A stretch of 64,000 nt of DNA, taken from NCBI GenBank assembly GCA_947588005.1, contig CANPYE010000002.1, positions 3,733 through 67,732 of the forward strand. Reading direction: 5' to 3'. Source of the stretch: an uncultured Lachnospiraceae bacterium. GTDB taxonomy: Bacteria > Bacillota > Clostridia > Lachnospirales > Lachnospiraceae. The position numbers and the translations under genes were made by a program. Shown here in pieces: positions 1 to 64,000 of the stretch. Positions within the stretch are counted from its first letter, which is position 1. Each line of letters opens with the position of its first letter. The notes under the pieces were generated by a model. It was not told where the DNA came from. It made no database searches and worked only from the letters and a program-made list of their open reading frames with translations.

Positions 1-1
1 G

Positions 2-655
2 CGGATCCACGCAATGAACCGCTTCGTCCGCTTCCTGACGGAATACGACAAAGACATGTGGCTGCCGTTAAAGGACTTCCGCCTCCACTCCGTAAAATTA
101 CAGAAAAAGTCCTTCTCCGACACCGTCATTTCCAATAAAGACTATGAATACATGAAACGGCGGCTGAAAAAGGACAAACGGATGACATGGTATTTCGTGG
201 TGCGTTTTCTCGGCGCCACCGGCGCACGGGTCAGCGAGCTGGCGCAGATCAAGGTGGAACATCTGGCGCTTGGCTATCTGGACCTGTATTCCAAGGGCGG
301 CAAGCTGCGGCGCATCTATTTTCCAGACTCCTTATCCGCCGAGGCCCTGGCCTGGTGCGAGACGAAGAACCGGAAAAGCGGCTTTCTTTTCATCAACCGG
401 CAGGGCCGCCCCATCTCCTCCCGCGGGATCCGCTGGCAGCTAAAGCATTACGCCCGGCTGTACGGAATCGACGAAAATACCGTCTATCCCCACTCCTTCC
501 GCCACCGCTTCGCCATCAATTTTCTGGCGCAGTTCAACGATATCTCGCTTCTGGCGGACCTGCTGGGGCATGAAAATATAGAGACCACCCGGATCTATCT
601 GACGAAAACCGGCAAAGAGCAGCAGGAGCTGCTGGACGAGCTCGTCACATGGTAG
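2..655 (+). CDS. Tyrosine recombinase/integrase, 5'-truncated by the window edge
   Basis: Catalytic motifs TGARVSEL, KGGK, HSFRH and LGHENIETTRIY; the frame stays open upstream of ATG 14 to the window start. Confidence 0.9.
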   Translation, partial: RIHAMNRFVRFLTEYDKDMWLPLKDFRLHSVKLQKKSFSDTVISNKDYEYMKRRLKKDKRMTWYFVVRFLGATGARVSELAQIKVEHLALGYLDLYSKGGKLRRIYFPDSLSAEALAWCETKNRKSGFLFINRQGRPISSRGIRWQLKHYARLYGIDENTVYPHSFRHRFAINFLAQFNDISLLADLLGHENIETTRIYLTKTGKEQQELLDELVTW

Positions 656-745
656 GCGGCTGCCGGAGCTTTCGCATCATCCGGTCACTCGGCCCGCGGC
701 TGCCGGAACTTTCGCACCAGCCGGTCACTCGGCCCGCGGCTGCTG
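656..745. repeat. 40-bp tandem repeat (about 2.3 copies) overlapping the cysE stop codon
   Basis: GCGGCTGCCGGA(G/A)CTTTCGCA..CCGGTCACTCGGCCC at 656 and 696, with a partial copy at 736. Confidence 0.85.
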
Positions 746-1369
746 CGCTTTCAGTTCCTCGATCTGTGCCTCCAGCTCTTTAAGCCGCTCCTCCATCCGG
801 CAGCACCGCTCCGCAGAGACCGCTTCCGACTGGCCGGACGGCAGACGCACGCCGTCCTTCTTTACCGGACGGGCGGGGACGCCCACCGCCGTCACATTGC
901 TCTCCAGCGGCTTTAAAAGGACCGCGTTGGCCGCAATGGTGCAGTTGTCGCCCACCTCGAAGGAGCCCAGGATCTTCGCCCCGGCGCCTACGGTTACATT
1001 ATTGCCCAGCGTAGGATGACGCTTGCCCTTCTGGGTCCCCACGCCGCCTAAAGTCACGCCCTGGTAAATGGTGCAGTTATCGCCTACGACCGCCGTCTCT
1101 CCGATCACAACGCCGCAGCCGTGGTCGATCAGGATCCCGTGCCCCAGCTGCGCGCCCGGATGGATCTCGATCAGCGTGAAGAACCGGGCGATCTGAGAGA
1201 TCAGCCTGGCGATAAAAAACATGTGATGCTTATAGAACCAATGGGCAAACCGGTGCCAGATCAGCGCGTGAACGCCCTGATACAGAAGAAGCACCTCCAG
1301 GGCGCTGCGCGCCGCCGGGTCCCGCTCCTGCACGGCTTTGACATCCAGCCATATATCTTTCAAAATCAT
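725..1369 (-). CDS. cysE: Serine O-acetyltransferase
   Basis: RDPAARS, IEIHPGA, IDHG.GVVIGETA, GVTLGG..KGKRHPTLG and hexapeptide repeats. Confidence 0.95.
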   Translation of the reverse strand: MILKDIWLDVKAVQERDPAARSALEVLLLYQGVHALIWHRFAHWFYKHHMFFIARLISQIARFFTLIEIHPGAQLGHGILIDHGCGVVIGETAVVGDNCTIYQGVTLGGVGTQKGKRHPTLGNNVTVGAGAKILGSFEVGDNCTIAANAVLLKPLESNVTAVGVPARPVKKDGVRLPSGQSEAVSAERCCRMEERLKELEAQIEELKAQQPRAE

Positions 1370-1401
1370 AATTCCATCCCTCTTACTCTGTACATAGCGC
1401 A

Positions 1402-1541
1402 GCCGGCAGCGGCGATGCGGCGCCGGCTTTTCCTCCGAAAAAACGCTCCGGACACAGCAGCCGGGCGCGGCCGGCAGCGGCGACGCAGCGCCGGCTTCTT
1501 CTCCGAAAAAACGCTCCGGACACAGCAGCCGGGCGCGGCCG
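1402..1541. repeat. 68-bp tandem duplication in the cysE 5' leader
   Basis: GCCGGCAGCGGCGA...CTCCGAAAAAACGCTCCGGACACAGCAGCCGGGCGCG at 1402 and 1470. Confidence 0.85.
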
Positions 1542-1557
1542 CTTTGCGCGTTCCATC

Positions 1558-1587
1558 AGTATATCATATTCCCATACAGCCTGACAA
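1558..1587 (-). promoter_or_regulatory. Putative sigma-A promoter of cysE
   Basis: TTGTCA-18 nt-TATACT with an extended TG on the minus strand. Confidence 0.5.
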
Positions 1588-1591
1588 GTAC

Positions 1592-1643
1592 CTTCTCCGC
1601 CGGGTCTTATTTGAATACTTCTCCGCCGGGTTCTATTTGAATA
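1592..1643. repeat. 26-bp tandem repeat spanning the stop codon of the PrcB-family gene
   Basis: CTTCTCCGCCGGGT(CT/TC)TATTTGAATA twice. Confidence 0.85.
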
Positions 1644-2088
1644 CCACCGGATCCTCAAGATACTCCGTCTTCACGATCACCAGCGGATAGGACGTCTCCT
1701 GCGCCGCCGGTTCCCCTTTTTCCGGTCCCTTAAGCTCCGTATCGATCACAATGGAGTTATCCGTCAGATACAGCTCATTTACCGTAATGCTGTAGCCGCC
1801 GGTACTCTGCGGTCCGTAGCCCACGACGATATACAGGTTCTGGTCGTCGCTGTAGGTCAGCTTAAACGGCTGCGTCTTCTTCTGCCCGATCAGCTCCTTA
1901 AGCTCCTGCGGCGCGTCGCCCTCTCCGATCACCGTAAATTCCAGGTCCCGCACCTTCTCATCGTCCGCCTTATCCAGAGTACACGCGCAAAGAAGCATTA
2001 CCGGAAACAGAAAAAGAAGCGCCAGCAGACTAAGCCTCCCGCCCCGTCTCGCGTATGTATCCGCTCCGTTTGATTCTGTCCTGTTCAT
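1633..2088 (-). CDS. PrcB C-terminal-domain lipoprotein
   Basis: Hydrophobic signal with Cys (LCAC); GPQSTGGYSI and SYPLVIVK resemble PrcB_C. Confidence 0.75.
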   Translation of the reverse strand: MNRTESNGADTYARRGGRLSLLALLFLFPVMLLCACTLDKADDEKVRDLEFTVIGEGDAPQELKELIGQKKTQPFKLTYSDDQNLYIVVGYGPQSTGGYSITVNELYLTDNSIVIDTELKGPEKGEPAAQETSYPLVIVKTEYLEDPVVFK

Positions 2089-2120
2089 AGTATCCCAGCC
2101 TTCCATGGTCTGATTTCTAC

Positions 2121-2151
2121 CATCCTATGCCGCGATACCCGAATAATATGA
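2121..2151 (-). promoter_or_regulatory. Putative sigma-E promoter
   Basis: TCATATT...CATAGGAT with 17 nt between ATA and CATA, matching the sigma-E consensus ATA-N16-18-CATAcanT. Confidence 0.55.
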
Positions 2152-2169
2152 AGCAATCGGCGAAAACCT

Positions 2170-3726
2170 CTACGCGTTTACGCCGTCTTCATACTTAAAA
2201 TAATCGAAATCCGCCGGTTTTCTGCTTCCGCAGCCGCCGTTATTGGCATAGATGCCCACCAGCGTCCCCGTATGCCGCTTCCGATCCTCAGGCACTCCCT
2301 CATCGCACAGATAAATGCAGTTCTCAAGAACCCCCGCGGTCTTCCAATCGCGGCCGTCATAGCTATAGGAAAATGTCCTGGTCAGTCCCTTCACATCCAC
2401 CGCCAGCCAGACCGCCGCTTCCTCCGGGGAAGGTATCTCCGCAATAAGCTCCTCGCCACGGTTTCGGTTGATCACCAGCTGCAGCTTTCTTCCGTCCTCA
2501 TAGCAGACGGCAAACCTCGCATACGTCACGGTACTGTAATAGCAGGTAAGACCCGCCTGTTCTCCGTTGCGGTCCGGATAAAATTCCACCTTTGTCTCCG
2601 CATGGTAGGACAGCTCCTGCTCTCTCCGCAGAAGCGTATTTTTGGCCCGGATCTCATCCAGCCTGCCGTCCCGCGTCCAGATCCGGAAATAGCCCGGCCG
2701 CTCCGTTAGCGACCAGGAGCCGTTATCCGGCGTCCTGACGAACTCCCACTCCCGGCGCAATTCCTTCTCATCGAAATCGTCCGCTGCCTGCGTCTCAAAT
2801 GTATGCTCCGGAAGTGCGGGCGCCGTCTGCTCGAGGCTTGGGCCCTTTCCGTAATTGATCGTGAACCATCCGTCGTCCAGCCACTGAACCGGATCCAGGG
2901 CCGTCTCCCGGCCGACCGTAGTGTAACGCCCTCCGTTCTGCCGGCCGCACAGATAATAGCACCACCACTGGCCATTCTGATCCTGCACGAGCTTGCCGTG
3001 CCCGGCCCTCTGGATCGGCGCGTCGGGATCCGTCTGCCGCATCACGGGATTGTAAGGAGATTCCTCATAGCGGCCGAACAGCTCCGTACTCCGCGCCACA
3101 TTGATCCCATGGCCGTAACCGGTCCCTCCTTCCGCCACCATGCAGTAATAGTATCCGGACTTTTTAAAGACGTGCGGGCCTTCCGAAGCGCGCTCCCCCG
3201 TCCCGTTCCAGACAGTCCTGCTTTCCCCGGTCACAGCCAGGCTGTCCTTCGAAAGAGGCACCGCCTGCGCCGCGCGGGCAATGATCATATACCGGCTCCC
3301 GTCTTCATCCGCGAAATGCGAAGGATCGATATTATCTTCTTCCAGGCAGACCGGCTTGCTGTAAGGACCCTCCGGCCTGTCCGACACCATGACAAGCTGC
3401 CGCCGCAGGACATTATTCCCCCGCAGGCCATCCCCATTCAGCCTGAGCGTCGCAAAAATATAGTATTTTCCGTCCACGCAGGAGATATCCGGCGCCCATA
3501 TCCCGTGAGAATCCTTAATGTCGCTTAAGTCCAGCCACTCGGGATTCGTGATGGCATGTCCTACGATATGCCAGTGTACCATATCCCTGGAATGGGAAAT
3601 GGGAATCGCCGGAAAATACTGGAAACTCGAATTTACCATGTAGAAATCATCGCCGACCCTGATAACGGAAGGATCCGGGAAGAATCCCCGCTGCACCGGA
3701 TTATGATAAACTCTTTCACCTCTCAT
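2170..3726 (-). CDS. GH43 beta-xylosidase/arabinofuranosidase
   Basis: NPVQRGFFPDPS, WAPD, IDP and EGPH motifs plus a C-terminal beta-sandwich; GGAGG before ATG 3726. Confidence 0.9.
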   Translation of the reverse strand: MRGERVYHNPVQRGFFPDPSVIRVGDDFYMVNSSFQYFPAIPISHSRDMVHWHIVGHAITNPEWLDLSDIKDSHGIWAPDISCVDGKYYIFATLRLNGDGLRGNNVLRRQLVMVSDRPEGPYSKPVCLEEDNIDPSHFADEDGSRYMIIARAAQAVPLSKDSLAVTGESRTVWNGTGERASEGPHVFKKSGYYYCMVAEGGTGYGHGINVARSTELFGRYEESPYNPVMRQTDPDAPIQRAGHGKLVQDQNGQWWCYYLCGRQNGGRYTTVGRETALDPVQWLDDGWFTINYGKGPSLEQTAPALPEHTFETQAADDFDEKELRREWEFVRTPDNGSWSLTERPGYFRIWTRDGRLDEIRAKNTLLRREQELSYHAETKVEFYPDRNGEQAGLTCYYSTVTYARFAVCYEDGRKLQLVINRNRGEELIAEIPSPEEAAVWLAVDVKGLTRTFSYSYDGRDWKTAGVLENCIYLCDEGVPEDRKRHTGTLVGIYANNGGCGSRKPADFDYFKYEDGVNA

Positions 3727-3810
3727 CTTTCTGCCTCCATTTTCTGCCGGATCCTTTTCTTCCTCCGGCAATCAACCTCTATTTTAATCCAGATTCGCTC
3801 ATTGTGCAAC

Positions 3811-3932
3811 GTATAAAAATGCAGAAAGTGTGCTGCCGGTTCCCTGCCCGCATGGAAATACAAAAAACGCGTCACCAGCGCATTGCCTGCATGGAAATGT
3901 AAAAAGAGCGTCACCGGCGCTCTTTTTGCATA
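3811..3932. repeat. Three tandem 39-bp units of a dispersed hairpin repeat family; the last unit is the likely spoIIID terminator
   Basis: Units start at 3811, 3850 and 3889 (GCATGGAAAT...GCGTCACC.GCGC); hairpin AAAAAGAGCG-TCACCGG-CGCTCTTTTT at 3901-3927. Confidence 0.85.
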
Positions 3933-3945
3933 CTGCGTTTACGAC

Positions 3946-4221
3946 CTATTCATCTTCCTTGCTGCACATCTGGAGCCGGTGCTGATACTTCTCCCGCGTC
4001 GCCAGCCCGCCGCGGATGTGCCGCTCAGACTTATTCACGTCCAATACGATGCGTGCGGCCGCCGCCAGGGATGGGTTGATATGTTCCAGTCTCTCCGTGA
4101 CGTCCTTATGCACTGTGGATTTCGAAATCCCGAACTTCTTCGCCGTCTGTCTCACCGTCGCGTTGTGGTTTATGATGTAATTGGCGATGTCCACCGCACG
4201 TTCTTCGATATAATCCTTCAA
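3946..4221 (-). CDS. spoIIID: Stage III sporulation transcription factor SpoIIID (TTG start)
   Basis: MKDYIEER..ATVRQTAKKFGISKSTVHKDVTERL..NKSERHIRGGLATREKY. Confidence 0.97.
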   Translation of the reverse strand: MKDYIEERAVDIANYIINHNATVRQTAKKFGISKSTVHKDVTERLEHINPSLAAAARIVLDVNKSERHIRGGLATREKYQHRLQMCSKEDE

Positions 4222-4277
4222 GGTGTCCCCCGAGAATGTTTTTTACATTCTATGAGGAGGCGGGGCGGGTTATGACA
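4107..4277. repeat. 171-bp direct repeat, copy A (spoIIID promoter plus first 38 codons)
   Basis: Matches 6306-6476 with 4 mismatches (offset 2199). Confidence 0.97.
4247..4275 (-). promoter_or_regulatory. Sigma-E promoter of spoIIID
   Basis: TCATA-16 nt-CATAGAAT; spoIIID is sigma-E dependent in Bacillus and Clostridia. Confidence 0.7.
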
Positions 4278-4341
4278 GCAATACCGTGAGTATATCCGCT
4301 ATGGTCGCTTCTCCTGCAGACTTGCTATACATCGTGCTCAT
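4270..4341 (-). pseudogene. Probable stub of a HEPN partner gene (23 codons, MSTMYSK...)
   Basis: Its ATG overlaps the MNT stop region as in coupled MNT-HEPN pairs; it runs into the spoIIID repeat. Confidence 0.35.
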
Positions 4342-4765
4342 ATACGACAACCCCCTCTCTCTCAGCTGTCTCGACAGCCGTTCCGGTCAAATAATCATAA
4401 TTCACAACATCCGCCCTGCCTTTTGTAACACTGGATGTCACGCTCCGCATATTCCCTGTAAACGGTCTCAGAACACCATCCTCATCATAACAATCATCCT
4501 TCCAGTCAATGCAGATATCCAGATCGCTGGTTACATCGCAATCATAACGAATCGAACTGCCAAAAATAATGATCTTTAACACCTCCGCATCGTTCCTGGC
4601 CGCTTTCACAATCTCACTTACCATTTTTTGTTTAATCGGATGAATTCTATTCACTTCACAAAAAGAATTCTTGTCCACGATACTGTTAAATTTCCAGTTT
4701 TTTTCCTTTCTTGCCGACAGATATTCTTTTGTCGTCACGGAACCACCATGAAGCCTTTGCCTCAC
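4325..4765 (-). CDS. Minimal nucleotidyltransferase (MNT) domain protein
   Basis: IIIFGSSIRYDCDVTSDLD fits GS-X10-DXD. Confidence 0.85.
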   Translation of the reverse strand: MRQRLHGGSVTTKEYLSARKEKNWKFNSIVDKNSFCEVNRIHPIKQKMVSEIVKAARNDAEVLKIIIFGSSIRYDCDVTSDLDICIDWKDDCYDEDGVLRPFTGNMRSVTSSVTKGRADVVNYDYLTGTAVETAEREGVVVYEHDV

Positions 4766-4795
4766 AGCGGTTCCCTTATTTATCTCTGCATCTCC

Positions 4796-4835
4796 ATTTT
4801 GCTGCTACAGTATGCACCGTGGACTTGGAAATTCC
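4796..4835 (-). other. Third, diverged spoIIID-core junction (att-like site)
   Basis: Encodes GISKSTVHT; 21/25 identity to the spoIIID core and 16/20 identity to the junction at 6291-6310. Confidence 0.75.
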
Positions 4836-5056
4836 CTTACGTCAAACAGGCTTTTACTTCCTTTTTCAGCCCATGACCTGACAGTCTCCGCTCGGCTTGC
4901 TATTTACCAAAAATAATTCCGCTTTCTATATCCCAGTTGTAAAATGAAATATTATTTTGAAATTTTGGCAATCGGGTTGAAAAATCAAATATTTTACAAT
5001 ATAATGAGAATGATTTTATATATCGTTTTGCAGCAATGCTGAACGGAGGAAAATGA

Positions 5057-5263
5057 ATGCCTATCTCATACAATAGATTGTGGAAACTGATGATTGATAA
5101 AAGCATAAATAAAACGAAGCTGCGCTCACAGGCTGGCATTTCATCCAACGCTATGGCAAAGCTCGGCAAAAATGAGTCCGTGCAGGTGGAAGTGCTGGTG
5201 AAAATATGCAACTGCCTTGGATGCACGATGGACGACATTATGGAAATTCTGTCGGAAGAATAA
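5057..5263 (+). CDS. Cro/C1-type (XRE) HTH regulator
   Basis: ISYNRLWKLMIDK..AGISSNAMAKLGKNESV..KIC..L.C...DI; GGAGG RBS. Confidence 0.9.
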   Translation: MPISYNRLWKLMIDKSINKTKLRSQAGISSNAMAKLGKNESVQVEVLVKICNCLGCTMDDIMEILSEE

Positions 5264-5327
5264 GTTCGGTTTTGGATACTGAAACTATTATGATAGGATT
5301 GCTTAACTATAATCGGAGGTACTGACC

Positions 5328-5375
5328 GTGGCTGAAAAAAACAACGCCAACATCGGCTTTGAAAAACAAATTTAG
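5328..5375 (+). pseudogene. hsdM: N-terminal stub of type I R-M methyltransferase
   Basis: GGAGGT RBS then GTG-AEKNNANIGFEKQI-stop, resembling the HsdM N-terminus of Firmicutes. Confidence 0.65.
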
Positions 5376-5380
5376 CGGCT

Positions 5381-5520
5381 TAGTCGGGATTATTTGTCTT
5401 TGGGGTTCCACCGCCTAAAACTCGGATTAAAGCCGTGAACGGTTGCCGATCCGTTGAATCATCGTAGTATTTACTGAAAATAGCCTGCGCTTGCTGCTCT
5501 AAATTATTGTTTATTACAGA
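5381..5520 (-). pseudogene. hsdS: Internal fragment of type I R-M specificity subunit
   Basis: INNNLEQQAQAIF (conserved helix) followed by LGGGTPKTNNPD (TRD start). Confidence 0.7.
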
Positions 5521-5607
5521 ACATTTAATAAAATAATATAATAGGAAACGTGCCGTTTCTCAATGTAGTTAATGGACTAAAATGTTTGCCCCAAAGGAGA
5601 TGATTTT

Positions 5608-5910
5608 ATGAGTGATACTGTATTTACAATAGAAAAAATTGTAGCCTTGGTAAAACCGTTGGCTGAAAAATATCAAGTTCAACAGATTTATCTGTTTGGG
5701 TCATACGCAAGGGGAGAAGCCGGTGCAGATAGTGATTTGGATTTTCTGGTATATGGGGGAGAAAATTTTAAACTTACTAAAATTTTTTCTCTCGCAGAAG
5801 AATTACGAGAAGTGTTGAATAAAAAAGTGGATGTGTTTGAAATTCACGAGATTAATATGGACAGTGATTTTTATAAGACAATCATGAAAGAAAGGTTGCT
5901 GGTGGCATGA
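5608..5910 (+). CDS. MntA-like nucleotidyltransferase antitoxin
   Basis: LFGSYARGEAGADSDLD; overlaps the HEPN gene (ATGA). Confidence 0.9.
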   Translation: MSDTVFTIEKIVALVKPLAEKYQVQQIYLFGSYARGEAGADSDLDFLVYGGENFKLTKIFSLAEELREVLNKKVDVFEIHEINMDSDFYKTIMKERLLVA

Positions 5911-6254
5911 AATATTCGGATCAACAACGTGTTCAAAAGATATATGATAATGCAGTAAAGCTTCATAATTATATCAAGGAAAATCATGTCAGCAAAGAAG
6001 ATTTGCTAAAGGAATTATCCCTGCAATGGCTTGTCACAACACCGTTGTATAATATAGGTGAACATGTCTATAACTTGTCAAAGAATTATAAAGAGTCGCA
6101 TCATGAAATTCAATGGGCGATGATTTCCGGACTCAGACATCGCCTGGTACATGATTACGATGGGACGAATTGGAACATCATCGCCGATGTTGTTTTCGAT
6201 GAGTTGCCGATTTTAATAACGCAATTAAAAGAAATTCTGGATAAAGATCAATAA
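5907..6254 (+). CDS. HepT-like HEPN (DUF86) RNase toxin
   Basis: NIGE and W.MISGLRHRLVHDY (R-X4-H-X-Y). Confidence 0.9.
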   Translation: MKYSDQQRVQKIYDNAVKLHNYIKENHVSKEDLLKELSLQWLVTTPLYNIGEHVYNLSKNYKESHHEIQWAMISGLRHRLVHDYDGTNWNIIADVVFDELPILITQLKEILDKDQ

Positions 6255-6288
6255 TTTTTGATTTCAAATACAGTCTTCAATAGCCGTT

Positions 6289-6420
6289 CTATTTTGTTAC
6301 TTCCGTATGCACTGTGGATTTCGAAATCCCGAACTTCTTCGCCGTCTGTCTCACCGTCGCGTTGTGGTTTATGATGTAATTGGCGATGTCCACCGCACGT
6401 TCTTCGATACAATCCTCCAA
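6289..6420 (-). pseudogene. spoIIID: Truncated spoIIID 5' copy (43 aa, MEDCIEER...SKSTVHTEVTK)
   Basis: Matches spoIIID to codon 38 apart from two missense changes, then diverges and stops. Confidence 0.9.
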
Positions 6421-6476
6421 GGTGTCCCCCGAGAATGTTTTTTACATTCTATGAGGGGGCGGAGCGGGTTATGACA
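6306..6476. repeat. 171-bp direct repeat, copy B (includes the sigma-E promoter at 6446-6474)
   Basis: Matches 4107-4277. Confidence 0.97.
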
Positions 6477-6478
6477 CC

Positions 6479-7579
6479 TTAATCCGCCCTAGCGAAGCCG
6501 GCCAGGAGACGTTCCAGGATGTACTGGAACAAAAGCGGAAGCGTGATTCCAAAAAACAGGTATACCAGCCGGAAATGCGGCGATTGGAAAGGAAGGAAGT
6601 AGTACCAAATATCTGTTTTGTACAGGCCGATCTGGAAATCATTAAACAGCGGAGTGAACTTAGCGATCACCGCCAGCGCCGTCTTTACGATCATTAACGC
6701 CATCAGATGATGCGTCATAACCGCATAGGTATGGCTTCCAAAATAAATGAGAAAGCGGCTTTTCTCAAGGGCCGGCACAAGAAGCTTTGAAACTCTGAGC
6801 CAGAAAGCGATGCCGCAGGCCGCCGCGATATACGGAACAACCGGATTTGTAAAATCATCGCAGAACGCGGCCACATATACCAGGCGGTATCCCCGTACAT
6901 GCAAAAAGAACTGAATGAGAAAAATTATGCCAAAATACAAAAAATGATTCTCGCTCCGAAAAGCCGCGCCCGCTTTGCGGTAACATATTCCCGCCTGATA
7001 AAACGGAAGGAAAAATAACGTCCGGACGACCGGCAGGTAAACGCCGGTATTTTTACCCGACATCGCAAGCATAACAGCCCCGATGCCTGCCACTAAATCA
7101 ATGAAAAGATATACCGCCTCATTTTGCAGAAATTTATAAAAAACGCGGTGTTCAAGGAGATTCACGATCTCAACGATAAACAGCGCCGGCACAAACCATG
7201 CCGCCAGATTATATATAAACTGATGGCCTGAAATGAACGGCTCGATAAAAAGATTGCGGAAGGTCATTACCCCTCCCATCGTAAAACCGGCCATATGCAG
7301 GATCTGGGCAATGCATCCGTAAATAAAATTGAAGATCAGGTACGGCAGCATAAGTCTGATGAATTTTCTCTTTATATATGCCCAAAGAGACCCGCAATGC
7401 TGATCTTTATAAAAACGCCCGGAAATAAAAAAGAACAGCGGCATATGAAAGGAATAATACGGAAAAAAGCCCTGCAAATCCAGATAATTGCTGTTTACAT
7501 GGCCATCTACGACAAAAAGCATTCCCAACGCGGACAGCAGCAAAAACTGCGGATCTAAACGCTTCGCATCCGTTTCCAT
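6479..7579 (-). CDS. Acyltransferase-3 family membrane O-acyltransferase
   Basis: VVDGH, YSFHMPLFFFISG, RL.LPY and WF motifs; multiple TM segments. Confidence 0.85.
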   Translation of the reverse strand: METDAKRLDPQFLLLSALGMLFVVDGHVNSNYLDLQGFFPYYSFHMPLFFFISGRFYKDQHCGSLWAYIKRKFIRLMLPYLIFNFIYGCIAQILHMAGFTMGGVMTFRNLFIEPFISGHQFIYNLAAWFVPALFIVEIVNLLEHRVFYKFLQNEAVYLFIDLVAGIGAVMLAMSGKNTGVYLPVVRTLFFLPFYQAGICYRKAGAAFRSENHFLYFGIIFLIQFFLHVRGYRLVYVAAFCDDFTNPVVPYIAAACGIAFWLRVSKLLVPALEKSRFLIYFGSHTYAVMTHHLMALMIVKTALAVIAKFTPLFNDFQIGLYKTDIWYYFLPFQSPHFRLVYLFFGITLPLLFQYILERLLAGFARAD

Positions 7580-7815
7580 AAGTTCTCCCGTATCTCTGTT
7601 TTATACGCTACGTTTCTTATTATACATGTATTTTCATATTTTTGGCAATATCAAACAGCAATTTGATCCACAGCGGTAGTCGAATCGTTTTTTTTAATTC
7701 AAGCTAACCTTTAAACAGTAACTTTGAATGTAGTTTATAAAATCTGAATGGGCCGCGAGGCTTTCAGCACAACGCCACCGGCCCGAAGGCCAGCGGCGTG
7801 TACGAATACTTTCTT

Positions 7816-10800
7816 TTATCTTCCGAATATTTTCCGGTACAGGCGGAATCTCCACCCGGCCATTACCAGTACGCCCGCCGCAACAAGCGCTATCATTGCC
7901 CTCTGCAGCCATTCACTGATGGCCTTAAACATTCTGATATACTGAATACCGCTGTTTCTGTTATACTGTCCGCCGGGCTGATGCGACGCGTCCGATGAAG
8001 ACTGTCCGCCGGAGGAATCTCCGTCACTATAAGCTTTCAAAGCTGCTTCCTTCTTCTCTTTCTGTTCTTTCTCCTCCTTCTCATTCTCAGAAGCGGCAGA
8101 GTTATTAACTGCCTTCAACGATCCTTTAACCATTTCCGGTGAATCTTCCGCCTTCTTCTGCGGCTTCGCCGCCGTATCCATCGGCGCTTCCTTCAGATTC
8201 GAGTTCTCCTCTTTCCGGTTTTTATCCGGTTTATGCACTTCTTCCGGCGCATTCTCGGGCTGTTCTTCTGATAGTTCATTCCCGGACTGGCCTTCCGATG
8301 GTGCATTCTCCGGTTGACCTTCCGACGGTGCGTTTTCCGGTTGGCCTTCCGACGGTGCATTCTCGGACTGGCTTTCTGACGATGCATTCTCGGACTGGCT
8401 TTCTGACGATGCATTCTCGGACTGGCTTTCTGACGATGCATTCTCAGGCTGCCCTTTCACAGCCGCATTCTCGGACTGGCTTTCTTCACTTACATTCGGC
8501 CCCTGGCCGCTGCCTTCAAAATGGTTTCCAGCTTCTTCGTTTAACTGCCTGCTGCCGCTGGATTTTTCGTGATTCGACGCGGGCTCATTGCTGTTATTCT
8601 GATTCTCGTCCTCTGTCTCGGACTGCTTGTTGTCTTCCGGTTTCTCCTTGCCTGACTCAGACTGTTCTTTGTTTTCCGGGTTCTCCTTGCCAGCCTCAGA
8701 CTGCTCTTTGTCTTCCGGATTCTCCCTGCCGGCTTCGGACTGTTCTTTATTCTCCTGATTCTCTCCGCCCGTTTCAGACTGCTCTTTGTCTTCCGGGTTC
8801 TCCTTGCCGGCCTCGGACTGTTCTTTATTCTCCTGATTCTCTCCGCCCGTTTCGGACTGCTCTTTGCCTTCCGGATTCTCCCTGCCGGCTTCGGACTGTT
8901 CTTTATTCTCCTGATTCTCTCCGCCTGTTTCGGATTGCTCTCCGCCTTTTTCCTTCGGCTGGTTCTCCTGCTCCTTATCAGGCTCCCTCTGGTCGTTGTC
9001 TTCCTGCGATGGTATTTCTTTCCAAATTGCACGGAAGAGCAAGTCTCCTACTGTTCCTCTTTCGATCACCACTTCCGTCTCATCGTGCTCTTTCTCGCTC
9101 TCCTTCTTAACTCTGATACCGTCTCCGAGCGCCCAGCCCACGAATACATACCCATCCTTTTCTGGATTCGCAAGCCGGATCTCATCCTCTACCGTATATT
9201 CCGACGGATTGAGATTCTCCCAACCGCTTCCCTCAAGCCCTTCATAGCTAATCCTGTACTTCTCGGGGACGAAGACGAATGTTACGGTATTCTCCGGTGC
9301 GCTGCCATCCTTTTCAGGATCCAGCGTGAAATACGGATGCGCGTCTCCATCCAGCTTATAGCCCTTTCCCGCCTGACTGCGGACGACCTCTGGATCCGCG
9401 TTGACCACGAAGCCGGCCCCCAAAACCGGCAGTCCGATTCTTTCCTCGATCACAGTGCCGTCCATGTATTGGTATACGACCCTGTAGGTCCGTCCCGTAA
9501 TCTTGGCATACTCGAAAATGATCTCGTTTGCGCCGGTTTTCAGTGTTACGGATTTGCTCAGTCCATCCGCAGCATACCCTTCAAAGCCCTTCGCTCTTAC
9601 GGTCACCTGCGTACCTGCAATTCCAAACCGGGTCTCCGGCTCTGCCAGTTTATCTCCGGATTCCTTATCGATGTAGCTCACAGTGTAATAGGAAACAACA
9701 GCCTCGCTTTCAGGTACATAAACAATAAGGATGATCTGCCCCGCGCCTTCCAGCACTTCATTGTGAATCTCCACCGCCACATAGCCTTCTATCTTTACGG
9801 GCTGGGCATCTGTCATTTCCCCGATCAGTCCATATCCCGCAGTTGTTTCAACCGCATCTTCTTCAGCGCCTTTCAGTACATGCTTTACACCATAGGCCAT
9901 TTCTTCCGCTGTCAGGGTCACCGTCACATTATAGACTTCTCCATCCTTTAGATTCTGTCCCTGCCCTGATACGACGCCATTCTCATATGTCAGTTTGAAC
10001 CCGGGCGCCGCGCTTACAGAGCCGACTGCATATCCCGCGTATTCTCCCGGGAGCGGGTAGAAGAAATCGTAAATGACATCTCCATCGTTCTCAGTACCCT
10101 CGACCGAAATCAGATCCACGCTGACCAGATCCTTATTCAATTTAACCATCACATTGACAGATACCTGCGGAATCCGGTCCATTACCGGTTCTTTCAGCAG
10201 GCCCTCGTAAACCGCGACAGTCGCGATCTGCGGCTCGTCTCCCTGCGGAGGCTCTCCCTGAGGCGCATCTCCCTGTACTGCACTCACCTGCGGGCCATTC
10301 CCTGACGGGGGGTTCTCCTGCAAGACATTGTCTGGCCGGGCACTTCTCCTGGGCGCACTTTTCCGTGGGAGCCCGGCCGCCCTTTTCTGCGGCTGGTTTT
10401 CTTCGCTTTTGTTCTCCGCAGCTTCGCTCTCTTTCTCCGCCCCAGGTACGGACTGGCTCTCCAGCTCCAACTCCGGCTGATTCCCTGCCTCAGGTGCGAG
10501 CTGGCTCTCCGGCTCGATCTCCGGCTGGTTTCCTTCGCCGCTATTCTCCGCCGTTTCGCGCCCTTTCTCTACCCCGCCGTTTTCTGCAGCTTCGCTCTCT
10601 TCCTCTTCCCCGCCGTTTTCTGTAGCTTCGCTTTCCTTCTCTGCTGCGCCGTCTTCCGCAGCTTCTCTTTCCTTCTCTGCTGCGCTGTCTTCCGCGGCTT
10701 TACTTTCCTTCTCTGCTCCGCCGTCTTCCGCGGCTTCGCTCTCTGCTGCCTCATCGCTGGCTTCTCCCCCACTGAATCCGTCATCAATGGATTCTCTCTG

Positions 10801-10959
10801 ATCATCGGAACCGGAACTGATCATGGTACCCTCAGATCCAGCTGCGTTTTCTGCCGCAAATACCATTCCTGCATTCGCCCCAATATGAGTGACTGCCATC
10901 ACCAACACCAACAAAAATACCATGAACCTCCGATAACCCTTTCCTGCTCTTTTTAACAT
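7816..10959 (-). CDS. Large cell-surface protein with MucBP-like and InlB B-repeat-like domains and acidic repeats
   Basis: Signal peptide; YTVSYID..G.KLA..AK.FEGY; NPSEYT..L.NP.KDGY.F.GW; 36-, 39- and 27-bp repeats; C-terminal TM and basic tail. Confidence 0.75.
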   Translation of the reverse strand: MLKRAGKGYRRFMVFLLVLVMAVTHIGANAGMVFAAENAAGSEGTMISSGSDDQRESIDDGFSGGEASDEAAESEAAEDGGAEKESKAAEDSAAEKEREAAEDGAAEKESEATENGGEEEESEAAENGGVEKGRETAENSGEGNQPEIEPESQLAPEAGNQPELELESQSVPGAEKESEAAENKSEENQPQKRAAGLPRKSAPRRSARPDNVLQENPPSGNGPQVSAVQGDAPQGEPPQGDEPQIATVAVYEGLLKEPVMDRIPQVSVNVMVKLNKDLVSVDLISVEGTENDGDVIYDFFYPLPGEYAGYAVGSVSAAPGFKLTYENGVVSGQGQNLKDGEVYNVTVTLTAEEMAYGVKHVLKGAEEDAVETTAGYGLIGEMTDAQPVKIEGYVAVEIHNEVLEGAGQIILIVYVPESEAVVSYYTVSYIDKESGDKLAEPETRFGIAGTQVTVRAKGFEGYAADGLSKSVTLKTGANEIIFEYAKITGRTYRVVYQYMDGTVIEERIGLPVLGAGFVVNADPEVVRSQAGKGYKLDGDAHPYFTLDPEKDGSAPENTVTFVFVPEKYRISYEGLEGSGWENLNPSEYTVEDEIRLANPEKDGYVFVGWALGDGIRVKKESEKEHDETEVVIERGTVGDLLFRAIWKEIPSQEDNDQREPDKEQENQPKEKGGEQSETGGENQENKEQSEAGRENPEGKEQSETGGENQENKEQSEAGKENPEDKEQSETGGENQENKEQSEAGRENPEDKEQSEAGKENPENKEQSESGKEKPEDNKQSETEDENQNNSNEPASNHEKSSGSRQLNEEAGNHFEGSGQGPNVSEESQSENAAVKGQPENASSESQSENASSESQSENASSESQSENAPSEGQPENAPSEGQPENAPSEGQSGNELSEEQPENAPEEVHKPDKNRKEENSNLKEAPMDTAAKPQKKAEDSPEMVKGSLKAVNNSAASENEKEEKEQKEKKEAALKAYSDGDSSGGQSSSDASHQPGGQYNRNSGIQYIRMFKAISEWLQRAMIALVAAGVLVMAGWRFRLYRKIFGR

Positions 10960-11109
10960 TTTTCTTCATCTCCTTTTTATTGAATTTTTGCCGTTCAGCT
11001 GAATCTGAACTATGTCTTCCCTTCCGGCAGCTTTATGTTATCACACATTTTTTCAGGGAGTTAGGTAGTTTCATGACTTAAAAATAGGACTATTTTGACA
11101 TTCCACGCC

Positions 11110-11148
11110 AAAAAAGCAGGCCATCCGGCAAAACCGGCGCCTGCTTTC
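11110..11148 (-). terminator. Intrinsic terminator after the CapA-family gene
   Basis: AAAGCAGGC...GCCTGCTTT hairpin with a U tract on the minus strand. Confidence 0.6.
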
Positions 11149-11183
11149 TGTGTATTTTCCATTATTCAATTATATCGCCTCTC

Positions 11184-12449
11184 CTATGGCCTCGCCTTCC
11201 CTGTGATTCCGGTATAAAGGTTCCACATCGCATCCTTGGAAAAACCAAGTCCCACCAGATTGTGCGCGGCTGCCAGCTCATCCGGATACTCATCCAGACG
11301 GTAAGTCGTAACCAAAGGCCCCTGCTGATGGGTCACCAGCGGAACCAGGTCGTAACCGGTTATTTCTATAGGAGCGCCGCCATTTCCGGTCTTTTTCACC
11401 GTAATATCCGCCATGCCGCCAAGCACGCGGGGAAGACGGTTCTGGGCCGACAGATAATTTCCAAGGCTGTAATAGACGAGCCCTGTGCGGCCCGCCGGAG
11501 TCGTCACCATGCCGAAAGGCTCCAGCACATGCGGGTGCGCGCACAGTACAATATCCGCGCCCAGATCGATAAAACGGTTCACCTGCTGCCGCTCATAAGC
11601 AGTCGGTGTGTATTCGTATTCATCGCCTACATGGAGAACCGCAATCAGCAGATCGCAGTTGGCCCTTGCTTCCCCCATGACCGCCTCGATGCCGCCGTCC
11701 GTCAGCAGATCCACACAATATTCACGGCCGCGGGGCTTCTTAAAGCCATTCAGTCCATATGTATAATTTACAAAACCGACGCGGATCCCATTGCTGGTAA
11801 GATAACGGATATCGCTGTCCTCCGCCGTATCATGAATCCCCAGATAACAGATATCCGGATAATGATTCTTCCAGAAATCGATCGTATTCTGGATCCCGCC
11901 ATATCCCCGGTCCATCGTGTGATTGTTGGCGTGAGCGACCACATCAAACCCGGCGGATACAATGGAATGGCCGATGCTTTCCGGCGTTCCGAAGCAGGGA
12001 AAATCCGCGAAATCGGCCGGATTGCTCACCATGATCGTTTCCTGATTGATGATCGCGATATCCGCTTCCTCGATATCCTTCTTCACATGTTCAAAGAGCT
12101 GGTCGAAATTAAAGCTGCCGTCAGCCTGCTGACAGTACCGGAAAATGCGCGCATGGATCAGATCGTCGCCCACCATGCGTATGACGATCTCGTCCTTTTC
12201 TCCGTAAGAACCCAGCGGGCCGGAAGCACCCGAAGAAGACGATCCCGCCGCCAAACCCGATGCATTTCCACTCTCCTGCCCCAGCGGACCAAGCGGGCCA
12301 TACGTCTGCTCCGAGGAACTTTCGTTTTCCGTTTCCAGCGATCCTAACGGTCCCTGCCCTGTCTCCGACGCAAAACTGACATTTCCCGAAAATCCCCCCA
12401 GTATCACAGCCAGCGCTAAACCAGCCGCCAATCCTTTCCCGAATCTCAT
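11184..12449 (-). CDS. CapA/PgsA-family secreted metallophosphoesterase
   Basis: GD..IH, INQET, ANNHTMDRG, LHVGDEY, HPHVL and YSLGN. Confidence 0.88.
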   Translation of the reverse strand: MRFGKGLAAGLALAVILGGFSGNVSFASETGQGPLGSLETENESSSEQTYGPLGPLGQESGNASGLAAGSSSSGASGPLGSYGEKDEIVIRMVGDDLIHARIFRYCQQADGSFNFDQLFEHVKKDIEEADIAIINQETIMVSNPADFADFPCFGTPESIGHSIVSAGFDVVAHANNHTMDRGYGGIQNTIDFWKNHYPDICYLGIHDTAEDSDIRYLTSNGIRVGFVNYTYGLNGFKKPRGREYCVDLLTDGGIEAVMGEARANCDLLIAVLHVGDEYEYTPTAYERQQVNRFIDLGADIVLCAHPHVLEPFGMVTTPAGRTGLVYYSLGNYLSAQNRLPRVLGGMADITVKKTGNGGAPIEITGYDLVPLVTHQQGPLVTTYRLDEYPDELAAAHNLVGLGFSKDAMWNLYTGITGKARP

Positions 12450-12509
12450 AGCGTTTTTGTCTCTCCTTATACGTTCTGTATTCCGGCTATTCCATCGGAT
12501 AAACGATCT

Positions 12510-12806
12510 TTACAGCAGCTGCAGCGCCAGCACCAGCGCGCAGCATCCCAGTGATACAATAAACAAACTCACTCTGTTATATGCCAGCACCATAGCGGCT
12601 GCGAAGCCCACCCACGCGATCCAGGTCTCGTCGGTGATCGAAAGGATCGCCGGAAATGTCATCACTGCCAGCGTCACATACGGCACATAGGTCAGAAACG
12701 ACCGGAACGTCCGGTTCGTGATCTCCTTTCGCAGAAGCGTCAAAGGTACTGCCCGGATAAAATAGGTCGTCAGCGCCATTACCAAAATATAAATGTAATT
12801 TCTCAT
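12510..12806 (-). CDS. azlD: AzlD branched-chain amino acid transport protein
   Basis: TY.IR.VP..FL.YVP; overlaps the azlC stop. Confidence 0.85.
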   Translation of the reverse strand: MRNYIYILVMALTTYFIRAVPLTLLRKEITNRTFRSFLTYVPYVTLAVMTFPAILSITDETWIAWVGFAAAMVLAYNRVSLFIVSLGCCALVLALQLL

Positions 12807-13735
12807 GACAGAGACGCCTCCTTTCCGTCCGCCGCGGTTCCCGCCGTTTCTCCGGTGTCCGCGAGCCCAGCCGTTTCTCCGATAACCGCAGTTCCAGCCG
12901 CTTCTCCGGCACCCGCGCTCCCAACCGCATCCCCGGCACCCGCGCTTCCTGCCGTTTTCCCGGCGTCCGCAAGCTTCGCCGCATCCCCGGCACCCGAAAT
13001 TCCAGCCGCTTTTTCACTTTCCGCGGTCTCCTCCCCGATCGGGAACAGCACCGCCGCTGCGAAGGAAATTACCAGCGTCAGGATAATGATCTTCATTCCC
13101 GACGAGATGAAATCGAACACCGGCAGCATCTGGAACACCGCGCTGGCACCCATGGAAATGAAAATGATCGGCAGCAGAATTTTATTGTCTCTGGCCGCCG
13201 GCATGAAGATCGCGATGAACATACCGTAAAGAGCCATATTCATTGCGTTCAGGATCGAGGGCGGCAGCATCCCCGTAGACAGGATCCCGAGAAGCGTCCC
13301 CAGCGTCCAGCCCGGTATCGCCACGCTCATGGCGCCGTACATATACCAGGGATCCAGCTTCCCCTTCTGGCCGACAGCCAGCCCGAATATCTCATCCGTG
13401 ATGCCAAAGGCCATGATCAGCCGGTGATAAAACGGCATTTGCTGATCCACCTTCTGGGACAGGGCGCAGGACATCAGGCAGTAACGCAGATTAATGACCG
13501 CCTGGGAGATCAAAAGCTCCAGATACGGCGCCCCCGCGGCAATGATCGCGAAGGACGCGAACTGCCCGGCGCTGGTCAGGTTGGTTAAGGACATGGTCGT
13601 GGCCTGCGCCGCCGTGAGATTCGCACCCCTGGCGGCAATGCCGATGGTGATGGATACCACAAAATATCCCAGCATAACAGGAATACCGTCCCGCATTCCC
13701 CTCATATATACATCGCGATGCATAATCCATTTCAC
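12803..13735 (-). CDS. azlC: AzlC-family permease with an Ala/Gly-rich C-terminal extension
   Basis: G.RDGIP..LGY, SAGQF, INLRY and TDE.F. Confidence 0.88.
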   Translation of the reverse strand: MKWIMHRDVYMRGMRDGIPVMLGYFVVSITIGIAARGANLTAAQATTMSLTNLTSAGQFASFAIIAAGAPYLELLISQAVINLRYCLMSCALSQKVDQQMPFYHRLIMAFGITDEIFGLAVGQKGKLDPWYMYGAMSVAIPGWTLGTLLGILSTGMLPPSILNAMNMALYGMFIAIFMPAARDNKILLPIIFISMGASAVFQMLPVFDFISSGMKIIILTLVISFAAAVLFPIGEETAESEKAAGISGAGDAAKLADAGKTAGSAGAGDAVGSAGAGEAAGTAVIGETAGLADTGETAGTAADGKEASLS

Positions 13736-13776
13736 TCCCGTTTCTTATGTTTCTTTCTCCGGGCGCCGACAGGGAA

Positions 13777-13806
13777 ACGCGCACCGTGCCGAAACGCGGT
13801 GCGCGA
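13777..13806. terminator. GC-rich hairpin terminator after the PPIase gene
   Basis: CGCGCACCG...CGGTGCGCG with T-rich flanks. Confidence 0.55.
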
Positions 13807-13868
13807 TCTTTTCTTTTCGTACTTTGCCAGCCGGTCTGCAGCGTCCGCCTGCCATTCCGCGCAGCGGC

Positions 13869-14894
13869 CTATTCAGCCACGGCATTGGCGACCAGAAAAT
13901 CCAGGACCTTATCCATCAGAATATAGGACTCGATCATATCGGCTCCGGCGTCCTGCTCCATCGCTTCCACCGTCTCATAGCCGAACTCCTCAGCCAGCGC
14001 CTCGCGGTCCGCGTCCTCCGCCGTGATGTTCTCCTCCGCCGCAATGGCTCTGGCCACCGTTTCCTGCTTCACAGCTTCCTCGGCCTGCGATCTCAGCTGC
14101 GTTTCAAAGGCCGCCAGATCCATACCGTAATAGCCGACCATGGTCTCCAGATCGATGCCGAAGGCCTCCGCCTGCTTCTTATAGGTATCGTACAGATCCT
14201 CATAGTAGGCCTGTACATCCTTCTCGCTGACATTGATCTCGGCATTATCCATGACCTTCATAAAAATGTCATACTGCATCTGGCTCTCCGCCTGGGACTG
14301 GGCGTATTCCTCCAGCTGCCTGCGGGTACCCTCCATAAATTCATCCACGGTGGTATATTCGGTGTAGCTGGTAAGGAAGTCTTCGTTCAGCTCCGCCGGA
14401 CTCGATTCCTTTACGTCATTGACTGTCACTTCAAATACGACAGCCTTACCGGCCATATCCGGATTATTCGTATATGGGTCCGGGAAGGTCAGATCCAGAT
14501 CCAGCTTGTCTCCCTTGGACGCGCCTACCAGACCATCCTCGAAACCGTCGATGAACATGCCGGACCCCAACTCCAGATCCGTACCGGAAGCGGTACCGCC
14601 GTCAAACGCCTCGCCGTCCAGCTTGCCCACATAATCAATATTCACCGTATCGCCCAGCTTAGCGGCCCGGTCTACGGACGTCATCGTCGGGTGTGCGTCC
14701 AGAAGGCTCTGGACTTCGGCGTCCACATCCTCATCCGTCACTTCGGTAGACGCGGGCGTATATGTAATTCCTTTATATTCGCCCAGCTTCACCGTCGAAG
14801 ACGACTCAGCGGCGTCTTCCTCCTGCTTCGAGCAGCCGGTCACCATGGCCGCGGCTAAAATCCCGCATAAACAGACACATAAAAATTTCTTCAT
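13869..14894 (-). CDS. Trigger-factor-like FKBP PPIase lipoprotein
   Basis: Lipobox VTGC; GDTVNIDY.G..DGEAFDGG, LGSG.FI.GFE and FP.PY...AGK..VF; no ribosome-binding N-domain. Confidence 0.85.
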   Translation of the reverse strand: MKKFLCVCLCGILAAAMVTGCSKQEEDAAESSSTVKLGEYKGITYTPASTEVTDEDVDAEVQSLLDAHPTMTSVDRAAKLGDTVNIDYVGKLDGEAFDGGTASGTDLELGSGMFIDGFEDGLVGASKGDKLDLDLTFPDPYTNNPDMAGKAVVFEVTVNDVKESSPAELNEDFLTSYTEYTTVDEFMEGTRRQLEEYAQSQAESQMQYDIFMKVMDNAEINVSEKDVQAYYEDLYDTYKKQAEAFGIDLETMVGYYGMDLAAFETQLRSQAEEAVKQETVARAIAAEENITAEDADREALAEEFGYETVEAMEQDAGADMIESYILMDKVLDFLVANAVAE

Positions 14895-14985
14895 ATCATT
14901 TCCCTTTTCTTCCTATCAGTTAAATGCCGCAAGATTTTTTAATTATACTATATCAGCGCTTTAAAGAAAAGCATTTATTGCAAAT

Positions 14986-16389
14986 TTACAAAATCGTAAA
15001 TTTTCCATCGTTATAAAACGCTGAGAAAGCCTTGTATGTATTGTAGACATCCAGCTTGGACGACAGCTCGAACGGCGCGTGCATACTGAGAATCGGAACG
15101 CCCAGATCCACCACGTCCACATTCAGCCTGGAAATGAATTTGGCAATGGTTCCGCCGCCGCCCGCATCCACGGCCCCGATCTCGCCTACCTGCCAGAACA
15201 CGCCGGCCTTCTCCATAATGCCGATCACCTTCGCCATATACTCTGCGCTGGCGTCATTGGCGCCGCTCTTGCCGCGGGAGCCGGTAAACTTGGTCAGAAC
15301 GCAGCCCTTATTCAGATAGCAAGTATTCCGGGCCTCGTACACACTGGCAAAGGTAGGATCGTACGCCGCGTTCACGTCCGCGGACAGACAGCAGGAGTTG
15401 GCAAATACGGTCTTCGGATTGGCGCCCTCCATCTCCGCCAGGTACGTCACATAATCCTGGAAATACGAGGCGTTCATGCCGGTATTGCCCTCGGAGCCGA
15501 TCTCCTCCTTATCCGTCAGCACCGTGACCGTCGTATGAAGCGGAGCCGCTGTCGCGATCTCCGCCATCAGCGCGGTATAGCCGCAGACGCGGTCATCCTG
15601 GCCGTAAGCGCCGATCATGCTGTGGTCGAAGCCCACGTCCGCCGCTTTCCCGGCCGGTACGAATTCGACCTCGGCGCGGGCGAAATCTTCCTCCACGACG
15701 CCGTATTTCTCATGAAGCAGCTGCAGAACCTTAAGCTTCACCGGTTCCTTGATTTCTTCATCCTCATACGGAAGGGATCCGATCACGATGTTCAGCTCCT
15801 CGCCCTTAATTCCGTCCTTCAGCTTCCTCTCGTTCTGCTCCGCCGACAGATGGGGCAGCAGGTCCGTGATGCAGAATACCGGATCGCCGGGATTCTCGCC
15901 GATATTAAATTCCACCGTCTGGCCATCCTTCTTTATCATAACGCCGTGCATAGCCAGCGGGATCGTTGCCCACTGGTATTTGCGGATGCCGCCGTAATAG
16001 TGGGTCTTAAACAACGCCAGTCCATCTTTCTCGTAAAGCGGGTTGGCTTTCAGATCCAGACGCGGCGAGTCGATGTGCGCGCCATTGATCCGGACGCCTT
16101 CCTCGATGGGTCTTGTCCCGAATGTGGTCGCCAGGATCGATTTGCCGCGGTTGACCTTATAAACCTTATCGCCGGGCCTGTATGATTTCTTCTCGTCGAA
16201 CACGGCATACCCCGCCGCTTCCAGCAGCTTTACGGCGGCATTCACACATTCGCGCTCCGTCTTTCCGTGATCCAGAAACTCTTTATATCCCTCGCAGAAC
16301 GCGGCGGCTTCCCGAACCTGCTCCGGAGCCTTCGCCGCGATATGCGGAATCTTCCATGTCAGCTGTTCCTGCAATTCTTTTCCGGTCAT
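14986..16389 (-). CDS. M18 family aminopeptidase
   Basis: AHIDSPRLDLK, YYGG, GQDDR, DKEEIGS and SMHAP. Confidence 0.92.
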   Translation of the reverse strand: MTGKELQEQLTWKIPHIAAKAPEQVREAAAFCEGYKEFLDHGKTERECVNAAVKLLEAAGYAVFDEKKSYRPGDKVYKVNRGKSILATTFGTRPIEEGVRINGAHIDSPRLDLKANPLYEKDGLALFKTHYYGGIRKYQWATIPLAMHGVMIKKDGQTVEFNIGENPGDPVFCITDLLPHLSAEQNERKLKDGIKGEELNIVIGSLPYEDEEIKEPVKLKVLQLLHEKYGVVEEDFARAEVEFVPAGKAADVGFDHSMIGAYGQDDRVCGYTALMAEIATAAPLHTTVTVLTDKEEIGSEGNTGMNASYFQDYVTYLAEMEGANPKTVFANSCCLSADVNAAYDPTFASVYEARNTCYLNKGCVLTKFTGSRGKSGANDASAEYMAKVIGIMEKAGVFWQVGEIGAVDAGGGGTIAKFISRLNVDVVDLGVPILSMHAPFELSSKLDVYNTYKAFSAFYNDGKFTIL

Positions 16390-16483
16390 TTCTGTTCTCT
16401 CCTCTTTCTGTCCGCAGGCGTTGCGGCGCCCGCGGAACCATGGTTCTCCCAGTTTCCTTTTCTTTTGTAAGCGGCGCCCGCGG

Positions 16484-16939
16484 TCAGCGTATCCCCAGCT
16501 CTTTACTGTCAAGCACCAGCGTAAACGGCCCGTCATTGACCAGCTTCACTTCCATATCCGCGCCGAACACGCCATGCTCCACCTTGCTCACATAACCGCG
16601 GCAGCGTTCGATCACATGCTCATAGATCTGATTCGCCCAGTCCGGCGATCCGGCCCCTGTAAAGCCCGGCCGGTTGCCTTTGCGGCAGTCCGCAAAGAGC
16701 GTAAACTGGCTGACTACCAGCAGCTCTCCGCCCACGTCCGCCAGGGACAGGTTCGTCTTGCCGTTCTCATCGGCAAAGATCCGCAGACGGCAGATCTTGT
16801 CCGTCATCCTGTCGGCGGTCTCCATCGTGTCCTCGTCGGAAGCGCCCACCAGCAGAAGGAAGCCGCGGCCGATCGCGCCTACGACCGCTCCATCTATGGA
16901 AACGCTGGCTTCGGTTACTCTTTGAAGCACTACTTTCAT
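16484..16939 (-). CDS. dtd: D-aminoacyl-tRNA deacylase
   Basis: VLQRV, SQFTL, KGNRP and FGA.M.V.L.NDGP.T. Confidence 0.97.
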
Positions 16940-17085
16940 CGCTTAGTCCGTATCCTCCCTGCGCGTTCCATCTCCGCGCCATATTGAAATACCGCCGCGG
17001 AACTTATTTATTTCCCCGCATAATCAGGCGGCCCGGCTGAAACCTTCCGGACCGCCTGCCTGTGCTTATTCTCCGGCCATGCCTT

Positions 17086-17820
17086 TCAGGCAGATGCTTC
17101 CGCCTCTCCGGCCAGGGCCCCGCCGTCAGGCTGTTCCCCGCCTTCCGTGCGGGACGCCGTTTCATTCTCCGTCTTTCGTTTCTCCTCCTGCGCGTTCCAC
17201 TGAAGGATCGCTTCATTCAAAGAATACATCTTCGCGTCCAGCATATCCACCACGTCGGCGCATGCCTTCAGCTCCTTCTGGAGAAACTCCGGCGCGTCGC
17301 CGCCCAGCTTATAGTACATCTTATGTTCCAGACTGGCCCAGAAATCCATAGCCACCGTCCGAATCTGGATCTCTACCTTCGTCTCCACCGGCCCCTCGGT
17401 CAGATAAACCGGGATCGTCACCACCATATGGTAGCTCTTATAGCCGTTGGGCTTCGGATTCTTAATGTAATCCTTCACATACAGGACCGTAATGTCGGCC
17501 TGACGCGAGATCATATCCGCGATCTGGTAGATATCCGATGTAAATGAGCAGATGATCCTGACGCCGGCAACGTCGTTCAGCTTCTCCGTCATGTTGAAGG
17601 TATTCACCTCGCAGCCCATGCGTTTCAGCTTCTTGACGATGCTCTCCGGCGTCTTGAGCCGGGATTTCACATGCTCGATGGGATTATAATTGTATATGTG
17701 TACGAATTCGCTGTTCAGCACCTCGATCTTCACATTCATCTGCTTCAGCGCAGAGTTGTAAATGAACATCAGCGAATTCCACTGGTCGATCTGGTCATAG
17801 GTCTTGGGGATATAGGTCAT
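17086..17820 (-). CDS. Small alarmone synthetase (RelP/RelQ-like GTP pyrophosphokinase)
   Basis: NPIEHVKSRLK, D.AG.R, KDYI..PK.NGYKSYH and EIQIRT.AMDFWASLEH. Confidence 0.92.
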   Translation of the reverse strand: MTYIPKTYDQIDQWNSLMFIYNSALKQMNVKIEVLNSEFVHIYNYNPIEHVKSRLKTPESIVKKLKRMGCEVNTFNMTEKLNDVAGVRIICSFTSDIYQIADMISRQADITVLYVKDYIKNPKPNGYKSYHMVVTIPVYLTEGPVETKVEIQIRTVAMDFWASLEHKMYYKLGGDAPEFLQKELKACADVVDMLDAKMYSLNEAILQWNAQEEKRKTENETASRTEGGEQPDGGALAGEAEASA

Positions 17821-17856
17821 GCGTATCCCTCCTCATTCGATATAATCGTACTATCG

Positions 17857-18876
17857 TCAATTCTTGAGATCCAGACCCTTCAGCAGGTCGCCCAGTCCTG
17901 TGGTAACCGGCGCGGAATTCTTGTAATGGAAATCGCTCTTCTCCTCGCGGCCTTCCCTGGGCTCGCGTCCCTCACCACGCGGCGCGCGGGGCTCGCGCGG
18001 CTCTCTCGCGGGCCTCTCGTCGTCTTCCTCGAGAGCCTTCATGCTCAGGCTGATCTTGCCGTTCGCCGTGTCGCGGATCTTGACCTTCACGGTCTGTCCT
18101 TCCTGAAGGACAACGCCCGGATGCTTGATCCTCTGACGGCTGATCTGCGACACATGCAGAAGTCCGGAAACTCCCTCTTCCAGACGTACGAACGCACCGT
18201 AGTCCTTCAGACTCTCCACAACGCCCTCTACAATGGCGCCGGGAACATATTTCTCCATTCTGGCCTTGCGCTCCGCGTCCCTGCGCTCGCGCAGCAGCTC
18301 CTTGGCGGACAGGACCAGTCTCTTCTTCTCCGGATCCACCGTGATAATGTAAGTGTCAATGTGCTTGCCGACGAACTCTTCCAGCTTCTCCACATAGTTC
18401 AGCGCGATCTGGGACGCCGGGATGAACGCCTTCATATCATCAACGAACGCGATGGCTCCGCCCTTGACGATCTCCTTGACCTTTACATTGATGACTTCCT
18501 TATCTTCCATCTTCTGGCGCAGCTCTTCCCACTTCTCTGCGCTTACGGATCCGTCGTCCACGAATCCGCGGCTGCGCTTCTTCGCGTGCTCCTTGTAGGA
18601 CTTCTCAAGCTCCTCCTTGAAGTCCTCCATGGTCTCGGTGGGCTCAGCCGGTTTCGCCGGTTCAGCCTCAGCGGCGGGTTCCGCGGCTTCCGCCTTCTCC
18701 GCGGCGGGTTCCGCAGCCTCTGCCTTCTCCGCGGCGGCCTCAGCGGCGGCTTCCGCGGCCTCTGCCTTCTCCGCGGCGGCCTCAGCGGCGGCTTCCACGG
18801 CCTCGGCTTTCTCCGCGGCTGCTTCCGCAGCGGCTTCGATGTTGTCTGTTTGCGCCTTCAGCATTTCTTCACTCAT
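17857..18876 (-). CDS. S1 RNA-binding domain protein (two S1 domains) with an Ala/Glu repeat N-terminus
   Basis: VKGG..AFIPASQ, RLVLS.K, YGAFV.L..G.SGLLHVSQIS and KISLS.K. Confidence 0.88.
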   Translation of the reverse strand: MSEEMLKAQTDNIEAAAEAAAEKAEAVEAAAEAAAEKAEAAEAAAEAAAEKAEAAEPAAEKAEAAEPAAEAEPAKPAEPTETMEDFKEELEKSYKEHAKKRSRGFVDDGSVSAEKWEELRQKMEDKEVINVKVKEIVKGGAIAFVDDMKAFIPASQIALNYVEKLEEFVGKHIDTYIITVDPEKKRLVLSAKELLRERRDAERKARMEKYVPGAIVEGVVESLKDYGAFVRLEEGVSGLLHVSQISRQRIKHPGVVLQEGQTVKVKIRDTANGKISLSMKALEEDDERPAREPREPRAPRGEGREPREGREEKSDFHYKNSAPVTTGLGDLLKGLDLKN

Positions 18877-19097
18877 GTTTGTAACTCCTCCATCTTGCAT
18901 ATTTAACAGAATGCACGCCCTTTTCGTCCTGTGGACGGCGTATGAATCTATTATACTATAAAAATCAAATTTCTACCTCATTTTTTTTGTGGTTTTATAA
19001 AAAAATTTGTGATATATTTAAAAATGTACTATTTACCGCTCCCGAACGGCCAAAATGCGCTCTTTCGGGGGCCGCACGACAGAAAGAAGGACCTTTT

Positions 19098-19841
19098 ATG
19101 CGAGATATTATGGACCTGCACACCCATACCGTCGCCAGCGGCCACGCCTACAACACCCTCTACGAGATGGCCCACGCCGCTTCCGGGCAGAAGCTGGAAC
19201 TCTTCGGCTCCACGGACCATGGTCCCCGCATGGGCGGAGCGCCCCACGAACTGTATTTCATCAATTTCAAGGTGATCCCCAACGAGCTCTTCGGCGTCCG
19301 GCTCCTGATGGGATGCGAACTGAATATCCTGGATTACGAGGGGCATGTGGATCTGGTCCCTTACCACCTGAAGAAAATGGATTACGCCATCGCGAGCATC
19401 CACGTGCCCTGCTTCACCGCGGGCACCGTGGCGCAGAACACGGCGGCCATCGTCGGAGCCATGAAGAACCCCTACGTGAAGATCATCGGCCACCCGGACG
19501 ACTCCCGCTTCCCCATCGACCCGGATACGGTCGCGGCGGCGGCGAAGGAACACCACGTACTCCTGGAGGTCAATAATTCCTCCCTGAATCCCCGCGCCTC
19601 CCGCAAAGGCGCCCGCGAGAACTACGCGGCGCTCCTGGAGCGGTGCGTCCATTACGGCACTCCCGTCATCATGGGCAGCGACGCCCACGTGGCGGCGGAC
19701 GTGGGCAATCACGCGGGATGCATCGCGCTGCTGGAGGAGCTGCATTTCCCGGAAGAGCTGATCATCAATACTTCCGTGGAGAAACTGATCCCGTACATTC
19801 CGGCGCTGACGCTTAACGGACCGCACGAGGCGGGCTTCTGA
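19098..19841 (+). CDS. PHP-domain phosphatase (YcdX-like)
   Basis: DLHTHT.ASGHAY, TDH, G.E.NI, GHPDD and GSDAH. Confidence 0.9.
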   Translation: MRDIMDLHTHTVASGHAYNTLYEMAHAASGQKLELFGSTDHGPRMGGAPHELYFINFKVIPNELFGVRLLMGCELNILDYEGHVDLVPYHLKKMDYAIASIHVPCFTAGTVAQNTAAIVGAMKNPYVKIIGHPDDSRFPIDPDTVAAAAKEHHVLLEVNNSSLNPRASRKGARENYAALLERCVHYGTPVIMGSDAHVAADVGNHAGCIALLEELHFPEELIINTSVEKLIPYIPALTLNGPHEAGF

Positions 19842-19925
19842 TCCTGCCGGCCGGACCTGGGCCGCGCAATGTGCTGATACACTGTAACTACACAAGAAAC
19901 CGGCGGCAGCGCCGGGGAGGCATCT

Positions 19926-20888
19926 ATGATCAACTTCCTGAATCTGGAATATTTCCTCGTGGCGGCGGAGGAATCGAGCATCACAAAAGCCGCCAGAAAG
20001 CTTAATATTTCCCAGCAGTCCTTAAGCAGCCACATCGCCAACCTGGAGAAGGAGTTCGACATCACGCTGTTCAACCGGACCTCGCCGCTAACGCTGACCT
20101 ACGCGGGGCGAATGCTTGCCAAGCACTCGCGGGAGATCCTGCACCTGCGGGACGAGACCTACCGGGAGCTGGCGGATATCAAGGACTTCTCGAAAGGCCG
20201 CCTGACCATCGGCATGTCCCACACCAGGGGCCGCCGGGTACTGCCGGAGATCCTGCCGGTCTACCGGGAGCAGTTTCCCAATATCGAGCTGCATCTGCGC
20301 GAGGGCAATACCCGGGAGCTGGACGCGGAGCTTCTCCACGGCGAGGTGGACCTGATCATCGACATGCTGCCGATCAAGGGCGAGAATATCGAGACCGTCC
20401 CGGTCTGTGAGGAGGAGATCCTGCTGATCGTGCCCGACAGCCTGTTAGAGAAGCTGTATCCGGAGCGGGTCGAGGAGATCAAGGCAAAGCTGGAGGAAGC
20501 GGCGGATCTGACGCTTCTGGCCGACTGCCCGTTCCTGCTGATCAATACCGGCAACCGGGTGCGTTCCCTGGCGGAGGAGATGTTCGCCGACGCCCAGATC
20601 TCGCCTCCCATCGTCCTGGAGACCGAGAATATCGAGACCGTGCTCTCCCTGTCCCTCAAAGGCATGGGCGCCACGTTCTATCCGAAAATGTTCATGACAG
20701 AAAGCGACGAATGGCGCCGCGCCCTGACGCAGGCCGCCGGCATCGGCCTGTACCATCTGAACCACCCGAAGGCCCACGGCATTCTCGGGATCGGATACCA
20801 CAAAGGGCACTACATGTCGCGGGCCACGCAGGAATTCATCCGGGTGGCGAAGGAACAGCTGCAGAAATATTCGCGGGAAGAGGCGTGA
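19926..20888 (+). CDS. LysR family transcriptional regulator
   Basis: YF..AEE.SITKAA..L.ISQQSLS..I..LE. Confidence 0.95.
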   Translation: MINFLNLEYFLVAAEESSITKAARKLNISQQSLSSHIANLEKEFDITLFNRTSPLTLTYAGRMLAKHSREILHLRDETYRELADIKDFSKGRLTIGMSHTRGRRVLPEILPVYREQFPNIELHLREGNTRELDAELLHGEVDLIIDMLPIKGENIETVPVCEEEILLIVPDSLLEKLYPERVEEIKAKLEEAADLTLLADCPFLLINTGNRVRSLAEEMFADAQISPPIVLETENIETVLSLSLKGMGATFYPKMFMTESDEWRRALTQAAGIGLYHLNHPKAHGILGIGYHKGHYMSRATQEFIRVAKEQLQKYSREEA

Positions 20889-20973
20889 ACCGGATGCCCG
20901 GCATTTCTGTCCGGCAAGGATACCGCAGCACAAACCGTGCCGCGCGGGAACGGTGCCGCGTGAAGATTTATCC

Positions 20974-21022
20974 TTGACAAATTGGTCTCCTTCCGATATA
21001 ATCAGTAATGGTTATCATTATT
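20974..21022 (+). promoter_or_regulatory. Consensus sigma-A promoter plus a Fur/PerR-like box
   Basis: TTGACA-17-TATAAT at 20974-21002; AGTAATGGTTATCATTATT at 21004-21022 matches the classic Fur box at 14/19. Confidence 0.75.
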
Positions 21023-21049
21023 GAATACCGTGCACATGGAGGGATTGCC

Positions 21050-21451
21050 ATGAAAACACTCAAACACAGCCGCCAGCGGGACGCGATCCTGAACTGCCTC
21101 ATGGCGAGGCACGACCATCCCACTGCCGACGCGGTCTACGTAAGCGTCCGGGAGGAATTTCCCAATGTCAGCCTCGGCACCGTCTACCGGAACTTAAATC
21201 TTCTGGCGGACCTGGGCGAGATCCGGCGCTTAAACTGCGGCAGCGGCCCGGAACGGTTCGACGGAGACACCCGCCCCCACTACCATTTTATCTGCAGGGA
21301 GTGCGGACAGGTGACCGACCTTCCGATGGATGTGCTGGATCGGATGAATACGGAAGCCCAGGAATACTGCGGCGGGAAGATCGACAGCCATATCACGTAT
21401 TTCTACGGCATTTGCAGAGATTGTCTGGACAAAGCGGAAAAACATTTATAA
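21050..21451 (+). CDS. perR: Fur-family regulator, probably PerR
   Basis: SRQR..I, HPTA, SLGTVYRNL, HYHFIC..CG and C..C; adjacent to rubrerythrin. Confidence 0.8.
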   Translation: MKTLKHSRQRDAILNCLMARHDHPTADAVYVSVREEFPNVSLGTVYRNLNLLADLGEIRRLNCGSGPERFDGDTRPHYHFICRECGQVTDLPMDVLDRMNTEAQEYCGGKIDSHITYFYGICRDCLDKAEKHL

Positions 21452-21466
21452 AATGATAACATCTGC

Positions 21467-21515
21467 TTGACAAGTATTTTTGTATATGCTAAGCTAATAA
21501 TAGGAACTATTATTA
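21467..21515 (+). promoter_or_regulatory. Sigma-A promoter and palindromic operator of rubrerythrin
   Basis: TTGACA-17-TAAGCT, then the perfect inverted repeat TAATAATAG-GAA-CTATTATTA at 21495-21515. Confidence 0.7.
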
Positions 21516-21547
21516 ATTTTAAATTAAAAGAAAAGGAGATATTCACT

Positions 21548-22090
21548 ATGAAAAAATGGGTTTGCAAAGTTTGTGGTTATGTACATGAGGGCGACACCGC
21601 TCCGGAGTTTTGCCCGGTCTGCAAGGCGCCGGCCGATAAGTTCGAGGAGCAGAAGGATGAGATGACCTGGGCTGCCGAGCACGCCATCGGCGTGGCGAAG
21701 GGCGTTCGCGAGGACATCGTCGCTGATCTGAGAGCGAATTTCGAAGGCGAGTGCACTGAGGTAGGTATGTACCTGGCGATGGCCAGAGTCGCCCACAGAG
21801 AGGGCTATCCGGAAGTCGGTCTGTACTATGAGAAGGCCGCCTATGAGGAAGCCGAGCACGCCGCTAAGTTCGCCGAGCTTCTGGGCGAGGTCGTCACCGA
21901 CAGCACCAAGAAGAACCTGGAACTGCGCATAGCCGCTGAGAACGGCGCTACCGCCGGCAAGGTCGACCTGGCGAAGCGCGCGAAAGAGCTGAACCTGGAT
22001 GCGATCCACGACACCGTCCATGAGATGGCCCGCGACGAGGCCCGACATGGAAAGGCGTTCAAGGGACTGCTGGAGAGGTATTTCGGCTGA
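21548..22090 (+). CDS. rbr: Reverse rubrerythrin (NADH peroxidase)
   Basis: N-terminal CKVCGY..CPVC rubredoxin domain; ferritin-like [15 protein letters not shown] and DEARH. Confidence 0.93.
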
Positions 22091-22118
22091 TCTTAGATGC
22101 TTATTCTAGAGACTATTC

Positions 22119-22151
22119 AAGAGGAATGGGTGCGAACCCGTTCCTCTTTTT
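22119..22151 (+). terminator. Intrinsic terminator
   Basis: AAGAGGAATGGGT-GCGA-ACCCGTTCCTCTT followed by Ts. Confidence 0.85.
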
Positions 22152-22393
22152 CTACTCCTGCTGCCCCATTCCATTCCTGCTTTTTCTCGGTACATTTCGT
22201 TTTGAACTTCAATTTTTTTCTTATAAAATTCTTGCTATTCTATCGCCCCTATGGTAGACTATAAGCACATCGACAGGAATTCTTGTCCTGTCTGTATCTG
22301 GCATCTGATCGGGCATTCCCCGGTGGATCCCATGATGGAACCCATAGTTGCGCGGATTTATTTTGTCTGCGCGAAACAGCAGGAGGTATACAA

Positions 22394-23593
22394 ATGTATA
22401 TGCAGAAAAGAAGTCCAGCCGGTGAAGATGCCGGCAGATCGAATGAACGGCCGCCCTGGTACCACGCCATGGGAGAACGGATCCCGGAAGATGAGATACG
22501 AGAAAAGATTTATGCCTCTCCGGAGCTGGCTGAACAGTTCGAAGCGCTGACGCCCGAACGGCAGAAACATTTCCTCAACATGTGCAGCGGCGCAGCCGGA
22601 ATAATGATCTGCTACGATTCATTTTTCAAGTACGTGTTCAACCCGGTAGCTCACCGTGAACGTCTGTCCCGGTTCCTTTCCTGTATTCTTGAACGGCAGG
22701 TGCGCGTAGAAAGCGTGCTGCCGAACGAGGGCGGCAGAATCGCGCCCGCAAGCCCATTTGTTATCATGGATATCGTGGTAAAGCTCGAGGACCAGGCGCT
22801 GGCAAACACGGAGATCCAGAAAATCGGTTATCTGTTCCCCGGCGAACGGGCGGCATGCTACTCCAGCGATTTGGTGCTGCGGCAGTATTCCGCGCTGAAG
22901 GAAACGGTTTCCGGTCTATCCCTGTACCGGCAGATGCGGAACGTGTATACGATCGTGATCATGGAAGAAAGCCCAAAAGAATTCCATCGTTATCCGACAT
23001 ACATACATCGGGGAAAACAGATGTTTGACACGGGACTTAAGATGCCGCTATTGCAGGAATATATTTTCGTGCCACTTGACATTTTCCGCAAAAAGCTTCA
23101 AAATGAGAATATTAAGACGGAACTGGAGGCATGGCTGGGTTTCCTGGCGTATGACGATCTGGAAAGGATCTGGGAGATCAGCCGATATGACCCGGTATTC
23201 AAAGAGATGTACCATGATCTCTCAGAATTCCGCAGGAAACCAAGGGAGGTGCTGGGAATGTTTTCGGAAGCGTTACTCAGGATGGACGAAGCTGAGGCGA
23301 GATATTATGTAGATCAGCTGCGGAAGGAATCCGAGGCGTTGAAGGCGGAACTGGAGACGAATAAGGCCGCATTGGAATCAAGCAAAGCGGAGCTGGCGTC
23401 GAATCAGATGGAATTGGCGTCCAGCCAGGCAAAATTAGCGTCTAACCAGGCAGAATTGGCGTCCAGCCAGGCAAAATTGGCGTCCAGCCAGGCAAAATTG
23501 GCATCCAGCCAGACAGAATTAGCGTCAAAAGACGCCACCATCGCCGAACTTCGCCGGGAACTTGAAGCGCTGCGCATGGCTTCGCAGCATTAA
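22394..23593 (+). CDS. Rpn-like PD-(D/E)XK nuclease (putative transposase family) with heptad repeats
   Basis: YDSFFK..F.P..H.ERL..FLS, MDIVV, N.EIQKIGY.FPG.R..CYS.D; AGGAGG RBS; 21-bp repeats at about 23348-23530. Confidence 0.85.
   Translation: MYMQKRSPAGEDAGRSNERPPWYHAMGERIPEDEIREKIYASPELAEQFEALTPERQKHFLNMCSGAAGIMICYDSFFKYVFNPVAHRERLSRFLSCILERQVRVESVLPNEGGRIAPASPFVIMDIVVKLEDQALANTEIQKIGYLFPGERAACYSSDLVLRQYSALKETVSGLSLYRQMRNVYTIVIMEESPKEFHRYPTYIHRGKQMFDTGLKMPLLQEYIFVPLDIFRKKLQNENIKTELEAWLGFLAYDDLERIWEISRYDPVFKEMYHDLSEFRRKPREVLGMFSEALLRMDEAEARYYVDQLRKESEALKAELETNKAALESSKAELASNQMELASSQAKLASNQAELASSQAKLASSQAKLASSQTELASKDATIAELRRELEALRMASQH
23258..23593 (+). CDS. Putative in-frame internal small protein (RpnS-like antitoxin, 111 aa)
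   Basis: AGGGAGGT followed 7 nt later by an in-frame ATG at 23258, just before the coiled-coil region. Confidence 0.5.
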   Translation: MFSEALLRMDEAEARYYVDQLRKESEALKAELETNKAALESSKAELASNQMELASSQAKLASNQAELASSQAKLASSQAKLASSQTELASKDATIAELRRELEALRMASQH

Positions 23594-23611
23594 AACTCGG
23601 TGCAGATACCA

Positions 23612-23656
23612 CTGCGAGCAGGGCGTCGCTGACGCTCTGCTCGCGTGAAGACAAAA
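23612..23656. repeat. Single hairpin unit of the 39-bp family between convergent genes
   Basis: GCGAGCAGGGCGTC-GCT-GACGCTCTGCTCGC then GTGAAGACAAAA. Confidence 0.65.
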
Positions 23657-23669
23657 CTGACCCCTTAGA

Positions 23670-25415
23670 TCACCTTCCTGACACAAAGCGGAACACATTC
23701 CACGACAGACTGTGCAGCTCCGCCGTCACCTTCCCGCTCTCGCAGGACGTTTTCGTATTGATCTTCGGCATGACAGCGTCCGGATGTTCCCAGGTATTCG
23801 CCGCGTCAAGATCATCCGTATACATCTCAATATGCTCCGCAAATTCAAACCCTTCGAACGCGGAAGCGTCGATCTCCACCGTGCTGCCGCCGTCCCATCT
23901 GCGGTTGATCACGAAGATGGTGAGTTCATCCGCCTTTCTGCGCGAAGCGCCTGCTGCCGCCGTCTTCTCCTGCGTTCTGCCGCGATCCGCAGTTCCCGCC
24001 GTCTGCGATTGCCCCATCATACCAGCGCAATCCGGCGAGCCAACCGCCGTCTTCTCCTGCGCTCCGCCGCAGTTCAGCGCCGCGGCCACATCGATGAACG
24101 GCACGCCTTCCTTCGTTGGATACTGCGAGTTATCGTCGACGGCGTACCCCGGAATATCAAAGGTATCGCAGTCGACCGCGGCGGCCAGCGATACGCCCTG
24201 CCCGTACTTCATCAGCTGCGTAAACGGATAATACCCTGCCGAGCGCCAGATATGCTCACGGTCAGAGGCAGCGAGCGTTCCGAGGCCGCCCGTCATGCAG
24301 CCGACCTTGACGCGGTCTGCGTGTCTTAAGAAGGCGAGAAGCACCGACGCGTTGCCCAACGCGCCCACCATATCGCCCGCGCGGCGCATCGGCGGCCGAT
24401 CCGGGAACATATTGTCCGGGTCATGGCGGACAAACCGGCGGTTCGGATCGAATACATAGTGGTCCGCGTAAAGATTATGGACCCCGCCGCCGTAGCGGAA
24501 CGGGCGGGGCGGCCGCGACATCGCGCCGTACTCGTCGAACGAGATCATGACCTTCTTCGGGCTGCGGCATTTCGCGCGGACATACTCCAGCATCGCTGTC
24601 TCCGTATTGATAAAATCCTCATAATAGAGCGCTCCGCCCAGAAGCGCGCCGAAATCTCCCGGAGGCGCGGAGTGGTAATGGTGGATGGAAAGATAATCCA
24701 CGGACTCATAGCACTCCTGCATGACCTGCAGGTCCCATTCTGGAAAATGCGCCATGAACGGCGCGGAAGAACCGCAGACGCCGGTCTCGATGGAACCGTC
24801 GACCCATTTAATCGCCTTCGAAATCTCATTCGCCTTGATGCCGTACCCCTTCGGGTCGCGCTCCCAGGAACCGACCTGCCACGGACCGTCCATTTCATTT
24901 CCCAGATACCAGAGCTTTACGCCGTAAGGCGCCTCATGCCCGTTCTTTCGCCGCAGATCCGACCACCAGGTGCCGCCATCGTGATTCGTATATTCCACGC
25001 AGGAGACGGCGTCATTGATCCCGGCCGTGCCCAGATTCAGCGTATATAACGGCTCCGCGCCGATCTTCTCCATCCACTGCAGATATTCGTCGTGGCCCAC
25101 GTCATTGGGAATATACTGGTGCCACGCGAGATCCAGATGCGCCCTGCGCTCGGAAATGGGGCCAATCGAGTCCTTCCAGTCCCAGCCGGAGACGAAATTG
25201 CCGCCCGGCAGCCGGACCGCGGGATTCGGCGTCTTCCGCAGCGCCTCGATCACGTCCGTCCGGAAACCCTGCGCATCGGCCGTAGGATGTTTGGGATTAT
25301 ACATGGTGCCGTTGACCATCGTGCCGATGGGCTCCAGAAATGAACTGTAAAGCCGCGGCGATATCTCGCCGATCCGAAACGACGGGTGAACGGTTATCTT
25401 TGCTTTCTTTGCCAT
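23670..25415 (-). CDS. GH51 alpha-L-arabinofuranosidase
   Basis: SFLE, RLPGGNFVSG.DW.D.IGP, W.LGNEMDGPWQ.G and ISFDE. Confidence 0.9.
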   Translation of the reverse strand: MAKKAKITVHPSFRIGEISPRLYSSFLEPIGTMVNGTMYNPKHPTADAQGFRTDVIEALRKTPNPAVRLPGGNFVSGWDWKDSIGPISERRAHLDLAWHQYIPNDVGHDEYLQWMEKIGAEPLYTLNLGTAGINDAVSCVEYTNHDGGTWWSDLRRKNGHEAPYGVKLWYLGNEMDGPWQVGSWERDPKGYGIKANEISKAIKWVDGSIETGVCGSSAPFMAHFPEWDLQVMQECYESVDYLSIHHYHSAPPGDFGALLGGALYYEDFINTETAMLEYVRAKCRSPKKVMISFDEYGAMSRPPRPFRYGGGVHNLYADHYVFDPNRRFVRHDPDNMFPDRPPMRRAGDMVGALGNASVLLAFLRHADRVKVGCMTGGLGTLAASDREHIWRSAGYYPFTQLMKYGQGVSLAAAVDCDTFDIPGYAVDDNSQYPTKEGVPFIDVAAALNCGGAQEKTAVGSPDCAGMMGQSQTAGTADRGRTQEKTAAAGASRRKADELTIFVINRRWDGGSTVEIDASAFEGFEFAEHIEMYTDDLDAANTWEHPDAVMPKINTKTSCESGKVTAELHSLSWNVFRFVSGR

Positions 25416-25439
25416 ACAGGATTCCTCCTTAAAATGAAC

Positions 25440-25566
25440 AGCTCATAATACGAGGAGAGCGTCACTGGCGCTCTCCTCGCATGGAAATACGGGAAAGGCG
25501 TCACCGGCGCCTTGCTCGCATAGTAATACAAAAACGCGTCATCGGCGCCTTGCTCGCATGGTAACA
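25440..25566. repeat. Three tandem 38-39-bp units of the hairpin repeat family
   Basis: Units at 25440, 25479 and 25518, with a partial unit at 25556. Confidence 0.88.
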
Positions 25567-25568
25567 GC

Positions 25569-25605
25569 AAACCGGGAAATCCAAACGCAGGACTTCCCGG
25601 TCTTT
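25569..25605 (-). terminator. yajC terminator
   Basis: ACCGGGAA...TTCCCGGT hairpin. Confidence 0.6.
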
Positions 25606-25623
25606 CACCATACTCCTCTTTTG

Positions 25624-25926
25624 TTACGTTTCCGGCTTCTCCACCTGCACGATCGCGCTTTTCTGCATCGGAATACGGCAGTTCTTATTGCTGCCGAACT
25701 CGATGATCACGGTGTCGTCGGTCATATCGATAACCACGCCGTAGAACCCGCTGCTGGTGAGCACATTGTCGCCCACGGCGACGCTGGCCAGAAGCTCGGC
25801 CATCCTCTTTTTCTCCTTCTGCTGCGGACGAATGGCGATGAAATACATCATACCGATCAAAAATACCGCATAGATCAACCAAAATCCCACTCCGCCGGCT
25901 CCGCCGGACGCTGTCGCTGTCAACAT
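25624..25926 (-). CDS. yajC: Preprotein translocase subunit YajC
   Basis: MYFIAIRPQQKE.K and GD.VLT.SG.YG. Confidence 0.95.
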   Translation of the reverse strand: MLTATASGGAGGVGFWLIYAVFLIGMMYFIAIRPQQKEKKRMAELLASVAVGDNVLTSSGFYGVVIDMTDDTVIIEFGSNKNCRIPMQKSAIVQVEKPET

Positions 25927-25927
25927 A

Positions 25928-27064
25928 TCAATTTCCTCCTTCACTCATCCCCGCCAGCTTGCCCGCTTTGTACTCGCTGTAGCGGTGGGCCTCGATGGCG
26001 TCCCTTATTTCTTCCATCATTGTATTATAAAAATACAAATTATGCAACACACACAAACGCATTCCCAACATTTCTTTCGCCTTGAACAGGTGCCGGATGT
26101 AAGCCCGGCTGTAGGAACGGCAGGCCGGACAGCCGCAGCCTTCCTCGATCGGACGGTCGTCCAGCTCGTACTGCTGGTTGTGCATATTCAGTTTCCCATG
26201 GTTCGTGTAGACGTGGCCGTGGCGCCCGTTGCGGGTCGGATAAACGCAGTCGAAGAAATCCACGCCCCGCTCCACCGCCTCCAGGATATTGGCCGGCGTC
26301 CCCACGCCCATCAGGTAGGTGGGCTTCTCAAGCGGCAGATACGGCACCGTCTCGTCCAGGATCCGGTACATCTCCTCGTGGCTCTCGCCCACCGCCAGCC
26401 CGCCGATGGCGTAGCCGTCCAGATCCAGCTCGGAAATAGCCTGCGCGTGAGCGATACGGATGTCCTCGAAGGTTCCGCCCTGATTGATGCCGAACAGAAG
26501 CTGCTCCCGGTTCAGGGTATCCGGCAGGCTGTTAAGCCTTTCCATCTCGTCCTTGCAGCGCCTAAGCCACCGGGTCGTACGGTCCACCGAATCCTGCATA
26601 TACTCCCTGGTCGCCGGATGGGGCGGACATTCGTCCAGCGCCATCGCGATGGTCGAACCCAGATTCGACTGGATCTGCATGCTCTCCTCCGGCCCCATGA
26701 AGATCTTGCGCCCGTCGATGTGGGAATTGAAATACACTCCTTCTTCCTTGATCCTGCGCATCCCCGCCAGGGAGAACACCTGAAACCCACCGGAATCCGT
26801 CAGAATCGGCCGATCCCAGTTCATGAACTTATGCAGGCCGCCGAACTGCCGGATCAGCTTGTCGCCGGTCCGCACATGGAGATGGTAGGTATTGGACAGC
26901 TCCACCTGGGTACCCAGCTGCCGCAGATCGTCGGTGGACACGGCGCCTTTGATGGCCCCTACGGTCCCCACGTTCATGAACACCGGAGTCTGGATCGTGC
27001 CGTGGACGGTGGTTACCTCCGCCCGCTTGGCACGTCCGTCCTTCGTTATCAACTGATATCTCAT
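25928..27064 (-). CDS. tgt: tRNA-guanine transglycosylase
   Basis: TPVFMNVGT, NTYHL, DSGGFQVFSL, DCV.PTRNGR and C.C..C. Confidence 0.97.
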   Translation of the reverse strand: MRYQLITKDGRAKRAEVTTVHGTIQTPVFMNVGTVGAIKGAVSTDDLRQLGTQVELSNTYHLHVRTGDKLIRQFGGLHKFMNWDRPILTDSGGFQVFSLAGMRRIKEEGVYFNSHIDGRKIFMGPEESMQIQSNLGSTIAMALDECPPHPATREYMQDSVDRTTRWLRRCKDEMERLNSLPDTLNREQLLFGINQGGTFEDIRIAHAQAISELDLDGYAIGGLAVGESHEEMYRILDETVPYLPLEKPTYLMGVGTPANILEAVERGVDFFDCVYPTRNGRHGHVYTNHGKLNMHNQQYELDDRPIEEGCGCPACRSYSRAYIRHLFKAKEMLGMRLCVLHNLYFYNTMMEEIRDAIEAHRYSEYKAGKLAGMSEGGN

Positions 27065-27190
27065 AAATTATCTGCTTTCTAAATCTGTCGTCTGCTGCTC
27101 TGCCGAAATCCCCTGCTGTATCGGCGCGTGTCTGCAGATCGCTTTCACTGCCGCTCGCCAGCCTCGCGGCTGAATCTTCCGCTCTGCCGC

Positions 27191-29353
27191 TTACTTCGCC
27201 GCCTTCTTCTCCTTAGCCGCCTTCGCCGCTTTCATTTCCTTCGTCTTATGGGTCAGAACCAGCCACAGAGCGCCGGTGACGCAGACGGACGAATACGTAC
27301 CGCAGACGATACCCGCCATCAGCGGCAGCGCGAACTCACGGATGGAGCTGACGCCCAGGATGAACAGCACGAACACCATGATAAACGTAGTCAGCGAGGT
27401 GTAGATGCTTCTGGTAAATGTCTGCGTGATACTTACATTCACCAGCTCATCCAGGCTCTGCTTCGACGTCTTCGTCTGCAGGTGCTCGCGGATCCGGTCG
27501 AAGATCACGATGGTCGCGTTGATGGAGTAACCGACGATGGTCAGCATGCAGGCGATAAATGTGGAACCCACGGACCACCGCGCCACCGCATAGAAGGTCA
27601 GCACCACCATTACGTCATGCACCAGGGCCGCCACCGCGCTGGTCGCGAAATTGATATCCTTAAACCGGAACCAGATATAGAGAAGCATCAGGATCGTCGC
27701 CACGATCACGGCCACAATCGCGTCCTGCTTCATCTCGTCGCTGATCGCGCCGGAAATATTCTCCGTGGTAATGGTCTCATTGTCCACGCCGAACTGCTCC
27801 ACCAGCGCGTCGGCCATCGCCTGTCTCTGCTCCACGGTCAGGGTCTGGGTCCGGAAAATAACCTCCGTCGTTCCGGCAACCTTCTGCTGCTGCACGTCAG
27901 TCACGCCGGTCGCCTCGCGGATCACCGGGATCACCTGGCTGTCGATCTCCTCAAGCGTCATATCCGTCGTAAACGGCACATTCGTCGAAGTACCGCCCTT
28001 GAAATCCATGCCCCAGTTGAGGGCGCCGCGTCCGGTCACCGCCCCGCCAGCCATAAAGACCCAGCCCAGCAGGATCGCCGCGATGGAAATTGTAAAGAAT
28101 ATTTTTTTCTTTCCGACAAAATCCGTCGGCGCCTTGTCCTTCTTCACGCCGTACAGCTTCACATTCTGCAGGCCCAGATCATACAGGGCGTACAGAGCCG
28201 TTCTGGTCACGAACAGCGCCGTGAACATGGACAGAAGAATACCGATCGCCAGCGTCGTGGCAAAGCCCTTCACCGTACCGGAACCACGCAGATACAGCAC
28301 TGCCGCCGCGATCAGCGTCGTCACATTGCCGTCTACGATCGCCGACAGCGCCTTGCCGAAACCGGTCTTGATCGCGGAACGCACCGTCTTGCCCACGCCG
28401 ATTTCTTCCATGATACGCGTGAAAATGATCACGTTGGCGTCCACGGCCATACCGATGGAAAGGATGATACCGGCGATGCCGGGCAGCGTCAGCGTCACTT
28501 CAAACGCGGACAGCAGGATCATTTCCAGACCGGCGTAAAGAGCCAGAGCGATAACAGAAGCCACGCCGGGCACCCGGTACACCACGATCATGAAGACCGC
28601 AATGATAATAAATCCGATCAGCGCCGCCATAAGGCTTGTGCGGATCGCGTCCTGCCCCAGCCTTGCGCCGACTACCTGAGACCGCAGCTCCTCCAGCTCC
28701 AGAGACAGAGAACCGATGCGGATCGTGGAAGCCAGGTTCTGCGCCGCCTCATAATTCTCCATACCCTCGATATAGCACTCGCCGCCGGTGATCGCCGTCT
28801 GCACGGTCGGCGCCGAAACAACCTGATCGTCGTAAATGATATAAATGGGTTCGCCGATATGCGCCGAAGTCGCGTCCGCAAACGCCTGCGTCCCTTCTTC
28901 ATTAAAACCAAGGCTGACGATATAATTGTCAAGTCCCGTGGTCTGATCCTTCATGATGCCGGCCTCGGCACGGACCACCTGGTCGCCGGTCAGGATCACA
29001 TTGCCGTCCGGATCCAGGAAGCTTAAGGAACCGGGCTTGCCAAGTTCTTCCAGAATCGTATTGGCATCCGATACGCCGGGGATGTCGATATTGATCCGGT
29101 TATTGCCCTCCTGGTACACCTGCGCCTCGGTGCTGTAGTTCTGCACCCTCTGCTGCAGCTTGTAAATGGTGTCGGACATATCCGTGTCGGACGGATTGTC
29201 GATGACGGTCCGGTAGGTGATGCTCACGCCGCCAGCCAGATCCAGGCCCAGCTTGATGTCGTCCGCCGTGTCATAGCCGAACCAGCCGAATACGGCCACA
29301 CAGGCCAGCACGGCGATCAGGCACAGCAGACCTTTTCCTTTTCCACTTTTCAT
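27191..29353 (-). CDS. secDF: Fused protein translocase subunit SecDF
   Basis: LGLDL.GG, GMAVDANV, G.DF.GG and GYSIN.TIV.FDRIRE. Confidence 0.96.
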   Translation of the reverse strand: MKSGKGKGLLCLIAVLACVAVFGWFGYDTADDIKLGLDLAGGVSITYRTVIDNPSDTDMSDTIYKLQQRVQNYSTEAQVYQEGNNRINIDIPGVSDANTILEELGKPGSLSFLDPDGNVILTGDQVVRAEAGIMKDQTTGLDNYIVSLGFNEEGTQAFADATSAHIGEPIYIIYDDQVVSAPTVQTAITGGECYIEGMENYEAAQNLASTIRIGSLSLELEELRSQVVGARLGQDAIRTSLMAALIGFIIIAVFMIVVYRVPGVASVIALALYAGLEMILLSAFEVTLTLPGIAGIILSIGMAVDANVIIFTRIMEEIGVGKTVRSAIKTGFGKALSAIVDGNVTTLIAAAVLYLRGSGTVKGFATTLAIGILLSMFTALFVTRTALYALYDLGLQNVKLYGVKKDKAPTDFVGKKKIFFTISIAAILLGWVFMAGGAVTGRGALNWGMDFKGGTSTNVPFTTDMTLEEIDSQVIPVIREATGVTDVQQQKVAGTTEVIFRTQTLTVEQRQAMADALVEQFGVDNETITTENISGAISDEMKQDAIVAVIVATILMLLYIWFRFKDINFATSAVAALVHDVMVVLTFYAVARWSVGSTFIACMLTIVGYSINATIVIFDRIREHLQTKTSKQSLDELVNVSITQTFTRSIYTSLTTFIMVFVLFILGVSSIREFALPLMAGIVCGTYSSVCVTGALWLVLTHKTKEMKAAKAAKEKKAAK

Positions 29354-29519
29354 TGCTTTTATCTCCTTTGCTACTATAATGCACTTGTTCTGTTCCGGGT
29401 TCCGCCGGATCCGGGTCGGCGCGCTTCTTGCCGCTGCGGTCGGTTTCTGCGGACTCACGCGCGCCCTCTGTTGCCGCGCCCTGGCTTCTGCGGTCCCTCG
29501 CCGGCGCGCGCCGTGCCTT

Positions 29520-31004
29520 CTATGCCTCGTCCTCCGCCAGCGCCGCCTTGATCATGATCGCGCATTCGATCCGCTTCTTCTGCATCTCGCAGCCGATCTC
29601 GTACGCGCCCGTGATCGAACCATCGTAGTTCCAGGCGTTAGCTGCGCAGCCGCCGCTGCAGTAGAACCGCGCGAAGCAGTCCCGGCATTTATCCTTAGCG
29701 TAGACGTTCACCAGCTTGAACTCGTCACGAAGCTCCGTATTCGTGATGCCCTCGTCCACATTTCCCAGAAGGAACTGCTCCTGGCCCACGAACTGATGGC
29801 AGGGATACAGATCCCCCCACGGCGTCACCGCCAGATACTCCGTCCCTGAACCGCACCCCGAAAGCCGCTTGGCCACGCAGGGACCCTGGTTCAGATCGAT
29901 CATGAAATGGAAGAAATTGAACCCGCGTCCCTCTTTCTTCCTCTTAATATACTCAACTGCCAGCCGGTCATACTCGGCCAGTATCTGCGGCAGGTCCTCC
30001 TTGCGGATCGCGTAAGGCTCATCCGGCGAAGCCACCACCGGCTCCACCGACATCTGCTTAAAGCCCAGATCCGCGAAATGCAGCACATCGCTCGCAAAAT
30101 CCAGATTATACCTGGTAAATGTCCCGCGCACATAATAATTCATCTGCCCGCGGCTCTCCGCAAACTTCTGAAACTTCGGGACAATGATGTCGTAGCTGCC
30201 CGCGCCCTTCCGGAACGGCCGCATCCGGTCGTTGACTTCCTTACGTCCGTCCAGGCTCAGGACCACATTCGACATCTCCCGGTTGCAGAACTCCATGATC
30301 TCGTCATTCAAGAGGACGCCGTTGGTCGTCAGCGTGAAGCGGAACTGCTTGTCATGCTCCGCCTCCTGGGACCGGCCGTACTCCACCAGCCGCTTCACTA
30401 CGTCCCAGTTCATCAGCGGCTCGCCGCCGAAGAAATCTACCTCCAGGTGCTTCCGGTTCCCCGAATTTGCAATCAGGAAATCCAGCGCCTTCTTCCCCAC
30501 CTCAAAGCTCATCAGCGCCCGCCGGCCGTGGTATTCGCCTTCCTCGGCGAAGCAGTAGCGGCAGGCCAAGTTGCAGTCGTGGGCGATATGCAGACACAGC
30601 GCCTTCACGACCGTCTTGCGCTTCTTAAAATCGATCACATAGTCATGGTAAATGTCCTTCGTGAACAGCTGCTCGGCGTCGATCAGCTCCTGAATATCGC
30701 TCATCGCGTCCGCGATATCCTGCGCGCTGCAGCCGTATTTCTCCGCCAGCTGCTTCTCGACGCGCGTACGGAGTTCCGCCGGGATCCGGGTAAGTCCGGC
30801 GGCGTCCGATTCCGGAACCTGCTCTCCCGGCTCAGGCGTTCTTCCGGCCGTTTCTGCTTCTTTCCCGATTTTCTTCTCCGTCTCCGGCATCTCCGCCGCC
30901 AGCAGCGCCACCGCGTCGTAGACCACATCGTCCACCACATGGACTGCGCCGCTGTTGACGTCCATGACAATGTTATATCCGTTATTCCTGTATTGATGAA
31001 TCAC
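29520..31004 (-). CDS. scfB: SCIFF (ranthipeptide) radical SAM maturase, GTG start
   Basis: HDCNLACRYCF, DFFGGEP, and SPASM cysteines (GCG.G.EY, YPCHQF, C..C.....C.GGC). Confidence 0.95.
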   Translation of the reverse strand: MIHQYRNNGYNIVMDVNSGAVHVVDDVVYDAVALLAAEMPETEKKIGKEAETAGRTPEPGEQVPESDAAGLTRIPAELRTRVEKQLAEKYGCSAQDIADAMSDIQELIDAEQLFTKDIYHDYVIDFKKRKTVVKALCLHIAHDCNLACRYCFAEEGEYHGRRALMSFEVGKKALDFLIANSGNRKHLEVDFFGGEPLMNWDVVKRLVEYGRSQEAEHDKQFRFTLTTNGVLLNDEIMEFCNREMSNVVLSLDGRKEVNDRMRPFRKGAGSYDIIVPKFQKFAESRGQMNYYVRGTFTRYNLDFASDVLHFADLGFKQMSVEPVVASPDEPYAIRKEDLPQILAEYDRLAVEYIKRKKEGRGFNFFHFMIDLNQGPCVAKRLSGCGSGTEYLAVTPWGDLYPCHQFVGQEQFLLGNVDEGITNTELRDEFKLVNVYAKDKCRDCFARFYCSGGCAANAWNYDGSITGAYEIGCEMQKKRIECAIMIKAALAEDEA

Positions 31005-31110
31005 TCGATGTCTCCTCACATGACCGGCGCCTCCGCCTGCGCCTGCACGGAATGATCCGCACACAACTGGCGCTGGCCGCCCGTCATATTTGCACAATAA
31101 CAAACGAAAT

Positions 31111-31140
31111 ACCCCTACAATCATAAGGACCGTAGGGGGT
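31111..31140 (-). terminator. Stem-loop between scfA and scfB
   Basis: CCCCTAC...GTAGGGG with a U-rich tail on the minus strand. Confidence 0.5.
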
Positions 31141-31242
31141 TCCTCGCTCACTGCATATTCATTTGATAAGTGCCGCCGTGTGCGCGCGTCCGTTTGGACT
31201 CAGCCCTTATTTCCGCACATCGACGCGCACACGACCGCCTTA

Positions 31243-31389
31243 CTATCGATTCGCGTTCTCACAGCTCTGATTGCCAACCGTGCAGGATGTCTTGCACGCG
31301 GACTGGCAGGATGTCTGGCACTCGCCGCAGCCACCCTTCTTCATGCTCTCCTTCAAAGTGTTTCCGCTTAACGTCTTAACCTTCTTCAT
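31243..31389 (-). CDS. scfA: SCIFF precursor peptide (48 aa; absent from the ORF track)
   Basis: MKKVKTLSGNTLKESMKKGGCGECQTSCQSACKTSCTVGNQSCENANR; AGGAGG RBS. Confidence 0.97.
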   Translation of the reverse strand: MKKVKTLSGNTLKESMKKGGCGECQTSCQSACKTSCTVGNQSCENANR

Positions 31390-31416
31390 GTCGTATCCTC
31401 CTTCCAAAGCATCCCT

Positions 31417-31445
31417 AGTATATCATAAGAACTCAATTGTTGCAA
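31417..31445 (-). promoter_or_regulatory. Sigma-A promoter of scfA
   Basis: TTGCAA-17-TATACT with extended TG. Confidence 0.65.
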
Positions 31446-31516
31446 GGTCTTCTTGTACTATTTTCGCATATCCGCTAATATACTGAACCAACAAACCACC
31501 CAAAAGGAGACCTCCT

Positions 31517-31876
31517 ATGGACATCTCCGCACCCAAAGTATTTCTCCGTTCCCTTCTTTTTTCCTACCTGCTGTCCGCCATCCTGCTGATTGCCGTTTCC
31601 TTCGGCCTCTATAAACTGCGCCTCCAGGAGAGCCATGTGCATTTAGCCGTCAATATCGTCTATATTCTCTCCTGCGCCCTGGCCGGCTTCCTCGCAGGCA
31701 AAGGCATGCGCCGCGGCCGCTTCTTCTGCGGCGCCATCGCAGGCCTTCTGTATTTCGCCGTCCTTCTGGCCGTGTCCGTCCTTTTAAATAAAGGGCTGAC
31801 CGCAACACCGCTGGAACTGGCCGCCGCCGCAGGCTTCTGCACCGGCAGCGGAATCATCGGCGGCGTACTCAGCTAG
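31517..31876 (+). CDS. TIGR04086/YrzE-like membrane protein
   Basis: Four TM helices, GF.AG...RF..G..AG..Y; divergent from scfA; sigma-E-like CTA-16-AATATACT at 31458-31484. Confidence 0.8.
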   Translation: MDISAPKVFLRSLLFSYLLSAILLIAVSFGLYKLRLQESHVHLAVNIVYILSCALAGFLAGKGMRRGRFFCGAIAGLLYFAVLLAVSVLLNKGLTATPLELAAAAGFCTGSGIIGGVLS

Positions 31877-31977
31877 GCAAATGTGCTCTGGGGATGCGGC
31901 AGCTGGCGGGCTTCCGCCCCGGCAGCGAAACCATCGGCGGCGCGCTCAGCCAGGCAAATGTGCTCTGGGTACGCGGC
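31832..31977. repeat. 77-bp-period tandem duplication spanning the stop codon of the TIGR04086 gene
   Basis: GGCTTC.GC.CCGGCAGCG..A.CATCGGCGGCG..CTCAGC.AGGCAAATGTGCTCTGGG at 31832 and 31909. Confidence 0.85.
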
Positions 31978-31997
31978 GTCAAAGCGCCGGAAAGGCA

Positions 31998-32035
31998 AAA
32001 AAACGCCGGGAGCAGCATTACCGCCTCCGGCGTCA
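31998..32035 (-). terminator. Terminator between the wzz-like and TIGR04086 genes
   Basis: ACGCCGG..CCGGCGT hairpin with A7 on the plus side. Confidence 0.6.
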
Positions 32036-32075
32036 TTTCTATATTCCTATACAATTCTATCTTGCACATCAGCAA

Positions 32076-33449
32076 TTACTCAAATACCACACAGCCCACG
32101 ACGTTCTTCTGCAAATCTTTCGCTTTCTCAATCTCCAGCGCCACATCGCTGTATGCCGAACTGCCGCACTGTTCCACCAACACTACGCCGTCGCACTCCG
32201 GCAGCTGCCTGAGCGACTGCTCGTCACGCAGCACATTGCCTCCGGCCATCACCTTCACGCCGGCCAGCCGGCTTTCCAATCCGCTCACGACCTGCGAAAG
32301 CAGCTTCGGATCCGCCGTTCCGAGCACCATAAGCGACTTCACATCCCCGGCGTAATTGGAAATATTCGCCGCGATCAGACCGTACTCCGCGGAAGTATCC
32401 GTATTGCCTGCCCGTCCCTCCAGCTTCCGCAGCCGCGCATCCACAGCAGAGAGCTTCTTCGCCGAAGCCGGAAGCTTGCCAAGGATCTTCACACGGTAAC
32501 GATTCTTCAGTTCCTTCGCCGAATACAGCTTATCGCTCATCAGGAAGATCACGCATACCACGAATACCACCAGGAACGCGCCCAGAACACATCCCAGAAC
32601 CGCGTATTTAATGCCATTCTTGACGGCCGTCATCGTGGATGTAGACGGCTTCTCCGGTTCCTCCAGAGCGTCCAGCTCATCCTGCTTCTTCTCAAGGCTG
32701 TCATTCAGGGTAGTCAGACGGTCGCTCTGCGCCTTCTGCGTATCCTGAAGGTTCAGATCCACCTTCGAACCAACGCTGGAACTGACCTGGCTTACCGTAT
32801 GATTGCCAATGCTTGTCCGAATCTGATCCTTCTTGCTATCCACGCCGTCCAGCATGGCATCCATGATCTTCTCAGCGGTACTCTCCGTCTCACCCTTCGC
32901 TTCAATCGTCAGAAGATTCCCGGATACCGCGACCGAAACCAGCTCCTCCAGATAGCGCTCATCCATGCCAACGCTATCCGCCACGGTCTTAAGGAATTCC
33001 AGATTCGTAAGCGCAGTCCGATACGACGCCAGAATTGTATCCGTAAAATTCAGATTCTGATACACCATATCCGGCATGATCTGATAGTCTGTCTTAATAA
33101 AGAGAACCGTCTGCGCCACCCACACATCGTAGGGACTCATATTCATAAGCGCTGACTTCTCCAGATAATCCTGCTGATCCTCAATACTTTTCGTCAGGTT
33201 CTCGATCTCGCGCTCGCAATTAGCCTTGTTCTTCTCATACAGCTCCAAAGCCGCGTCGTAATCCTTCTGCGCCTTCTCCACCGTCGCGGCGTCATTCTGG
33301 CTCCGATAGGAGCTCACCGCACGGTATCCGCCCAGCACAACCGCCAGCACGACCGCAACCAGTATAATCGGCCGCCACTTATAAAGCACGGCGAACATCA
33401 GGTCTTTCAGATCGATTTCCTGTTCATATGTATTATTTGGCTCCATCAT
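32076..33449 (-). CDS. Wzz/CpsC-like polysaccharide chain-length determinant
   Basis: EQEIDLKDL...WR, two TM segments around a coiled coil, and a degenerate kinase-like C-terminus. Confidence 0.8.
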   Translation of the reverse strand: MMEPNNTYEQEIDLKDLMFAVLYKWRPIILVAVVLAVVLGGYRAVSSYRSQNDAATVEKAQKDYDAALELYEKNKANCEREIENLTKSIEDQQDYLEKSALMNMSPYDVWVAQTVLFIKTDYQIMPDMVYQNLNFTDTILASYRTALTNLEFLKTVADSVGMDERYLEELVSVAVSGNLLTIEAKGETESTAEKIMDAMLDGVDSKKDQIRTSIGNHTVSQVSSSVGSKVDLNLQDTQKAQSDRLTTLNDSLEKKQDELDALEEPEKPSTSTMTAVKNGIKYAVLGCVLGAFLVVFVVCVIFLMSDKLYSAKELKNRYRVKILGKLPASAKKLSAVDARLRKLEGRAGNTDTSAEYGLIAANISNYAGDVKSLMVLGTADPKLLSQVVSGLESRLAGVKVMAGGNVLRDEQSLRQLPECDGVVLVEQCGSSAYSDVALEIEKAKDLQKNVVGCVVFE

Positions 33450-33755
33450 GTATCTCCTTAAATTGTATTCATCATCCTTTATCCTATCATAGAATTAAAT
33501 ATAAGGCAAGACAGACCTGAAAGAAATTTCTTCTATTTTTGACAAACATTCTTTCCTGTAGGTCAGTATATCGCCCCAAGGCGTGGTAAATATAGGATAG
33601 ACTGTTAGCTATAGAAAGACTGAGGTTTTGATTGAAAAGAGAGCCATCGGGGTGCTTGGACAGGATATACCAATCCATAGTATCTTAAACCATATAACAG
33701 CAGACCTTGGAGATGGTCTATAACCACTACTACATTACAATACGAGGAATGGCAT

Positions 33756-33995
33756 ATGAGGATACAGGAAGCGACTATACTGAGAATACAACAGCTGCGC
33801 AAGCAGAAACACATGTCCGTGTACACCTTGATCTACCAGAGCGGCATGCCATCTTCTACAGTAAAAAGCATCCTGCGCGGAAAAAGCCAGAACCCCGGCA
33901 TCGTGAACATCAAGTGCCTCATCGAGGGGCTTGGCGTCAGCATCAGGGAATTTTACGATTCTGACATTTTTGATGATTTGGAATCGGAAGACTGA
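33756..33995 (+). CDS. XRE-family HTH regulator
   Basis: RI.QL......Y.L...SG.P.ST...I..GKS.NP.I..IK....GL..S..EF. Confidence 0.85.
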   Translation: MRIQEATILRIQQLRKQKHMSVYTLIYQSGMPSSTVKSILRGKSQNPGIVNIKCLIEGLGVSIREFYDSDIFDDLESED

Positions 33996-34015
33996 GTGCG
34001 GGGGAAATGTTTATT

Positions 34016-34111
34016 GGCAAATCCAGAAAGCGTGTCGCTGGCACGCTTTTTGCATGTTGACGTAATATAAGCAGGATGGTATCGGCGCCCTGTTTGCGTA
34101 GAAATACAAAA
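34016..34111. repeat. Two degenerate units of the 39-bp hairpin family
   Basis: AAAGCGTG-TCGCTGG-CACGCTTTTTGCATG and AAGCAGG..GGTATCGGCGCCCTGTTTGCGTAGAAATACAAAA. Confidence 0.6.
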
Positions 34112-34159
34112 CCTAGGCGCTTGCCGTTCCCTAATGAGAAATGGTGATGGCCTTGGTTC

Positions 34160-34293
34160 AAGAGGAACTGTTCCAGAAGCTCTATGATGAGATCAGTGAA
34201 AATATCGTCCCAGTCAGGCCAGACCGACACTATCACAGGACAAAGGGCCAGCTAGCCAGCAACTATTCAAACACGCATAAACGATGTTATTGA
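34160..34293 (+). pseudogene. C-terminal remnant of an IS4-like transposase
   Basis: EELFQKLYDEISENIVPVRPDRHYHRTKGQLASNYSNTHKRCY-stop; P.RP.R is typical of IS4-family C-termini (recognised from memory). Confidence 0.55.
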
Positions 34294-34317
34294 GTGAGGT
34301 AAGGTATTACTATGCTC

Positions 34318-35136
34318 TCAAAGGTAGCGTAAATTAGTTTGTGTCTTTGGTAAAAAATGGCTCCTTTTTTCCCTAGTTTCACGCGGAATATGATTTCTGA
34401 TCTCCGCGAACTCCGGTTTTGTCCGATACAGATAATCGGCTATGACCTGCATCAGTTCAAAGTCATTTTCATGGTCAAGGTCAAGGACAGCGGTATCATA
34501 CATCTCGATTATCTCATAGTATCCACCAGTAAACCCGCCGCCTGATTGCAAACACGCCGGCTTATATGCGTAAAGAGAGGCATTCATATCATAAATAGCG
34601 GGTGCCTGTTGACGGGATGTAAATTCCGATGTAATCACCTTATGGGCGCCTTCTTTTTCCGTATATACGACCTGATTAAAATACGGATTTCTTCTTGCGG
34701 TTGTGACTGAATAGGTGATATCAGCTCCCGTCTTGAAATGCCTGTCCACCAGGTGTGCCAAGTCTTCCACCGTTCTGAGTGGTGACGTGATATCCAAGTC
34801 CACCGCTGCATCATACTGATCGTTTTTTCTTTTCTCCATCTGAAGGATGCAGTCCAGAATAACATCCTTCTTTCCAATCACATCGCCGCTAAGTTCCGGG
34901 CTTCTTTTAATCAGGTTAACTTTCATAAAAGGATTTCTATCCATAAGCTGCAGCAGCTCGTCGCTGTCCGAATTGATAACGACATCCCAGTCAATCCCCT
35001 GACCATATTTCTTTATATACAAATCAATGGCAGACAGCGAATAATAGGCTAACGGCCTGCCGCAGAACAGTCTGAGATTTTTATTCTTAATTCCTTTCGA
35101 ACCAGCCCGGCCGCATATGGTAAACAGGATCCTCAT
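34318..35136 (-). CDS. neuA: CMP-nonulosonic acid synthetase (NeuA/LegF-like)
   Basis: CGRAGSKGIKNKN, R..EL..D, D.TSPLR, NASLY and DLD...DF. Confidence 0.9.
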   Translation of the reverse strand: MRILFTICGRAGSKGIKNKNLRLFCGRPLAYYSLSAIDLYIKKYGQGIDWDVVINSDSDELLQLMDRNPFMKVNLIKRSPELSGDVIGKKDVILDCILQMEKRKNDQYDAAVDLDITSPLRTVEDLAHLVDRHFKTGADITYSVTTARRNPYFNQVVYTEKEGAHKVITSEFTSRQQAPAIYDMNASLYAYKPACLQSGGGFTGGYYEIIEMYDTAVLDLDHENDFELMQVIADYLYRTKPEFAEIRNHIPRETREKRSHFLPKTQTNLRYL

Positions 35137-36062
35137 TCCAAATACCCCCTCGTTATCTTAAGCGTCTGACATGCCTGCGGGATCGGATTATTGTTCTTTT
35201 CCTTTCCCTCAATAATACGGAAAAAGTTCTGCAGTTCTTTCTTCTGCATGGAATCCCGCTCCTCATGCAGATCGACGGTAACCCCAGACTTCCGGTAAGT
35301 GATTGTCTGACCGATCAGATCCGCCTCAATTGTATCCTCTTTCCCAAACAATTCTATCTTCCGCTCCGTATACCGTCCGAAATAGTCCAAATGCAGTTCC
35401 ACTGTCTTATCCTTGTATTCTGCGATATAAACCGCAAGATCATCGCTGTCAATCTCAAGATCTGATTTTTTCGTTATAAGGCAATTTACCCGATCCGGCG
35501 CGCCTATAAGTTCGCAGATATAGTCCCACTCATGGATCAGATCGATAGACACCCCGCCGCCCAGTTCCTTTTTAGCGCTGTATGTCTCCCGGTAGTCCAT
35601 CCCCGGTCTCCATTCCGGCAGATAACTGGACGAAATGCAGCGGATACTATAAATCCGCGAAAAATCCACCGTACGCTTCAGGTACTGGATCACATTGGAA
35701 TAACGCAGCGGACACGCCACATAATATACGCTGTCACCTCTCAGCTGCAGGGCCTTCCAGTCCTCCCGGCCCGTCTCAAACACTGGTTTCTCAATAAAAA
35801 AATGCCTTCCATTACCATGTACCCTCTGCAGGGTCTGATAATGCAGGCGTGTCGGGTTCGTAATAAATATAACATCATAATCCTTCGGCAGACTGTCGAA
35901 ATCATGGTATGTATCCCGTATAGTTTTTTCCAGCGCCGCTTCTATATTGCCTCCGTTTCCCGAACGCAGCACATCAATCTCTATTTCGTCACCATACAGT
36001 TCTTTTAGGTTCCTGATATGACGCTTGGCAATCGAACCGACTCCGATAAAGCACACTTTCAT
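35133..36062 (-). CDS. Gfo/Idh/MocA oxidoreductase
   Basis: G.GSI.KRH, FIEKP, SYLP.WRP..DYR..YSA....GGGV..DL.HE.DY. Confidence 0.88.
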   Translation of the reverse strand: MKVCFIGVGSIAKRHIRNLKELYGDEIEIDVLRSGNGGNIEAALEKTIRDTYHDFDSLPKDYDVIFITNPTRLHYQTLQRVHGNGRHFFIEKPVFETGREDWKALQLRGDSVYYVACPLRYSNVIQYLKRTVDFSRIYSIRCISSSYLPEWRPGMDYRETYSAKKELGGGVSIDLIHEWDYICELIGAPDRVNCLITKKSDLEIDSDDLAVYIAEYKDKTVELHLDYFGRYTERKIELFGKEDTIEADLIGQTITYRKSGVTVDLHEERDSMQKKELQNFFRIIEGKEKNNNPIPQACQTLKITRGYLE

Positions 36063-37063
36063 CCCACAGTCCCTCCCGCCTCAATACTGTCGATCAGCTG
36101 GAGCACCTTTTCATCATCCTCATACCCATACACATCTTCATTCCTGTGTCCGGAAAGGATATCCAAAAATGTTTCGATCTCCTTCCTGTACGCATTCTCA
36201 ATGGCGAAGGCCTGGTAATGGTCCATATGCTCTGCCTGCTCATACAGATGAATGGGAAGCATTTTCTTCTGCTCCCCATCATAGGCGAATAGCCCGGACG
36301 GCGTCCCATCCCAGCGGATATGCAGCCCGTCCCCATAGATCTCCAGGTATCTTATCGCAGCAGGACTTACAACATCCACTGCCAGGATCCCCCTTATCCC
36401 GCTTTCATGCTCCACCTTCAGCAGATAGTTGTCATCATAATCAATCGCCAGCCCGCTCATTCTGTCCGACAGAACGTCAAATGATTTCACCGATCCAAAC
36501 GTCTGCGTCATCCACGGCAGCTCAATCGCAAATATTTCCCTACAGCCATTGGATCGCTTCTCATTCACAAAGAAGTCCTTGTAGTTCTCCCACGGGTGCC
36601 AGTCCGGCAGGTACTGTCCCACATGATAAATATAGTCCAAACGTCCCGAATGCGCTGAAACTTTCTCTCTTATGTAAGCAACCTCTCTACGGTACAGCGG
36701 GGTAGATGATAAAAACAGAGTCAATCCCCTTTCCTTTGCCAGACGAATATTTTCTTCATAGCCATCAGAAACAAGATTGATTTCCGTAAACACATGCCAC
36801 CCATTCAGGAGACATTGACGGATAATCCCGCCGTGGGAAAGCGGGGAAGTACAGACGAATGCCGCGTTGATATCCGGATGCTCATCCACAGCCTGTTGTA
36901 TCGAGGCGACCGTCTGGATTCCAAGTACACTCTCTGCTTCCAGGCGGCGTTCTTCTCTGGTATCCATCCCGATGATTTCCAGTCCGTCTATTAAAGAAAG
37001 CTGTTTCAACAGACGGATTCTCCTTTTTCCCATTGAACCCAGCCCGATCACAAGTGCCTTCAT
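36059..37063 (-). CDS. Second Gfo/Idh/MocA oxidoreductase
   Basis: GLGSMGKRR and GQYLPDWHPWE. Confidence 0.82.
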   Translation of the reverse strand: MKALVIGLGSMGKRRIRLLKQLSLIDGLEIIGMDTREERRLEAESVLGIQTVASIQQAVDEHPDINAAFVCTSPLSHGGIIRQCLLNGWHVFTEINLVSDGYEENIRLAKERGLTLFLSSTPLYRREVAYIREKVSAHSGRLDYIYHVGQYLPDWHPWENYKDFFVNEKRSNGCREIFAIELPWMTQTFGSVKSFDVLSDRMSGLAIDYDDNYLLKVEHESGIRGILAVDVVSPAAIRYLEIYGDGLHIRWDGTPSGLFAYDGEQKKMLPIHLYEQAEHMDHYQAFAIENAYRKEIETFLDILSGHRNEDVYGYEDDEKVLQLIDSIEAGGTVG

Positions 37064-37114
37064 TTATATCATCTCCCTGAATTTTCTATATGAACATCCG
37101 ATTCTTATCTATAT

Positions 37115-38275
37115 CTATTGATTCTTTGGCTTAAAACCAATATCATAAAATCCTTTTTTTAGATTGATCTTATCATGCAGTAAAAAGTCCTTGATGATTT
37201 CCACTATCTTCCCTGACGTAGTTCCATCACCATATTCATACGAAGCAATATGATCCATCTGCACAGCTTGAGCGATTGCTTTCACAATGTCATCCTTCAG
37301 CGGCTGACAGTTCACTATTGTTTTAGCCATCATTCTCCCGCTTTGACGATCCCCGATATTAACAGTGGGCGTACCTAAAACCGGGGCCTCAATAATCCCG
37401 CTGGAAGAATTCCCAAGTACAAATCTGGCATACTTTACTGCGCTTAGATACCGTATCATTCCTAGATTGGCAACAAAAACCGTATTCTTATGCGTGGAAG
37501 CAAAATTGTGCAGAATTTCATTTGCTATATCTCCACCGGCATCTGCATTTGCTTCCGTAATAACATAATAAATTTCACCATACTTTTCCATAGCCGCACA
37601 CAATTCGCTCACCTGTTCCGACACAGACTGTTCCAGTGTAACCGGATGGAACGTAACCACCGCATACGGCATCTCAGAAGGGATCTTGATCTCACGTCTG
37701 ATATCCTTCTCAGATAGCAACGGCGCATGCAAGATATTCTCCGTCCCTAAACTTCCCACGCAGAATACCCGTTCTGGGGATTCCCCCAGCTGTATTACCC
37801 GTTTCCTGTACTGTTCGGTCGAGGCAAAATGCAGATAGCTCATTTTGGACAGCGCATGACGGACACAGTCATCCACTGCACCTGCCGTTACTTCTCCGCC
37901 ATGGATATGGCCGATCGGTATCCTTTCGTTCATTGCAGCGCAGGCAATTGCCAGCGTTTCTGTCCGGTCGCCTGTCATAACCAGCATATCCGGCCTGTGA
38001 TTTCTGAAGTAAGCTGCAAACCCTTCCAGAGCGTTTGACATTGTCAAGGAAATCCCATACTCCGTATTGTCCTCTGACAAGATGGGAATGCACTGTGCTA
38101 TGGGGAATCCGTCCGCTTCGATATCCCTAACCGTATAACCATGTTTATGAGACAAATGCGTCCCCGTAACAAGCAGTTCAAGCTGCAGATCCCCGTCCTC
38201 ATGAATCGCACGTATTAACGGAATCAGCATACCATATTCCGCCCGCGTTGCCGTAACCACCGCCACCGTTTTCAT
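37115..38275 (-). CDS. neuC: Hydrolysing NDP-sugar 2-epimerase (NeuC/LegG)
   Basis: TRAEYG, GDR.E, HIHGGE.T.GA.D, GNSSSGIIEAP and NIGDRQ.GR. Confidence 0.93.
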   Translation of the reverse strand: MKTVAVVTATRAEYGMLIPLIRAIHEDGDLQLELLVTGTHLSHKHGYTVRDIEADGFPIAQCIPILSEDNTEYGISLTMSNALEGFAAYFRNHRPDMLVMTGDRTETLAIACAAMNERIPIGHIHGGEVTAGAVDDCVRHALSKMSYLHFASTEQYRKRVIQLGESPERVFCVGSLGTENILHAPLLSEKDIRREIKIPSEMPYAVVTFHPVTLEQSVSEQVSELCAAMEKYGEIYYVITEANADAGGDIANEILHNFASTHKNTVFVANLGMIRYLSAVKYARFVLGNSSSGIIEAPVLGTPTVNIGDRQSGRMMAKTIVNCQPLKDDIVKAIAQAVQMDHIASYEYGDGTTSGKIVEIIKDFLLHDKINLKKGFYDIGFKPKNQ

Positions 38276-39273
38276 AACTCAATCAACTCATCCTCTGCAA
38301 AATCTCTCACTGCCCGTCTCCCTAAAACTTCCGGCCACCTCATGGGATTGATTCCATTCCCTGGCCGCTTTGTCGTAATATTATCCTCTGTTAACAGTTC
38401 CCCTGCCCTTATGTTCTTCCGTGCTACAATACTCTTTCTCGCTATGGCAATGTTTTTCCGCTCAGATTCCGTAACAATTTTTTCAGATGTCCCGATTGCC
38501 TTCTCGATATGCCGTATGGCATCCACCATCTGCTTCAGTTCCCCCGCTTCCAGACTGGCCTTATGATCCGGACCTTCCATATTTCGGTCAAGTGTAAAAT
38601 GCTTCTCAATCACCGTTGCCCCCATCGCCACAGCTGCAACCGGAACTTCAATCCCCTGTGTATGATCCGAATATCCTACTTCCACATTAAACTCTCTGCG
38701 CAGCGTGTCCATTGCCCTTAAGTTTACATCCTTATACGGCGCCGGATACTCCGTTGTACAATGCAAAAGACAGATTGTTCCGGCCCCATTATCTTTTAAG
38801 AGATCAACCGCCGCTCTAATCTCGGCCAGGCAGCACATTCCTGTTGACATAACAATCGGTTTCCCCGTTTTTCCTATTTTCACAAGATACGGGTAGTTTG
38901 TGACTTCCCCGGAAGGTATTTTCCAGAAGCTGATTCCAAGATTATCCAGCAGCGTAATGCTTTCCTCGTCGAATGCTGTGGAAGCAAAATCTATTTTCTT
39001 CTGTGCCGCATACTGGAACAATTCCGCAAAACATTCTCCAGGAAGCGTCAGCCGGCTCAGCATTTCCAGCTGGCCTTCTCCGCTTCCCGTTGTCTTTTTC
39101 TGATATTCGGCTTTTTGTGCATAACGGGAAACCAGGCTGGCAGGTTTAAAAGTTTGAAATTTGATACAGTCTGCCCCAGCCGCAGCCGCTTCTTCCACCA
39201 TTCTTTTCGCCAGTTCCATGCTTCCGTTATGGTTGACACCGGCCTCCGCAATGATATACGTTTTATTCTTCAT
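38272..39273 (-). CDS. neuB: Nonulosonic acid synthase (NeuB/LegI)
   Basis: IIAEAGVNHNG, KIPSGE.TN, LHC.TEYP, GYSDHT and EKHFTLD. Confidence 0.95.
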   Translation of the reverse strand: MKNKTYIIAEAGVNHNGSMELAKRMVEEAAAAGADCIKFQTFKPASLVSRYAQKAEYQKKTTGSGEGQLEMLSRLTLPGECFAELFQYAAQKKIDFASTAFDEESITLLDNLGISFWKIPSGEVTNYPYLVKIGKTGKPIVMSTGMCCLAEIRAAVDLLKDNGAGTICLLHCTTEYPAPYKDVNLRAMDTLRREFNVEVGYSDHTQGIEVPVAAVAMGATVIEKHFTLDRNMEGPDHKASLEAGELKQMVDAIRHIEKAIGTSEKIVTESERKNIAIARKSIVARKNIRAGELLTEDNITTKRPGNGINPMRWPEVLGRRAVRDFAEDELIEL

Positions 39274-39330
39274 AATTCCTTCCACCCGCCTGCCCTCTGA
39301 GCCAGGTCTGCTATCCCTCCGCACTAATCT

Positions 39331-39918
39331 TTATGCCCTTCTTATAACTTCCCCAGCTCCAATAATTGTCTTATCCTGAATTTCCTGTCCCTGTATCACA
39401 GTTGCATTGGCGCCTATAAAACTATCCTGTCCAACCTTAACACTTCCACATAGCACAGCTCCGACAGACACATGACTGAACGCCCCAACACTACAGTCAT
39501 GTTCAATGATTGCTCCTGTATTGATTATTACCTGATCATCAATGACCGTTCCTGAATTAATAACGGCTTTTTTCCCAATGAAAATCCCATTCCCCAGCCG
39601 TACATTCCGGGCCAGTATAGCCGTCCGGTCAATAACATTTGTAAAATGAAAGCCTGCTTCAACTGCCAAACCATACAGGCGTCTTCTCAAATCCGTGCTT
39701 TTTATTGAGCCAGCCGTTACAAAGGCATAATGGTAGCCCCGGTTATATAAATACAGCAATTCATCATCCGTCCCAACAACCGAAACCCCCATAACATCCT
39801 GTCCCACTTTTTCCGGCCGATCAAGAATGACTATGTCATCAAATTCCTGCCCCTGTAAAATGGAACCCAGTACGGACTCACAATGCCCCCCTGCTCCCAG
39901 CAGCACAAGTTTCTTCAT
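39331..39918 (-). CDS. NeuD/PglD-family acetyltransferase
   Basis: GAGGH, INTGA.IEHDC and hexapeptide repeats. Confidence 0.9.
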   Translation of the reverse strand: MKKLVLLGAGGHCESVLGSILQGQEFDDIVILDRPEKVGQDVMGVSVVGTDDELLYLYNRGYHYAFVTAGSIKSTDLRRRLYGLAVEAGFHFTNVIDRTAILARNVRLGNGIFIGKKAVINSGTVIDDQVIINTGAIIEHDCSVGAFSHVSVGAVLCGSVKVGQDSFIGANATVIQGQEIQDKTIIGAGEVIRRA

Positions 39919-40958
39919 GTCTTCTCCAGCCTTTTCTTCATCCGCTCCAGCTCATCCAGCTGCCCCATATCAAGCCACTTATCTTCCGATATCCGGTACA
40001 CACCAACCGATTCCCCGTCATCGATACATTTCTGGATCACATCCGTGATATGGATAAACGTATTATCCGGTATCCTCTCCAGAAATTTCGGCTCCAGCAC
40101 ATACAGGCCCGTGTTCGTAATAAATGACATCTCCGGTTTCTCATTCAGTTTCAAAGCCTGGCCGGAACCAGAGGTATCCACCGTCCCATATGGGATGACG
40201 ACATGCTTTTCCGCACAGACCATTGTCGCAATGTTCCCCTGCTCCTTATGCTGCCTCAGTATATCGCTGTAATCTTCCTCGATCAGGATATCGCAGTTGC
40301 TCATAAAAAAAGTGGATGTGTACTTTCCCTCCAGCAGTTTCAATCCTCCGCCTGTTCCCCGGTATTCCGTTTCCTCCACAAACGACAGGTCTATATGGTC
40401 CTCATGGTCCATGAAATAGGACTTGATAAAATTCTTTTTGTAATTGACGATCATGTCAAACTGCGTGCATCCATACGCCCTAAAGTGGTCTATGATGTGC
40501 TCCGTGATCGTCTTCTCCCCGATCGGGATCAGCGGTTTGGGAAGGATCTGCGTATACGGATACAGCCTGGTCCCTTTCCCTCCTGCCATGATGGCTACAG
40601 GAATATGTATCTGTTTTCGGGCCGGTTCCGATGGTTCATGCAGGAAAACAATTTTCACGATCTCCCCGCGATGGTTCAGAAGCGGCAGCGACCGGATACG
40701 GAACCGCCCCATCACCTCCCCCGCCTTTGCTTCTTCCTCATAGGGAAGCGACTTGGGATTCCGGTTCGCAATCTTTCCCGCCGGCTGGTCCAAAGCACCA
40801 CCCTTTAGCAGATGCCTGCGTATATCCCCGTCTGTCAGGACACCTACCAGCCTTCTTCCCTCGCAAAGATAAACGATCCCATGGCTGTTCCTGTCGATCG
40901 CCTCCATTGCCCTGATTACCGGAGTTTGGGAATCTACGATATAACCTTCCAGATTCAT
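39915..40958 (-). CDS. CBS-domain sugar-phosphate nucleotidyltransferase (PtmE-like)
   Basis: N-terminal CBS pair (LTDGDIRR) and MAGGKGTRL.P.T..LPKPL. Confidence 0.9.
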   Translation of the reverse strand: MNLEGYIVDSQTPVIRAMEAIDRNSHGIVYLCEGRRLVGVLTDGDIRRHLLKGGALDQPAGKIANRNPKSLPYEEEAKAGEVMGRFRIRSLPLLNHRGEIVKIVFLHEPSEPARKQIHIPVAIMAGGKGTRLYPYTQILPKPLIPIGEKTITEHIIDHFRAYGCTQFDMIVNYKKNFIKSYFMDHEDHIDLSFVEETEYRGTGGGLKLLEGKYTSTFFMSNCDILIEEDYSDILRQHKEQGNIATMVCAEKHVVIPYGTVDTSGSGQALKLNEKPEMSFITNTGLYVLEPKFLERIPDNTFIHITDVIQKCIDDGESVGVYRISEDKWLDMGQLDELERMKKRLEKT

Positions 40959-40994
40959 AAATTTTCCGCCTCGTTGTGTTTCCAGTATCCGCTT

Positions 40995-42149
40995 CTAACC
41001 GCAAGTTTTTTCAAACTGCAGGACCTTCTCCGCAACCCTGGTTACATCTTCCTTTGTCAGATTGCTGCTGCATGGGAGGTTCACGATCCTGCCGTAATAC
41101 CACAACGCCTTTTCGATTTTATAGGCCTGCGCATTCTGATAAGGCTTAAGCGTATGGATCAGCTGCCATACCGGACGGCTCTGGATGCGGCAGGCGTCCA
41201 GGTGCTTTATCAGCCCATCCCGGTCTTTGGACAGGAAACTGTAGAACCAATGGTTGCTCCGGATCCCATCCCTGAAGGGCAGAAGGTTCAGACCCAGCCG
41301 CTGATATTCCTCATAATTCTCTGTCTTTGTCCGGATGAAGCCTTCCAATTGTTCCATCTGGGCCAGTCCCAAGGCGGCCTGCAGGTTCGTCATACGATAG
41401 TTATAGCCGATCTCTTCATGGACAAAATACACCACATCTTTTTTCGCCTGGGTAGACAGAAAGCGGCACCGTTCCACCAGGTCTCTGTCCCTGGAAACGA
41501 TCATTCCGCCACCGCCAGTGGTGATGATCTTATTTCCATTAAAGGAATATACACCGACATCCCCGATCGTTCCGGCATACCTGCCTGCGTACTCCCCAGC
41601 AAGGTAGCAGGTCCCCAGCGCTTCTGTGGCGTCCTCCACCACTTTCAGGTGGTACTGCCCTGCCACCTCCATGATCCGCTCCATATCGGCCATGTTGCCA
41701 AAGATATGGACAACCACAACTGCACGGATACGCCGTCCGCTGGTTTTATTGGTCAGGACACCATCCTTATAGTCGCATTCTTCCCTGCAGAAGGCGGCCA
41801 GCTTATCCGGATCCATAGTCAGCGAGTCATCACAATCCATAAAGACCGGTTCCGCCCCGGCATACCGTACCGGGTTGACTGCCGCAATGAATGTGAGGGT
41901 CGGTACGATGACTTCTTCCCCGGCGCTGATCCCCAAAGCCAACATAGCCAGGTGGAGACCGGCCGTCCCGCTCTGGCAGGCTGCTGCGGCAGGGACATGG
42001 ACATAATCCGCTATTTCATTTTCAAAGTCCTTAATATACGGCCCGCCGGTGGATACCCACTCGGTCTTTACCGCCTCTGTCACGTAATCCAATTCCTTAC
42101 CTTTCAGGTTCGGAACCGACAGCGGAATATATGTATCACTCATAGTCAT
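40995..42149 (-). CDS. legC: LegC-family aminotransferase
   Basis: WVST.G, SGTAGLH, EDATEALG, SFNGNKIITTGGGG and GYNYRM. Confidence 0.88.
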   Translation of the reverse strand: MTMSDTYIPLSVPNLKGKELDYVTEAVKTEWVSTGGPYIKDFENEIADYVHVPAAAACQSGTAGLHLAMLALGISAGEEVIVPTLTFIAAVNPVRYAGAEPVFMDCDDSLTMDPDKLAAFCREECDYKDGVLTNKTSGRRIRAVVVVHIFGNMADMERIMEVAGQYHLKVVEDATEALGTCYLAGEYAGRYAGTIGDVGVYSFNGNKIITTGGGGMIVSRDRDLVERCRFLSTQAKKDVVYFVHEEIGYNYRMTNLQAALGLAQMEQLEGFIRTKTENYEEYQRLGLNLLPFRDGIRSNHWFYSFLSKDRDGLIKHLDACRIQSRPVWQLIHTLKPYQNAQAYKIEKALWYYGRIVNLPCSSNLTKEDVTRVAEKVLQFEKTCG

Positions 42150-42244
42150 GTCCTCTTATCTGATCCGGGTAAACCGGATCAGTTATTTTACGTATTCTTC
42201 ACACTGTGCATCATAAGCTGTCGAGCAGAGCAGCCTGCACGCAT

Positions 42245-43222
42245 TTATAAGTTATATATGTCTGTTTTATACCTGTCCAGGTTGTCCCGCAGGAACTGCA
42301 CCGTCTCGGAAAGTCCTTCACTCAGGGTATATCCCGGTTTCCAGTCCGTCAGCCGGCGGATCTTCTCATTAGAGCCTAACAGCCGGTTCACCTCGCTTTT
42401 CTCCGGACGCAGCCTCTGTTCATCGCAGATAATCCGTGCCTGCGGATTGATCTGACGGATCAGTTCCCCCGCCAGCTCCCCGATGGAAATCTCCTGCTGG
42501 GTCGCTATATTGATTTCCTCCCCGATCGTTTTGTCGCTCTTGTATATCTCAATGAAACCGTTGGCCGTATCCTTCACGTAATTGAAATCCCGTGTCGGCG
42601 TCAATGCCCCCAGCCTGATCTCCGTCTTGCCTGCCAAAAGCTGCGTGATAATCGTCGGTATGACAGCTCTGGCGGACTGCCTGGGGCCGTAGGTGTTAAA
42701 CGGCCTGACAATGGTAACGGGCAGATTAAAGGAGCGGTAGAAAGACTCTGCCAATCTGTCCGCCCCGATCTTCGTCGCTGAATAGGGGGACTGTCCCTGG
42801 AAAGGATGTTTCTCATCAATGGGAACATATTTAGCAGTTCCGTAGACTTCCGATGTAGACGTAACCAAGACCCGCTCAAGTTCCAGTTCCCTGGCCGCCT
42901 GCAGGACATTTAAAGTGCCTTTAATGTTCGTGTCCACATAGGCGTCCGGGGAATGGTAACTGAACGGAATCGCGATCAGGGCTGCAAGATGAAAGACAGC
43001 GGAGCAGCCTTTCATGGCTTCTTTTACACCATACGGGTCGCGGATATCGCCTTGGAAGACCTCTACGTGATCCATAATGGAAGAAGGCAGGGTATCCAGC
43101 CACCCCCAGGTATTAAAGGAATTATAATAAACAAAAGCTTTGACTTCGTAGCCCTGTTTTACAAGTTCTTCTGTTAGATGGCTGCCGATGAAACCATCGG
43201 AGCCGGTGAGTAAGATTTTCAT
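42245..43222 (-). CDS. legB: NAD-dependent 4,6-dehydratase (LegB)
   Basis: GSDGFIGSHL, YNSFN.WGWLD, HLAALIAIPFSY, YSATK and RPFNTYGPRQS.RA. Confidence 0.9.
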   Translation of the reverse strand: MKILLTGSDGFIGSHLTEELVKQGYEVKAFVYYNSFNTWGWLDTLPSSIMDHVEVFQGDIRDPYGVKEAMKGCSAVFHLAALIAIPFSYHSPDAYVDTNIKGTLNVLQAARELELERVLVTSTSEVYGTAKYVPIDEKHPFQGQSPYSATKIGADRLAESFYRSFNLPVTIVRPFNTYGPRQSARAVIPTIITQLLAGKTEIRLGALTPTRDFNYVKDTANGFIEIYKSDKTIGEEINIATQQEISIGELAGELIRQINPQARIICDEQRLRPEKSEVNRLLGSNEKIRRLTDWKPGYTLSEGLSETVQFLRDNLDRYKTDIYNL

Positions 43223-43376
43223 TCTGATTTTATTAATGTCTAAATACCTGACATCTTTCCCTTTCTATATACTTTTTCATCACACAATTATTATGGTACG
43301 ATGATTTCTTCACACACTAATTTTAACAGGTTCTGGTTCCTCTCTAAAAGTTTATGATTCTTCATATCCTTGTGTT

Positions 43377-44897
43377 TCACCGGGAGCCTCTTATTTTTGC
43401 ACATAGTTCCATACATTCATCTACTCGCAGTACATATGTAATAACAATATATGCAATGCCACCAATCGAAATAGAAATAGCAAGACGCAATATATCCATA
43501 AGCAAACCATGTCTCACCCCAAAAACACATAATTTACTTACTGCAGACGAGATAATTGCAAACACTATTGAAGCTGCCATTATTATTCCAAACTTCCGGA
43601 TTCGCTCTTTCATAACTTTTTTAGAAATCACCCGGCACAATTCCCTAATGTACAAAGGGAATACCAAGATAGCTGCGACAGTTGTTGCAATGGCTAACCC
43701 CACGTGTTCATAATAATTCACTAAAATCAAGGACAAAACAATATTTATACTTATCTCAAATATACTATATTTTAAATTTATTGCTGTTCTTCCATCTGAA
43801 TACATAATACGGATTATTAACTCACGCCATACAAGCACAACTAGCGATAACATATACACTAAAAAGGGAAATACAGTATTCATTAACGAATCCTGATCAA
43901 AATTTCCCCGCATAAATATAATACGAACTATATCCTCCGAAAAAACACAACATATAAAACATATAGGAACTATGATAAATGTTATGATATCTAGATATTT
44001 AGCTATCAATTTCTGCACAGCTTCTTTATCACCACTTACTAGTTTTTCTGCTACTTTAGGATAAATAACAGTAGCAATTACCGTTGATGATGTCGTAACA
44101 AAAACTGCCCTCAATGTAAAAGAATAATTCAGTGCAGCCATTCTTCCTTCTGGCAAAAAAGAAGATAACATTTTATCTACAAATCCATTTATATCAACCA
44201 GTATATTACTAATAAATAGAGGAAACGCTAACTTAAATATTTCTTTAAGATATTCGTCATTCTTCTTATACTTTACAAATCTATATCCCCTTTTTCTTGA
44301 TAAGTTTCCAAGCCACCACAACTGAAATGGCCATGGCAAGACAACTCCTATAGGCAGAAAGACGTCTCCCGCCTTTGCGGCAATGATAATAAATGATGCT
44401 TGAATTATACTAACAAATAGGTTCGATATGTTGCTATTAATATAATCTCCATTGCAATTTAAATATGCCGTCAAAATTTGTACGGGTGTATTAAACAGCA
44501 CCGCCCATATAGTTATTGCTAAAAATTGCGATGTGATTTTTTTGGAATACAAATCGAATCCAAATGCACATATTGCTACAATCTGCTTACTTAAAATAAC
44601 AGTGAAACCAATACATATAACCGCAATAATTACACTAACTGCTAAAATATTATTAAGGAACTGATTCCGCTTCCCGTTTTCTTTTATCTCAAAGTATACC
44701 GGAGTGAACCCCGTTCCTAACGCCGGTAAAAAACCGAACAGAATAGACGGAATAGTAACGCTCATTAAATACACGTCAACTATACCGCTGGTTCCAAAGT
44801 AATATGCTAAAAGTAACTCTCGCAAAAAGCCAAAGCACTTTCCTAATAAAGATATACTTATTATAACTATAACAACTTTTTTAGTCGAAATCCTCAT
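43377..44897 (-). CDS. MurJ/MviN-like flippase (Wzx role)
   Basis: GFLRE..LAY.FG, VDK...S and RG.F; many TM segments. Confidence 0.8.
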   Translation of the reverse strand: MRISTKKVVIVIISISLLGKCFGFLRELLLAYYFGTSGIVDVYLMSVTIPSILFGFLPALGTGFTPVYFEIKENGKRNQFLNNILAVSVIIAVICIGFTVILSKQIVAICAFGFDLYSKKITSQFLAITIWAVLFNTPVQILTAYLNCNGDYINSNISNLFVSIIQASFIIIAAKAGDVFLPIGVVLPWPFQLWWLGNLSRKRGYRFVKYKKNDEYLKEIFKLAFPLFISNILVDINGFVDKMLSSFLPEGRMAALNYSFTLRAVFVTTSSTVIATVIYPKVAEKLVSGDKEAVQKLIAKYLDIITFIIVPICFICCVFSEDIVRIIFMRGNFDQDSLMNTVFPFLVYMLSLVVLVWRELIIRIMYSDGRTAINLKYSIFEISINIVLSLILVNYYEHVGLAIATTVAAILVFPLYIRELCRVISKKVMKERIRKFGIIMAASIVFAIISSAVSKLCVFGVRHGLLMDILRLAISISIGGIAYIVITYVLRVDECMELCAKIRGSR

Positions 44898-44915
44898 TCT
44901 CGCTCAGTATACCTC

Positions 44916-46400
44916 TTACGTACAGTAATACTCACGATAAAACTCTATTATTTTTTTTGCTAAGAGTATTTTATCTGCATCATTAATTACTGGAGAGCCA
45001 TTATCAATAAAGTTTTTCTCATGCATCATGCCTAACGGTACTACATATTTTTGTACCGCAGCGAGAAATATTTCTAGCTCTCTATAATCCATAACACGCT
45101 TATCGGATTGAACGGCAGCAATTGCTCTTTTACAATCCTCTGCTGTCCTTATTCTATACACTGTTGGATATTCTTCATAAAATGTAGCACCAAACAGAAT
45201 TACAGGTATTCCTCTAAAAATTGCCTCAAATCCGACCGTCCCTGTTACTGTTACCACAGCAAGACAATCATTTAACAATTCACCAGATGAGATTCTATGG
45301 TCAATCAATCGCACATTCCTGAGTTTTTTTATTTGCTTATAAAACTGTTCATTTCTACTCTCGTAAATACTTTCAAGCCTATTTTTTTGGATCCAGTATG
45401 CCGGATGTTCTTTAACATACAAATATAATCCATCAGGAAGATTCTCTGATATTAACCGTATTGCCATCAGTTGATCCGAATAAATTCCTCCTGCCGGTGT
45501 AGTAGTAGCTTCTGGCTGAAGATGTAAGCAGAACAAAAGAAAATCCTGTTGCTCATCCACATTTTCTTCTAAGCGTTCAACTTTTTTTAAAAATCGTGCT
45601 GTCTCATATTTTATTTTTATCAAATACAAAATCTTATTGCTAAGTATTTTTATTTCCTTTCTTTTTAAATACTTTTCGGCATGCTTTTTATAAAATGCAA
45701 TCCTGTTTACAATTGAACTTTTCTCATTAAAAAAAACCACCTTTTTATCTATACATGCATTGAGATCATACTGCTCAAAATATCTTCTCATTTCCGGAAT
45801 TAATTGAACTTCTTTACCCTCTCTGTTATATTCTTCCTTCAATGTGTTATATCTAGCAGAAATATTCAAGTCAAATAGATCGTGCGATGGTCTTAAAATG
45901 AAATTTATTTTTTCTCCTTTCGTAAATGGCATAACTCCTTGTATTATGGTAGGAATAGAGCGTGCTTTGCATATTGCATAGGGAACAAACTCATCTACAA
46001 CATGCGGCATTACATTGATAATCATCAAATTGATTCTGTGCTTAAGAATATAATCATTCCAGTATCTTAAAAAAATATAATAAAGCTCCTTAATATCTCT
46101 ATAATTACTACTATTTATGTAGCTCCTTCTCCACCGATTAATTATATCTAAACATATTTGCTCATAAGGTTTCATCAAATTGACTATATAGTCATCTAAC
46201 TCGTATTCTATAGATGCATCGGAATAATAACTCAATGGATTATTTATATCCAAGGGAATAATTAAATCATTTTTTACTTCTTCATTTTCTTCTGTTCGAA
46301 TATAAAAACACTTTTTTATTTTTAATTCTTTCATTAACAAATTAAAAGCTGGATTATTGACACCATAAAACCAACAAGTTAACAAATTAATCTCCTGCAT
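44916..46400 (-). CDS. KpsS/Capsule_synth-like glycosyltransferase, candidate nonulosonate transferase
   Basis: LH.QPE.TT, YVKEHP and TVTGTVGFEA...G.P. Confidence 0.7.
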   Translation of the reverse strand: MQEINLLTCWFYGVNNPAFNLLMKELKIKKCFYIRTEENEEVKNDLIIPLDINNPLSYYSDASIEYELDDYIVNLMKPYEQICLDIINRWRRSYINSSNYRDIKELYYIFLRYWNDYILKHRINLMIINVMPHVVDEFVPYAICKARSIPTIIQGVMPFTKGEKINFILRPSHDLFDLNISARYNTLKEEYNREGKEVQLIPEMRRYFEQYDLNACIDKKVVFFNEKSSIVNRIAFYKKHAEKYLKRKEIKILSNKILYLIKIKYETARFLKKVERLEENVDEQQDFLLFCLHLQPEATTTPAGGIYSDQLMAIRLISENLPDGLYLYVKEHPAYWIQKNRLESIYESRNEQFYKQIKKLRNVRLIDHRISSGELLNDCLAVVTVTGTVGFEAIFRGIPVILFGATFYEEYPTVYRIRTAEDCKRAIAAVQSDKRVMDYRELEIFLAAVQKYVVPLGMMHEKNFIDNGSPVINDADKILLAKKIIEFYREYYCT

Positions 46401-46478
46401 ATAAATTATCCCTCCCAAACAACTACTTTATTATTAGCCCACTCATTTATCTTAGTACCGCGTACATTACTACCAAAA

Positions 46479-47753
46479 TCATTCTTCTACTTTAATCCAA
46501 CCACTTCTTCCGAATATAGTACCAGCTATTAGTTCCATACACAGCATTGCAAAAATCATAAACATAAAATATCCAAAACCTAAAGCTATTGTTATCATGG
46601 ACATATATAAATTAATCATAACAGAAATCATTATTACGAGTTCTATAACTCCATAATTATTTTTGCTTGAATTCAAATATTTTAAAGTTATTCCTAACAT
46701 GATTCCTAACACAATACTTGCTACAAAAAAGCCAAAATAGCCATAATCATATAACAAAATCCCAGGTAATGCAATAAAATTTCCGCCTCCACCATCAAAA
46801 CTCGGCAGTTCCATCTTATATGAATTAAATAGTGGTGTCCTTTTTGCCAAAATAACCAATATCGATCTAAAAGATATGTTATGATTAATATCGGCAACTC
46901 CCGAATTTTCATTTATGACTGCTGCGATATAATATATACCATGAAGCATATACAATACTATCTCTGTCAACATATTAACCAAAGAGTTTCCTTGATAATT
47001 TGGCGAAACTCTTGCGCCGAGAACATCTGCTGTTAATTGTAAATATCTTAGATCATTCCCAGAAAATGCATATAAAATTGCTGTAACATATGATAACACT
47101 GCCGCCGCGGCCACAAACACCCAAAATGTTCTCCCGCGAAATTTAGGAAGAAAACTTTTCCCTAGATACTTTCTTAATATACAAACAACAAATGCAAATA
47201 CTATGGAAAGTAAAATATTGGATCTTCCACCATTGAGCATTGCCAAGCCGAATTGTCCACCAAATCCAGCTAATATAGCAAGTACCCTCTGTTTTTTATT
47301 AAGTACTTCCCAATGAAATATACCCATAAATAAAACGCAGTATGAAAACGGCACCATTAGATTCCCAAGTACACTGATAACACTTCCAGGAATTGCAGAC
47401 GCCCATTGATATCGAGCATTTCGAAACCCTCTGCTATAATCAATACCCCTAAAGAAAACTCTATCAATATATATAAATAAATTTCCTACTATAGTAGAAA
47501 AAGACGACCAATAAATAATAAAATTTAATTTCTTTCGGGAGATTTTTCTGGGAATCTTTCGTTTAATACTTTTTGCTTGACGATACCAAAAAACTGCTGT
47601 TGTAGAAACAGTAAAAACAAACACAATAATCAATATTATACTATCTAATTCATTTTCAAATTTAGATTGTATTGGAAGTAATTGTAATGAAATAAGAGAT
47701 ATTAGCCAAAGCATAATATAAATTTTCACTGCCAAAAAAATATCTTTTTTCAT
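46479..47753 (-). CDS. Putative Wzy polymerase
   Basis: About 10 TM segments, GGR motif, DYG..G; very AT-rich. Confidence 0.6.
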   Translation of the reverse strand: MKKDIFLAVKIYIMLWLISLISLQLLPIQSKFENELDSIILIIVFVFTVSTTAVFWYRQAKSIKRKIPRKISRKKLNFIIYWSSFSTIVGNLFIYIDRVFFRGIDYSRGFRNARYQWASAIPGSVISVLGNLMVPFSYCVLFMGIFHWEVLNKKQRVLAILAGFGGQFGLAMLNGGRSNILLSIVFAFVVCILRKYLGKSFLPKFRGRTFWVFVAAAAVLSYVTAILYAFSGNDLRYLQLTADVLGARVSPNYQGNSLVNMLTEIVLYMLHGIYYIAAVINENSGVADINHNISFRSILVILAKRTPLFNSYKMELPSFDGGGGNFIALPGILLYDYGYFGFFVASIVLGIMLGITLKYLNSSKNNYGVIELVIMISVMINLYMSMITIALGFGYFMFMIFAMLCMELIAGTIFGRSGWIKVEE

Positions 47754-47980
47754 ATTCTCCCCCTCACGTAATTCTTTCATCCTATTAATAAAAATCAAGG
47801 GATCAGGTATATAAACACTATATATAAATACTTTCTTGGGACATGTTCCACAATTGAATATCTAACATTGCCTTTATCAAATTTATGCTTGATATAGCAC
47901 CGCTGGACTTACTGCTGCTTCTTCTTCTCAAATTTACAAATATGAAATCACTATATAACTAAAGCTCAAAAAAATTGAAT

Positions 47981-48424
47981 TCACACATCTTTATTCACTG
48001 TAATAGCCAACTGTATCCCTTTATTCCTTTTCACCCGAACAGCATGCGACATACATAAGCCAGACGGCTTATCATCATTAATCAAAATTCTTTCTCCAAC
48101 TGGCAGATTAAACAGTATAGCATCATATTTAATACCATTATCTTCTAAGAATTGTTCTGTCAGAGTGCGATATTTCTCCTCCCTCGAAGTTAGCAAGACA
48201 ACATAGTCTTCCTTCGGTAAACTATGTAGAAAATTTATGGATTCTTTTATAGGGATATCCTTCTCACTCCTAAAATACCCGTTATGGATTGCTATCGTTC
48301 CATCAATATCAATTAACCACGTATGCTTCAGGGAAGAAATCTCTAGTTTTTGTTGATCTGTCATGGAAGTATCCTTTATATCATTCAAAAAATCTCTTTT
48401 CATCTTATAGCGTCTTTTTCTCAT
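47981..48424 (-). CDS. Small HAD-superfamily phosphatase
   Basis: DIDGT, LTSR and RILINDDKPSG. Confidence 0.8.
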   Translation of the reverse strand: MRKRRYKMKRDFLNDIKDTSMTDQQKLEISSLKHTWLIDIDGTIAIHNGYFRSEKDIPIKESINFLHSLPKEDYVVLLTSREEKYRTLTEQFLEDNGIKYDAILFNLPVGERILINDDKPSGLCMSHAVRVKRNKGIQLAITVNKDV

Positions 48425-48439
48425 GTATATTTTATGTCA

Positions 48440-50569
48440 TTATTCCCTCAACTTTTCCCCAATTGCTCCGCCCGGATGATTCGGTTTAAAATCTCGCTCC
48501 AGTTCAAGCCCCAGCCGCCGTGAGAGTTCAATCGCCACAGTCTGCAGAACAATCAGATTCAACGTGGTTGAATTGTTCGGCATGATGTTCCATTGATCCC
48601 CCTCATGCTCCATATGGATGATTAATCGATGCTCCAACATATCTGCAAGTGTACTATGTTCTTCAAAACTCAACAGCCAAATCTGGATGCCCTCCCTTTT
48701 TTGCAAAAGCTCTGCCAGATAGACAGATTCTGCCGTATTGCCACTCTTAGTTAAAAGAATGACCAAATCTCCGGACTTTACCATTCCCATATCGCCATGA
48801 ACTGCTGAGTTCGTATGCAAAAAACCAGCATCCAGGCCAAGTGATAGCATAGTTCCAACAAACTTATCGCAGATAGGCACATTCTTACCTAGGCCGGAAG
48901 CCACAAGCCGATGCCCAGACCGCAGCGTTATCTCACAGGCTGAAATCAATTCTTCCAGACTTGTCCGCGAAATCGACTTTAATGCATCTTCAATAATCCT
49001 TTCATTTTTTTCAAAATAAGAAAAAGCGCTGTCATCGGACAGGGCTTCTTCCAGATAGTATAGTCCATTATAGAACGCTCCGCAGATGGAATCGTAGTCT
49101 TCCCATGTATAAGTCGTAAGTGACAACCATATCAATGCATGTAGTATGTGCATCTGCGCCGGGATCACTTCACCTCCAAGCATCCGGAAAAATTCCGTTT
49201 CCATGTCTTCCCAGCCATTGGATTCAATCTCCAGCCATACACCGTCCTCGCTAATATCTAGCCGGAAATGTTTCAGATTAAACCGGTCATAGTTCCCCAC
49301 AATGGAATAATAGAGTTTTGCCCAATCATAAGAAGCATCGCCGTAAAGCTCTGTGTTCCCAAAATACCCTCTCGGATCAATCAGCACAGGTTCTCCAGCT
49401 TCCGTAAGCATCAGGTTACTGAATGTGCAGTCACCATGGATCAGCAAAAATTTTTTTGGAAGATACCTCATGACAATTGACTCCACTTCTTCCCTATGAA
49501 AGAAGATGTTCCTGCATTCGCGTCCATTGACAATTACTGTGGTATCCTTGGCAAAAGGCACCAACTCCTTCACCTTCTCTAATCTTGCGAATGTCTTTCC
49601 AATATAAGCTTCATAGAAACTATCCTTATCTACAGGAATAGAATCTATCTTATGAACCTGACGCAGACATTTTATGACCTGTGACAATATATCTTTTTTC
49701 TCCGATAGCATCAGACTATCATATTCATATATATTCTTTCCCTTTACAACTTCCATACAGAGAGGATTATAGCCATATATAACTGGTATGTTTATGATAT
49801 CCTTACTTTCAATCGTGACATCTACATGCGATATAGTCTCCTGTATCTTCCTATACCACTCCACCTCACGCCCAGCTAGGGTTCGTCCCTGCTCATTAAT
49901 GGCTTCTTTATAAAATTTGCCATCCTTTATCCAAGTGCGGTTGAATGGCCTACAACGCCGTTTAGGTATTTTATCCCATTCTGAGAACAATCCATACTCA
50001 TGGGTTCTTGAAAGGATGAGTTCCTTAAACGCGATCTGCTGTTCGCCCAACCAACGCACAAACTCCCCATCGGCCGGAATGTCTGCAATCATATCTTTAT
50101 TACAAAAAACAAACAAACCTGCAACGCCTCGTTTCGTGCTTCTCTCCTCTACAAATTGCTTGTTTTCGTATTTCCATCTGCAGGGGAAATCCCCGGACAA
50201 TCCGACCAAATTAACATCTGTCTCTGGAATCACAAAATCAATCGGTAAGACTAGGTCACACCATATGAGCAAGAAAGACTCCTTTGGAGGGAGCATGGCA
50301 ACGGCATCCTGCAAACCAGCACACGTGCCATTATGCCCCCCCGCATTCACTATCTTGTAATCTACTGTAGCAAATGCCTTTAGATACTGATCCAACACAT
50401 CATATTTATAGTCTCCGATGATGATAAACTTTTTATCCGGGTATTTGCGAAACAGATGGAACAGCATCGGAAGATTATCCACCGGCACCAAAGCCTTGGG
50501 CTTATTTTTCGTCAACTGTTCCATGCGAGTCCCTTTTCCCCCCGCTTGAACGATGATATAGTCGAACAT
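48440..50569 (-). CDS. Trifunctional nucleotidyltransferase / APH-choline-kinase-like / KpsF-type SIS isomerase
   Basis: AGGKGTR..LT.NKPK; HGDCTFSN..IDPRG..YDWAK; GLGK, HGDMGMV, KSG.T.E, P.NST and HPGGAIG. Confidence 0.82.
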   Translation of the reverse strand: MFDYIIVQAGGKGTRMEQLTKNKPKALVPVDNLPMLFHLFRKYPDKKFIIIGDYKYDVLDQYLKAFATVDYKIVNAGGHNGTCAGLQDAVAMLPPKESFLLIWCDLVLPIDFVIPETDVNLVGLSGDFPCRWKYENKQFVEERSTKRGVAGLFVFCNKDMIADIPADGEFVRWLGEQQIAFKELILSRTHEYGLFSEWDKIPKRRCRPFNRTWIKDGKFYKEAINEQGRTLAGREVEWYRKIQETISHVDVTIESKDIINIPVIYGYNPLCMEVVKGKNIYEYDSLMLSEKKDILSQVIKCLRQVHKIDSIPVDKDSFYEAYIGKTFARLEKVKELVPFAKDTTVIVNGRECRNIFFHREEVESIVMRYLPKKFLLIHGDCTFSNLMLTEAGEPVLIDPRGYFGNTELYGDASYDWAKLYYSIVGNYDRFNLKHFRLDISEDGVWLEIESNGWEDMETEFFRMLGGEVIPAQMHILHALIWLSLTTYTWEDYDSICGAFYNGLYYLEEALSDDSAFSYFEKNERIIEDALKSISRTSLEELISACEITLRSGHRLVASGLGKNVPICDKFVGTMLSLGLDAGFLHTNSAVHGDMGMVKSGDLVILLTKSGNTAESVYLAELLQKREGIQIWLLSFEEHSTLADMLEHRLIIHMEHEGDQWNIMPNNSTTLNLIVLQTVAIELSRRLGLELERDFKPNHPGGAIGEKLRE

Positions 50570-50604
50570 AGATATTTCTACTCCTTTTATCGCAATTTTT
50601 TTAG

Positions 50605-51516
50605 CTATACAGTTTCTAATATCTGTTCTAATAATTTCCCTTCGTTACCATCCATACTTTGAAACTCTCTCAAATTAGCGATATGGGGTATCTTATCTAT
50701 TGTATAAGCTTTATAAAAATCGATTTCCTTATGATAGGGATAAAGCACAATCAAGTTACATTCCTGCTTTACTAAAAGATCGCACATCCCACTTCTCACA
50801 GAAATTATATACCTAAACAACGAAGCCGCATCAAATATGTCAACAATAGAAAAAGAACTCAGATCTGTTATTCCAGACTTTACTTTTTCTAGACTGTCTA
50901 AAATTCCTGCATCATTTACATAAACATTATATTTTTGTGACAGATTATCAATCAGTGCTACCCAAAACTCTTTTTTAAATGATAGGATAGAATTACAAAC
51001 AGGCATCACAAGAACCGAATTTTCTTTAACTTTGGCAAGCTTTTGAGATTCTCTCGTTAATCCGATCTGTCGGGGAGAATGAATACCTGAATCAAGCCCA
51101 AAAATATACTTTGTATAAACTTCTTCAAATGTATTATACTTCGATATTTTATCGTATTTTTTACTCAAAGTCTTGGGATGTAATAGTTTATACTTATAAG
51201 AAGGCTTTATTTTATTAAGAATCAATAAATAATAATAGAATGCCTTCCTATCCTCCTTTTTATAATATACCACATCTGCTTTACTGACATCGCACAGTTC
51301 AACTATGTCTTTGTGGTCTTCCTGAATAAAAAGTGTCAAATGTTTTATATGCTCCTTGGCAATATAAGAATCGATAAATAGAGCAACGTACAAAGAATCC
51401 CCAATCCCCCCACATGAGAATACAATATCCCCCTGTGGAATAGGAGTTCTTTTAATCGCATTCATTCCATCAAAAAATAACTTGATTTTTCTAAATTGAT
51501 TTATCAAATGATCCAC
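50605..51516 (-). CDS. GT9 (heptosyltransferase)-like glycosyltransferase
   Basis: GGIGD, P......K.FW..L and ISVRSG.CDL. Confidence 0.5.
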   Translation of the reverse strand: MDHLINQFRKIKLFFDGMNAIKRTPIPQGDIVFSCGGIGDSLYVALFIDSYIAKEHIKHLTLFIQEDHKDIVELCDVSKADVVYYKKEDRKAFYYYLLILNKIKPSYKYKLLHPKTLSKKYDKISKYNTFEEVYTKYIFGLDSGIHSPRQIGLTRESQKLAKVKENSVLVMPVCNSILSFKKEFWVALIDNLSQKYNVYVNDAGILDSLEKVKSGITDLSSFSIVDIFDAASLFRYIISVRSGMCDLLVKQECNLIVLYPYHKEIDFYKAYTIDKIPHIANLREFQSMDGNEGKLLEQILETV

Positions 51517-52657
51517 AATTTTTTCCCCACACCATCTTATCCACAATCCCCGTATAACTTTGGATCAGTCTTACCACTTTCATACTCACATTCTCATCCG
51601 TATAATCTGGCACCTCGACCGCCAAGTCACCATTATCCTTCATCCGTACTGCCATGTCCACGGCCTGCAGTACCTGCTTTGTAGTGATACTCCCCAGAAT
51701 GAAGTTTCCTTTATCCAAAGCTTCCGGCCGCTCCGTCGAAGTCCTCACACACACCGCCGCAAACGGCATCCCCTTGGCGTTGAAATATGCTGATTCCTCC
51801 GGCAGCGTCCCGCTATCGGACACCACACAGAAGGCGTTCAGCTGCAGATGGTTATAATCCGTGAAGCTAAATGGCTGCAGGCTCCTCACTAATGGATGGA
51901 ACTGGAAATGCCTCGCCTCAATGAACTTCCTGCTCCTCGGATGGGTGCTGTAGATCACAGGCTTCTGATAGGTCTCCGCCATGGCATTTACCGCATTCAT
52001 CAGGGCCATAAAGCTCTGCTCATTGTCGATATTTTCCTCCCGGTGGGCGGACAGAAGAATATAGCCGTCCTTTTCAAATCCCAGACGCTCCAGCACATCA
52101 CTTTCAAGGATCCGGTCCAGATGGGCGCTTAAGACCTCCGCCATCGGGGATCCGGTCACATAGGTCCTCTCCTTCGGCCGTCCTTCCGCGTTCAGGTACC
52201 TCCTGGCATGTTCGCTGTAGCACAGGTTCACATCCGCGATATGGTCCACGATCCTCCGGTTGGTTTCCTCCGGCAGGTTCTCGTCAAAACAGCGGTTTCC
52301 GGCTTCCATATGGAAGATCGGGATCTTGAGGCGCTTGGCCGGGATCGCAGACAATGCCGAATTGGTGTCTCCCAGGATCAGCACCGCATCCGGCTTCCAG
52401 GAAAGCATCTCCTGATAACTTCTCGCGATAATGTTGCCGATCGTCTCACCCAGGTCTTTCCCTACTGCGTCCAGATAGACATCCGGGTTTCTCAGACCCA
52501 GGTCCTCAAAGAAGATCTGGTTCAGCGTGTAGTCATAGTTCTGCCCAGTATGGACCAGTCTGTGGTCAAAGTATGTATCACATTTCTTAATGACTTCCGA
52601 CAGCCGTATGATCTCCGGACGTGTGCCCAGGACTGTCATTAGCTTCAATTTCTCCAT
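51491..52657 (-). CDS. fnlC: Non-hydrolysing UDP-sugar 2-epimerase (FnlC/Cap5G)
   Basis: GTRPEIIRLS, HTGQNYD, HMEAGNRCFD..PEE.NR and SDSGT. Confidence 0.9.
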   Translation of the reverse strand: MEKLKLMTVLGTRPEIIRLSEVIKKCDTYFDHRLVHTGQNYDYTLNQIFFEDLGLRNPDVYLDAVGKDLGETIGNIIARSYQEMLSWKPDAVLILGDTNSALSAIPAKRLKIPIFHMEAGNRCFDENLPEETNRRIVDHIADVNLCYSEHARRYLNAEGRPKERTYVTGSPMAEVLSAHLDRILESDVLERLGFEKDGYILLSAHREENIDNEQSFMALMNAVNAMAETYQKPVIYSTHPRSRKFIEARHFQFHPLVRSLQPFSFTDYNHLQLNAFCVVSDSGTLPEESAYFNAKGMPFAAVCVRTSTERPEALDKGNFILGSITTKQVLQAVDMAVRMKDNGDLAVEVPDYTDENVSMKVVRLIQSYTGIVDKMVWGKNCGSFDKSI

Positions 52658-52712
52658 GAATCCTTTTCTCTCCCTGTCCAGCGCCAGCAGCCAACAGCCG
52701 ACCGCGTATTTC

Positions 52713-53843
52713 CTATCCCTGCGTCGTGTTCACCCGCAGCGGATATGTATCCGGCCTCTCCGGGTCAAAGCACTCATTGCTCCACATAAACGTCACAAGA
52801 TCCGTATCTCCCTCGTTGACAATGTTATGGGTGTAGCCACATGGGATATCCACTACTTCCAGCTTTTCCCCAGATACATGGTAACTGTAGATTTCCTCCG
52901 AATCCGGTTTTCGGAACTGGATCAGAGCCTTACCGCTCACTACCAGAAATTTCTCATTCTTCGTATCATGCCAGTGGTTTCCTTTCTCGATCCCCGGTTT
53001 CGAGATGTTCACCGAGAACTGTCCCCGGTCTGCCGTCCGCAGGATCTCCGTGAAGGAGCCCCGCTGGTCTGTATGCATGTTCAGCGGATACGCAAATGCG
53101 TCTTCCGACAGGTAACTTAAGTAAGTGCTGTACAGCTTCTTGCTGAAGGTCCCTTCCGTCATGTCCGGCACCTGCAGCGTCTTCCTTGAATCGCGGAAAG
53201 ATTCCAGCAGATCTACGATCTCACCCAAAGTCATCTCATGAACCGGTTCCACCCTGCAACGTCCATCTTCTGCACGATTTTCTTGGCCGTCCAGAGCCCG
53301 CACCAGTTCATCCACCACATCATCGATATAGACCAGCCTGAGCTTCGTATCTCTCCCGTTCACCTGCAGCGGCAGATCGCGGGCCGTATTGTAACAGAAC
53401 GTGGCTACGGCGCTATTATAATTTGGACGGCACCATTTCCCGAACACATTTGGAAAACGGTAGACCAGGACCTTCGCTCCGGTCTTCCTGCCGTATTCCA
53501 GCAGTATTTCCTCTCCTGCCAGCTTGCTCTTTCCATAAGGGTTGTCCAACTCTGCCTGTGTCGAAGATGACAGCATCACCGAGCAACGGTTGTGGTTTTT
53601 CTCCAACAGTTTCAAAAGCTTCAATGTAAATCCGATGTTCCCTTCCTGAAACTCCTCTACATGTTCCGGACGGTTGACTCCCGCCAGATGGAACACAAAA
53701 TCGCAGTCCTGGCAGAAAGACTCCAGACTTCCCTCGGGACTGTCCTTATCGTATTCATAGATATCCCCAGCCCCGATGTTCCTAAGCCGCTCCGTCAGGT
53801 TCCGTCCAATAAAGCCTTTCGCGCCTGTCACCAGTATCTTCAT
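52713..53843 (-). CDS. fnlB: UDP-L-FucNAc biosynthesis reductase/epimerase (FnlB/Cap5F)
   Basis: HLAGVNRP, PNVFGKWCRPNYNS and a C-terminal cupin (KGNHWH.TK.EKF). Confidence 0.92.
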   Translation of the reverse strand: MKILVTGAKGFIGRNLTERLRNIGAGDIYEYDKDSPEGSLESFCQDCDFVFHLAGVNRPEHVEEFQEGNIGFTLKLLKLLEKNHNRCSVMLSSSTQAELDNPYGKSKLAGEEILLEYGRKTGAKVLVYRFPNVFGKWCRPNYNSAVATFCYNTARDLPLQVNGRDTKLRLVYIDDVVDELVRALDGQENRAEDGRCRVEPVHEMTLGEIVDLLESFRDSRKTLQVPDMTEGTFSKKLYSTYLSYLSEDAFAYPLNMHTDQRGSFTEILRTADRGQFSVNISKPGIEKGNHWHDTKNEKFLVVSGKALIQFRKPDSEEIYSYHVSGEKLEVVDIPCGYTHNIVNEGDTDLVTFMWSNECFDPERPDTYPLRVNTTQG

Positions 53844-54886
53844 CCGCGCAGTTCCTCCCATTCCGCGATCTCATTGCGGATATATTCCAGTTGAAAAAGT
53901 TTTCCTTTCACCTGTTCCACATCCAGAAGATCCGTGTTGTTGGAATTAAACTCGCTTAAGGTATTCCTCGCACTGTTCCCGGCGATAAAATATTTGTCGT
54001 AATTCAGATCCCTTTTGTCCGCAGGCACCCGGAAGAAATTCCCCATATCAATAGCGTGGGAACATTCCTCATTGGTCAGCAGGGTCTCATACATCTTTTC
54101 CCCATGACGGATGCCTATAACTTTCACTTCATTGTCCGCATGAAACAGTTCCTTTACTGCCTGTGTCAGCGTTCCGATCGTGCAGGCGGGCGCTTTCTGC
54201 ACCATGATATCCCCGGATTCCGCGTTCTGGAACGCGAATACCACTAGTTCCACCGCTTCCTCCAGGCTCATGATGAACCGGGTCATCGCAGGCTCCGTGA
54301 CAGTCAGCGGTTTTCCCTCCTTGATCTGTTTGATAAACAGCGGTACAACGGACCCTCTGGAGCAAAGGACATTACCGTAGCGTGTACAGCAAATGGCTGT
54401 TTTCTCCGGCGAAACCGTCCTGGATTTGGCCACGATCACCTTCTCCATCATGGCCTTGCTGGTCCCCATGGCATTGACCGGATAAGCCGCCTTATCGGTA
54501 GACAAGCAGATGACCTTTTTTACGCCTTCCTCAATGGCTGCCGTCAGGACATTCTCTGTTCCTAATACATTCGTACGGACTGCCTCGATGGGAAAAAATT
54601 CACAGGACGGCACCTGCTTCAATGCAGCCGCATGAAAGATAAAATCCACACCATGCATGGCATTCCGGATACTGTTAACGTCACGGACATCCCCTATGTA
54701 AAACTTGATCTTATCACTCAGCTCCGGATATTTCTGCTGGTACAGATGGCGCATATCATCCTGTTTCAGTTCATCACGAGAAAAGATACGGATCTCTTTC
54801 AGTTCTGAATCCAAAAAACGGTTCAATACTGCATTTCCAAAAGACCCCGTACCTCCGGTGATCATAAGTGTCTTTTTTTCAAACAT
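53840..54886 (-). CDS. fnlA: UDP-GlcNAc 4,6-dehydratase/5-epimerase (FnlA/Cap5E)
   Basis: GGTGSFG, SRDE.KQ, HAAALKQVPSCEF.P and STDKA.YP. Confidence 0.93.
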   Translation of the reverse strand: MFEKKTLMITGGTGSFGNAVLNRFLDSELKEIRIFSRDELKQDDMRHLYQQKYPELSDKIKFYIGDVRDVNSIRNAMHGVDFIFHAAALKQVPSCEFFPIEAVRTNVLGTENVLTAAIEEGVKKVICLSTDKAAYPVNAMGTSKAMMEKVIVAKSRTVSPEKTAICCTRYGNVLCSRGSVVPLFIKQIKEGKPLTVTEPAMTRFIMSLEEAVELVVFAFQNAESGDIMVQKAPACTIGTLTQAVKELFHADNEVKVIGIRHGEKMYETLLTNEECSHAIDMGNFFRVPADKRDLNYDKYFIAGNSARNTLSEFNSNNTDLLDVEQVKGKLFQLEYIRNEIAEWEELRG

Positions 54887-56114
54887 TCTTACTGCCTCTT
54901 TCCCATGCTTCATATGCGTTGATTATTTTTTGATACGCTTTTTCTGTCGTAAAATGCTCCGACATATATCGCTTGCCATTCATACCTTTCTTTATAAATA
55001 CTGATGCATCCTCAATAACAGTCCTAACAATATCTACGTATTTATCTGAATCATTACTTTCACACCACCAGCCAAAGTCCTGATCTATAATCAATCTCCC
55101 TAAATCCGTATTTATATCCGTTGCCGCAAGCACAGGCATGCCCAAATTCATATAATCCAACAACCTGGAGGGAAAATTCGGTATTGTAAACCGATGGTCT
55201 AAAAAAATAAGAGCTACATCACTAGCCCTCAATAGGTTTTTATAATCGCCGTATGGAAGTCCCTCAATCACAGTCAGATTTTCTGCTTTGGTACGCTCCT
55301 TATATTCTTTTATCCTATGAAATTCTGTCCCGGATCCACACATAACAAAATGTACTTTCTCTATCCTTTGTACTTTATCAAGAACCTGAAGAATAAACCC
55401 AATACCCTGTGGTTTTCCAAAATTACCGCCATATGTAAATATAGTCTTATTCTTTGGCAGGTCATATTTTTCTCTCAAAGATTCCTTATTAACTGCTTCT
55501 AACGGAATCACATCAACCGTATTCGGACATATCTCTATCTTATCTCTCGAAATATCCCTGTTGTATCTCAAAATAAATCTGGCATTTGCTGGAGACATAC
55601 AGCCAATCCTGTCTGAATAACTATATAATTGACGTTCCTTTCTTCGGAAATATTTGTACAATATTCCACTCAGTCCTGCCGTTCTCATCATACCAAGATC
55701 CACGGCATTCTGAGGGAATATATCTTTTAACATAAGATAAGTAAACACATCATCCCGCCGTTTCATATGTCTGACAACAGGAGCCAGAGTTATAGGAGGA
55801 GTAGAATACAATATAATATCAAAACTTTCGTCTCCAAAATATTTATTGATAGCATTTCTATATTTCTGGCCGATCAGCAGGGTCGAAATGCCTTTTTCGA
55901 TAATATTTGTCTTTGTGATATTGCCAGTCCTGACATAGAGTATTCTCACGTTATCCACATTTTCCAGATGTGTTTTCTTTCTTTCTCTCCGTTCATTCTG
56001 GCACACAATACACACATCATGCCCTTTATCACGAAAATAACGAAGCAGATCCGAGTATATCCCATGATCTTCAATATTCCTTATCTTTCCAATCGTTAGA
56101 AATATGATCTTCAT
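54879..56114 (-). CDS. GT4 glycosyltransferase (WbuB-like L-FucNAc transferase)
   Basis: [25 protein letters not shown] and PNFPSR.L.YM. Confidence 0.85.
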
Positions 56115-56737
56115 CTTTTGGGGTCTCCCATAAACTCTCCCATCGTCGCCTCTCCAACTGCGCTGATCCCTTCCCTTTTCAGCACAGCCAATACCGTCAA
56201 AAAGATAATCTTCCAATCCCCCAGAAACGTAACATGATCCACATACTTCACATCCCAGTTAAATTTCTCATCCCAACTGATTGCATTACGCCCATGCACC
56301 TGTGCCAGTCCCGTGATTCCCGGCCGCACCTCATGTCTTCTGGCCTGATGTTTACTGTACCGAGGCAGGTATTCAACCAGCAGCGGCCTGGGCCCTACCA
56401 CACTCATATCCCCCTTCAGGACATTTAACAGTTCCGGAAGTTCATCCAAAGACGTCGACCGCAGCTTCTTTCCAAACCCGGTAAGCCGTACCTCATCTGG
56501 AAGCAGGTTCCCGTCTTTATCCCTTTGGCTTGTCATGGACCGGAACTTATAAAGTTTGAAAATTTTTCCATCTTTCCCAGGTCTATCCTGTGTGAACAGT
56601 ACAGGACTGCCCAGCTTTTTCCACACAAGCAGCGCCGTCACCAGCATCACTGGTGACAACAGAATCATAGCCAGAAACGCACACAGGAAATCCTGCGGCC
56701 GTTTTATGTATCTCTCATAGATGCCCTGTCTGTGCAT
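56111..56737 (-). CDS. Initiating phosphoglycosyl transferase (PglC/EpsL-like)
   Basis: [28 protein letters not shown] and RPGITG.AQ. Confidence 0.92.
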
Positions 56738-56774
56738 TTGACTTTCCCCCCCTGTTCCATGGATCTTTTCGCTG

Positions 56775-57413
56775 TCATGACCGCCCAAAACTAATGCTTT
56801 CAGTATGCATATCCTTTCGCTTTTCCCTGGCAGGAATCCCTATATATACTCCTGGTCTCCAGATATCCTTTACCACAACTGCTCCTGCTCCGATTACGGA
56901 ATTCTCACAGATATTCACATTATTTGATATAGTCGCGCCTGCCCCGATCCAGGTGGAATCTTCTATTCTCACAGATCCGGCAATATGTGCCCCTACGGCA
57001 ACATGAACATAATTACCAATCTCACAGTCATGGTCCACGGAACTGCAGGTATTGATTATGACGCCCTCTCCAATCGATGTTCCGGGATTAATGACTGCTC
57101 CTGCCATTACAATCACACCATTCCCAATAGTTACATTTTTCGCAATAACCGCGTTCGGATGAATCAGCGTAACCACTGATTCCAGTTTTTCCATAAGGTT
57201 TCTGCGAACCATCGGATTTCCGATCGCAACAAACAGATCGCAGCCCAGGGAATTCGCAATCGCATTTTTTCCAATCACAGGATATGGGCCACAGTTTTTT
57301 ACGGCATCATTATCATCTAAGAATACGATTTCACTGTAGCCGCAGAGCGACGCAATATCAGCAGCGACTTTCCCATGGCCCCCAGCCCCTAAAATAGCTA
57401 TTCTTTTCATCAA
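56775..57413 (-). CDS. PglD/EpsM-like acetyltransferase
   Basis: [12 protein letters not shown]...R and VDHDC. Confidence 0.9.
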
Positions 57414-57540
57414 TTATCCCACTATCAATTCTTTATCCTATACGCCAGTTACATTTGCTGTAATTCCTAACTCGAACTAAACCGGCTCATATTTATGTCT
57501 TCATTCAGCTTCCCCGCAGCGACACCACGGGGCAAATATT

Positions 57541-58806
57541 TTATCCAAAGCAGCTTCTGACTATCCCGATGATGGCCTTTTGCTGCCCCTCCGTCATCTT
57601 ATTGTCACTCGGCAGGCACAGACCTCTCGCAAAGATATCCGCGCCTACATCCGGGGTTCCGCCTCCATCAATATATGCGTTCGACCTTGCCCTTCCGCTC
57701 CCGTCCTTTATGATAAATGGGTTCATCCGGTATACCGGCTGCAGATGCATCGGCTTCCAGATCGGCCGGCCTTCCGCGTTGTGCGCCGCCAGTTTCTCCA
57801 ATATCTCCGTCGGGCAGCTCTTTCCATTCTCCGGCACATACAGCGAATCCTTCTCCCCGCGTACCTGTCGGCACATCGCTTCCTTATCGATCACCAGGCA
57901 GCTCAGCCAAAAGTTCGGCTCCATCTCCCCCTCTATGTACGGGTTCATCTTTACCGGCAAATCCTTAAGGCCTTCCTTATACCGCATATAGATCTCTTTC
58001 TTCTGCCGGATATGCTCCCCCAGGTACCCGAACTGTCCGCGCACAATCCCCGCAATGATGTTGCTCATCCGGTAGTTGTACCCCAGCTCCTCATGCTGGT
58101 ACCACGGCGCCGCCTCCCGGCTCTGCGTCGACCATTTCCGCGCCTTATCCGCCGCTTCCTGATCGTCCGTCAGAAGCATCCCGCCGGAGCTCCCGGTGAT
58201 GATCTTGTTGCCGTTGAAGGAGATCACGTTGTAAAGGCCGAAATTGCCGGTCTGGACGCCCTTGTAAGTCGCCCCCAGGGATTCCGCCGCGTCCTCAACC
58301 AGAAGCGCTCCGTGCCTCTTACAGACATCCCGAATCTCATCCAGCTTCGCAGGCGTCCCATACAGGTTCGCCAGCACCACCAGTTTCACGTCCGGATAAA
58401 TGGAAAAGGCCTTCTCCAGCGCTTCCGGATCCATGTTCCAGCTCTCGTATTCCGAATCGATGAAGACGGCCTCGCCGCCCTCATAGGCCACCGGGTTCAC
58501 CGTGGCGTCGAAGGTCATGTCGGAGCAGAACGCCCTGTGTCCTTCCAGGCTTCCGTGTCCCGGCTCCGGCTGGCCGTAGAGCCGCTCCCCCGCAAGCTTT
58601 ACCGCCAGGTGGAGGGCCGCGGTGCCACTGGAAAGAGCCACGGCGCTTCCGCAGCCTATGTATTCCCTTGCCAGCTTTTCCAGCTCCGTCAGGTTCTCAC
58701 CCACGGTGCTGACCCAGTTCTTCTCGATGGCCTCCGTTACATATTTCAGTTCCTCCCCGTGCATGGTCGGGGAGGAAAGCCATACTTTTTCCCTGAATTG
58801 TTCCAT
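57541..58806 (-). CDS. DegT-family aminotransferase (PglE/EpsN-like)
   Basis: WLSSP.M, SSGTAALHL, EDAAESLG, SFNGNKIIT and GYNYRMSN. Confidence 0.92.
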   Translation of the reverse strand: MEQFREKVWLSSPTMHGEELKYVTEAIEKNWVSTVGENLTELEKLAREYIGCGSAVALSSGTAALHLAVKLAGERLYGQPEPGHGSLEGHRAFCSDMTFDATVNPVAYEGGEAVFIDSEYESWNMDPEALEKAFSIYPDVKLVVLANLYGTPAKLDEIRDVCKRHGALLVEDAAESLGATYKGVQTGNFGLYNVISFNGNKIITGSSGGMLLTDDQEAADKARKWSTQSREAAPWYQHEELGYNYRMSNIIAGIVRGQFGYLGEHIRQKKEIYMRYKEGLKDLPVKMNPYIEGEMEPNFWLSCLVIDKEAMCRQVRGEKDSLYVPENGKSCPTEILEKLAAHNAEGRPIWKPMHLQPVYRMNPFIIKDGSGRARSNAYIDGGGTPDVGADIFARGLCLPSDNKMTEGQQKAIIGIVRSCFG

Positions 58807-58950
58807 TATGTTGTTCCTCTGTTTTGCCGTAATGCAGAGAATTTTACAAATATTCTCTTCTGCATACTGACATAATATAAAACACCCTGATTCTGGCAGT
58901 TTTCTTCACATACAGGCACTGCACAAACTCCTGCCGTCAGCTTCTACATT

Positions 58951-60819
58951 TTATCCCTGCGGCCGGTACGTCGGCACCATTTCCTTCACCAGCGCCTTCA
59001 CCTTCTCCGTATCCTGGTTCGCTACTTCATATAACCTTACCAGGTCACTTTCCAGCTTCCCCGCGTCGAATTCGATCGGTCTGCCAATGTGGATCAGCTG
59101 GTTCGGCGTATCCTGCAGTCCTTCCTCTCCCATCAGCAGCTCCTCATACAGCTTCTCCCCGGGACGCAAGCCCGTGAACTCGATCGGGATATCCACATAA
59201 GGCTCATACCCGGAAAGTCGGATCAGGTTCTCTGCCAGGTCCAGGATCTTCACCGGCTTCCCCATGTCCAGCACGAATATCTCACCGCCCTTCGCATAGG
59301 CACCGGCCTGCAGCACCAGGCTCACAGCCTCCGGGATCGTCATGAAGTACCGGATAATATCCGGGTGCGTCACCGTCACCGGCCCGCCCGCCTCGATCTG
59401 CTTCTTGAACAGCGGGATTACCGATCCATTGCTTCCAAGCACGTTCCCGAACCGCACCGCCACAAAGTCTGTCTTCGATCTGGCGTCCATCATCTGCACA
59501 ACCATCTCACAAAGCCTCTTGCTGGCCCCCATGATGTTCGTCGGGTTCACTGCTTTATCGGTTGATATCAGCACGAACCGCTTCGTCCCGTACTTATCCG
59601 CCGCCTTTGCGGTCTTGTATGTACCGAAGACGTTGTTCTTAATAGCTTCACACGGGCTGTCCTCCATCAGCGGCACATGCTTATGCGCCGCCGCGTGGTA
59701 CACGATATCCGGACGGTATTTCGCGAACACGCTCTCCATCCGGTGCGTGTTCCGCACCGAACCGATCAACACCACCAGGTTCAGCCCCGGGTATTTCTCC
59801 TTCAGCTCCTGCTGGATGTCGTAGGCGTTGTTCTCATACACATCGAAGATGATCAGCTGCTTCGGGTTATGGCCCGCGATCTGCCTGCACAGCTCGCTCC
59901 CGATGGAGCCGCCTCCCCCTGTCACCAGGATGACCTTCCCGCTCACATACCCGATAATCTCATCCAGATTCACCCGGATCGGCTCACGGCCAAGAAGGTC
60001 CTCGATCTGCACCTCCCGAAGCTTTGAGACGCTCACCTCACCGTTCAGCAGCTGGTAGATCCCCGGCAGAATTTTCACCGTACAGCCTGTCCTCTGGCAG
60101 GTGTCGATGATGTCCTTCCGGTCCTGGGCCGGCGCCGCTGGCATCGCGATGTAGATCTCATCCACCCGGTACTTCTCCGCCAGCCTGGGGATGTCGTTCC
60201 GGTTCCCCTCGATGGGGACGCCGTTTAATATCTTGCCGATCTTATTTTTATCGTCGTCCACAAAGCAGACGACCGTGTCGTTCACGAAGGAACTGGTATG
60301 TATCTCCTTCAGAATCACGGTGCCGGACGTCCCGGCGCCAACGATCAGGATTCGCTTCCCATTCCCTCCGCGCCTTTTAGAACCAAACAGGGAGACCCAG
60401 ATCCGGTAGGAGAGGCGGACTGCCAGCACGGCTCCGCAGAGGACCACAAAGGAGATCAGGTAGTAGCTCCTTGGTACTGAAAACTGCAGGATCATCATCC
60501 CGCCGGTCTGCAGAAGGGCCGCGATCCCGCAGGTTTCGACGATATTTAACGCCTCCCGCACGCCCGCGGCGCTCCATACGACGTCGTACATCTTCCGGAA
60601 CAAAAAAACTGCCAGCGTACCGGTAATGTACGTTGGCAGGTACCGTATGACGACGGCCTTATATTCCGGTGGGACGGCCGCCCAGCTCAGGTCGAACCGG
60701 ATGATCAGTCCCAGGAAGGCGGACAAGCAGATGATCGTAGTATCTACTGCCAGAAGGATCACCATCTGCGCCCATTTATTCTTTGGAATATATTTGTTAA
60801 TGAAACGGTTATCTTTCAT
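58951..60819 (-). CDS. capD: Membrane-bound UDP-GlcNAc 4,6-dehydratase (PglF/CapD)
   Basis: N-terminal TMs, IEDLLGRE, GGGGSIGSEL, HAAAHKHVP, STDKAVNP and RFGNVLGS.GSV. Confidence 0.93.
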   Translation of the reverse strand: MKDNRFINKYIPKNKWAQMVILLAVDTTIICLSAFLGLIIRFDLSWAAVPPEYKAVVIRYLPTYITGTLAVFLFRKMYDVVWSAAGVREALNIVETCGIAALLQTGGMMILQFSVPRSYYLISFVVLCGAVLAVRLSYRIWVSLFGSKRRGGNGKRILIVGAGTSGTVILKEIHTSSFVNDTVVCFVDDDKNKIGKILNGVPIEGNRNDIPRLAEKYRVDEIYIAMPAAPAQDRKDIIDTCQRTGCTVKILPGIYQLLNGEVSVSKLREVQIEDLLGREPIRVNLDEIIGYVSGKVILVTGGGGSIGSELCRQIAGHNPKQLIIFDVYENNAYDIQQELKEKYPGLNLVVLIGSVRNTHRMESVFAKYRPDIVYHAAAHKHVPLMEDSPCEAIKNNVFGTYKTAKAADKYGTKRFVLISTDKAVNPTNIMGASKRLCEMVVQMMDARSKTDFVAVRFGNVLGSNGSVIPLFKKQIEAGGPVTVTHPDIIRYFMTIPEAVSLVLQAGAYAKGGEIFVLDMGKPVKILDLAENLIRLSGYEPYVDIPIEFTGLRPGEKLYEELLMGEEGLQDTPNQLIHIGRPIEFDAGKLESDLVRLYEVANQDTEKVKALVKEMVPTYRPQG

Positions 60820-60864
60820 TTATTCCATTCCTTTTGTATCTTTCACACTGACATTCTTCGATTC

Positions 60865-60942
60865 GCCTGGAAATACGAGCAATATATCTCTGGCGTTCTG
60901 CTCGCATGGAAATACAAAAAGAGCGTCGTTAGCGCTCCTTAT
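60865..60942. repeat. Two tandem 39-bp units of the hairpin family; the right unit reads as a minus-strand terminator
   Basis: Units at 60865 and 60904; the minus strand reads GAGCG-CTAACGA-CGCTC-TTTTTGTATTT. Confidence 0.85.
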
Positions 60943-60943
60943 T

Positions 60944-60978
60944 AAAAAGCCCGTACCCCGCATAAAATCGGTCCGGGC
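60944..60978 (-). terminator. Second terminator-like hairpin downstream of loaP
   Basis: GCCCG.ACC...GGT.CGGGC followed by TTTTT on the minus strand. Confidence 0.55.
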
Positions 60979-61067
60979 CTGTTCCCAATATTCCCTTCTG
61001 TTCATCTGCTTATCCGCCAGGGACAAGTTGCCAGGGACAAACTCCCGCGCAAGGCCATCCTCCCCCC

Positions 61068-61826
61068 TCACGACGCCCTGCATACCACCCCCACCGGCAC
61101 CTCCATCGACATATCCTGGCCAAACATTCGTATGCCGATGTCCACGGTAGTCTTCTTCACTTTCCACACGATGCCGCTTAAGCCTTCCAGCGTTCCCGCG
61201 ATGACCGTCACCTGGTCGCCAACCGTCAGGTCGTGCTCCGCGACCGGCTGTTCGATCTGATAATGCTTCGGCAGCGTAAGCGGCGCCTCGACTTTGCCGT
61301 AGGCCAGCTCCTGCCGGATGTCTTCCTGCAAAATGATTCCCAGCACCACCTGCTTGATCTCGCCCAGCAGTCGTACATTGACCAGCGCGTAGCGCTTCTT
61401 GTACTGGTATCTGGCCACCTGATCCTGCCGCAACTTGAGCGGGCCGGTGACGCGCCAGACATGACCGCGGTTATCTTTCTCTACATAAGAGAGACGGACA
61501 ATGTGCGCGTCGTCCAGCATTTCCGTAAAGAAATCTTCCTCGCCTTTTTCCAGAGGAATGAATGTGAACATGCCGTCGGACATAAGCTTCGTCATGGCCG
61601 GAACCAGTTTCAGCCGTTGGAAAAGCTTCTCAGGCATCTCAGTCAGAATGAATACATACCCCGGAAAGAGCCGCTCCACATGGACCATACTCTGCTGCTG
61701 CTTTCGCCAGACCCTCTCGTAATACGCCACAAAACAATCGGTATATGTCTCTCTCGGCAATATTTTCCTGACCATGCGAACCACTTCTTCCTCATGGCCG
61801 GTCAGTGTCTGAATCACATACCACAT
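61068..61826 (-). CDS. loaP: NusG-paralog antiterminator (LoaP-like) with an extra KOW domain
   Basis: MWYVIQ..TG.EE and LFPGYVF NGN domain; two KOW-like modules. Confidence 0.85.
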   Translation of the reverse strand: MWYVIQTLTGHEEEVVRMVRKILPRETYTDCFVAYYERVWRKQQQSMVHVERLFPGYVFILTEMPEKLFQRLKLVPAMTKLMSDGMFTFIPLEKGEEDFFTEMLDDAHIVRLSYVEKDNRGHVWRVTGPLKLRQDQVARYQYKKRYALVNVRLLGEIKQVVLGIILQEDIRQELAYGKVEAPLTLPKHYQIEQPVAEHDLTVGDQVTVIAGTLEGLSGIVWKVKKTTVDIGIRMFGQDMSMEVPVGVVCRAS

Positions 61827-61985
61827 ACAAAGCCTCCTTCACGAGGGTAAGCTTCGCCATTCCTGCGATGATTCACAAAAATCATCCCAGAAACCCTCGC
61901 GCACATAATCCGTGCCCTTATAACCCCTTCCCTGATAACGTAGCCGTCAAACTCCCATCATCTGTTCAGGTTTTAACATTAGCCT

Positions 61986-62014
61986 ATTATAGCACCATCA
62001 TTTTGGTTTTGCAA
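61986..62014 (-). promoter_or_regulatory. Sigma-A promoter of the loaP-polysaccharide operon
   Basis: TTGCAA-17-TATAAT with extended TG. Confidence 0.75.
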
Positions 62015-62161
62015 TCACACTTTTTGGCGGATTTTCCTGTTTCTGTTTCCGTCAGGCATGCTTCGTTGGCTGGCCGCCAAGCGACCAATTCTTCGGCAAA
62101 CGCTGATCCACCGCATCTCGCCGGCTGGCTGCCAGACGACAAATCCGCCAGCGGACGAGCC

Positions 62162-63889
62162 TTACTCTCGCTTCTTCCACAGGAACTCCCCGCGCACAGC
62201 CGGCTGCGCCATCGCAATGCACAGCAGAAGCCACATCACAGGTGTCGCGATCGGCTGGCTGATATTCACAACCGACTGCACAGTATAGCATGCCACCGCG
62301 AAAACAGCCCCGATAATATACGGATTCTCCAGATTCCGCTTCACCGCATTCCACGCGGCGGTCACCAGAATCCCCAAATACGTAATCAGACCCACCGGGC
62401 CGATCGTTACGAAGATCTGCAGGAGCTCATTGTGCACGCTGTCGAAACGCTCGTTATACAGCGACACCATTTCCTCATAGTTATTGATTCTGGTAATAAT
62501 ATCAAATGTATCCGGCCCATATCCGAATACTTTCTGAGGCAGGTCGAACGTCTTATAATCTTCCACAGCAATGCGCCATATATATCCGCGGTGCGTTCCC
62601 CAGCTGTCCTGAAACTGCACATACTGCTGCAGCACTCCATAACGATCCGCGTGTCCCGCGATCGTAGCGTCATATACCGCGTAAGCGATCACAGCGACTG
62701 CGGCCGCTATCACGATCCACCAGGCCCGCGCGATCCAGGCCGGCTTTCGTTGCGGCGCAGCGGTCCCCAACTGCAAATTTTTCTTCGGCGCCGCCTGCGG
62801 CGCAGTTTTTGCCGTACCGCTCCCGCTCCGCTTCCAAAATCTACGAACTGTCAGATCCACTGCATACACAGCATACGCGGCAATTGCCAGAATCCACACA
62901 ATGCGGACGATCTCAGGAAGTTTTTCAGTCCCTGTCACGACCCGGAAGATTCCGGACAGGCGAATCGCCGACGGATACTGCACCTGGGTCCAGGCAACTG
63001 CCTGCAGCGTCGTGAAAAACAGCGCTATCAACAGCAAATACCGACAGAATCCCCTTCGCTTCCTGAACAGATACAGCGGCAGGAACCCAAAGAACGCCAT
63101 CAGCGCAAGATACGCATTGTCGCTCTGGCCCGTGATGATCGCCAGGTACGCAATGACAACGCACACACCGTACCATACCAGTTCCACCACGCTGTCGCAC
63201 GTGGCGAACAATACCCCGGCCATAGCCATAACCATAGCTACACACGCCGTAAACGTATTGATATTGCCAATAAACGACGTAAAGGAAGTATATTGCCCAG
63301 GATCTATATTTTCCTTAAAATGCAATAGATCCAGCGAGAAATAATCGCTGATCCCGAACAGGCACATCGCCATCCCGGAGAGCAAAAACATCTGAATGTG
63401 CCAGCCTTTTACTTTATAGCACCTGCTGACGCAGAAATAAACCGCCGTATTCAACAGCAGAAAAAATGTCCCGACATAGCGGCCCTCATTCCCCCAGAAT
63501 GATTCATACAGAAACGGCGACAGCATCGTGGAAATAATCGCCGCCGCAATAAACAGCACCACCATCACATCCGTACTGCTGAATATATTCCAAAACCGCT
63601 TCCCTTTGAGCCAGGCCTTTATCTTCGGCGGCCATATCTTGTGCCACTGCGCGATCTTAAGCGGCTGAAGCTTCACCAGACCATACAGCGCAAATATCAC
63701 CAGCAGTCCCAGTGTACACGCGCAGTAATAGTGATACTTCGCCTGCAGAATGTTAAAATAAAAATCATCGTACACCAGCATCTGACCGACCAGGATCAGC
63801 AGTACATAGATATCTGTAACAATATTCAGAAAATGACTCCCCCCGCCCCGCTGCTCCCTCGAGCTGCCGGCAGTGCGGTTTTTCTTCAT
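62162..63889 (-). CDS. O-antigen-ligase-family membrane protein
   Basis: G.EGRY.G, GNIN, RG.IW, FGYGPDTF and HNE.LQ...T.G..G. Confidence 0.85.
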   Translation of the reverse strand: MKKNRTAGSSREQRGGGSHFLNIVTDIYVLLILVGQMLVYDDFYFNILQAKYHYYCACTLGLLVIFALYGLVKLQPLKIAQWHKIWPPKIKAWLKGKRFWNIFSSTDVMVVLFIAAAIISTMLSPFLYESFWGNEGRYVGTFFLLLNTAVYFCVSRCYKVKGWHIQMFLLSGMAMCLFGISDYFSLDLLHFKENIDPGQYTSFTSFIGNINTFTACVAMVMAMAGVLFATCDSVVELVWYGVCVVIAYLAIITGQSDNAYLALMAFFGFLPLYLFRKRRGFCRYLLLIALFFTTLQAVAWTQVQYPSAIRLSGIFRVVTGTEKLPEIVRIVWILAIAAYAVYAVDLTVRRFWKRSGSGTAKTAPQAAPKKNLQLGTAAPQRKPAWIARAWWIVIAAAVAVIAYAVYDATIAGHADRYGVLQQYVQFQDSWGTHRGYIWRIAVEDYKTFDLPQKVFGYGPDTFDIITRINNYEEMVSLYNERFDSVHNELLQIFVTIGPVGLITYLGILVTAAWNAVKRNLENPYIIGAVFAVACYTVQSVVNISQPIATPVMWLLLCIAMAQPAVRGEFLWKKRE

Positions 63890-64000
63890 AATATGGTTCT
63901 CCTTATGGTCAATTCATGGTATCATATTAGCGCTGCTCCGCCAGCCACCATCCACGTCCTCAGGCGCCTAATCATTATAGCACACAATACATGCCTCTAC

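Follow-up and report, generated by a model that had tools for sequence, protein, structure and literature searches.

SpoIIID switches the mother cell from the sigma-E to the sigma-K programme. Several intervening elements are described in genes of the mother cell. Skin elements occupy sigK in Bacillus subtilis, with SpoIVCA, and in Clostridioides difficile, where skinCd is accompanied by CD1231 and a directionality factor (PMC5025042). The gin element lies in gerE of Bacillus cereus ATCC 10987 and goes with GirC and GirX (PMC5595907). For spoIIID itself, Galperin et al. 2022 (bioRxiv 10.1101/2022.02.25.481979) refer to a skin-like element in Ruminiclostridium cellulolyticum, in one sentence and in Table S3. 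A first-pass annotation of the DNA studied here was not aware of any description for spoIIID; no element family, integration site, fossils or gene duplication are described in that paper.

Here we examine a spoIIID locus of an uncultured Lachnospiraceae bacterium, contained in a window of 64,000 nucleotides (the whole stretch of DNA that was analysed, to which all coordinates refer). We found that this locus is probably the fossil of a skin-like, spoIIID-intervening element of the large serine recombinase (LSR) type, in which the gene was rebuilt by a second front end. We put the probability of this reading at about 0.8.

Two spoIIID front ends around a low-GC island

The locus is made up of the following features, with relatives denoted by genome numbers (G):

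3946-4221, minus strand: intact spoIIID, 91 aa with a TTG start, from the ORF list; Pfam SpoIIID at E=1e-41 over residues 2-81
4085-4130 (limits approximate), minus strand: regenerated attB, placed by comparison of attB, attL and attR sequences
4107-4277, minus strand: repeat copy A, with a sigma-E-type promoter, RBS and spoIIID codons 1-38
4278-4324, no strand: right end of the island, bordered by the novel joint J (4277/4278), from blastn, alignment and upstream comparison
4325-4765, minus strand: orphan MNT-type nucleotidyltransferase; Pfam Polbeta/NTP_transf_2, 85.5% aa identity to the G009 MNT
5057-5263, plus strand: XRE-type HTH gene; Pfam HTH_26 at 4e-17, 91-93% nt identity to G009 and G002
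5328-5375, plus strand: hsdM relic, the first 15 codons (5328-5372) and then a stop; 100% identical to G009 HsdM (501 aa) over residues 1-15
5401-5514, minus strand: hsdS relic, 38 residues of the central conserved region, from tblastn with G009 and G002 HsdS
5608-5910, plus strand: MNT antitoxin-type nucleotidyltransferase; Pfam Polbeta at 6e-17 and NTP_transf_2 at 4e-15, GSxxRGE...DxD present as GSYARGE..DSDLD
5907-6254, plus strand: predicted HepT-like HEPN RNase toxin; Pfam HepT-like at 2e-13, Rx4H motif RHRLVH
6259-6305, minus strand: P' half-site of attL (the element-derived arm), alignable with the left terminus of the live element in G022
6306-6476, minus strand: repeat copy B, the native promoter and spoIIID codons 1-38, cut at the crossover

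A repeat finder paired 4097-4277 with 6296-6476 (181 nt, 96%). The strict repeat covers 171 nt (4107-4277 and 6306-6476) and contains four mismatches, at 4211/6410, 4218/6417, 4258/6457 and 4264/6463. Each copy begins 1 nt upstream of GTCATAA-N14-CATAGAAT, which in copy A places the -35 box GTCATAA at 4270-4276 and the -10 box CATAGAAT at 4247-4254. This predicted promoter fits the published sigma-E type, in which a -35 ATA motif is combined with a CATA-type -10 box (PMC3789822). Codons 1-38 of the intact gene lie within copy A and codons 39-91 are the original 3' half; the product is 97-99% identical at the amino acid level to those of G004, G009, G021 and G002. The truncated gene (coding 6307-6420, minus strand) runs for 38 codons, followed by TEVTK and a stop, which gives an ORF of 43 aa (6289-6420). 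The two copies differ at 2 of 114 coding nucleotides and have lineage-specific changes in common. Beyond copy B, the upstream flank resembles over about 10 nt that of the empty site in G021, where the promoter leads straight into the homologue of window 11223, and a low-stringency search of 6477-13000 found no older, decayed 5' fragment farther upstream.

The cargo between the copies (4278-6305) has a GC content of 38.6%, compared with 57% and 51% in the flanks. The genes at 5608-5910 and 5907-6254 overlap by 4 nt and have the features of a predicted MNT-HEPN (MntA/HepT-type) toxin-antitoxin pair. This pair (5608-6254) is the sole cargo that looks intact, and its HEPN gene is the cargo gene closest to attL; in other metagenome contexts, homology to the cassette stops at 6259-6262. 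A complete type I restriction-modification (R-M) system of hsdM, hsdS and hsdR is missing from the cargo, and complete hsdM and hsdS genes are present in G009 and G002. Both of these genomes also have joint J with the adjoining island sequence, retain HEPN, the 501-aa hsdM and hsdS beside it, and encode the XRE gene ahead of hsdM. In G009 a 103-aa HEPN gene lies between the MNT gene and the promoter, a partner that has been deleted in the window. Position 5373 is likewise a deletion joint, past which the contigs of other strains run on into hsdM, and the hsdS relic, whose G009 counterpart carries Pfam Methylase_S, is inverted relative to hsdM. The window cargo thus derives by deletion from a type I R-M/XRE/MNT-HEPN island, which G009 and G002 have in a larger form. 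We found no DNA match between G022 and the G009 R-M island, and the type I systems of these two genomes are therefore different. The islands of G009 and G002 are unassembled at their left ends, which counts against the fossil reading: the contigs stop within hsdS, and the G002 flank contig ends without a 5' fragment.

These results bear out much of the first-pass annotation, which had described two 171-nt spoIIID copies with four mismatches around 2 kb of low-GC cargo, both copies starting at the -35 box and one breaking after ...STVH. Its coordinates are confirmed, and the cargo that it named (MNT-HEPN, hsdM and hsdS relics, XRE and a second MNT) is recovered from ORFs, Pfam and tblastn.

The same annotation had raised the concern of misassembly. 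The source is a metagenome-assembled genome (MAG), 81% complete in 232 contigs, and its contig could have wrongly fused a strain with a split gene to one with an intact gene through the shared repeat. Against this, exact Logan contigs from a rabbit-gut run, at an even 5-6x, cover 3500-4136, 4228-5442 and 6026-6335 and so span both novel junctions, 4277/4278 and 6305/6306. The copies can be told apart because four positions differ, and the same layout is found on single contigs in six other genomes, among them the one-contig genome G369. The Logan contigs are short and end inside the repeat, and so do not link the stretch from end to end, and 6476-6599 is without Logan cover, leaving the junction of the truncated copy with the upstream flank (6476/6477) to the assembly alone. 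We give a false fusion next to no credence. A joint 4164>6435 in run X6 was given no weight, as only 25 nt lie to one side of it and its offset misfits the repeat.

An attL-type junction and its relatives

The truncated copy breaks at CAT|A of codons 38/39 and passes into the P' arm (6259-6305), which contains the family motif GTAACAAAATAGAACGG (half-site consensus ...AAAYAGAACGK...). The motif is common to the attL of G017, G028, G031, G348, G398 and G369 (three copies), and it recurs in inverted copy within the P arms of attR. Taken as a whole, 6259-6475 matches the attL region of a live element in the congeneric genome G022 at 93.6% identity. Crossover and half-site alike are those of the spoIIID-targeting LSR family of the G022/G028 type, and we conclude from these alignments that the truncated copy with its P' arm (6259-6476) is a genuine attL of an LSR element family.

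In six relatives inspected at sequence level, spoIIID is split at STVH|KDVT, and the N-halves of G011, G022, G028, G031, G032 and G348 end at codon 38, as does the truncated copy of the window. An LSR is encoded at or near the spoIIID 3' half in G022 and G011, which belong to the genus of the window, and in G028 and G348, which lie beyond it. These live-family LSRs are 500-542 aa long, have Resolvase, Recombinase and Zn_ribbon domains and are 42-53% identical to each other; in G028, both gene halves are found on one contig, 21.6 kb apart. spoIIID is an integration hotspot at exactly codons 38/39. The first-pass annotation had anticipated a hotspot and had proposed looking for split genes with adjacent recombinases. 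Roughly one in six of 306 Lachnospirales-order genomes (one sample) gave two half-gene spoIIID matches, which suggests that many gut Clostridia sporulate in dependence on a DNA excision that is unstudied.

The window shares with skin-type elements a fixed site within the ORF of a mother-cell sporulation gene. The gene itself is present in complete, promoter-bearing form (3946-4277) and not as an interrupted gene needing excision, and the element has neither an LSR of its own nor an attL/attR pair (attL alone, 6259-6476). Pfam detected no recombinase domain in the cargo ORFs of 4278-6305, and an LSR of the family type (500-542 aa, near attR) is missing from the window. Elsewhere in its genome, in an assembly that is 81% complete, we found only distant LSRs (24-31% identity) on other contigs. 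At the right end of the island, a P arm or attR is absent; joint J and a full attB are found there, the latter an unbroken ACAGTGCAT|AAGGACGTC at spoIIID codons 38/39. Two scans of metagenome contigs with P'-arm patterns gave no match, and a scan of genome contigs returned G022 and two other 5'-fragment loci alone, with no live twin of the window island. That no live element with the window cargo was found, and that the lost right end is deduced solely from relatives, both speak against the fossil reading.

An insertion of another kind would also leave long direct repeats. Nobusato and colleagues reportedly proposed in 2000 an 'insertion with long target duplication' for restriction-modification genes, and type I R-M relics bracketed by a long direct repeat are what we observe; the 171-nt repeats would then be the duplication, formed with no site-specific recombinase. 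The repeat, however, ends exactly at the LSR crossover and is followed by 47 nt matching the P' half-site of live elements, and in other genomes this end adjoins unrelated cargo that is not of the R-M kind. At its inner left edge the island carries an LSR half-site, placed at the fixed crossover of the family, where the proposal calls for a junction that is not site-specific, and we regard it as highly improbable here.

A recurrent, probably fossil layout and the source of the second front end

Six other genomes, from four families, show the same layout without a recombinase, and one or more 5' fragments share a single contig with an intact spoIIID in G154, G398, G174, G127, G218 and G369. The fossil repeats elsewhere extend from about -41..-70 to +112..117, and stacks contain up to four spoIIID 5' fragments. 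None of seven such islands encodes a recombinase, and their right ends are unrelated between genomes. G244 has a mirror form of the layout. The upstream edge of the repeat lies no more than about 15 nt from the -35 box in seven independent loci; random copying predicts less clustering than this, an observation that runs against the fossil reading. Two further candidates were set aside: an extra 5' fragment in G017, which is on another contig, differs from its intact gene at 5 of 38 residues and may be bin contamination, and a downstream fragment in G005 (aa 64-91), which lies away from the crossover and is unrelated to the fossil mechanism.

The following events are shown by the sequence of the window. 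An element entered the CAT|A core of codons 38/39 through site-specific recombination, joining the native promoter and codons 1-38 to the P' half-site and giving the attL at 6259-6476. The recombinase gene, the P arm and attR are no longer present, and where they stood a second promoter with codons 1-38 is fused in frame to the original 3' half, restoring a whole spoIIID and a whole attB. Since a complete spoIIID is driven by a sigma-E-type promoter, sporulation needs no excision. This corresponds to one of two models of the first-pass annotation, in which a skin-like element loses its recombinase and a duplication bypasses it. It is the best reading of the window, which retains attL, has lost both attR and the recombinase, and has a whole gene. 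The island would no longer be excisable by site-specific recombination and could be lost only via homologous recombination between the 171-nt repeats, leaving an empty site like that of G021. The regenerated attB, in turn, would be open to new invasion, and fossils would therefore stack up. In G156, where a single attR accompanies two different attL junctions and an intact spoIIID is missing, the regenerated site has been hit again, and the second element sits downstream of the fossil.

The second front end could have been acquired by either of two routes, to which we assign roughly even odds. It could have been copied locally, with a break at attR repaired from an excised or intact sister allele and selection retaining only those products that have a promoter. 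Alternatively, it could have been imported together with the island. Joint 4277/4278 appears to be older than the split of the window genome (G000), G009 and G002, and copies A and B have presumably been kept alike since by gene conversion: both G000 copies share at least four substitutions that are missing from five relatives, though joint J is common to G009 and G002.

One way for import to occur is accretion-mobilisation, which is known for ICE/CIME and SCC composites. In another host, recombination between the distal attL and attR would have released a fossil and a live element downstream of it in one composite circle, whose attP would be normal. Once this circle had integrated at the present locus, its live part would have excised from the proximal attL, with the native 5' fragment, the island, the imported front end and the native 3' half remaining in that order. 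G127 speaks for such an event. The 5' fragment of this genome differs from relatives at 3-4 of 114 nt and is thus native, whereas its intact gene has a foreign promoter and foreign codons 1-38 (differences at 21-25 of 114 nt, which change just 1-2 aa); codons 39-80 are again native (5 of 126), and the switch falls between +108 and +122, at the crossover. Duplication of a purely local kind cannot account for a foreign front end of this sort. The second element in the regenerated site of G156 fits the same route, as do the four stacked units of G369, whose mutual homology is confined to the repeat and about 80-100 nt of element end. G218, however, presents the reverse of G127: its 5' fragments look foreign, and its intact gene is native. 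The composite circle was not observed. In the window, the copies differ by only those 2 of 114 coding nucleotides and share lineage-specific changes, and the front ends at joint J of G000, G009 and G002 are no more alike than the native genes of the genus, a similarity that looks like vertical descent with gene conversion. Import by this mechanism is possible for the window, and we lean against it.

The other model of the first-pass annotation was an element family whose attP carries a replacement promoter and 5' end. In its active form, this would be a family of recombinase-less cassettes whose own site consists of promoter, codons 1-38 and P' arm, and which an LSR acting in trans inserts into attB. 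The layout recurs in several families and has a left end of the same P' type each time; this, and the exchange point at the core in G127, agree with such a design. A site in which a 5' fragment abuts P' is nonetheless an attL by half-site type. LSRs such as the Bxb1, phiC31 and A118 integrases pair attP with attB, or attL with attR given a directionality factor, and are not known to pair attL with attB; we rejected the integration of such a circle into attB because it would conflict with this known site selectivity. With right ends that have no sequence in common between genomes and a recombinase in none of the seven islands, we doubt strongly that such a design is at work. What survives of the model is the foreign front end of G127, joined at the crossover.

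A more tentative idea, and one we think rather unlikely, is that the fossils themselves become mobile cargo: spoIIID would act as a ratchet that stacks recombinase-less islands of defence genes and other cargo on its upstream side, which a live downstream element would later carry off as a composite (distal attL with attR), delivering foreign front ends to new hosts. If so, chimeric spoIIID genes whose joint falls on the crossover itself, as in G127, would be expected, and a single duplication would both fix an island and renew its attachment site.

Under the fossil reading, the window would show what follows when dependence on excision fails, with the gene front copied, the element frozen as an island and the target renewed. 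This offers a concrete and testable route by which mobile elements could be domesticated into fixed defence islands. The regenerated attB would account for the stacks of spoIIID 5' fragments in other genomes, and truncated spoIIID copies could be annotated as old attL marks and not as random pseudogenes.

Comparison with known intervening elements and cassettes

The live spoIIID relatives resemble the sigK skin elements in having an LSR with Resolvase, Recombinase and Zn-ribbon domains, a fixed site in the ORF of a mother-cell regulator and the recombinase by one junction. The difference lies in the target, spoIIID, and in the window, which has no recombinase or attR and a whole gene, such that excision is neither needed nor possible. 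Like gin, the spoIIID element is a small, non-prophage intervening element in the gene of a small mother-cell HTH regulator; gin is live and splits its gene, whereas the element in the window is a fossil next to which the gene front is duplicated. The Ruminiclostridium cellulolyticum element has the same target gene, and is compared here by the description of Galperin et al. 2022 alone, as an interruption in one genome. With long target duplication, the locus shares R-M cargo bracketed by a long direct target repeat, but its inner edge is a recombinase half-site at a fixed codon, common across families.

The stacking has its closest counterpart in staphylococci, where SCCmec and recombinase-less pseudo-SCC cassettes stack at rlmH/orfX with Ccr serine recombinases. 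SCC insertion leaves a usable target site, and cassettes, some of them recombinase-less, therefore pile up in tandem and can move as composites. The spoIIID fossils are alike in that a serine-recombinase insertion leaves a usable target, some cassettes have no recombinase and composite movement would be possible. They differ in what is restored: the SCC end restores about 15 codons at the 3' end of the gene and each internal boundary is a usable att, whereas in the spoIIID fossils the duplication comprises about 170 nt of promoter and 5' half, every internal boundary is of the attL type, and a full attB is found only at the downstream-most site.

Two spoIIID front ends and the island between them

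A single long direct repeat was reported by the repeat finder within 3000-8000, pairing 4097-4277 with 6296-6476 (181 nt, 96%); in its strict form, the repeat comprises 171 nt with four mismatches. The first-pass annotation had described an intact and a truncated spoIIID flanking a defence island, and both the two-copy layout, with repeat edges by the -35 box, and its list of cargo genes are borne out:

3946-4221, minus: intact spoIIID (91 aa; Pfam SpoIIID, 1e-41)
4107-4277, minus: copy A, promoter region and codons 1-38 of the intact spoIIID
6306-6476, minus: copy B, promoter region and codons 1-38, then five unrelated codons and a stop
between the copies: cargo, comprising an MNT/HepT-like HEPN pair, 15 hsdM codons, an inverted central piece of hsdS, an XRE gene and an orphan second MNT

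In each copy, the repeat edge falls 1 base upstream of GTCATAA-N14-CATAGAAT, and an alignment showed that these two boxes are conserved upstream of spoIIID throughout the genus. Sigma-E promoters of Clostridioides difficile have a -35 ATA motif and a CATA-type -10 box (PMC3789822), a promoter type that the putative spoIIID boxes fit. Just downstream of spoIIID, 3836-3935 holds two ~45-nt tandem units ending in a hairpin and a T-run; with similar copies at six other places in the same genome (C109 twice, C102, C30, C43 twice), these look like members of a family of small intergenic repeats or terminators.

GC content is 38.6% over the ~2 kb between the copies, versus 51-57% in the flanks. The joint 4277/4278 and adjoining island sequence are common to the window and to genomes G009 and G002, whose islands are larger: there the counterpart of the MNT at 4325-4765 has a HEPN partner, and an XRE gene, a 501-aa hsdM and an hsdS are also present. 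Because the larger islands share this joint and sequence, the window island is a deletion derivative of a larger island. A 123-nt island piece is retained in G004, and metagenome contigs of other strains extend into hsdM past 5373. Metagenome contigs with other surroundings match the MNT/HepT cassette only as far as 6259-6262, the start of the conserved arm described below; this pair may help retain the island.

The possibility that the duplication is a misassembly was assessed in rabbit-gut metagenomes, the best holders of the window sequence. The best of these contains exact contigs, at 5-6x, for 3500-4136, 4228-5442 and 6026-6335. Both novel junctions are thus covered, although 6476-6599 lacks cover in that metagenome and no single contig crosses the stretch from end to end.

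The truncated copy as an attachment site

A SpoIIID protein search over 41 relatives revealed that some carry spoIIID solely as two halves. The first-pass annotation had proposed looking for loci split at STVH/KDVT beside a recombinase, and such loci were found: in all six split genes inspected at the sequence level (G011, G022, G028, G031, G032 and G348), the 5' half stops after ...KSTVH and the 3' half resumes at KDVTERL. In G028 the halves lie 21.6 kb apart on one contig, with polysaccharide genes as cargo and a 542-aa large serine recombinase (LSR; Resolvase, Recombinase and Zn_ribbon_recom domains) adjoining the 3' half. LSRs of 521, 500 and 507 aa lie by the 3' halves in G022 and G011, both of the window's genus, and in G348; pairwise identity among the four is 42-53%.

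Behind the split 5' halves, a conserved arm carries the motif ...AAAYAGAACGK..., and an inverted copy of this arm precedes the 3' halves; the pair forms the imperfect palindrome expected for a serine-integrase attP. Copy B runs into this conserved arm at 6259-6305 (the P' arm), and across 6259-6475 the window shares 93.6% identity with the attL of the live element in G022, whose first cargo gene is a type I hsdR. As judged from these comparisons, copy B represents an attL of a serine-recombinase element family. Given this P' half-site, reading the repeat as a long target duplication made by restriction-modification genes does not suit the locus.

Several split loci have features of their own. 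The recombinase ORFs of G022 (L043:622-2187) and G028 (L039:7649-9277) run through attR, and therefore take their last codons from the spoIIID 3' half, so that excision would alter the recombinase C-terminus. In G348, where a 16.6-kb element encoding the 507-aa recombinase splits spoIIID, a full-length paralogue only 60% identical lies 166 nt upstream of the split gene (L070, G348:C52:24000-43999, at 18627-18875). The halves are 120 kb apart in a one-contig genome (G085:C1:2412920-2533159), which makes the insert a composite or else a very large element. At G290:C1:9319-11734, the 5' part of spoIIID covers aa 1-44 and a 3' part covers aa 10-83; they lie 2 kb apart on opposite strands, which may reflect inversion, not insertion.

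At the other end of the window island, we found neither a P arm nor a recombinase beside copy A. Pfam detected no recombinase domain in any cargo ORF, and the window's own genome (assembly 81% complete) holds only 24-31% identical serine recombinases, all on other contigs. By site comparison, codons 38/39 of the intact spoIIID are an unbroken attB. The empty site in G021 consists of the downstream flank and spoIIID with its promoter, followed some 200 nt later by the homologue of window position 11223. Because the first ~10 bases upstream of copy B resemble G021, while island sequence lies upstream of copy A, copy B is the native front end (promoter plus codons 1-38) in its native position. 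A 4.7-kb segment, 6479-10959, is missing from the G021 site; on its minus strand lie an Acyl_transf_3 gene (6479-7579) and a gene for an acidic, repeat-rich secreted protein of 1047 aa (7816-10959). A search beyond this segment turned up no older spoIIID fragment.

Recurrence of the layout and origin of the second front end

An intact spoIIID is preceded by at least one 5' fragment, on the same contig and strand, in G154, G398, G174, G127, G218 (two) and G369, a one-contig genome with four fragments across 30 kb. Genomes with this layout span five genera and four families. The repeats run from about -41 to -70 to +112 to +117 relative to the start codon, their upstream edges lying within ~15 nt of the -35 box. 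Cargo includes zeta toxin, RhuM, AAA_14/DUF4143, a kinase, TraG and ClpP relics, transposases and metabolic genes. A mirror form occurs in G244, in the order intact gene, Schlafen/AlbA_2 gene, decayed attR and 3' fragment, where the duplicated part begins at +117 and ends near the stop codon.

Sites are also re-used. Homology among the G369 units is limited to the repeat and ~80-100 nt of element end, and the most diverged unit is the most upstream one, an order that would be expected for serial insertion at the downstream-most site. G156 (stretches L102-L105; contigs C42, C29, C40 and C16) lacks an intact spoIIID; it has two attL junctions that differ from each other, one attR and an extra promoter-plus-5' context, and records a regenerated site that was hit again. 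Its second element matches the G127 island in its left end and first genes, and has a longer ClpP-type ORF.

The first-pass annotation had offered two origins: a skin-like element that lost its recombinase and was bypassed by duplication, or an element family whose attP carries a replacement front end. No serine recombinase was found between the copies of the recurrent loci, and the island right ends compared among genomes have no sequence in common, which argues against a mobile family having a defined right end. Both observations count against an active attP of that design, but in G127 the replacement front end is indeed foreign. There, the native copy (3-4/114 nt from relatives) is the 5' fragment lying 9.5 kb upstream of the intact gene, whereas the promoter and codons 1-38 of the intact gene (L066, G127:C6:43500-56000, 11121-11363) are foreign, 21-25/114 nt from all relatives. 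These codons carry just 1-2 amino acid changes, and so evolved within a functional gene. At codons 39-80 the intact gene is native (5/126), and the switch falls between +108 and +122, within ~14 nt and at the crossover. The intact G127 gene is thus a chimera; the switch fits site-specific joining, one route being a live element excising from downstream of an imported fossil.

G218 (L067, G218:C31:2500-19000) is the reverse, with a native gene and foreign-looking fragments that are 2 nt apart, yet 22-33/114 nt from the intact gene and relatives. In G369 all copies are alike. We consider this evidence mixed, with local copying and import both occurring. The window copies differ at 2/114 coding bases and share at least four substitutions absent in G004, G009, G021, G002 and G022, while the G009 and G002 islands are 88-93% identical to the window's, a divergence about that of the flanks. 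The simplest reading is that the event is old and that gene conversion has since acted between the repeats, erasing the evidence for the front end's origin; the founding route could be either local copying or import. The crowding of repeat edges at the minimal promoter may reflect a short repair tract templated by an intact sister allele where a recombinase had cut, with selection for a working promoter.

Present state and distribution

The window has a complete spoIIID under its own promoter and a whole attB, and its island lacks both a recombinase and attR. The feature is real and its first-pass reading largely right: it is a recombinase-less fossil of a spoIIID-splitting element family, the gene having been rebuilt via a duplicated promoter and 5' half. 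Sporulation would no longer need excision, and the island could presumably be lost only via homologous recombination between the 171-nt repeats. The -35 and -10 boxes of the truncated copy are intact, and its promoter probably still fires in the mother cell, yielding a 43-aa peptide and antisense RNA over the HepT/MNT pair. Taken alone, the window locus is inert; loci of this type document the freezing of such elements into islands, along with renewal and re-use of the site.

Among 401 genomes drawn from the order, 306 had a SpoIIID match. By a rough count from the genome table, checked by sequence or coordinates in a subset, ~50 of these had two matches of half-gene strength only, including 16 of the 72 matching genomes in the window's family. 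The papers examined on sigK, spsM, gerE, spoVFB and spoVR elements do not name spoIIID as a target. The earlier impression that spoIIID insertion was undescribed is qualified by a single sentence reporting that a skin-like element interrupts spoIIID in Ruminiclostridium cellulolyticum (Galperin et al. 2022); our literature search found no other paper pairing "skin-like" with spoIIID, and none pairing intervening elements with Lachnospiraceae. The spoIIID-splitting family is widespread and barely described.

Follow-up and report, generated by a model that had tools for sequence, protein, structure and literature searches.

The window analysed here, the whole stretch of 64,000 nucleotides taken from an uncultured Lachnospiraceae genome (G000, an 81%-complete MAG), carries an intact spoIIID gene, a truncated copy of it further upstream (copy B) and, inside the island between them, a third and much shorter piece of the same gene at positions 4796–4835. 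The question raised by this locus is what kind of event leaves the same few codons of a sporulation gene behind a third time, and whether the site that they mark is still in use. The minus strand from 4835 to 4796 reads GGA ATT TCC AAG TCC ACG GTG CAT ACT GTA GCA GCA AAA T, which differs from both longer spoIIID copies of the window (GGG ATT TCG AAA TCC ACA GTG CAT) at 4 of 24 coding bases, all at third codon positions; the similarity to spoIIID ends after CATA, the same base at which copy B breaks off. The spacing of the two junctions is 1495 bp, measured between the C bases of their central CA (6309 in copy B, 4814 in the third junction), and their element-side arms are identical at 12 of 16 positions, or 16 of 20 by the count given in the first-pass annotation of this DNA, whose sequence details (the four third-position changes, the common break, the 16/20 arm and the spacing) were all confirmed on re-reading.

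Over 40 nt the two junctions agree at 32 positions, compared with a best of 27/40 among 200 shuffles of the whole 64-kb window and about 9e-8 matches of this quality expected by chance, so that the pair is homologous, as first proposed, and no chance duplication. The degenerate pattern drawn up at that stage matches the genome twice, at these two junctions, and reversed-pattern controls give no match. It could be argued that the likeness of the third junction to spoIIID is accidental, or that it is a piece of some unrelated helix-turn-helix gene, an outcome that the first-pass annotation had itself named as fatal to its reading, given that GISKSTVH-like motifs occur in many HTH proteins (as weak Pfam HTH matches). 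However, not only does the 32/40 match exceed the shuffle maximum, but the 23-mer at the heart of the junction is identical at all 23 positions to the live spoIIID gene of a relative (G002; 22/23 in G004 and in G009, 19/23 in G000's own two copies), and the homology extends into the non-coding flank in four other genomes. The nucleotide identity and the flank homology rule out the unrelated gene fragment, and we regard chance as a vanishingly improbable explanation. The synonymous changes, earlier taken as divergence of a third copy, are simply the spoIIID sequence of sister species. Logan contigs from rabbit-gut runs, probably of the same sample as the genome, cover 4228–5442 with zero differences and bridge the third junction.

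The surroundings of the junction are those of a layered island. The intact, live gene occupies 3946–4221 on the minus strand (91 aa; Pfam SpoIIID, 1.2e-41; protein 97–99% identical to those of close relatives), and comparison of att-site contexts places the central CA of its attB at 4110–4109. Its front end belongs to a 181-bp direct repeat (repeat search family D1), here called H, which consists of a sigma-E promoter and the spoIIID 5' half, codons 1–38. The regenerated copy, H(down), lies at 4097–4277 and is 96% identical to H(up) at 6296–6476, both on the minus strand; H(down) matches the relatives, whereas H(up), the upstream copy, carries nonsynonymous changes and is decaying, its truncated ORF (6289–6420) having K2E and Y4C. 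In all copies and all species the similarity begins at a -35-like GTCATAAC, followed 14 nt further by CATAGAAT, an arrangement that we take to fit the sigma-E promoter consensus. Read in the direction of the gene, the sequence between the H copies holds an MNT-HEPN pair, hsdM/hsdS relics, an XRE gene, a PIN relic, the third junction, here labelled attL(b), and a nucleotidyltransferase; no recombinase gene is present between the two repeats.

The junction of copy B, attL(a), covers 6259–6309 on the minus strand, with its central CA at 6309–6308 leading into an arm and flank, P'a, that match the left-junction arm of G022 but for one base in about 49; in G022 this arm leads into hsdR. Next to it is an intact toxin-antitoxin pair on the plus strand at 5608–6254, two overlapping ORFs encoding MNT (5608–5910; Pfam Polbeta, 5.8e-17) and HEPN/HepT (5907–6254; HepT-like, 2e-13). 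Relics of a type I restriction-modification system follow at 5331–5514, namely an hsdM start (5331–5373) and an inverted hsdS fragment (5466–5514), both recognised by BLAST against the complete hsdM and hsdS genes in G009 and G002, and then an XRE/Cro-type HTH gene (5057–5263, plus strand; Pfam HTH_26, 3.8e-17) that is common to the type I restriction-modification islands of these two genomes, the stretch 4935–5373 that holds it being 91–93% identical to L019 and L020. The hsdS fragment has the opposite orientation to the intact genes in G009 and G002 (L019 4723–4771, L020 4433–4464), which hints at inversion or shuffling of hsdS before the restriction system was lost in G000.

Immediately beside the third junction is a PIN-like (DUF3368) toxin gene relic (4838–4900, minus strand), in which an internal piece, ..AETVRS.., has been joined to the C-terminal end, ..GLKKEVKACLT with its stop codon; it was identified from its translation, from BLAST to the PIN genes of G051, G052 and G004, and from Pfam on an intact homologue. 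It directly abuts B*, the 21 nt of spoIIID (codons GISKSTV) that with the central CA make up 4813–4835 on the minus strand, beyond which 4766–4812 (minus strand) form the element-side half-site, the P'b arm and its flank (PWM score 28.7). The remaining unit, cassette 2, is an orphan MNT-type nucleotidyltransferase (4325–4765, minus strand; Pfam Polbeta/NTP_transf_2) with orthologues next to HEPN genes in L019 and L028; the HEPN partner is present in G009 and G048 and deleted in G000. A segment of about 40 nt (4278–4319) adjoins H(down) and is kept in G000, G009, G002 and G048 regardless of cargo (BLAST through 4315–4319 in L004, L006 and L028, and alignment). The division of the island at the third junction into cassette 1 (4836–6290) and cassette 2 survives as regards its layering; cassette 1 as a single unit does not, being composed of the restriction-modification relic, the XRE gene, the MNT-HEPN pair and the PIN relic.

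Elements that make such junctions are found intact in relatives of the same genus. In G022, G011 and G049 spoIIID is split at exactly the junction base, with no other intact copy in each assembly, and a Resolvase-Recombinase-Zn_ribbon_recom protein of 508–521 aa, a large serine recombinase (LSR), is encoded immediately before the 3' half, in the orientation of the gene and reaching into the junction. Complete elements lie on single contigs in G049 (L027; 4.1 kb, with a MotA/OmpA-like pair as cargo), L064 (6.1 kb) and L071 (10.6 kb). The arm of the third junction matches the left junctions of G011, G048, G051 and G052; it is similar to P' of the G011 LSR element, and identity of the P'b flank is 85% over 81 nt to the attL flank of G048, 96% over 28 nt in G051 and 84% over 68 nt in G052. 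A metagenome search with the arm pattern returned 48 contigs, about 32 of which have the codons ..FGISKSTVH just before the arm, while the strict pattern in species genomes matched only four contigs: those of G022 and G011, an attL in a member of the Acutalibacteraceae, whose genome has the same spoIIID junction, and a chance match in a Bathyarchaeota. A truncated spoIIID 5' copy occurs in at least 23 of the 192 Lachnospiraceae genomes with a match to the spoIIID 5' end (one genome per genus, truncation being judged by open-frame length among the matches listed). The earlier proposals that the motif marks element boundaries elsewhere and that a recombinase drove the duplication are borne out by these contigs and the relatives' spoIIID junctions, and by the nearest recombinase, which in the relatives' elements adjoins the other junction: LSRs are the cognate enzyme family beside attR.

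Among viral contigs the arm pattern has three matches, none of them adjoining spoIIID, and there is hence no sign that the elements are phages. The best protein match to the LSR among phage records (55% identical, in a 6.4-kb faecal 'Bacteriophage sp.') was set aside, the record being a chromosomal attR fragment and no circle. Separately, the recombinase ORF crosses the attR crossover in L027 (G049; 4273–5808) and L016 (G022; 622–2187), and in G049 its stop codon TAA is partly formed by host bases right after the CA; the C-terminus of the recombinase would therefore change on excision of the element. The cargo of the G049 element (L027 1890–4239) comprises a MotA/ExbB-like protein and an OmpA-domain protein, which may form a defence module, and an 84-aa ORF without Pfam family just upstream of the recombinase, a candidate directionality factor.

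Comparison of attL, attR and attB in G011, G022, G049, L064, L071 and L088 places the exchange point at the CA that opens the His38 codon of spoIIID, and resolves the site into 21 nt of spoIIID (the B half-site), the central CA in the His38 codon and an element arm of about 25 nt, P'. In five attR sites the P arm repeats P' imperfectly, in inverted orientation around the CA (16/23 identical in L064; counted by hand, 19/27 in L071 and 19/23 in G011), and the attP deduced from these arms would be a palindrome around CA, as expected of large serine recombinases. The third junction reads spoIIID(21 nt)-CA-P' and breaks at the base seen in seven other attL sites. Had elements integrated sequentially at one att site, as the first-pass annotation had it, two of them would stand in succession at a single site with an attP-type or hybrid junction in the middle, and the common orientation, common break point and homologous arms of the two junctions agree with this. 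Yet plain tandem accretion predicts an inverted P' as the left arm of the middle junction, and the arm observed is spoIIID sequence, 21 nt identical to G002 and unlike the P arms of real attR sites, all five of which are inverted P'-like; moreover, G048 and G052 have the same junction with longer spoIIID arms (143 nt in G048, codons 12–39 kept in G052). We consider it a very unlikely account of this locus, and a possible true case is found elsewhere, in metagenome contig L066. Since the left arm of the third junction is spoIIID and real P arms are inverted P', the junction is of attL type and not of attP type. At the level of nucleotide sequence, the comparison shows a fossil attL of an LSR element targeting the spoIIID His38 codon, one layer among several; with the middle junction an attL, the spoIIID 5' half must have been re-created between two insertions.

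Good P' arms with left arms other than spoIIID were observed at L066 2264–2289, L054 1250–1275 and L068 5142–5167. The arm in L066, 1.6 kb downstream from an ordinary spoIIID attL, may mark a genuine tandem junction of attP type, while those of L054 and L068 may represent other targets or free attP sites.

Several genomes preserve arrangements that resemble intermediates of this history. G048 has, in order, H, CA-P'b, the same nucleotidyltransferase with its HEPN partner, H and then intact spoIIID, which is evidently the third junction and cassette 2 as they stood before truncation. G051 carries a degenerate attL(b), a UPF0175 antitoxin, a DUF3368/PIN toxin and an H with a fresh attL(c), and in G004 the antitoxin and PIN genes lie directly upstream of H and intact spoIIID. 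The one-contig, complete genome G136 contains H1-attL, a 5.7-kb TOTE defence island, H2-attL, 25 kb of further sequence and the 3' half of the gene, its two H copies being 82–84% identical; the older layer (L089 3492–6491) encodes a 999-aa AEP-TOTE/helicase/PLD protein of the TOTE conflict system, which is another defence cargo fixed beside spoIIID. In G079 a 5' copy and the 3' half lie on one contig about 28 kb apart, and other contigs carry three more 5' copies, two of which are truncated by the contig edge, so stacked units are probably present there too. Islands with a rebuilt gene and without recombinase occur in L058 and G123. Depending on the lineage H is 143, 181, about 300 or about 575 nt long, as would fit independent events, and in L058 the duplication takes in about 350 nt of upstream flank; within the genus of the window the island-H boundary is always at the -35 box, which could instead point to an H that moves together with its cargo. 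No homologue of the third junction was found in G009 or G002, and the order of the array differs between G000 and G052, which implies that rearrangements have occurred and blurred the history.

Taken together, we think it probable that the third junction is a fossil attL left by repeated rounds of insertion, target regeneration and re-insertion at spoIIID. Each layer began as the insertion of an LSR element into intact spoIIID, as the anatomy of attL shows. The recombinase end would then have been lost and an intact gene re-created through a new copy of H, that is, of the sigma-E promoter and 5' half; the outcome of this step is seen repeatedly, and the step itself we infer. The rebuilt gene presents a new attB, so the next element would insert into the rebuilt spoIIID, landing downstream, and arrays would grow toward the gene. 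Two routes of regeneration are favoured by the variation of repeat length between lineages and by the upstream flank included in L058: homologous/illegitimate recombination with an intact allele, with one illegitimate end, or Campbell-type insertion of a looped-out circle bearing H. As the PIN relic directly abuts the 21-nt spoIIID arm, a later deletion of about 190 nt, reaching from the stop codon of the PIN gene to a point 21 nt short of the CA, would have removed most of the former H, and most of the PIN toxin gene would also have been deleted later. Toxin-antitoxin cargo may hold the layers against repeat-mediated loss. The order of insertion events set out here is our reconstruction. The two long spoIIID copies of G000 share four derived states, which suggests conversion between them; indeed this explanation needs gene conversion, since these derived synonymous states are shared although the island-H junction predates speciation.

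A different source for the layers would be ready-made modules of the form H-CA-P'-cargo, looped out by H x H recombination or carried on foreign DNA, that entered by RecA-dependent crossover in H and so imported their attL preformed. A B* arm with the sequence of a sister species and not that of G000 would be expected from such import, as would the limited identity of H2 to H1 in G136 and the upstream flank included in the L058 duplication; the cassette, 40-nt segment and H boundary that are common to G000, G009, G002 and G048 despite varying cargo point the same way, and so does the conversion between repeats implied by the derived states common to the two H copies of G000. Nevertheless, an original LSR insertion somewhere is still required for each attL, recombination between H copies that are 16–18% diverged would be inefficient, and the rabbit-gut contigs contain neither a circle nor an empty-site variant. 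With regard to these contigs, unitigs break within the 181-bp repeat and the two H copies are thus not phased by contig-level data; they contain no clear-cut joint of an H x H deletion or of a circle, and the two joints that are present (4276>4872 and 4164>6435), with short sides, probably derive from relatives. We judge module import to be rather unlikely, and it overlaps with, and does not exclude, the insertion and regeneration cycle that we prefer.

A further extension of that cycle, which we hold to be doubtful, is that units composed of a P' arm, defence or toxin-antitoxin cargo, and the sigma-E promoter with the spoIIID 5' half are themselves mobile and insert precisely at the CA with a replacement front end, making spoIIID a self-regenerating landing pad. 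If this were true, cassettes would accumulate in order on an integron-like platform fed by serine recombinases or their parasites, a platform present in roughly one in eight Lachnospiraceae genera.

Whether the site is still in use is a separate matter from the recombinase-driven origin proposed in the first-pass annotation, and nothing points to a system that is active now. The best match in G000 to the LSR that targets spoIIID is only 29% identical, so that no close homologue is present in this 81%-complete MAG (where an LSR could be unassembled), and PWM scans of the window found no P arm of an attR or attP partner anywhere and, on both strands, no other relic att sites. The tyrosine recombinase at 2–655 was considered as a driver and rejected: it is outside the island, 3.3 kb past the 3' end of spoIIID, and unrelated to the junction architecture. 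A recombinase supplied in trans might still use the ~48-bp attL(b) to move or delete cassettes, since the 21-nt B* arm has about the length expected of a half-site for an LSR, P' has a good PWM score and related LSR elements circulate in the same genus. Against this live-site reading stand the missing partner in the window, the distant LSR match, the state of the same relic in other genomes (degenerate in G051, absent in G009 and G002) and the fact that LSRs are not known to pair attL with attL or attL with attB. We find it highly improbable that the site is live; as no cognate LSR, attR or attP was found we call the third junction a relic, and the 4796–4835 site is probably inert today.

The parent elements in the relatives come closest to the skin-type elements, which are known from sigK (skinBs with SpoIVCA; skinCd with CD1231 and CD1234), spsM (SPbeta with SprA) and gerE (gin with GirC) (PMC5025042, PMC4191935, PMC5595907). 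Like these, they interrupt a mother-cell sporulation gene, carry an LSR at the element edge beside the 3' part of the gene and are bounded by hybrid attL and attR sites in which imperfect inverted repeats flank a short core. They differ in that the target is spoIIID and that in G000 the gene is intact and nothing but scars is left of the elements, whose recombinase is gone; interruption of the skin kind, which makes excision necessary to rebuild the gene, is seen in G022, G011, G049 and G136 and not in G000. Our literature search on spoIIID interruption found only a one-line mention, of a skin-like element interrupting this gene in Ruminiclostridium cellulolyticum (bioRxiv 10.1101/2022.02.25.481979). 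The target gene and recombinase class are the same as in the family of the window, but that report comes without att sites, survey, relics or stacking.

The stacking itself has its counterpart in tandem islands. At tRNA genes, and in the CIME/accretion of ICESt1 and ICESt3, an integrating element restores the whole target on one side and leaves part of it on the other, so that repeated insertions build up arrays of islands that lack a recombinase and have partial copies of the target between them. The enzymes there are tyrosine integrases, whose attP natively carries the duplicated target segment, in contrast to the LSR, 2-bp crossover and palindromic attP deduced for the window's family, and here the regenerated piece is the promoter and 5' half of a protein-coding gene. 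SXT integrates into the 5' end of prfC and supplies a new promoter and 5' coding sequence; at spoIIID, too, the target stays functional with a replacement promoter and 5' end at the element edge, but SXT carries this segment in its own att region and uses a tyrosine integrase, while in the window an element-borne H is only one possibility. Integrons, with the tyrosine recombinase IntI, attI and cassettes ending in attC, were also considered and set aside, the island having no integrase and its junctions being LSR attL sites. What is new is the stacked relic at spoIIID; skin-like intervening elements and island stacking at regenerated targets are known kinds.

One essential sporulation regulator gene serves as a readable record of successive mobile-element insertions, a series of dated scars; after each insertion the gene is rebuilt, with a defence or toxin-antitoxin payload left next to it. 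The logic by which target regeneration leads to island stacking at tRNA genes is extended to a serine-recombinase family and a protein-coding target, suggesting a route by which defence genes come to adjoin spoIIID in gut Clostridia. For annotation, truncated spoIIID ORFs are to be read as scars and not as paralogues. The natural attB, attL and attR and the deduced attP with its CA crossover belong to a widespread and barely described LSR family that could serve genome engineering.

A few further observations concern spoIIID and its neighbourhood. Besides its normal copy, G023 has at the beginning of a contig (C33:18–257) another, divergent gene that resembles spoIIID (60% identity). Homologues of spoIIID have been described on the Clostridium phages phi6013, phiCP51 and phi3626 (PMC5027557). 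Just 3' of spoIIID in the window, a hairpin-like sequence of about 35 nt (3901–3936, with an inverted repeat at 3897–3910/3918–3931) recurs at dozens of sites in the genome and also in several species of the genus (G013, G002, G021 and G009), and looks like a REP-like or terminator repeat family. Finally, the window contains at 7816–10959 a 1047-aa ORF, probably for a surface protein, that has a signal-like segment at its N-terminus and otherwise consists mostly of acidic repeats rich in E, S and N; a similar repeat-rich ORF lies upstream of spoIIID in G049.

Follow-up and report, generated by a model that had tools for sequence, protein, structure and literature searches.

In bacterial envelopes, D-arabinofuranose (D-Araf) has so far been associated with the lipid-linked decaprenyl-phosphoryl-D-arabinose (DPA) route found in mycobacteria and related organisms. 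In Corynebacteriales this route leads from PRPP via DPPR and DPR to DPA, which arises when a ribosyl lipid is epimerised and which serves as lipid-linked donor for GT-C enzymes outside the membrane. Phage work of 2025-2026 has established that a soluble UDP-D-Araf route exists. As set out in the accessible text of Lee et al. (NAR 2026, PMC13326640), a phage arabinose-5-P isomerase converts Ru5P to Araf-5-P; AfhE of E. coli phage HY126 (with reference to He et al., Nat Chem Biol 2026) phosphorylates Araf-5-P to Araf-1,5-P2 and later, as a pyrophosphorylase, turns Araf-1-P into UDP-Araf; between these steps the Mg-dependent phosphatase AfhF removes the 5-phosphate of Araf-1,5-P2 to yield Araf-1-P. 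The corresponding proteins are gp52:53 (AfhE), gp51 (AfhF) and gp55 (isomerase) in RB69, and gp82, gp81 and gp83 in Acinetobacter phage DLP3; D-Araf was detected on the DNA of both phages by NMR. The known phage arabinosyltransferases in that text are GT4-like, not GT9-like, and MurU and LicC are given as structural matches of the phage nucleotidyltransferase domains (PMC13326640).

The locus studied here lies in a 64,000-nt stretch of bacterial DNA (the window, to which all coordinates refer). It comprises three genes on the minus strand, separated by gaps of 15 and 35 bp, which encode proteins of 313 aa (P0003; 50605..51546), 709 aa (P0001; 48440..50569) and 147 aa (P0002; 47981..48424). The first-pass annotation had placed the end of the P0003 gene at 51516, which is an in-frame start but lies 10 codons downstream of the TTG at 51546 used here. 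The surroundings form a Wzx-type surface-polysaccharide operon, with PglF/E/D/C-like, FnlA/B/C-like, Wzx and Leg pathway genes at 36-64 kb of the window; a 5-hydroxycytosine synthase, a DNA arabinosyltransferase or a thymidylate-synthase homologue was not found among the genes scanned in this interval. The operon further includes a PF05159 (KpsC/KpsS-type) protein (44916-46418, ~2 kb from the module), an unannotated 439-aa membrane protein (46479-47798) and a GT4 (54879-56216). The host belongs to the Clostridia of gut type and is a Spo0A-positive monoderm.

P0001 can be aligned over 99% of its length to adjacent nucleotidyltransferase-kinase and isomerase genes of T-even-like phages. Phage records covering at least 80% of the protein number 253 (cyanophage S-SRM01: 33% identity, E 3e-83), and both P0001 and P0002 are homologous to their RB69, phiR1-RT and cyanophage counterparts. 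Identities to the phage enzymes amount to just 24-35%, so that the substrate or nucleotide specificity may differ, and homology to AfhE was judged via RB69, phiR1-RT and PHROG members rather than the HY126 AfhE sequence itself. The fusion of NTP transferase, APH and SIS domains read from P0001 in the first pass was recovered completely by Pfam: NTP_transf_3 at residues 6-108 (E 2.7e-8; NTP_transferase also matches this part), APH at 271-424 (E 8.6e-7) and SIS at 549-679 (E 8.2e-12). Residues ~1-200 (49970..50569, minus strand) correspond to the N-terminal half of AfhE and to RB69 gp53, and form a predicted sugar-1-phosphate nucleotidyltransferase domain; residues ~201-513 (49031..49969, minus strand) correspond to the C-terminal half of AfhE and to RB69 gp52, and have an APH-type kinase fold. 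Together, residues 5-513 match positions 4-505 of the 559 of phrog_4098 (E 4.3e-58), a family that also holds RB69 gp53, RB69 gp52 and phiR1-RT g053. By BLASTP, gp53 is alignable to residues 6-155 and gp52 to residues 221-552 (27% identity, E 8.8e-26). The nucleotidyltransferase residues G11, R15, K25 and D105 are invariant in phage and bacterial members, as are the kinase motifs HGDxxFSN (378-385) and IDPRGxFG (397-404), and the central APH-fold domain is a putative arabinose-5-P 1-kinase. Kinases of the APH/choline-kinase fold are likewise paired with NTP_transferase-fold enzymes in AmgK/MurU and LicA/LicC, which also activate their substrate in two steps; these systems, however, use MurNAc/GlcNAc or choline and work without an isomerase or a distal-phosphate phosphatase. 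P0001 matches MurU only marginally (NCBIfam, E 4e-5).

The C-terminal part of P0001 (residues 525-709; 48440..48997 including the stop codon, minus strand) consists of a single SIS domain of the arabinose-5-phosphate isomerase type, equivalent to RB69 gp55 (34% identity, E 2.3e-20 by BLASTP). Residues 552-709 match phrog_5670, 'arabinose 5-phosphate isomerase', with E 4.2e-30. The KdsD/KpsF hallmarks seen in the first pass are all in place (GLGK 559-562, HGD.G 591-595, P664/S667/T668, HPGGAIG 698-704) and invariant in 13 family members. The same alignment of 13 shows K562, H591, E614, E656 and H698 to be invariant, which we take to be the equivalents of KdsD K59, H88, E111, E152 and H193. Assignment to the full-length KdsD/KpsF/GutQ class, with SIS and two CBS domains, was rejected: Pfam finds no CBS domain in P0001, the protein stops 5 residues past HPGGAIG, and the NCBIfam matches of residues 525-707 (KpsF/GutQ 7e-26, KdsD 2.7e-25, GutQ 5.7e-24) score 84.7-91.4 bits, under the full-length cut-offs of 203.7-505 bits. 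The domain instead resembles a CBS-less subgroup, with which it has the motifs GxGK, HGDxG, SGxTxE and HPGG in common; its best solved relatives are 5uqi (E 5.2e-21), 3etn (3.9e-16) and 2xhz (9.3e-13). This subgroup includes E. coli CFT073 c3406 (5uqi), Bacteroides fragilis API (3etn) and Clostridium tetani API, all of them stand-alone proteins whose role outside Kdo synthesis is unclear. In P0001, by contrast, the SIS domain is fused to downstream enzymes, which gives Ara5P a destination.

P0002 is predicted to be a capless mini-HAD phosphatase, the equivalent of AfhF and RB69 gp51. It matches phrog_1238 (E 2e-10), which also takes RB69 gp51 (1.9e-42) and phiR1-RT g052 (2.8e-41), and shares 44% identity with the phosphatase adjoining the module in cyanophage S-SRM01; the Pfam match to HAD_PNKP is weak and under the cut-off (E 4.6e-4). 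Residues D39/D41/G42/T43, T79, N116/D117 and K119 are invariant across 29 homologues. With the structure model (pLDDT 86.6), Foldseek retrieves 1xpj at rank 2 (E 5.5e-4) and, at rank 7 (E 6.9e-3, TM 0.46-0.55), 9iqw, entitled 'phage HY126 D-arabinose 1,5-diphosphate phosphatase AfhF' in the PDB. The relation to gp51 is distant and rests on the PHROG profile and the fold, since pairwise BLAST gives no match and hhalign a probability of 27.7%. The first ~24 residues are modelled with low confidence, for which reason the true start may be the internal Met21. We consider P0002 a putative arabinose-1,5-bisphosphate 5-phosphatase.

For P0003, no match was obtained in Pfam (E <= 0.1), NCBIfam or PHROG, and Pfam is also blank at E <= 0.01 for the family members P0124, P0133, P0127 and P0150. 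The AlphaFold model (pLDDT 91.9) has a GT-B fold; its best nine Foldseek matches are WaaC, WaaF and a Veillonella GT9 (E 6.9e-8 to 2e-6, TM ~0.5-0.56), followed by TibC. In the ESM Atlas the nearest neighbours are unnamed Bacillota clusters and then PF01075 GT9 clusters, which are the nearest named ones (score 0.96). The earlier designation 'GT9-like transferase' thus holds for the fold, which is closest to WaaC/WaaF, but not for the sequence family; membership of GT9 by sequence (PF01075, Glyco_transf_9) was rejected for lack of a Pfam match. Against a family HMM derived from 60 module neighbours, P0003 scores E 6.9e-50. The unannotated P0003 family comprises ~2,900 clusters at 50% identity. 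P0003 is a candidate D-arabinofuranosyltransferase using the product of the module.

The module, fused or split, is present in at least 560 species genomes. Of 77 species loci, 36 have the isomerase fused and 37 have it split yet adjacent. In 65 of 80 loci examined, the module is followed on its own strand by a P0002-type HAD homologue, and none was found within the flanks of the other 15.

The three genes are a bacterial, isomerase-fused counterpart of the published phage pathway, and the proposed chemistry is therefore likely right, though new for bacterial glycans only. The cassette could function in the following manner: The SIS domain would isomerise Ru5P to Ara5P, which the central APH-fold kinase would phosphorylate at C1 to Araf-1,5-bisphosphate. 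P0002 would then take off the 5-phosphate to leave Araf-1-P, and the N-terminal nucleotidyltransferase would combine Araf-1-P with an NTP (UTP in the phage system) to give NDP-D-Araf. P0003 would be the best candidate for adding Araf to an undecaprenyl-linked repeat unit that presumably starts with diNAcBac and also contains L-FucNAc and a legionaminic-acid-type sugar. The observations concern domain content, intact catalytic motifs, homology to the phage module, gene linkage and co-occurrence; the enzymatic steps are all inferred, as are nucleotide, anomer and acceptor, and we know of no D-Araf glycan structure from any carrier. Overall, we consider it quite probable that the cassette produces nucleotide-activated D-Araf for incorporation into the surface polysaccharide of the operon.

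The order of steps from Ru5P to NDP-D-Araf put forward in the first-pass annotation agrees step for step with the HY126 route, the activities, product and nucleotide being deduced from homology; its description as a new pathway has been overtaken by the reports on phage DNA arabinosylation of 2025-2026. Both systems have the same four activities, as deduced here, from the same families (phrog_4098, phrog_5670 and phrog_1238), with the nucleotidyltransferase-kinase fusion in identical order, catalytic motifs kept and, by deduction, the same passage through a 1,5-bisphosphate. They differ in that the isomerase is C-terminal to the nucleotidyltransferase-kinase here and a separate upstream gene in phages, in that the cassette resides in a monoderm Wzx-type polysaccharide operon with no DNA-modification genes among those scanned, and in that a GT9-like transferase, not a GT4-like one, is linked to it. 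Three features appear to be undescribed in the accessible literature: the use in a bacterial glycan, the fused isomerase and the GT9-like partner. With the DPA route the cassette would share the end point, a D-arabinofuranosyl donor for cell-envelope glycans, but no homologous enzymes, and it would supply a soluble nucleotide donor to a cytoplasmic GT-B enzyme.

The logic of the cassette is also that of NDP-heptose synthesis (GmhA; HldE or HddA plus HddC; GmhB) with its GT9 heptosyltransferases (WaaC, WaaF, TibC): an isomerase and an anomeric kinase are succeeded by an HAD phosphatase acting on the distal phosphate, a nucleotidyltransferase and a GT-B transferase. The models of P0002 and P0003 resemble GmhB (2gmw, by Foldseek) and WaaC/WaaF, respectively. 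The SIS domain and the kinase might have drifted to a different ketose-phosphate, the product being another NDP-pentose, an NDP-hexose or an NDP-heptose. The low identity to the phage enzymes, the likeness of P0003 to heptosyltransferases and the matches of the nucleotidyltransferase domain to HddC, a heptose-1-P guanylyltransferase (E 6.1e-8, among the named NCBIfam models), and to 6-deoxy-manno-heptose pathway proteins in the PDB would fit such a drift. Yet the SIS domain scores with KpsF, KdsD and GutQ, GmhA not being among the 25 NCBIfam families listed for P0001; its best solved relatives are arabinose-5-P isomerases, the presumed KdsD active-site residues are invariant, and the kinase motifs recur in the phage family, where even a block of eight residues is shared. 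Another sugar is unlikely on this evidence. Membership of the NDP-heptose pathway proper was rejected, given the missing GmhA model and an APH-fold kinase in place of PfkB/GHMP; in addition, P0003 has no PF01075 match, and the proposed substrate has five carbons instead of seven. As has been proposed for other stand-alone isomerases, the SIS domain could instead supply Ara5P for Kdo or for regulation; the nucleotidyltransferase-kinase would in that case activate a phospho-alcohol, for example choline, in the manner of LicC/LicA. The occurrence of KpsF-type isomerases in Gram-negative capsule loci, the PF05159 protein 2 kb away and a weak PDB match of the nucleotidyltransferase to LicC (1jyk, E 0.0085) point in this direction, but the match to the AfhE PHROG runs end to end and is far better, and the isomerase is fused or adjacent to the nucleotidyltransferase-kinase in the loci counted above. 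Moreover, kdsA and kdsB are absent from the window, as first noted, and in the whole assembly the sole KdsA-like match (on another contig) reaches 120.8 bits (cut-off 314) and the sole KdsB-like match 24.3 bits (cut-off 155.2). LpxC was not found in this assembly, a MAG whose 81% completeness leaves the absence of kdsA and kdsB unproven, and Spo0A is present. The initial view that Ara5P is unlikely to feed Kdo is thus upheld, and we regard a Kdo- or choline-related function as highly improbable.

The assignment of P0003 is the part of the scheme with a more serious competitor. NDP-D-Araf may be made as proposed and be used by the GT4, the PF05159 protein or the 439-aa membrane protein, P0003 transferring, for example, L-FucNAc. 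This genome has two P0003-family genes, each directly after an FnlA/B/C set, phage arabinosyltransferases are GT4-like in the accessible text cited above, and no P0003-type gene was found within the flanks of 29 of the 80 module loci. Across the same loci, however, Fnl or Epimerase_2 clusters are not among the recurrent neighbours; the P0003 family adjoins the module in 51, and the next commonest families reach just 16-17. Of 300 sampled genomes, 3 have the module, and the P0003 family was found in exactly these 3; moreover, a single natural protein in the database fuses a P0003-family domain with an AfhE-like region. A transferase other than P0003 is accordingly possible but doubtful. The synthesis of NDP-D-Araf by the module is common to this alternative and to the reading favoured here, and from the homologies the proposed chemistry is most likely right.

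A wider proposition, which in our judgement is evenly poised, is that a soluble nucleotide-D-Araf donor is widespread in the surface glycans of gut and rumen Bacillota (Lachnospiraceae, Oscillospiraceae, Selenomonadaceae and others), that the P0003 family is a new GT9-related family of D-arabinofuranosyltransferases, and that the phage DNA-arabinosylation pathway was recruited from this source. Should the cassette work in this way across hundreds of bacteria from gut and rumen, D-Araf would probably be a common, overlooked constituent of commensal surface polysaccharides, and a physiological role would emerge for the CBS-less arabinose-5-P isomerases of Kdo-less bacteria. The P0003 family, large and so far unannotated, would gain a donor that is testable, as UDP-Araf can be purchased, and the phage DNA-arabinosylation genes would have a plausible cellular origin. 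Such D-Araf glycans would be relevant to phage receptors and to the immune recognition of commensals.

On its minus strand, the window has three closely packed ORFs: P0003 (50605-51546, 313 aa), P0001 (48440-50569, 709 aa) and P0002 (47981-48424, 147 aa), with intergenic gaps of 35 bp between P0003 and P0001 and of 15 bp between P0001 and P0002. Pfam places an NTP-transferase (NTase) domain at residues 6-108 of P0001, an APH-fold kinase domain at 271-424 and an SIS domain at 549-679, and it yields a weak HAD match for P0002, which confirms the cassette as observed in the first-pass annotation; P0003 has no family match in Pfam, NCBIfam or PHROG. Residues 525-707 of P0001 match the NCBIfam models KpsF/GutQ (7e-26), KdsD (2.7e-25) and GutQ (5.7e-24), all short of the full-length cut-offs for want of the CBS pair; indeed, Pfam detects no CBS domain in P0001. 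The best solved relatives of the SIS domain are the CBS-less arabinose-5-phosphate isomerases 5uqi (E 5.2e-21), 3etn and 2xhz. Five SIS residues are invariant across the P0001 family (K562, H591, E614, E656 and H698), presumably corresponding to K59, H88, E111, E152 and H193 of KdsD; a literature search for papers on the API active site found none. In P0002, the DxDGT motif, T79, K119 and N116/D117 are invariant among 29 homologues.

A set of enzymes with this composition is known from phages. The DNA of RB69 and DLP3 carries D-arabinofuranose on 5-hydroxycytosine, as shown by NMR, and these phages carry genes for an arabinose-5-phosphate isomerase (RB69 gp55), a bifunctional nucleotidyltransferase-kinase (gp52:53) and a small HAD (gp51), the phage HADs having 1xpj as their best match by fold (PMC13326640, a study that used commercial UDP-Araf). 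According to that paper, the nucleotide in the phage system is UDP, and AfhF is a phosphatase that depends on Mg and turns Araf-1,5-P2 into Araf-1-P (He et al. as cited in PMC13326640). The title of PDB entry 9iqw reads 'phage HY126 encoded D-arabinose 1,5-diphosphate phosphatase AfhF'; a sequence search of the PDB found no structure of AfhE, a second HY126 protein.

P0001 is homologous to the phage proteins over almost its entire length. In a tblastn search with P0001, 373 of 50,697 phage records matched. For 253 of these, a single place accounts for 80% or more of P0001, which falls in two pieces on adjacent NTase-kinase and isomerase genes (identity ~27%, E ~1e-23 to 1e-28); the hosts are those of RB69-like, Yersinia, Serratia, Acinetobacter and similar phages. 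RB69 gp53 aligns with residues 6-155 (E 2.4e-6), gp52 with 221-552 (E 8.8e-26) and gp55 with 554-708 (E 2.3e-20). At the profile level, P0001 5-513 corresponds to phrog_4098 over almost its full extent (E 4.3e-58), P0001 552-709 to phrog_5670 (E 4.2e-30) and P0002 to phrog_1238 (E 2e-10), exactly the families to which RB69 gp52, gp53, gp55 and gp51 and their phiR1-RT homologues are assigned. The alignment of phage and bacterial sequences keeps G11, R15, K25 and D105 of the NTase, and HGDxxFSN (378-385), IDPRGxFG (397-404), Y414-D415, K418 and D428 of the kinase. The link between P0002 and gp51 is drawn from the PHROG profiles and from a fold search, in which a P0002 model (pLDDT 86.6) retrieved 1xpj at rank 2 and AfhF (9iqw) at rank 7; pairwise, BLASTP found nothing between P0002 and gp51, hhalign gave a probability of 27.7%, and a sequence profile search of the HAD alignment against the PDB weakly matched PNKP phosphatases and 1xpj. 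RB69 gp51 (L091:3709-4095 among the compared DNA stretches), phiR1-RT g052 (L010:6350-6715) and phrog_1238 are labelled 'phosphoheptose isomerase' in RefSeq and PHROGs; in light of PDB 9iqw and PMC13326640, this label looks like a propagated misannotation of AfhF-type HADs.

By analogy, the cassette would probably operate in the following manner: the SIS domain would convert Ru5P to Araf-5-P, the kinase domain would phosphorylate the latter to Araf-1,5-P2, P0002 would dephosphorylate this to Araf-1-P, and the NTase domain would form NDP-Araf, from which the GT9-like P0003 would transfer Araf. A route via the bisphosphate seems chemically sensible: the 5-phosphate would hold the sugar in its furanose form until the anomeric position is phosphorylated, which would make a pyranose-furanose mutase unnecessary. 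The first-pass annotation had proposed a new pathway from Ru5P to NDP-D-arabinofuranose. Its chemistry is backed by homology to the experimentally characterised phage route, which is the same step for step, whereas its novelty has been overtaken by the phage papers of 2025-2026. General literature searches for a bacterial NDP-arabinose pathway turned up phage papers alone; a cellular, glycan-directed version of the pathway, the fusion of the isomerase to the NTase-kinase and the link with a large GT9-like family that lacks annotation appear to be undescribed in the searched literature.

The genomic setting concerns a surface polysaccharide. From ~61.8 kb down to 34.3 kb of the window, the genes are co-directional: a NusG/LoaP-like protein (61068-61826) is followed by PglF-, PglE-, PglD- and PglC-like genes (diNAcBac-type initiating sugar), a GT4 gene, FnlA-, FnlB- and FnlC-like genes (L-FucNAc type) directly preceding P0003, P0001 and P0002, an unannotated 439-aa protein (46479-47798, minus strand) with no Pfam match, a 500-aa PF05159 (KpsC/KpsS-type capsule synthesis) protein (44916-46418, minus strand), a MurJ/Wzx-type flippase and finally a legionaminic-acid-type gene set. 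This order places the cassette within the serotype-specific core of an operon for a Wzx-dependent polysaccharide, in which the 439-aa protein may be the Wzy-type polymerase. The GC content is 30-41% over 44-52 kb and, taken more broadly, over 42-52 kb, a stretch that holds the flippase and PF05159 genes, the presumed polymerase gene and the cassette; in the flanks it is ~57%. This pattern is consistent with a horizontally exchanged serotype-specific core.

The assembly (3.05 Mb, 232 contigs, 81% complete) encodes Spo0A (317 bits, cut-off 200), and LpxC was not found in it at this completeness; its sole KdsA-like match reaches 120.8 bits versus a cut-off of 314 and its sole KdsB-like match 24.3 versus 155.2. 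The host is thus a monoderm, spore-former-type Clostridium relative, in which arabinose-5-phosphate would have no Kdo pathway to supply, and supply of Kdo was rejected as the role of the cassette on the same grounds, within the 81% completeness of the assembly. A heptose pathway and membership of P0003 in GT9 were likewise discarded, the defining sequence features being absent in Pfam and NCBIfam, as was activation of the LicC/LicA type, to which similarity is marginal. In this monoderm without Kdo genes, the PF05159 protein lies beside legionaminic-acid genes and may be a nonulosonic-acid transferase.

The module of NTase-kinase, isomerase and HAD is widespread and sporadic: over 3,000 proteins in the database share the three-domain architecture of P0001, scanning a single genome for each species revealed at least 560 loci, and, of 300 genomes sampled from the class, 3 have the module. 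Carriers include Lachnospiraceae, Oscillospiraceae, Selenomonadaceae, Butyrivibrio, Enterocloster, Schwartzia and one Methanomassiliicoccaceae MAG; among the cultured ones are Schwartzia succinivorans DSM 10502, Otoolea muris DSM 111138, Enterocloster lavalensis KCTC 15153, Butyrivibrio sp. Su6 and LC3010, and Lachnospiraceae bacterium 10-1. The isomerase is fused in 36 of the 77 loci with a called NTase-kinase and encoded by a separate gene of ~197 aa immediately downstream in 37, so that the fusion acts as a Rosetta stone for a shared pathway. In 65 of 80 loci, a P0002-type HAD comes after the module on its own strand, usually less than 100 bp away; in the other 15, tblastn and then a six-frame HMM search detected none, some of these loci reaching contig ends and others holding different small ORFs. 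In the archaeal MAG (JAEEJP010000090.1, L083), a 25-kb contig assigned to an archaeon holds a fused homologue with 48% identity (4110-6221) and, after it, a P0002-type HAD and a P0003-family gene; either the genes were transferred into a gut methanogen or the contig was binned wrongly. In one lineage (L007:8001-10597 and L008), the fused enzyme and its HAD are flanked by a methyltransferase/UvrC block on one side and a 3D-domain protein on the other; they stand alone, with neither a polysaccharide locus around them nor a transferase nearby. The closest phage relative, in Synechococcus phage S-SRM01 (NC_070963.1 195088-197500; L009:5998-8410), comprises SIS, NTase-kinase and mini-HAD; it is 33% identical to P0001 (E 3e-83), and the mini-HAD, encoded by the adjoining gene, shares 44% identity with P0002. 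This module lies amid glycosyltransferase, epimerase and methyltransferase genes and does not neighbour a thymidylate-synthase homologue, which suggests glycan use, not DNA use, in a phage.

A first BLASTP with the neighbouring genes at three loci gave no relative of P0003; its family was detected by clustering 969 neighbour ORFs and by HMM. One unannotated family, whose HMM matches P0003 with E 6.9e-50, is present in 51 of 80 module loci and usually abuts the module, the next commonest neighbour families (epimerase, Wzx, GT2) reaching 16-17. The AlphaFold model of P0003 (pLDDT 91.9, pTM 0.89) predicts a GT-B fold, with WaaC, WaaF, a Veillonella GT9 and TibC as best PDB matches; its neighbours in the ESM Atlas are unnamed Bacillota clusters, then PF01075 clusters. 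A profile search of 1.84 billion representatives retrieved 2,877 clusters at E <= 1e-10, and no scanned member of the family has a Pfam match to the GT domain. The family occurs in exactly the same 3 of 300 sampled genomes as the NTase-kinase, and one of these genomes belongs to a different family; the carriers being few and partly related, this co-occurrence is suggestive and not a statistic. In P0199, a database protein of 914 aa as called, a P0003-family domain is joined to an AfhE-like region sharing 36% identity with P0001 5-510; this region is degenerate at the glycine-rich loop of the NTase and at the HGD and IDPRG motifs of the kinase, and may therefore act as a pseudoenzyme domain that binds the donor.

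A second, divergent P0003-family gene of the same genome (contig C30 24501-25538; L102:8502-9539; 203 bits to the family profile) ends another polysaccharide locus (L102:1237-8236), which comprises FnlA/B/C-like genes 54-69% identical to those of the window, three GT4 genes and an EpsG-type polymerase. Since both P0003-family genes thus follow FnlA/B/C sets, the donor might be used by another GT of the operon instead of P0003; the FnlA/B/C association was not seen across the module loci, however, and this assignment seems unlikely. Still less probable is a drift in specificity by which the bacterial enzymes would yield a sugar other than D-Araf: identity to the phage enzymes is as low as 24-35%, but the SIS domain is of the KpsF type and the kinase motifs are conserved. 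The preferred reading remains synthesis of NDP-D-Araf by P0001 and P0002 with P0003 as the candidate transferase.

That the P0003-family gene on C30 is followed by another copy of the module was considered and rejected, the final ~180 bp before the contig end encoding nothing like P0001. As no second NTase-kinase was found, the two polysaccharide loci of this bacterium may draw on one donor-synthesis module.
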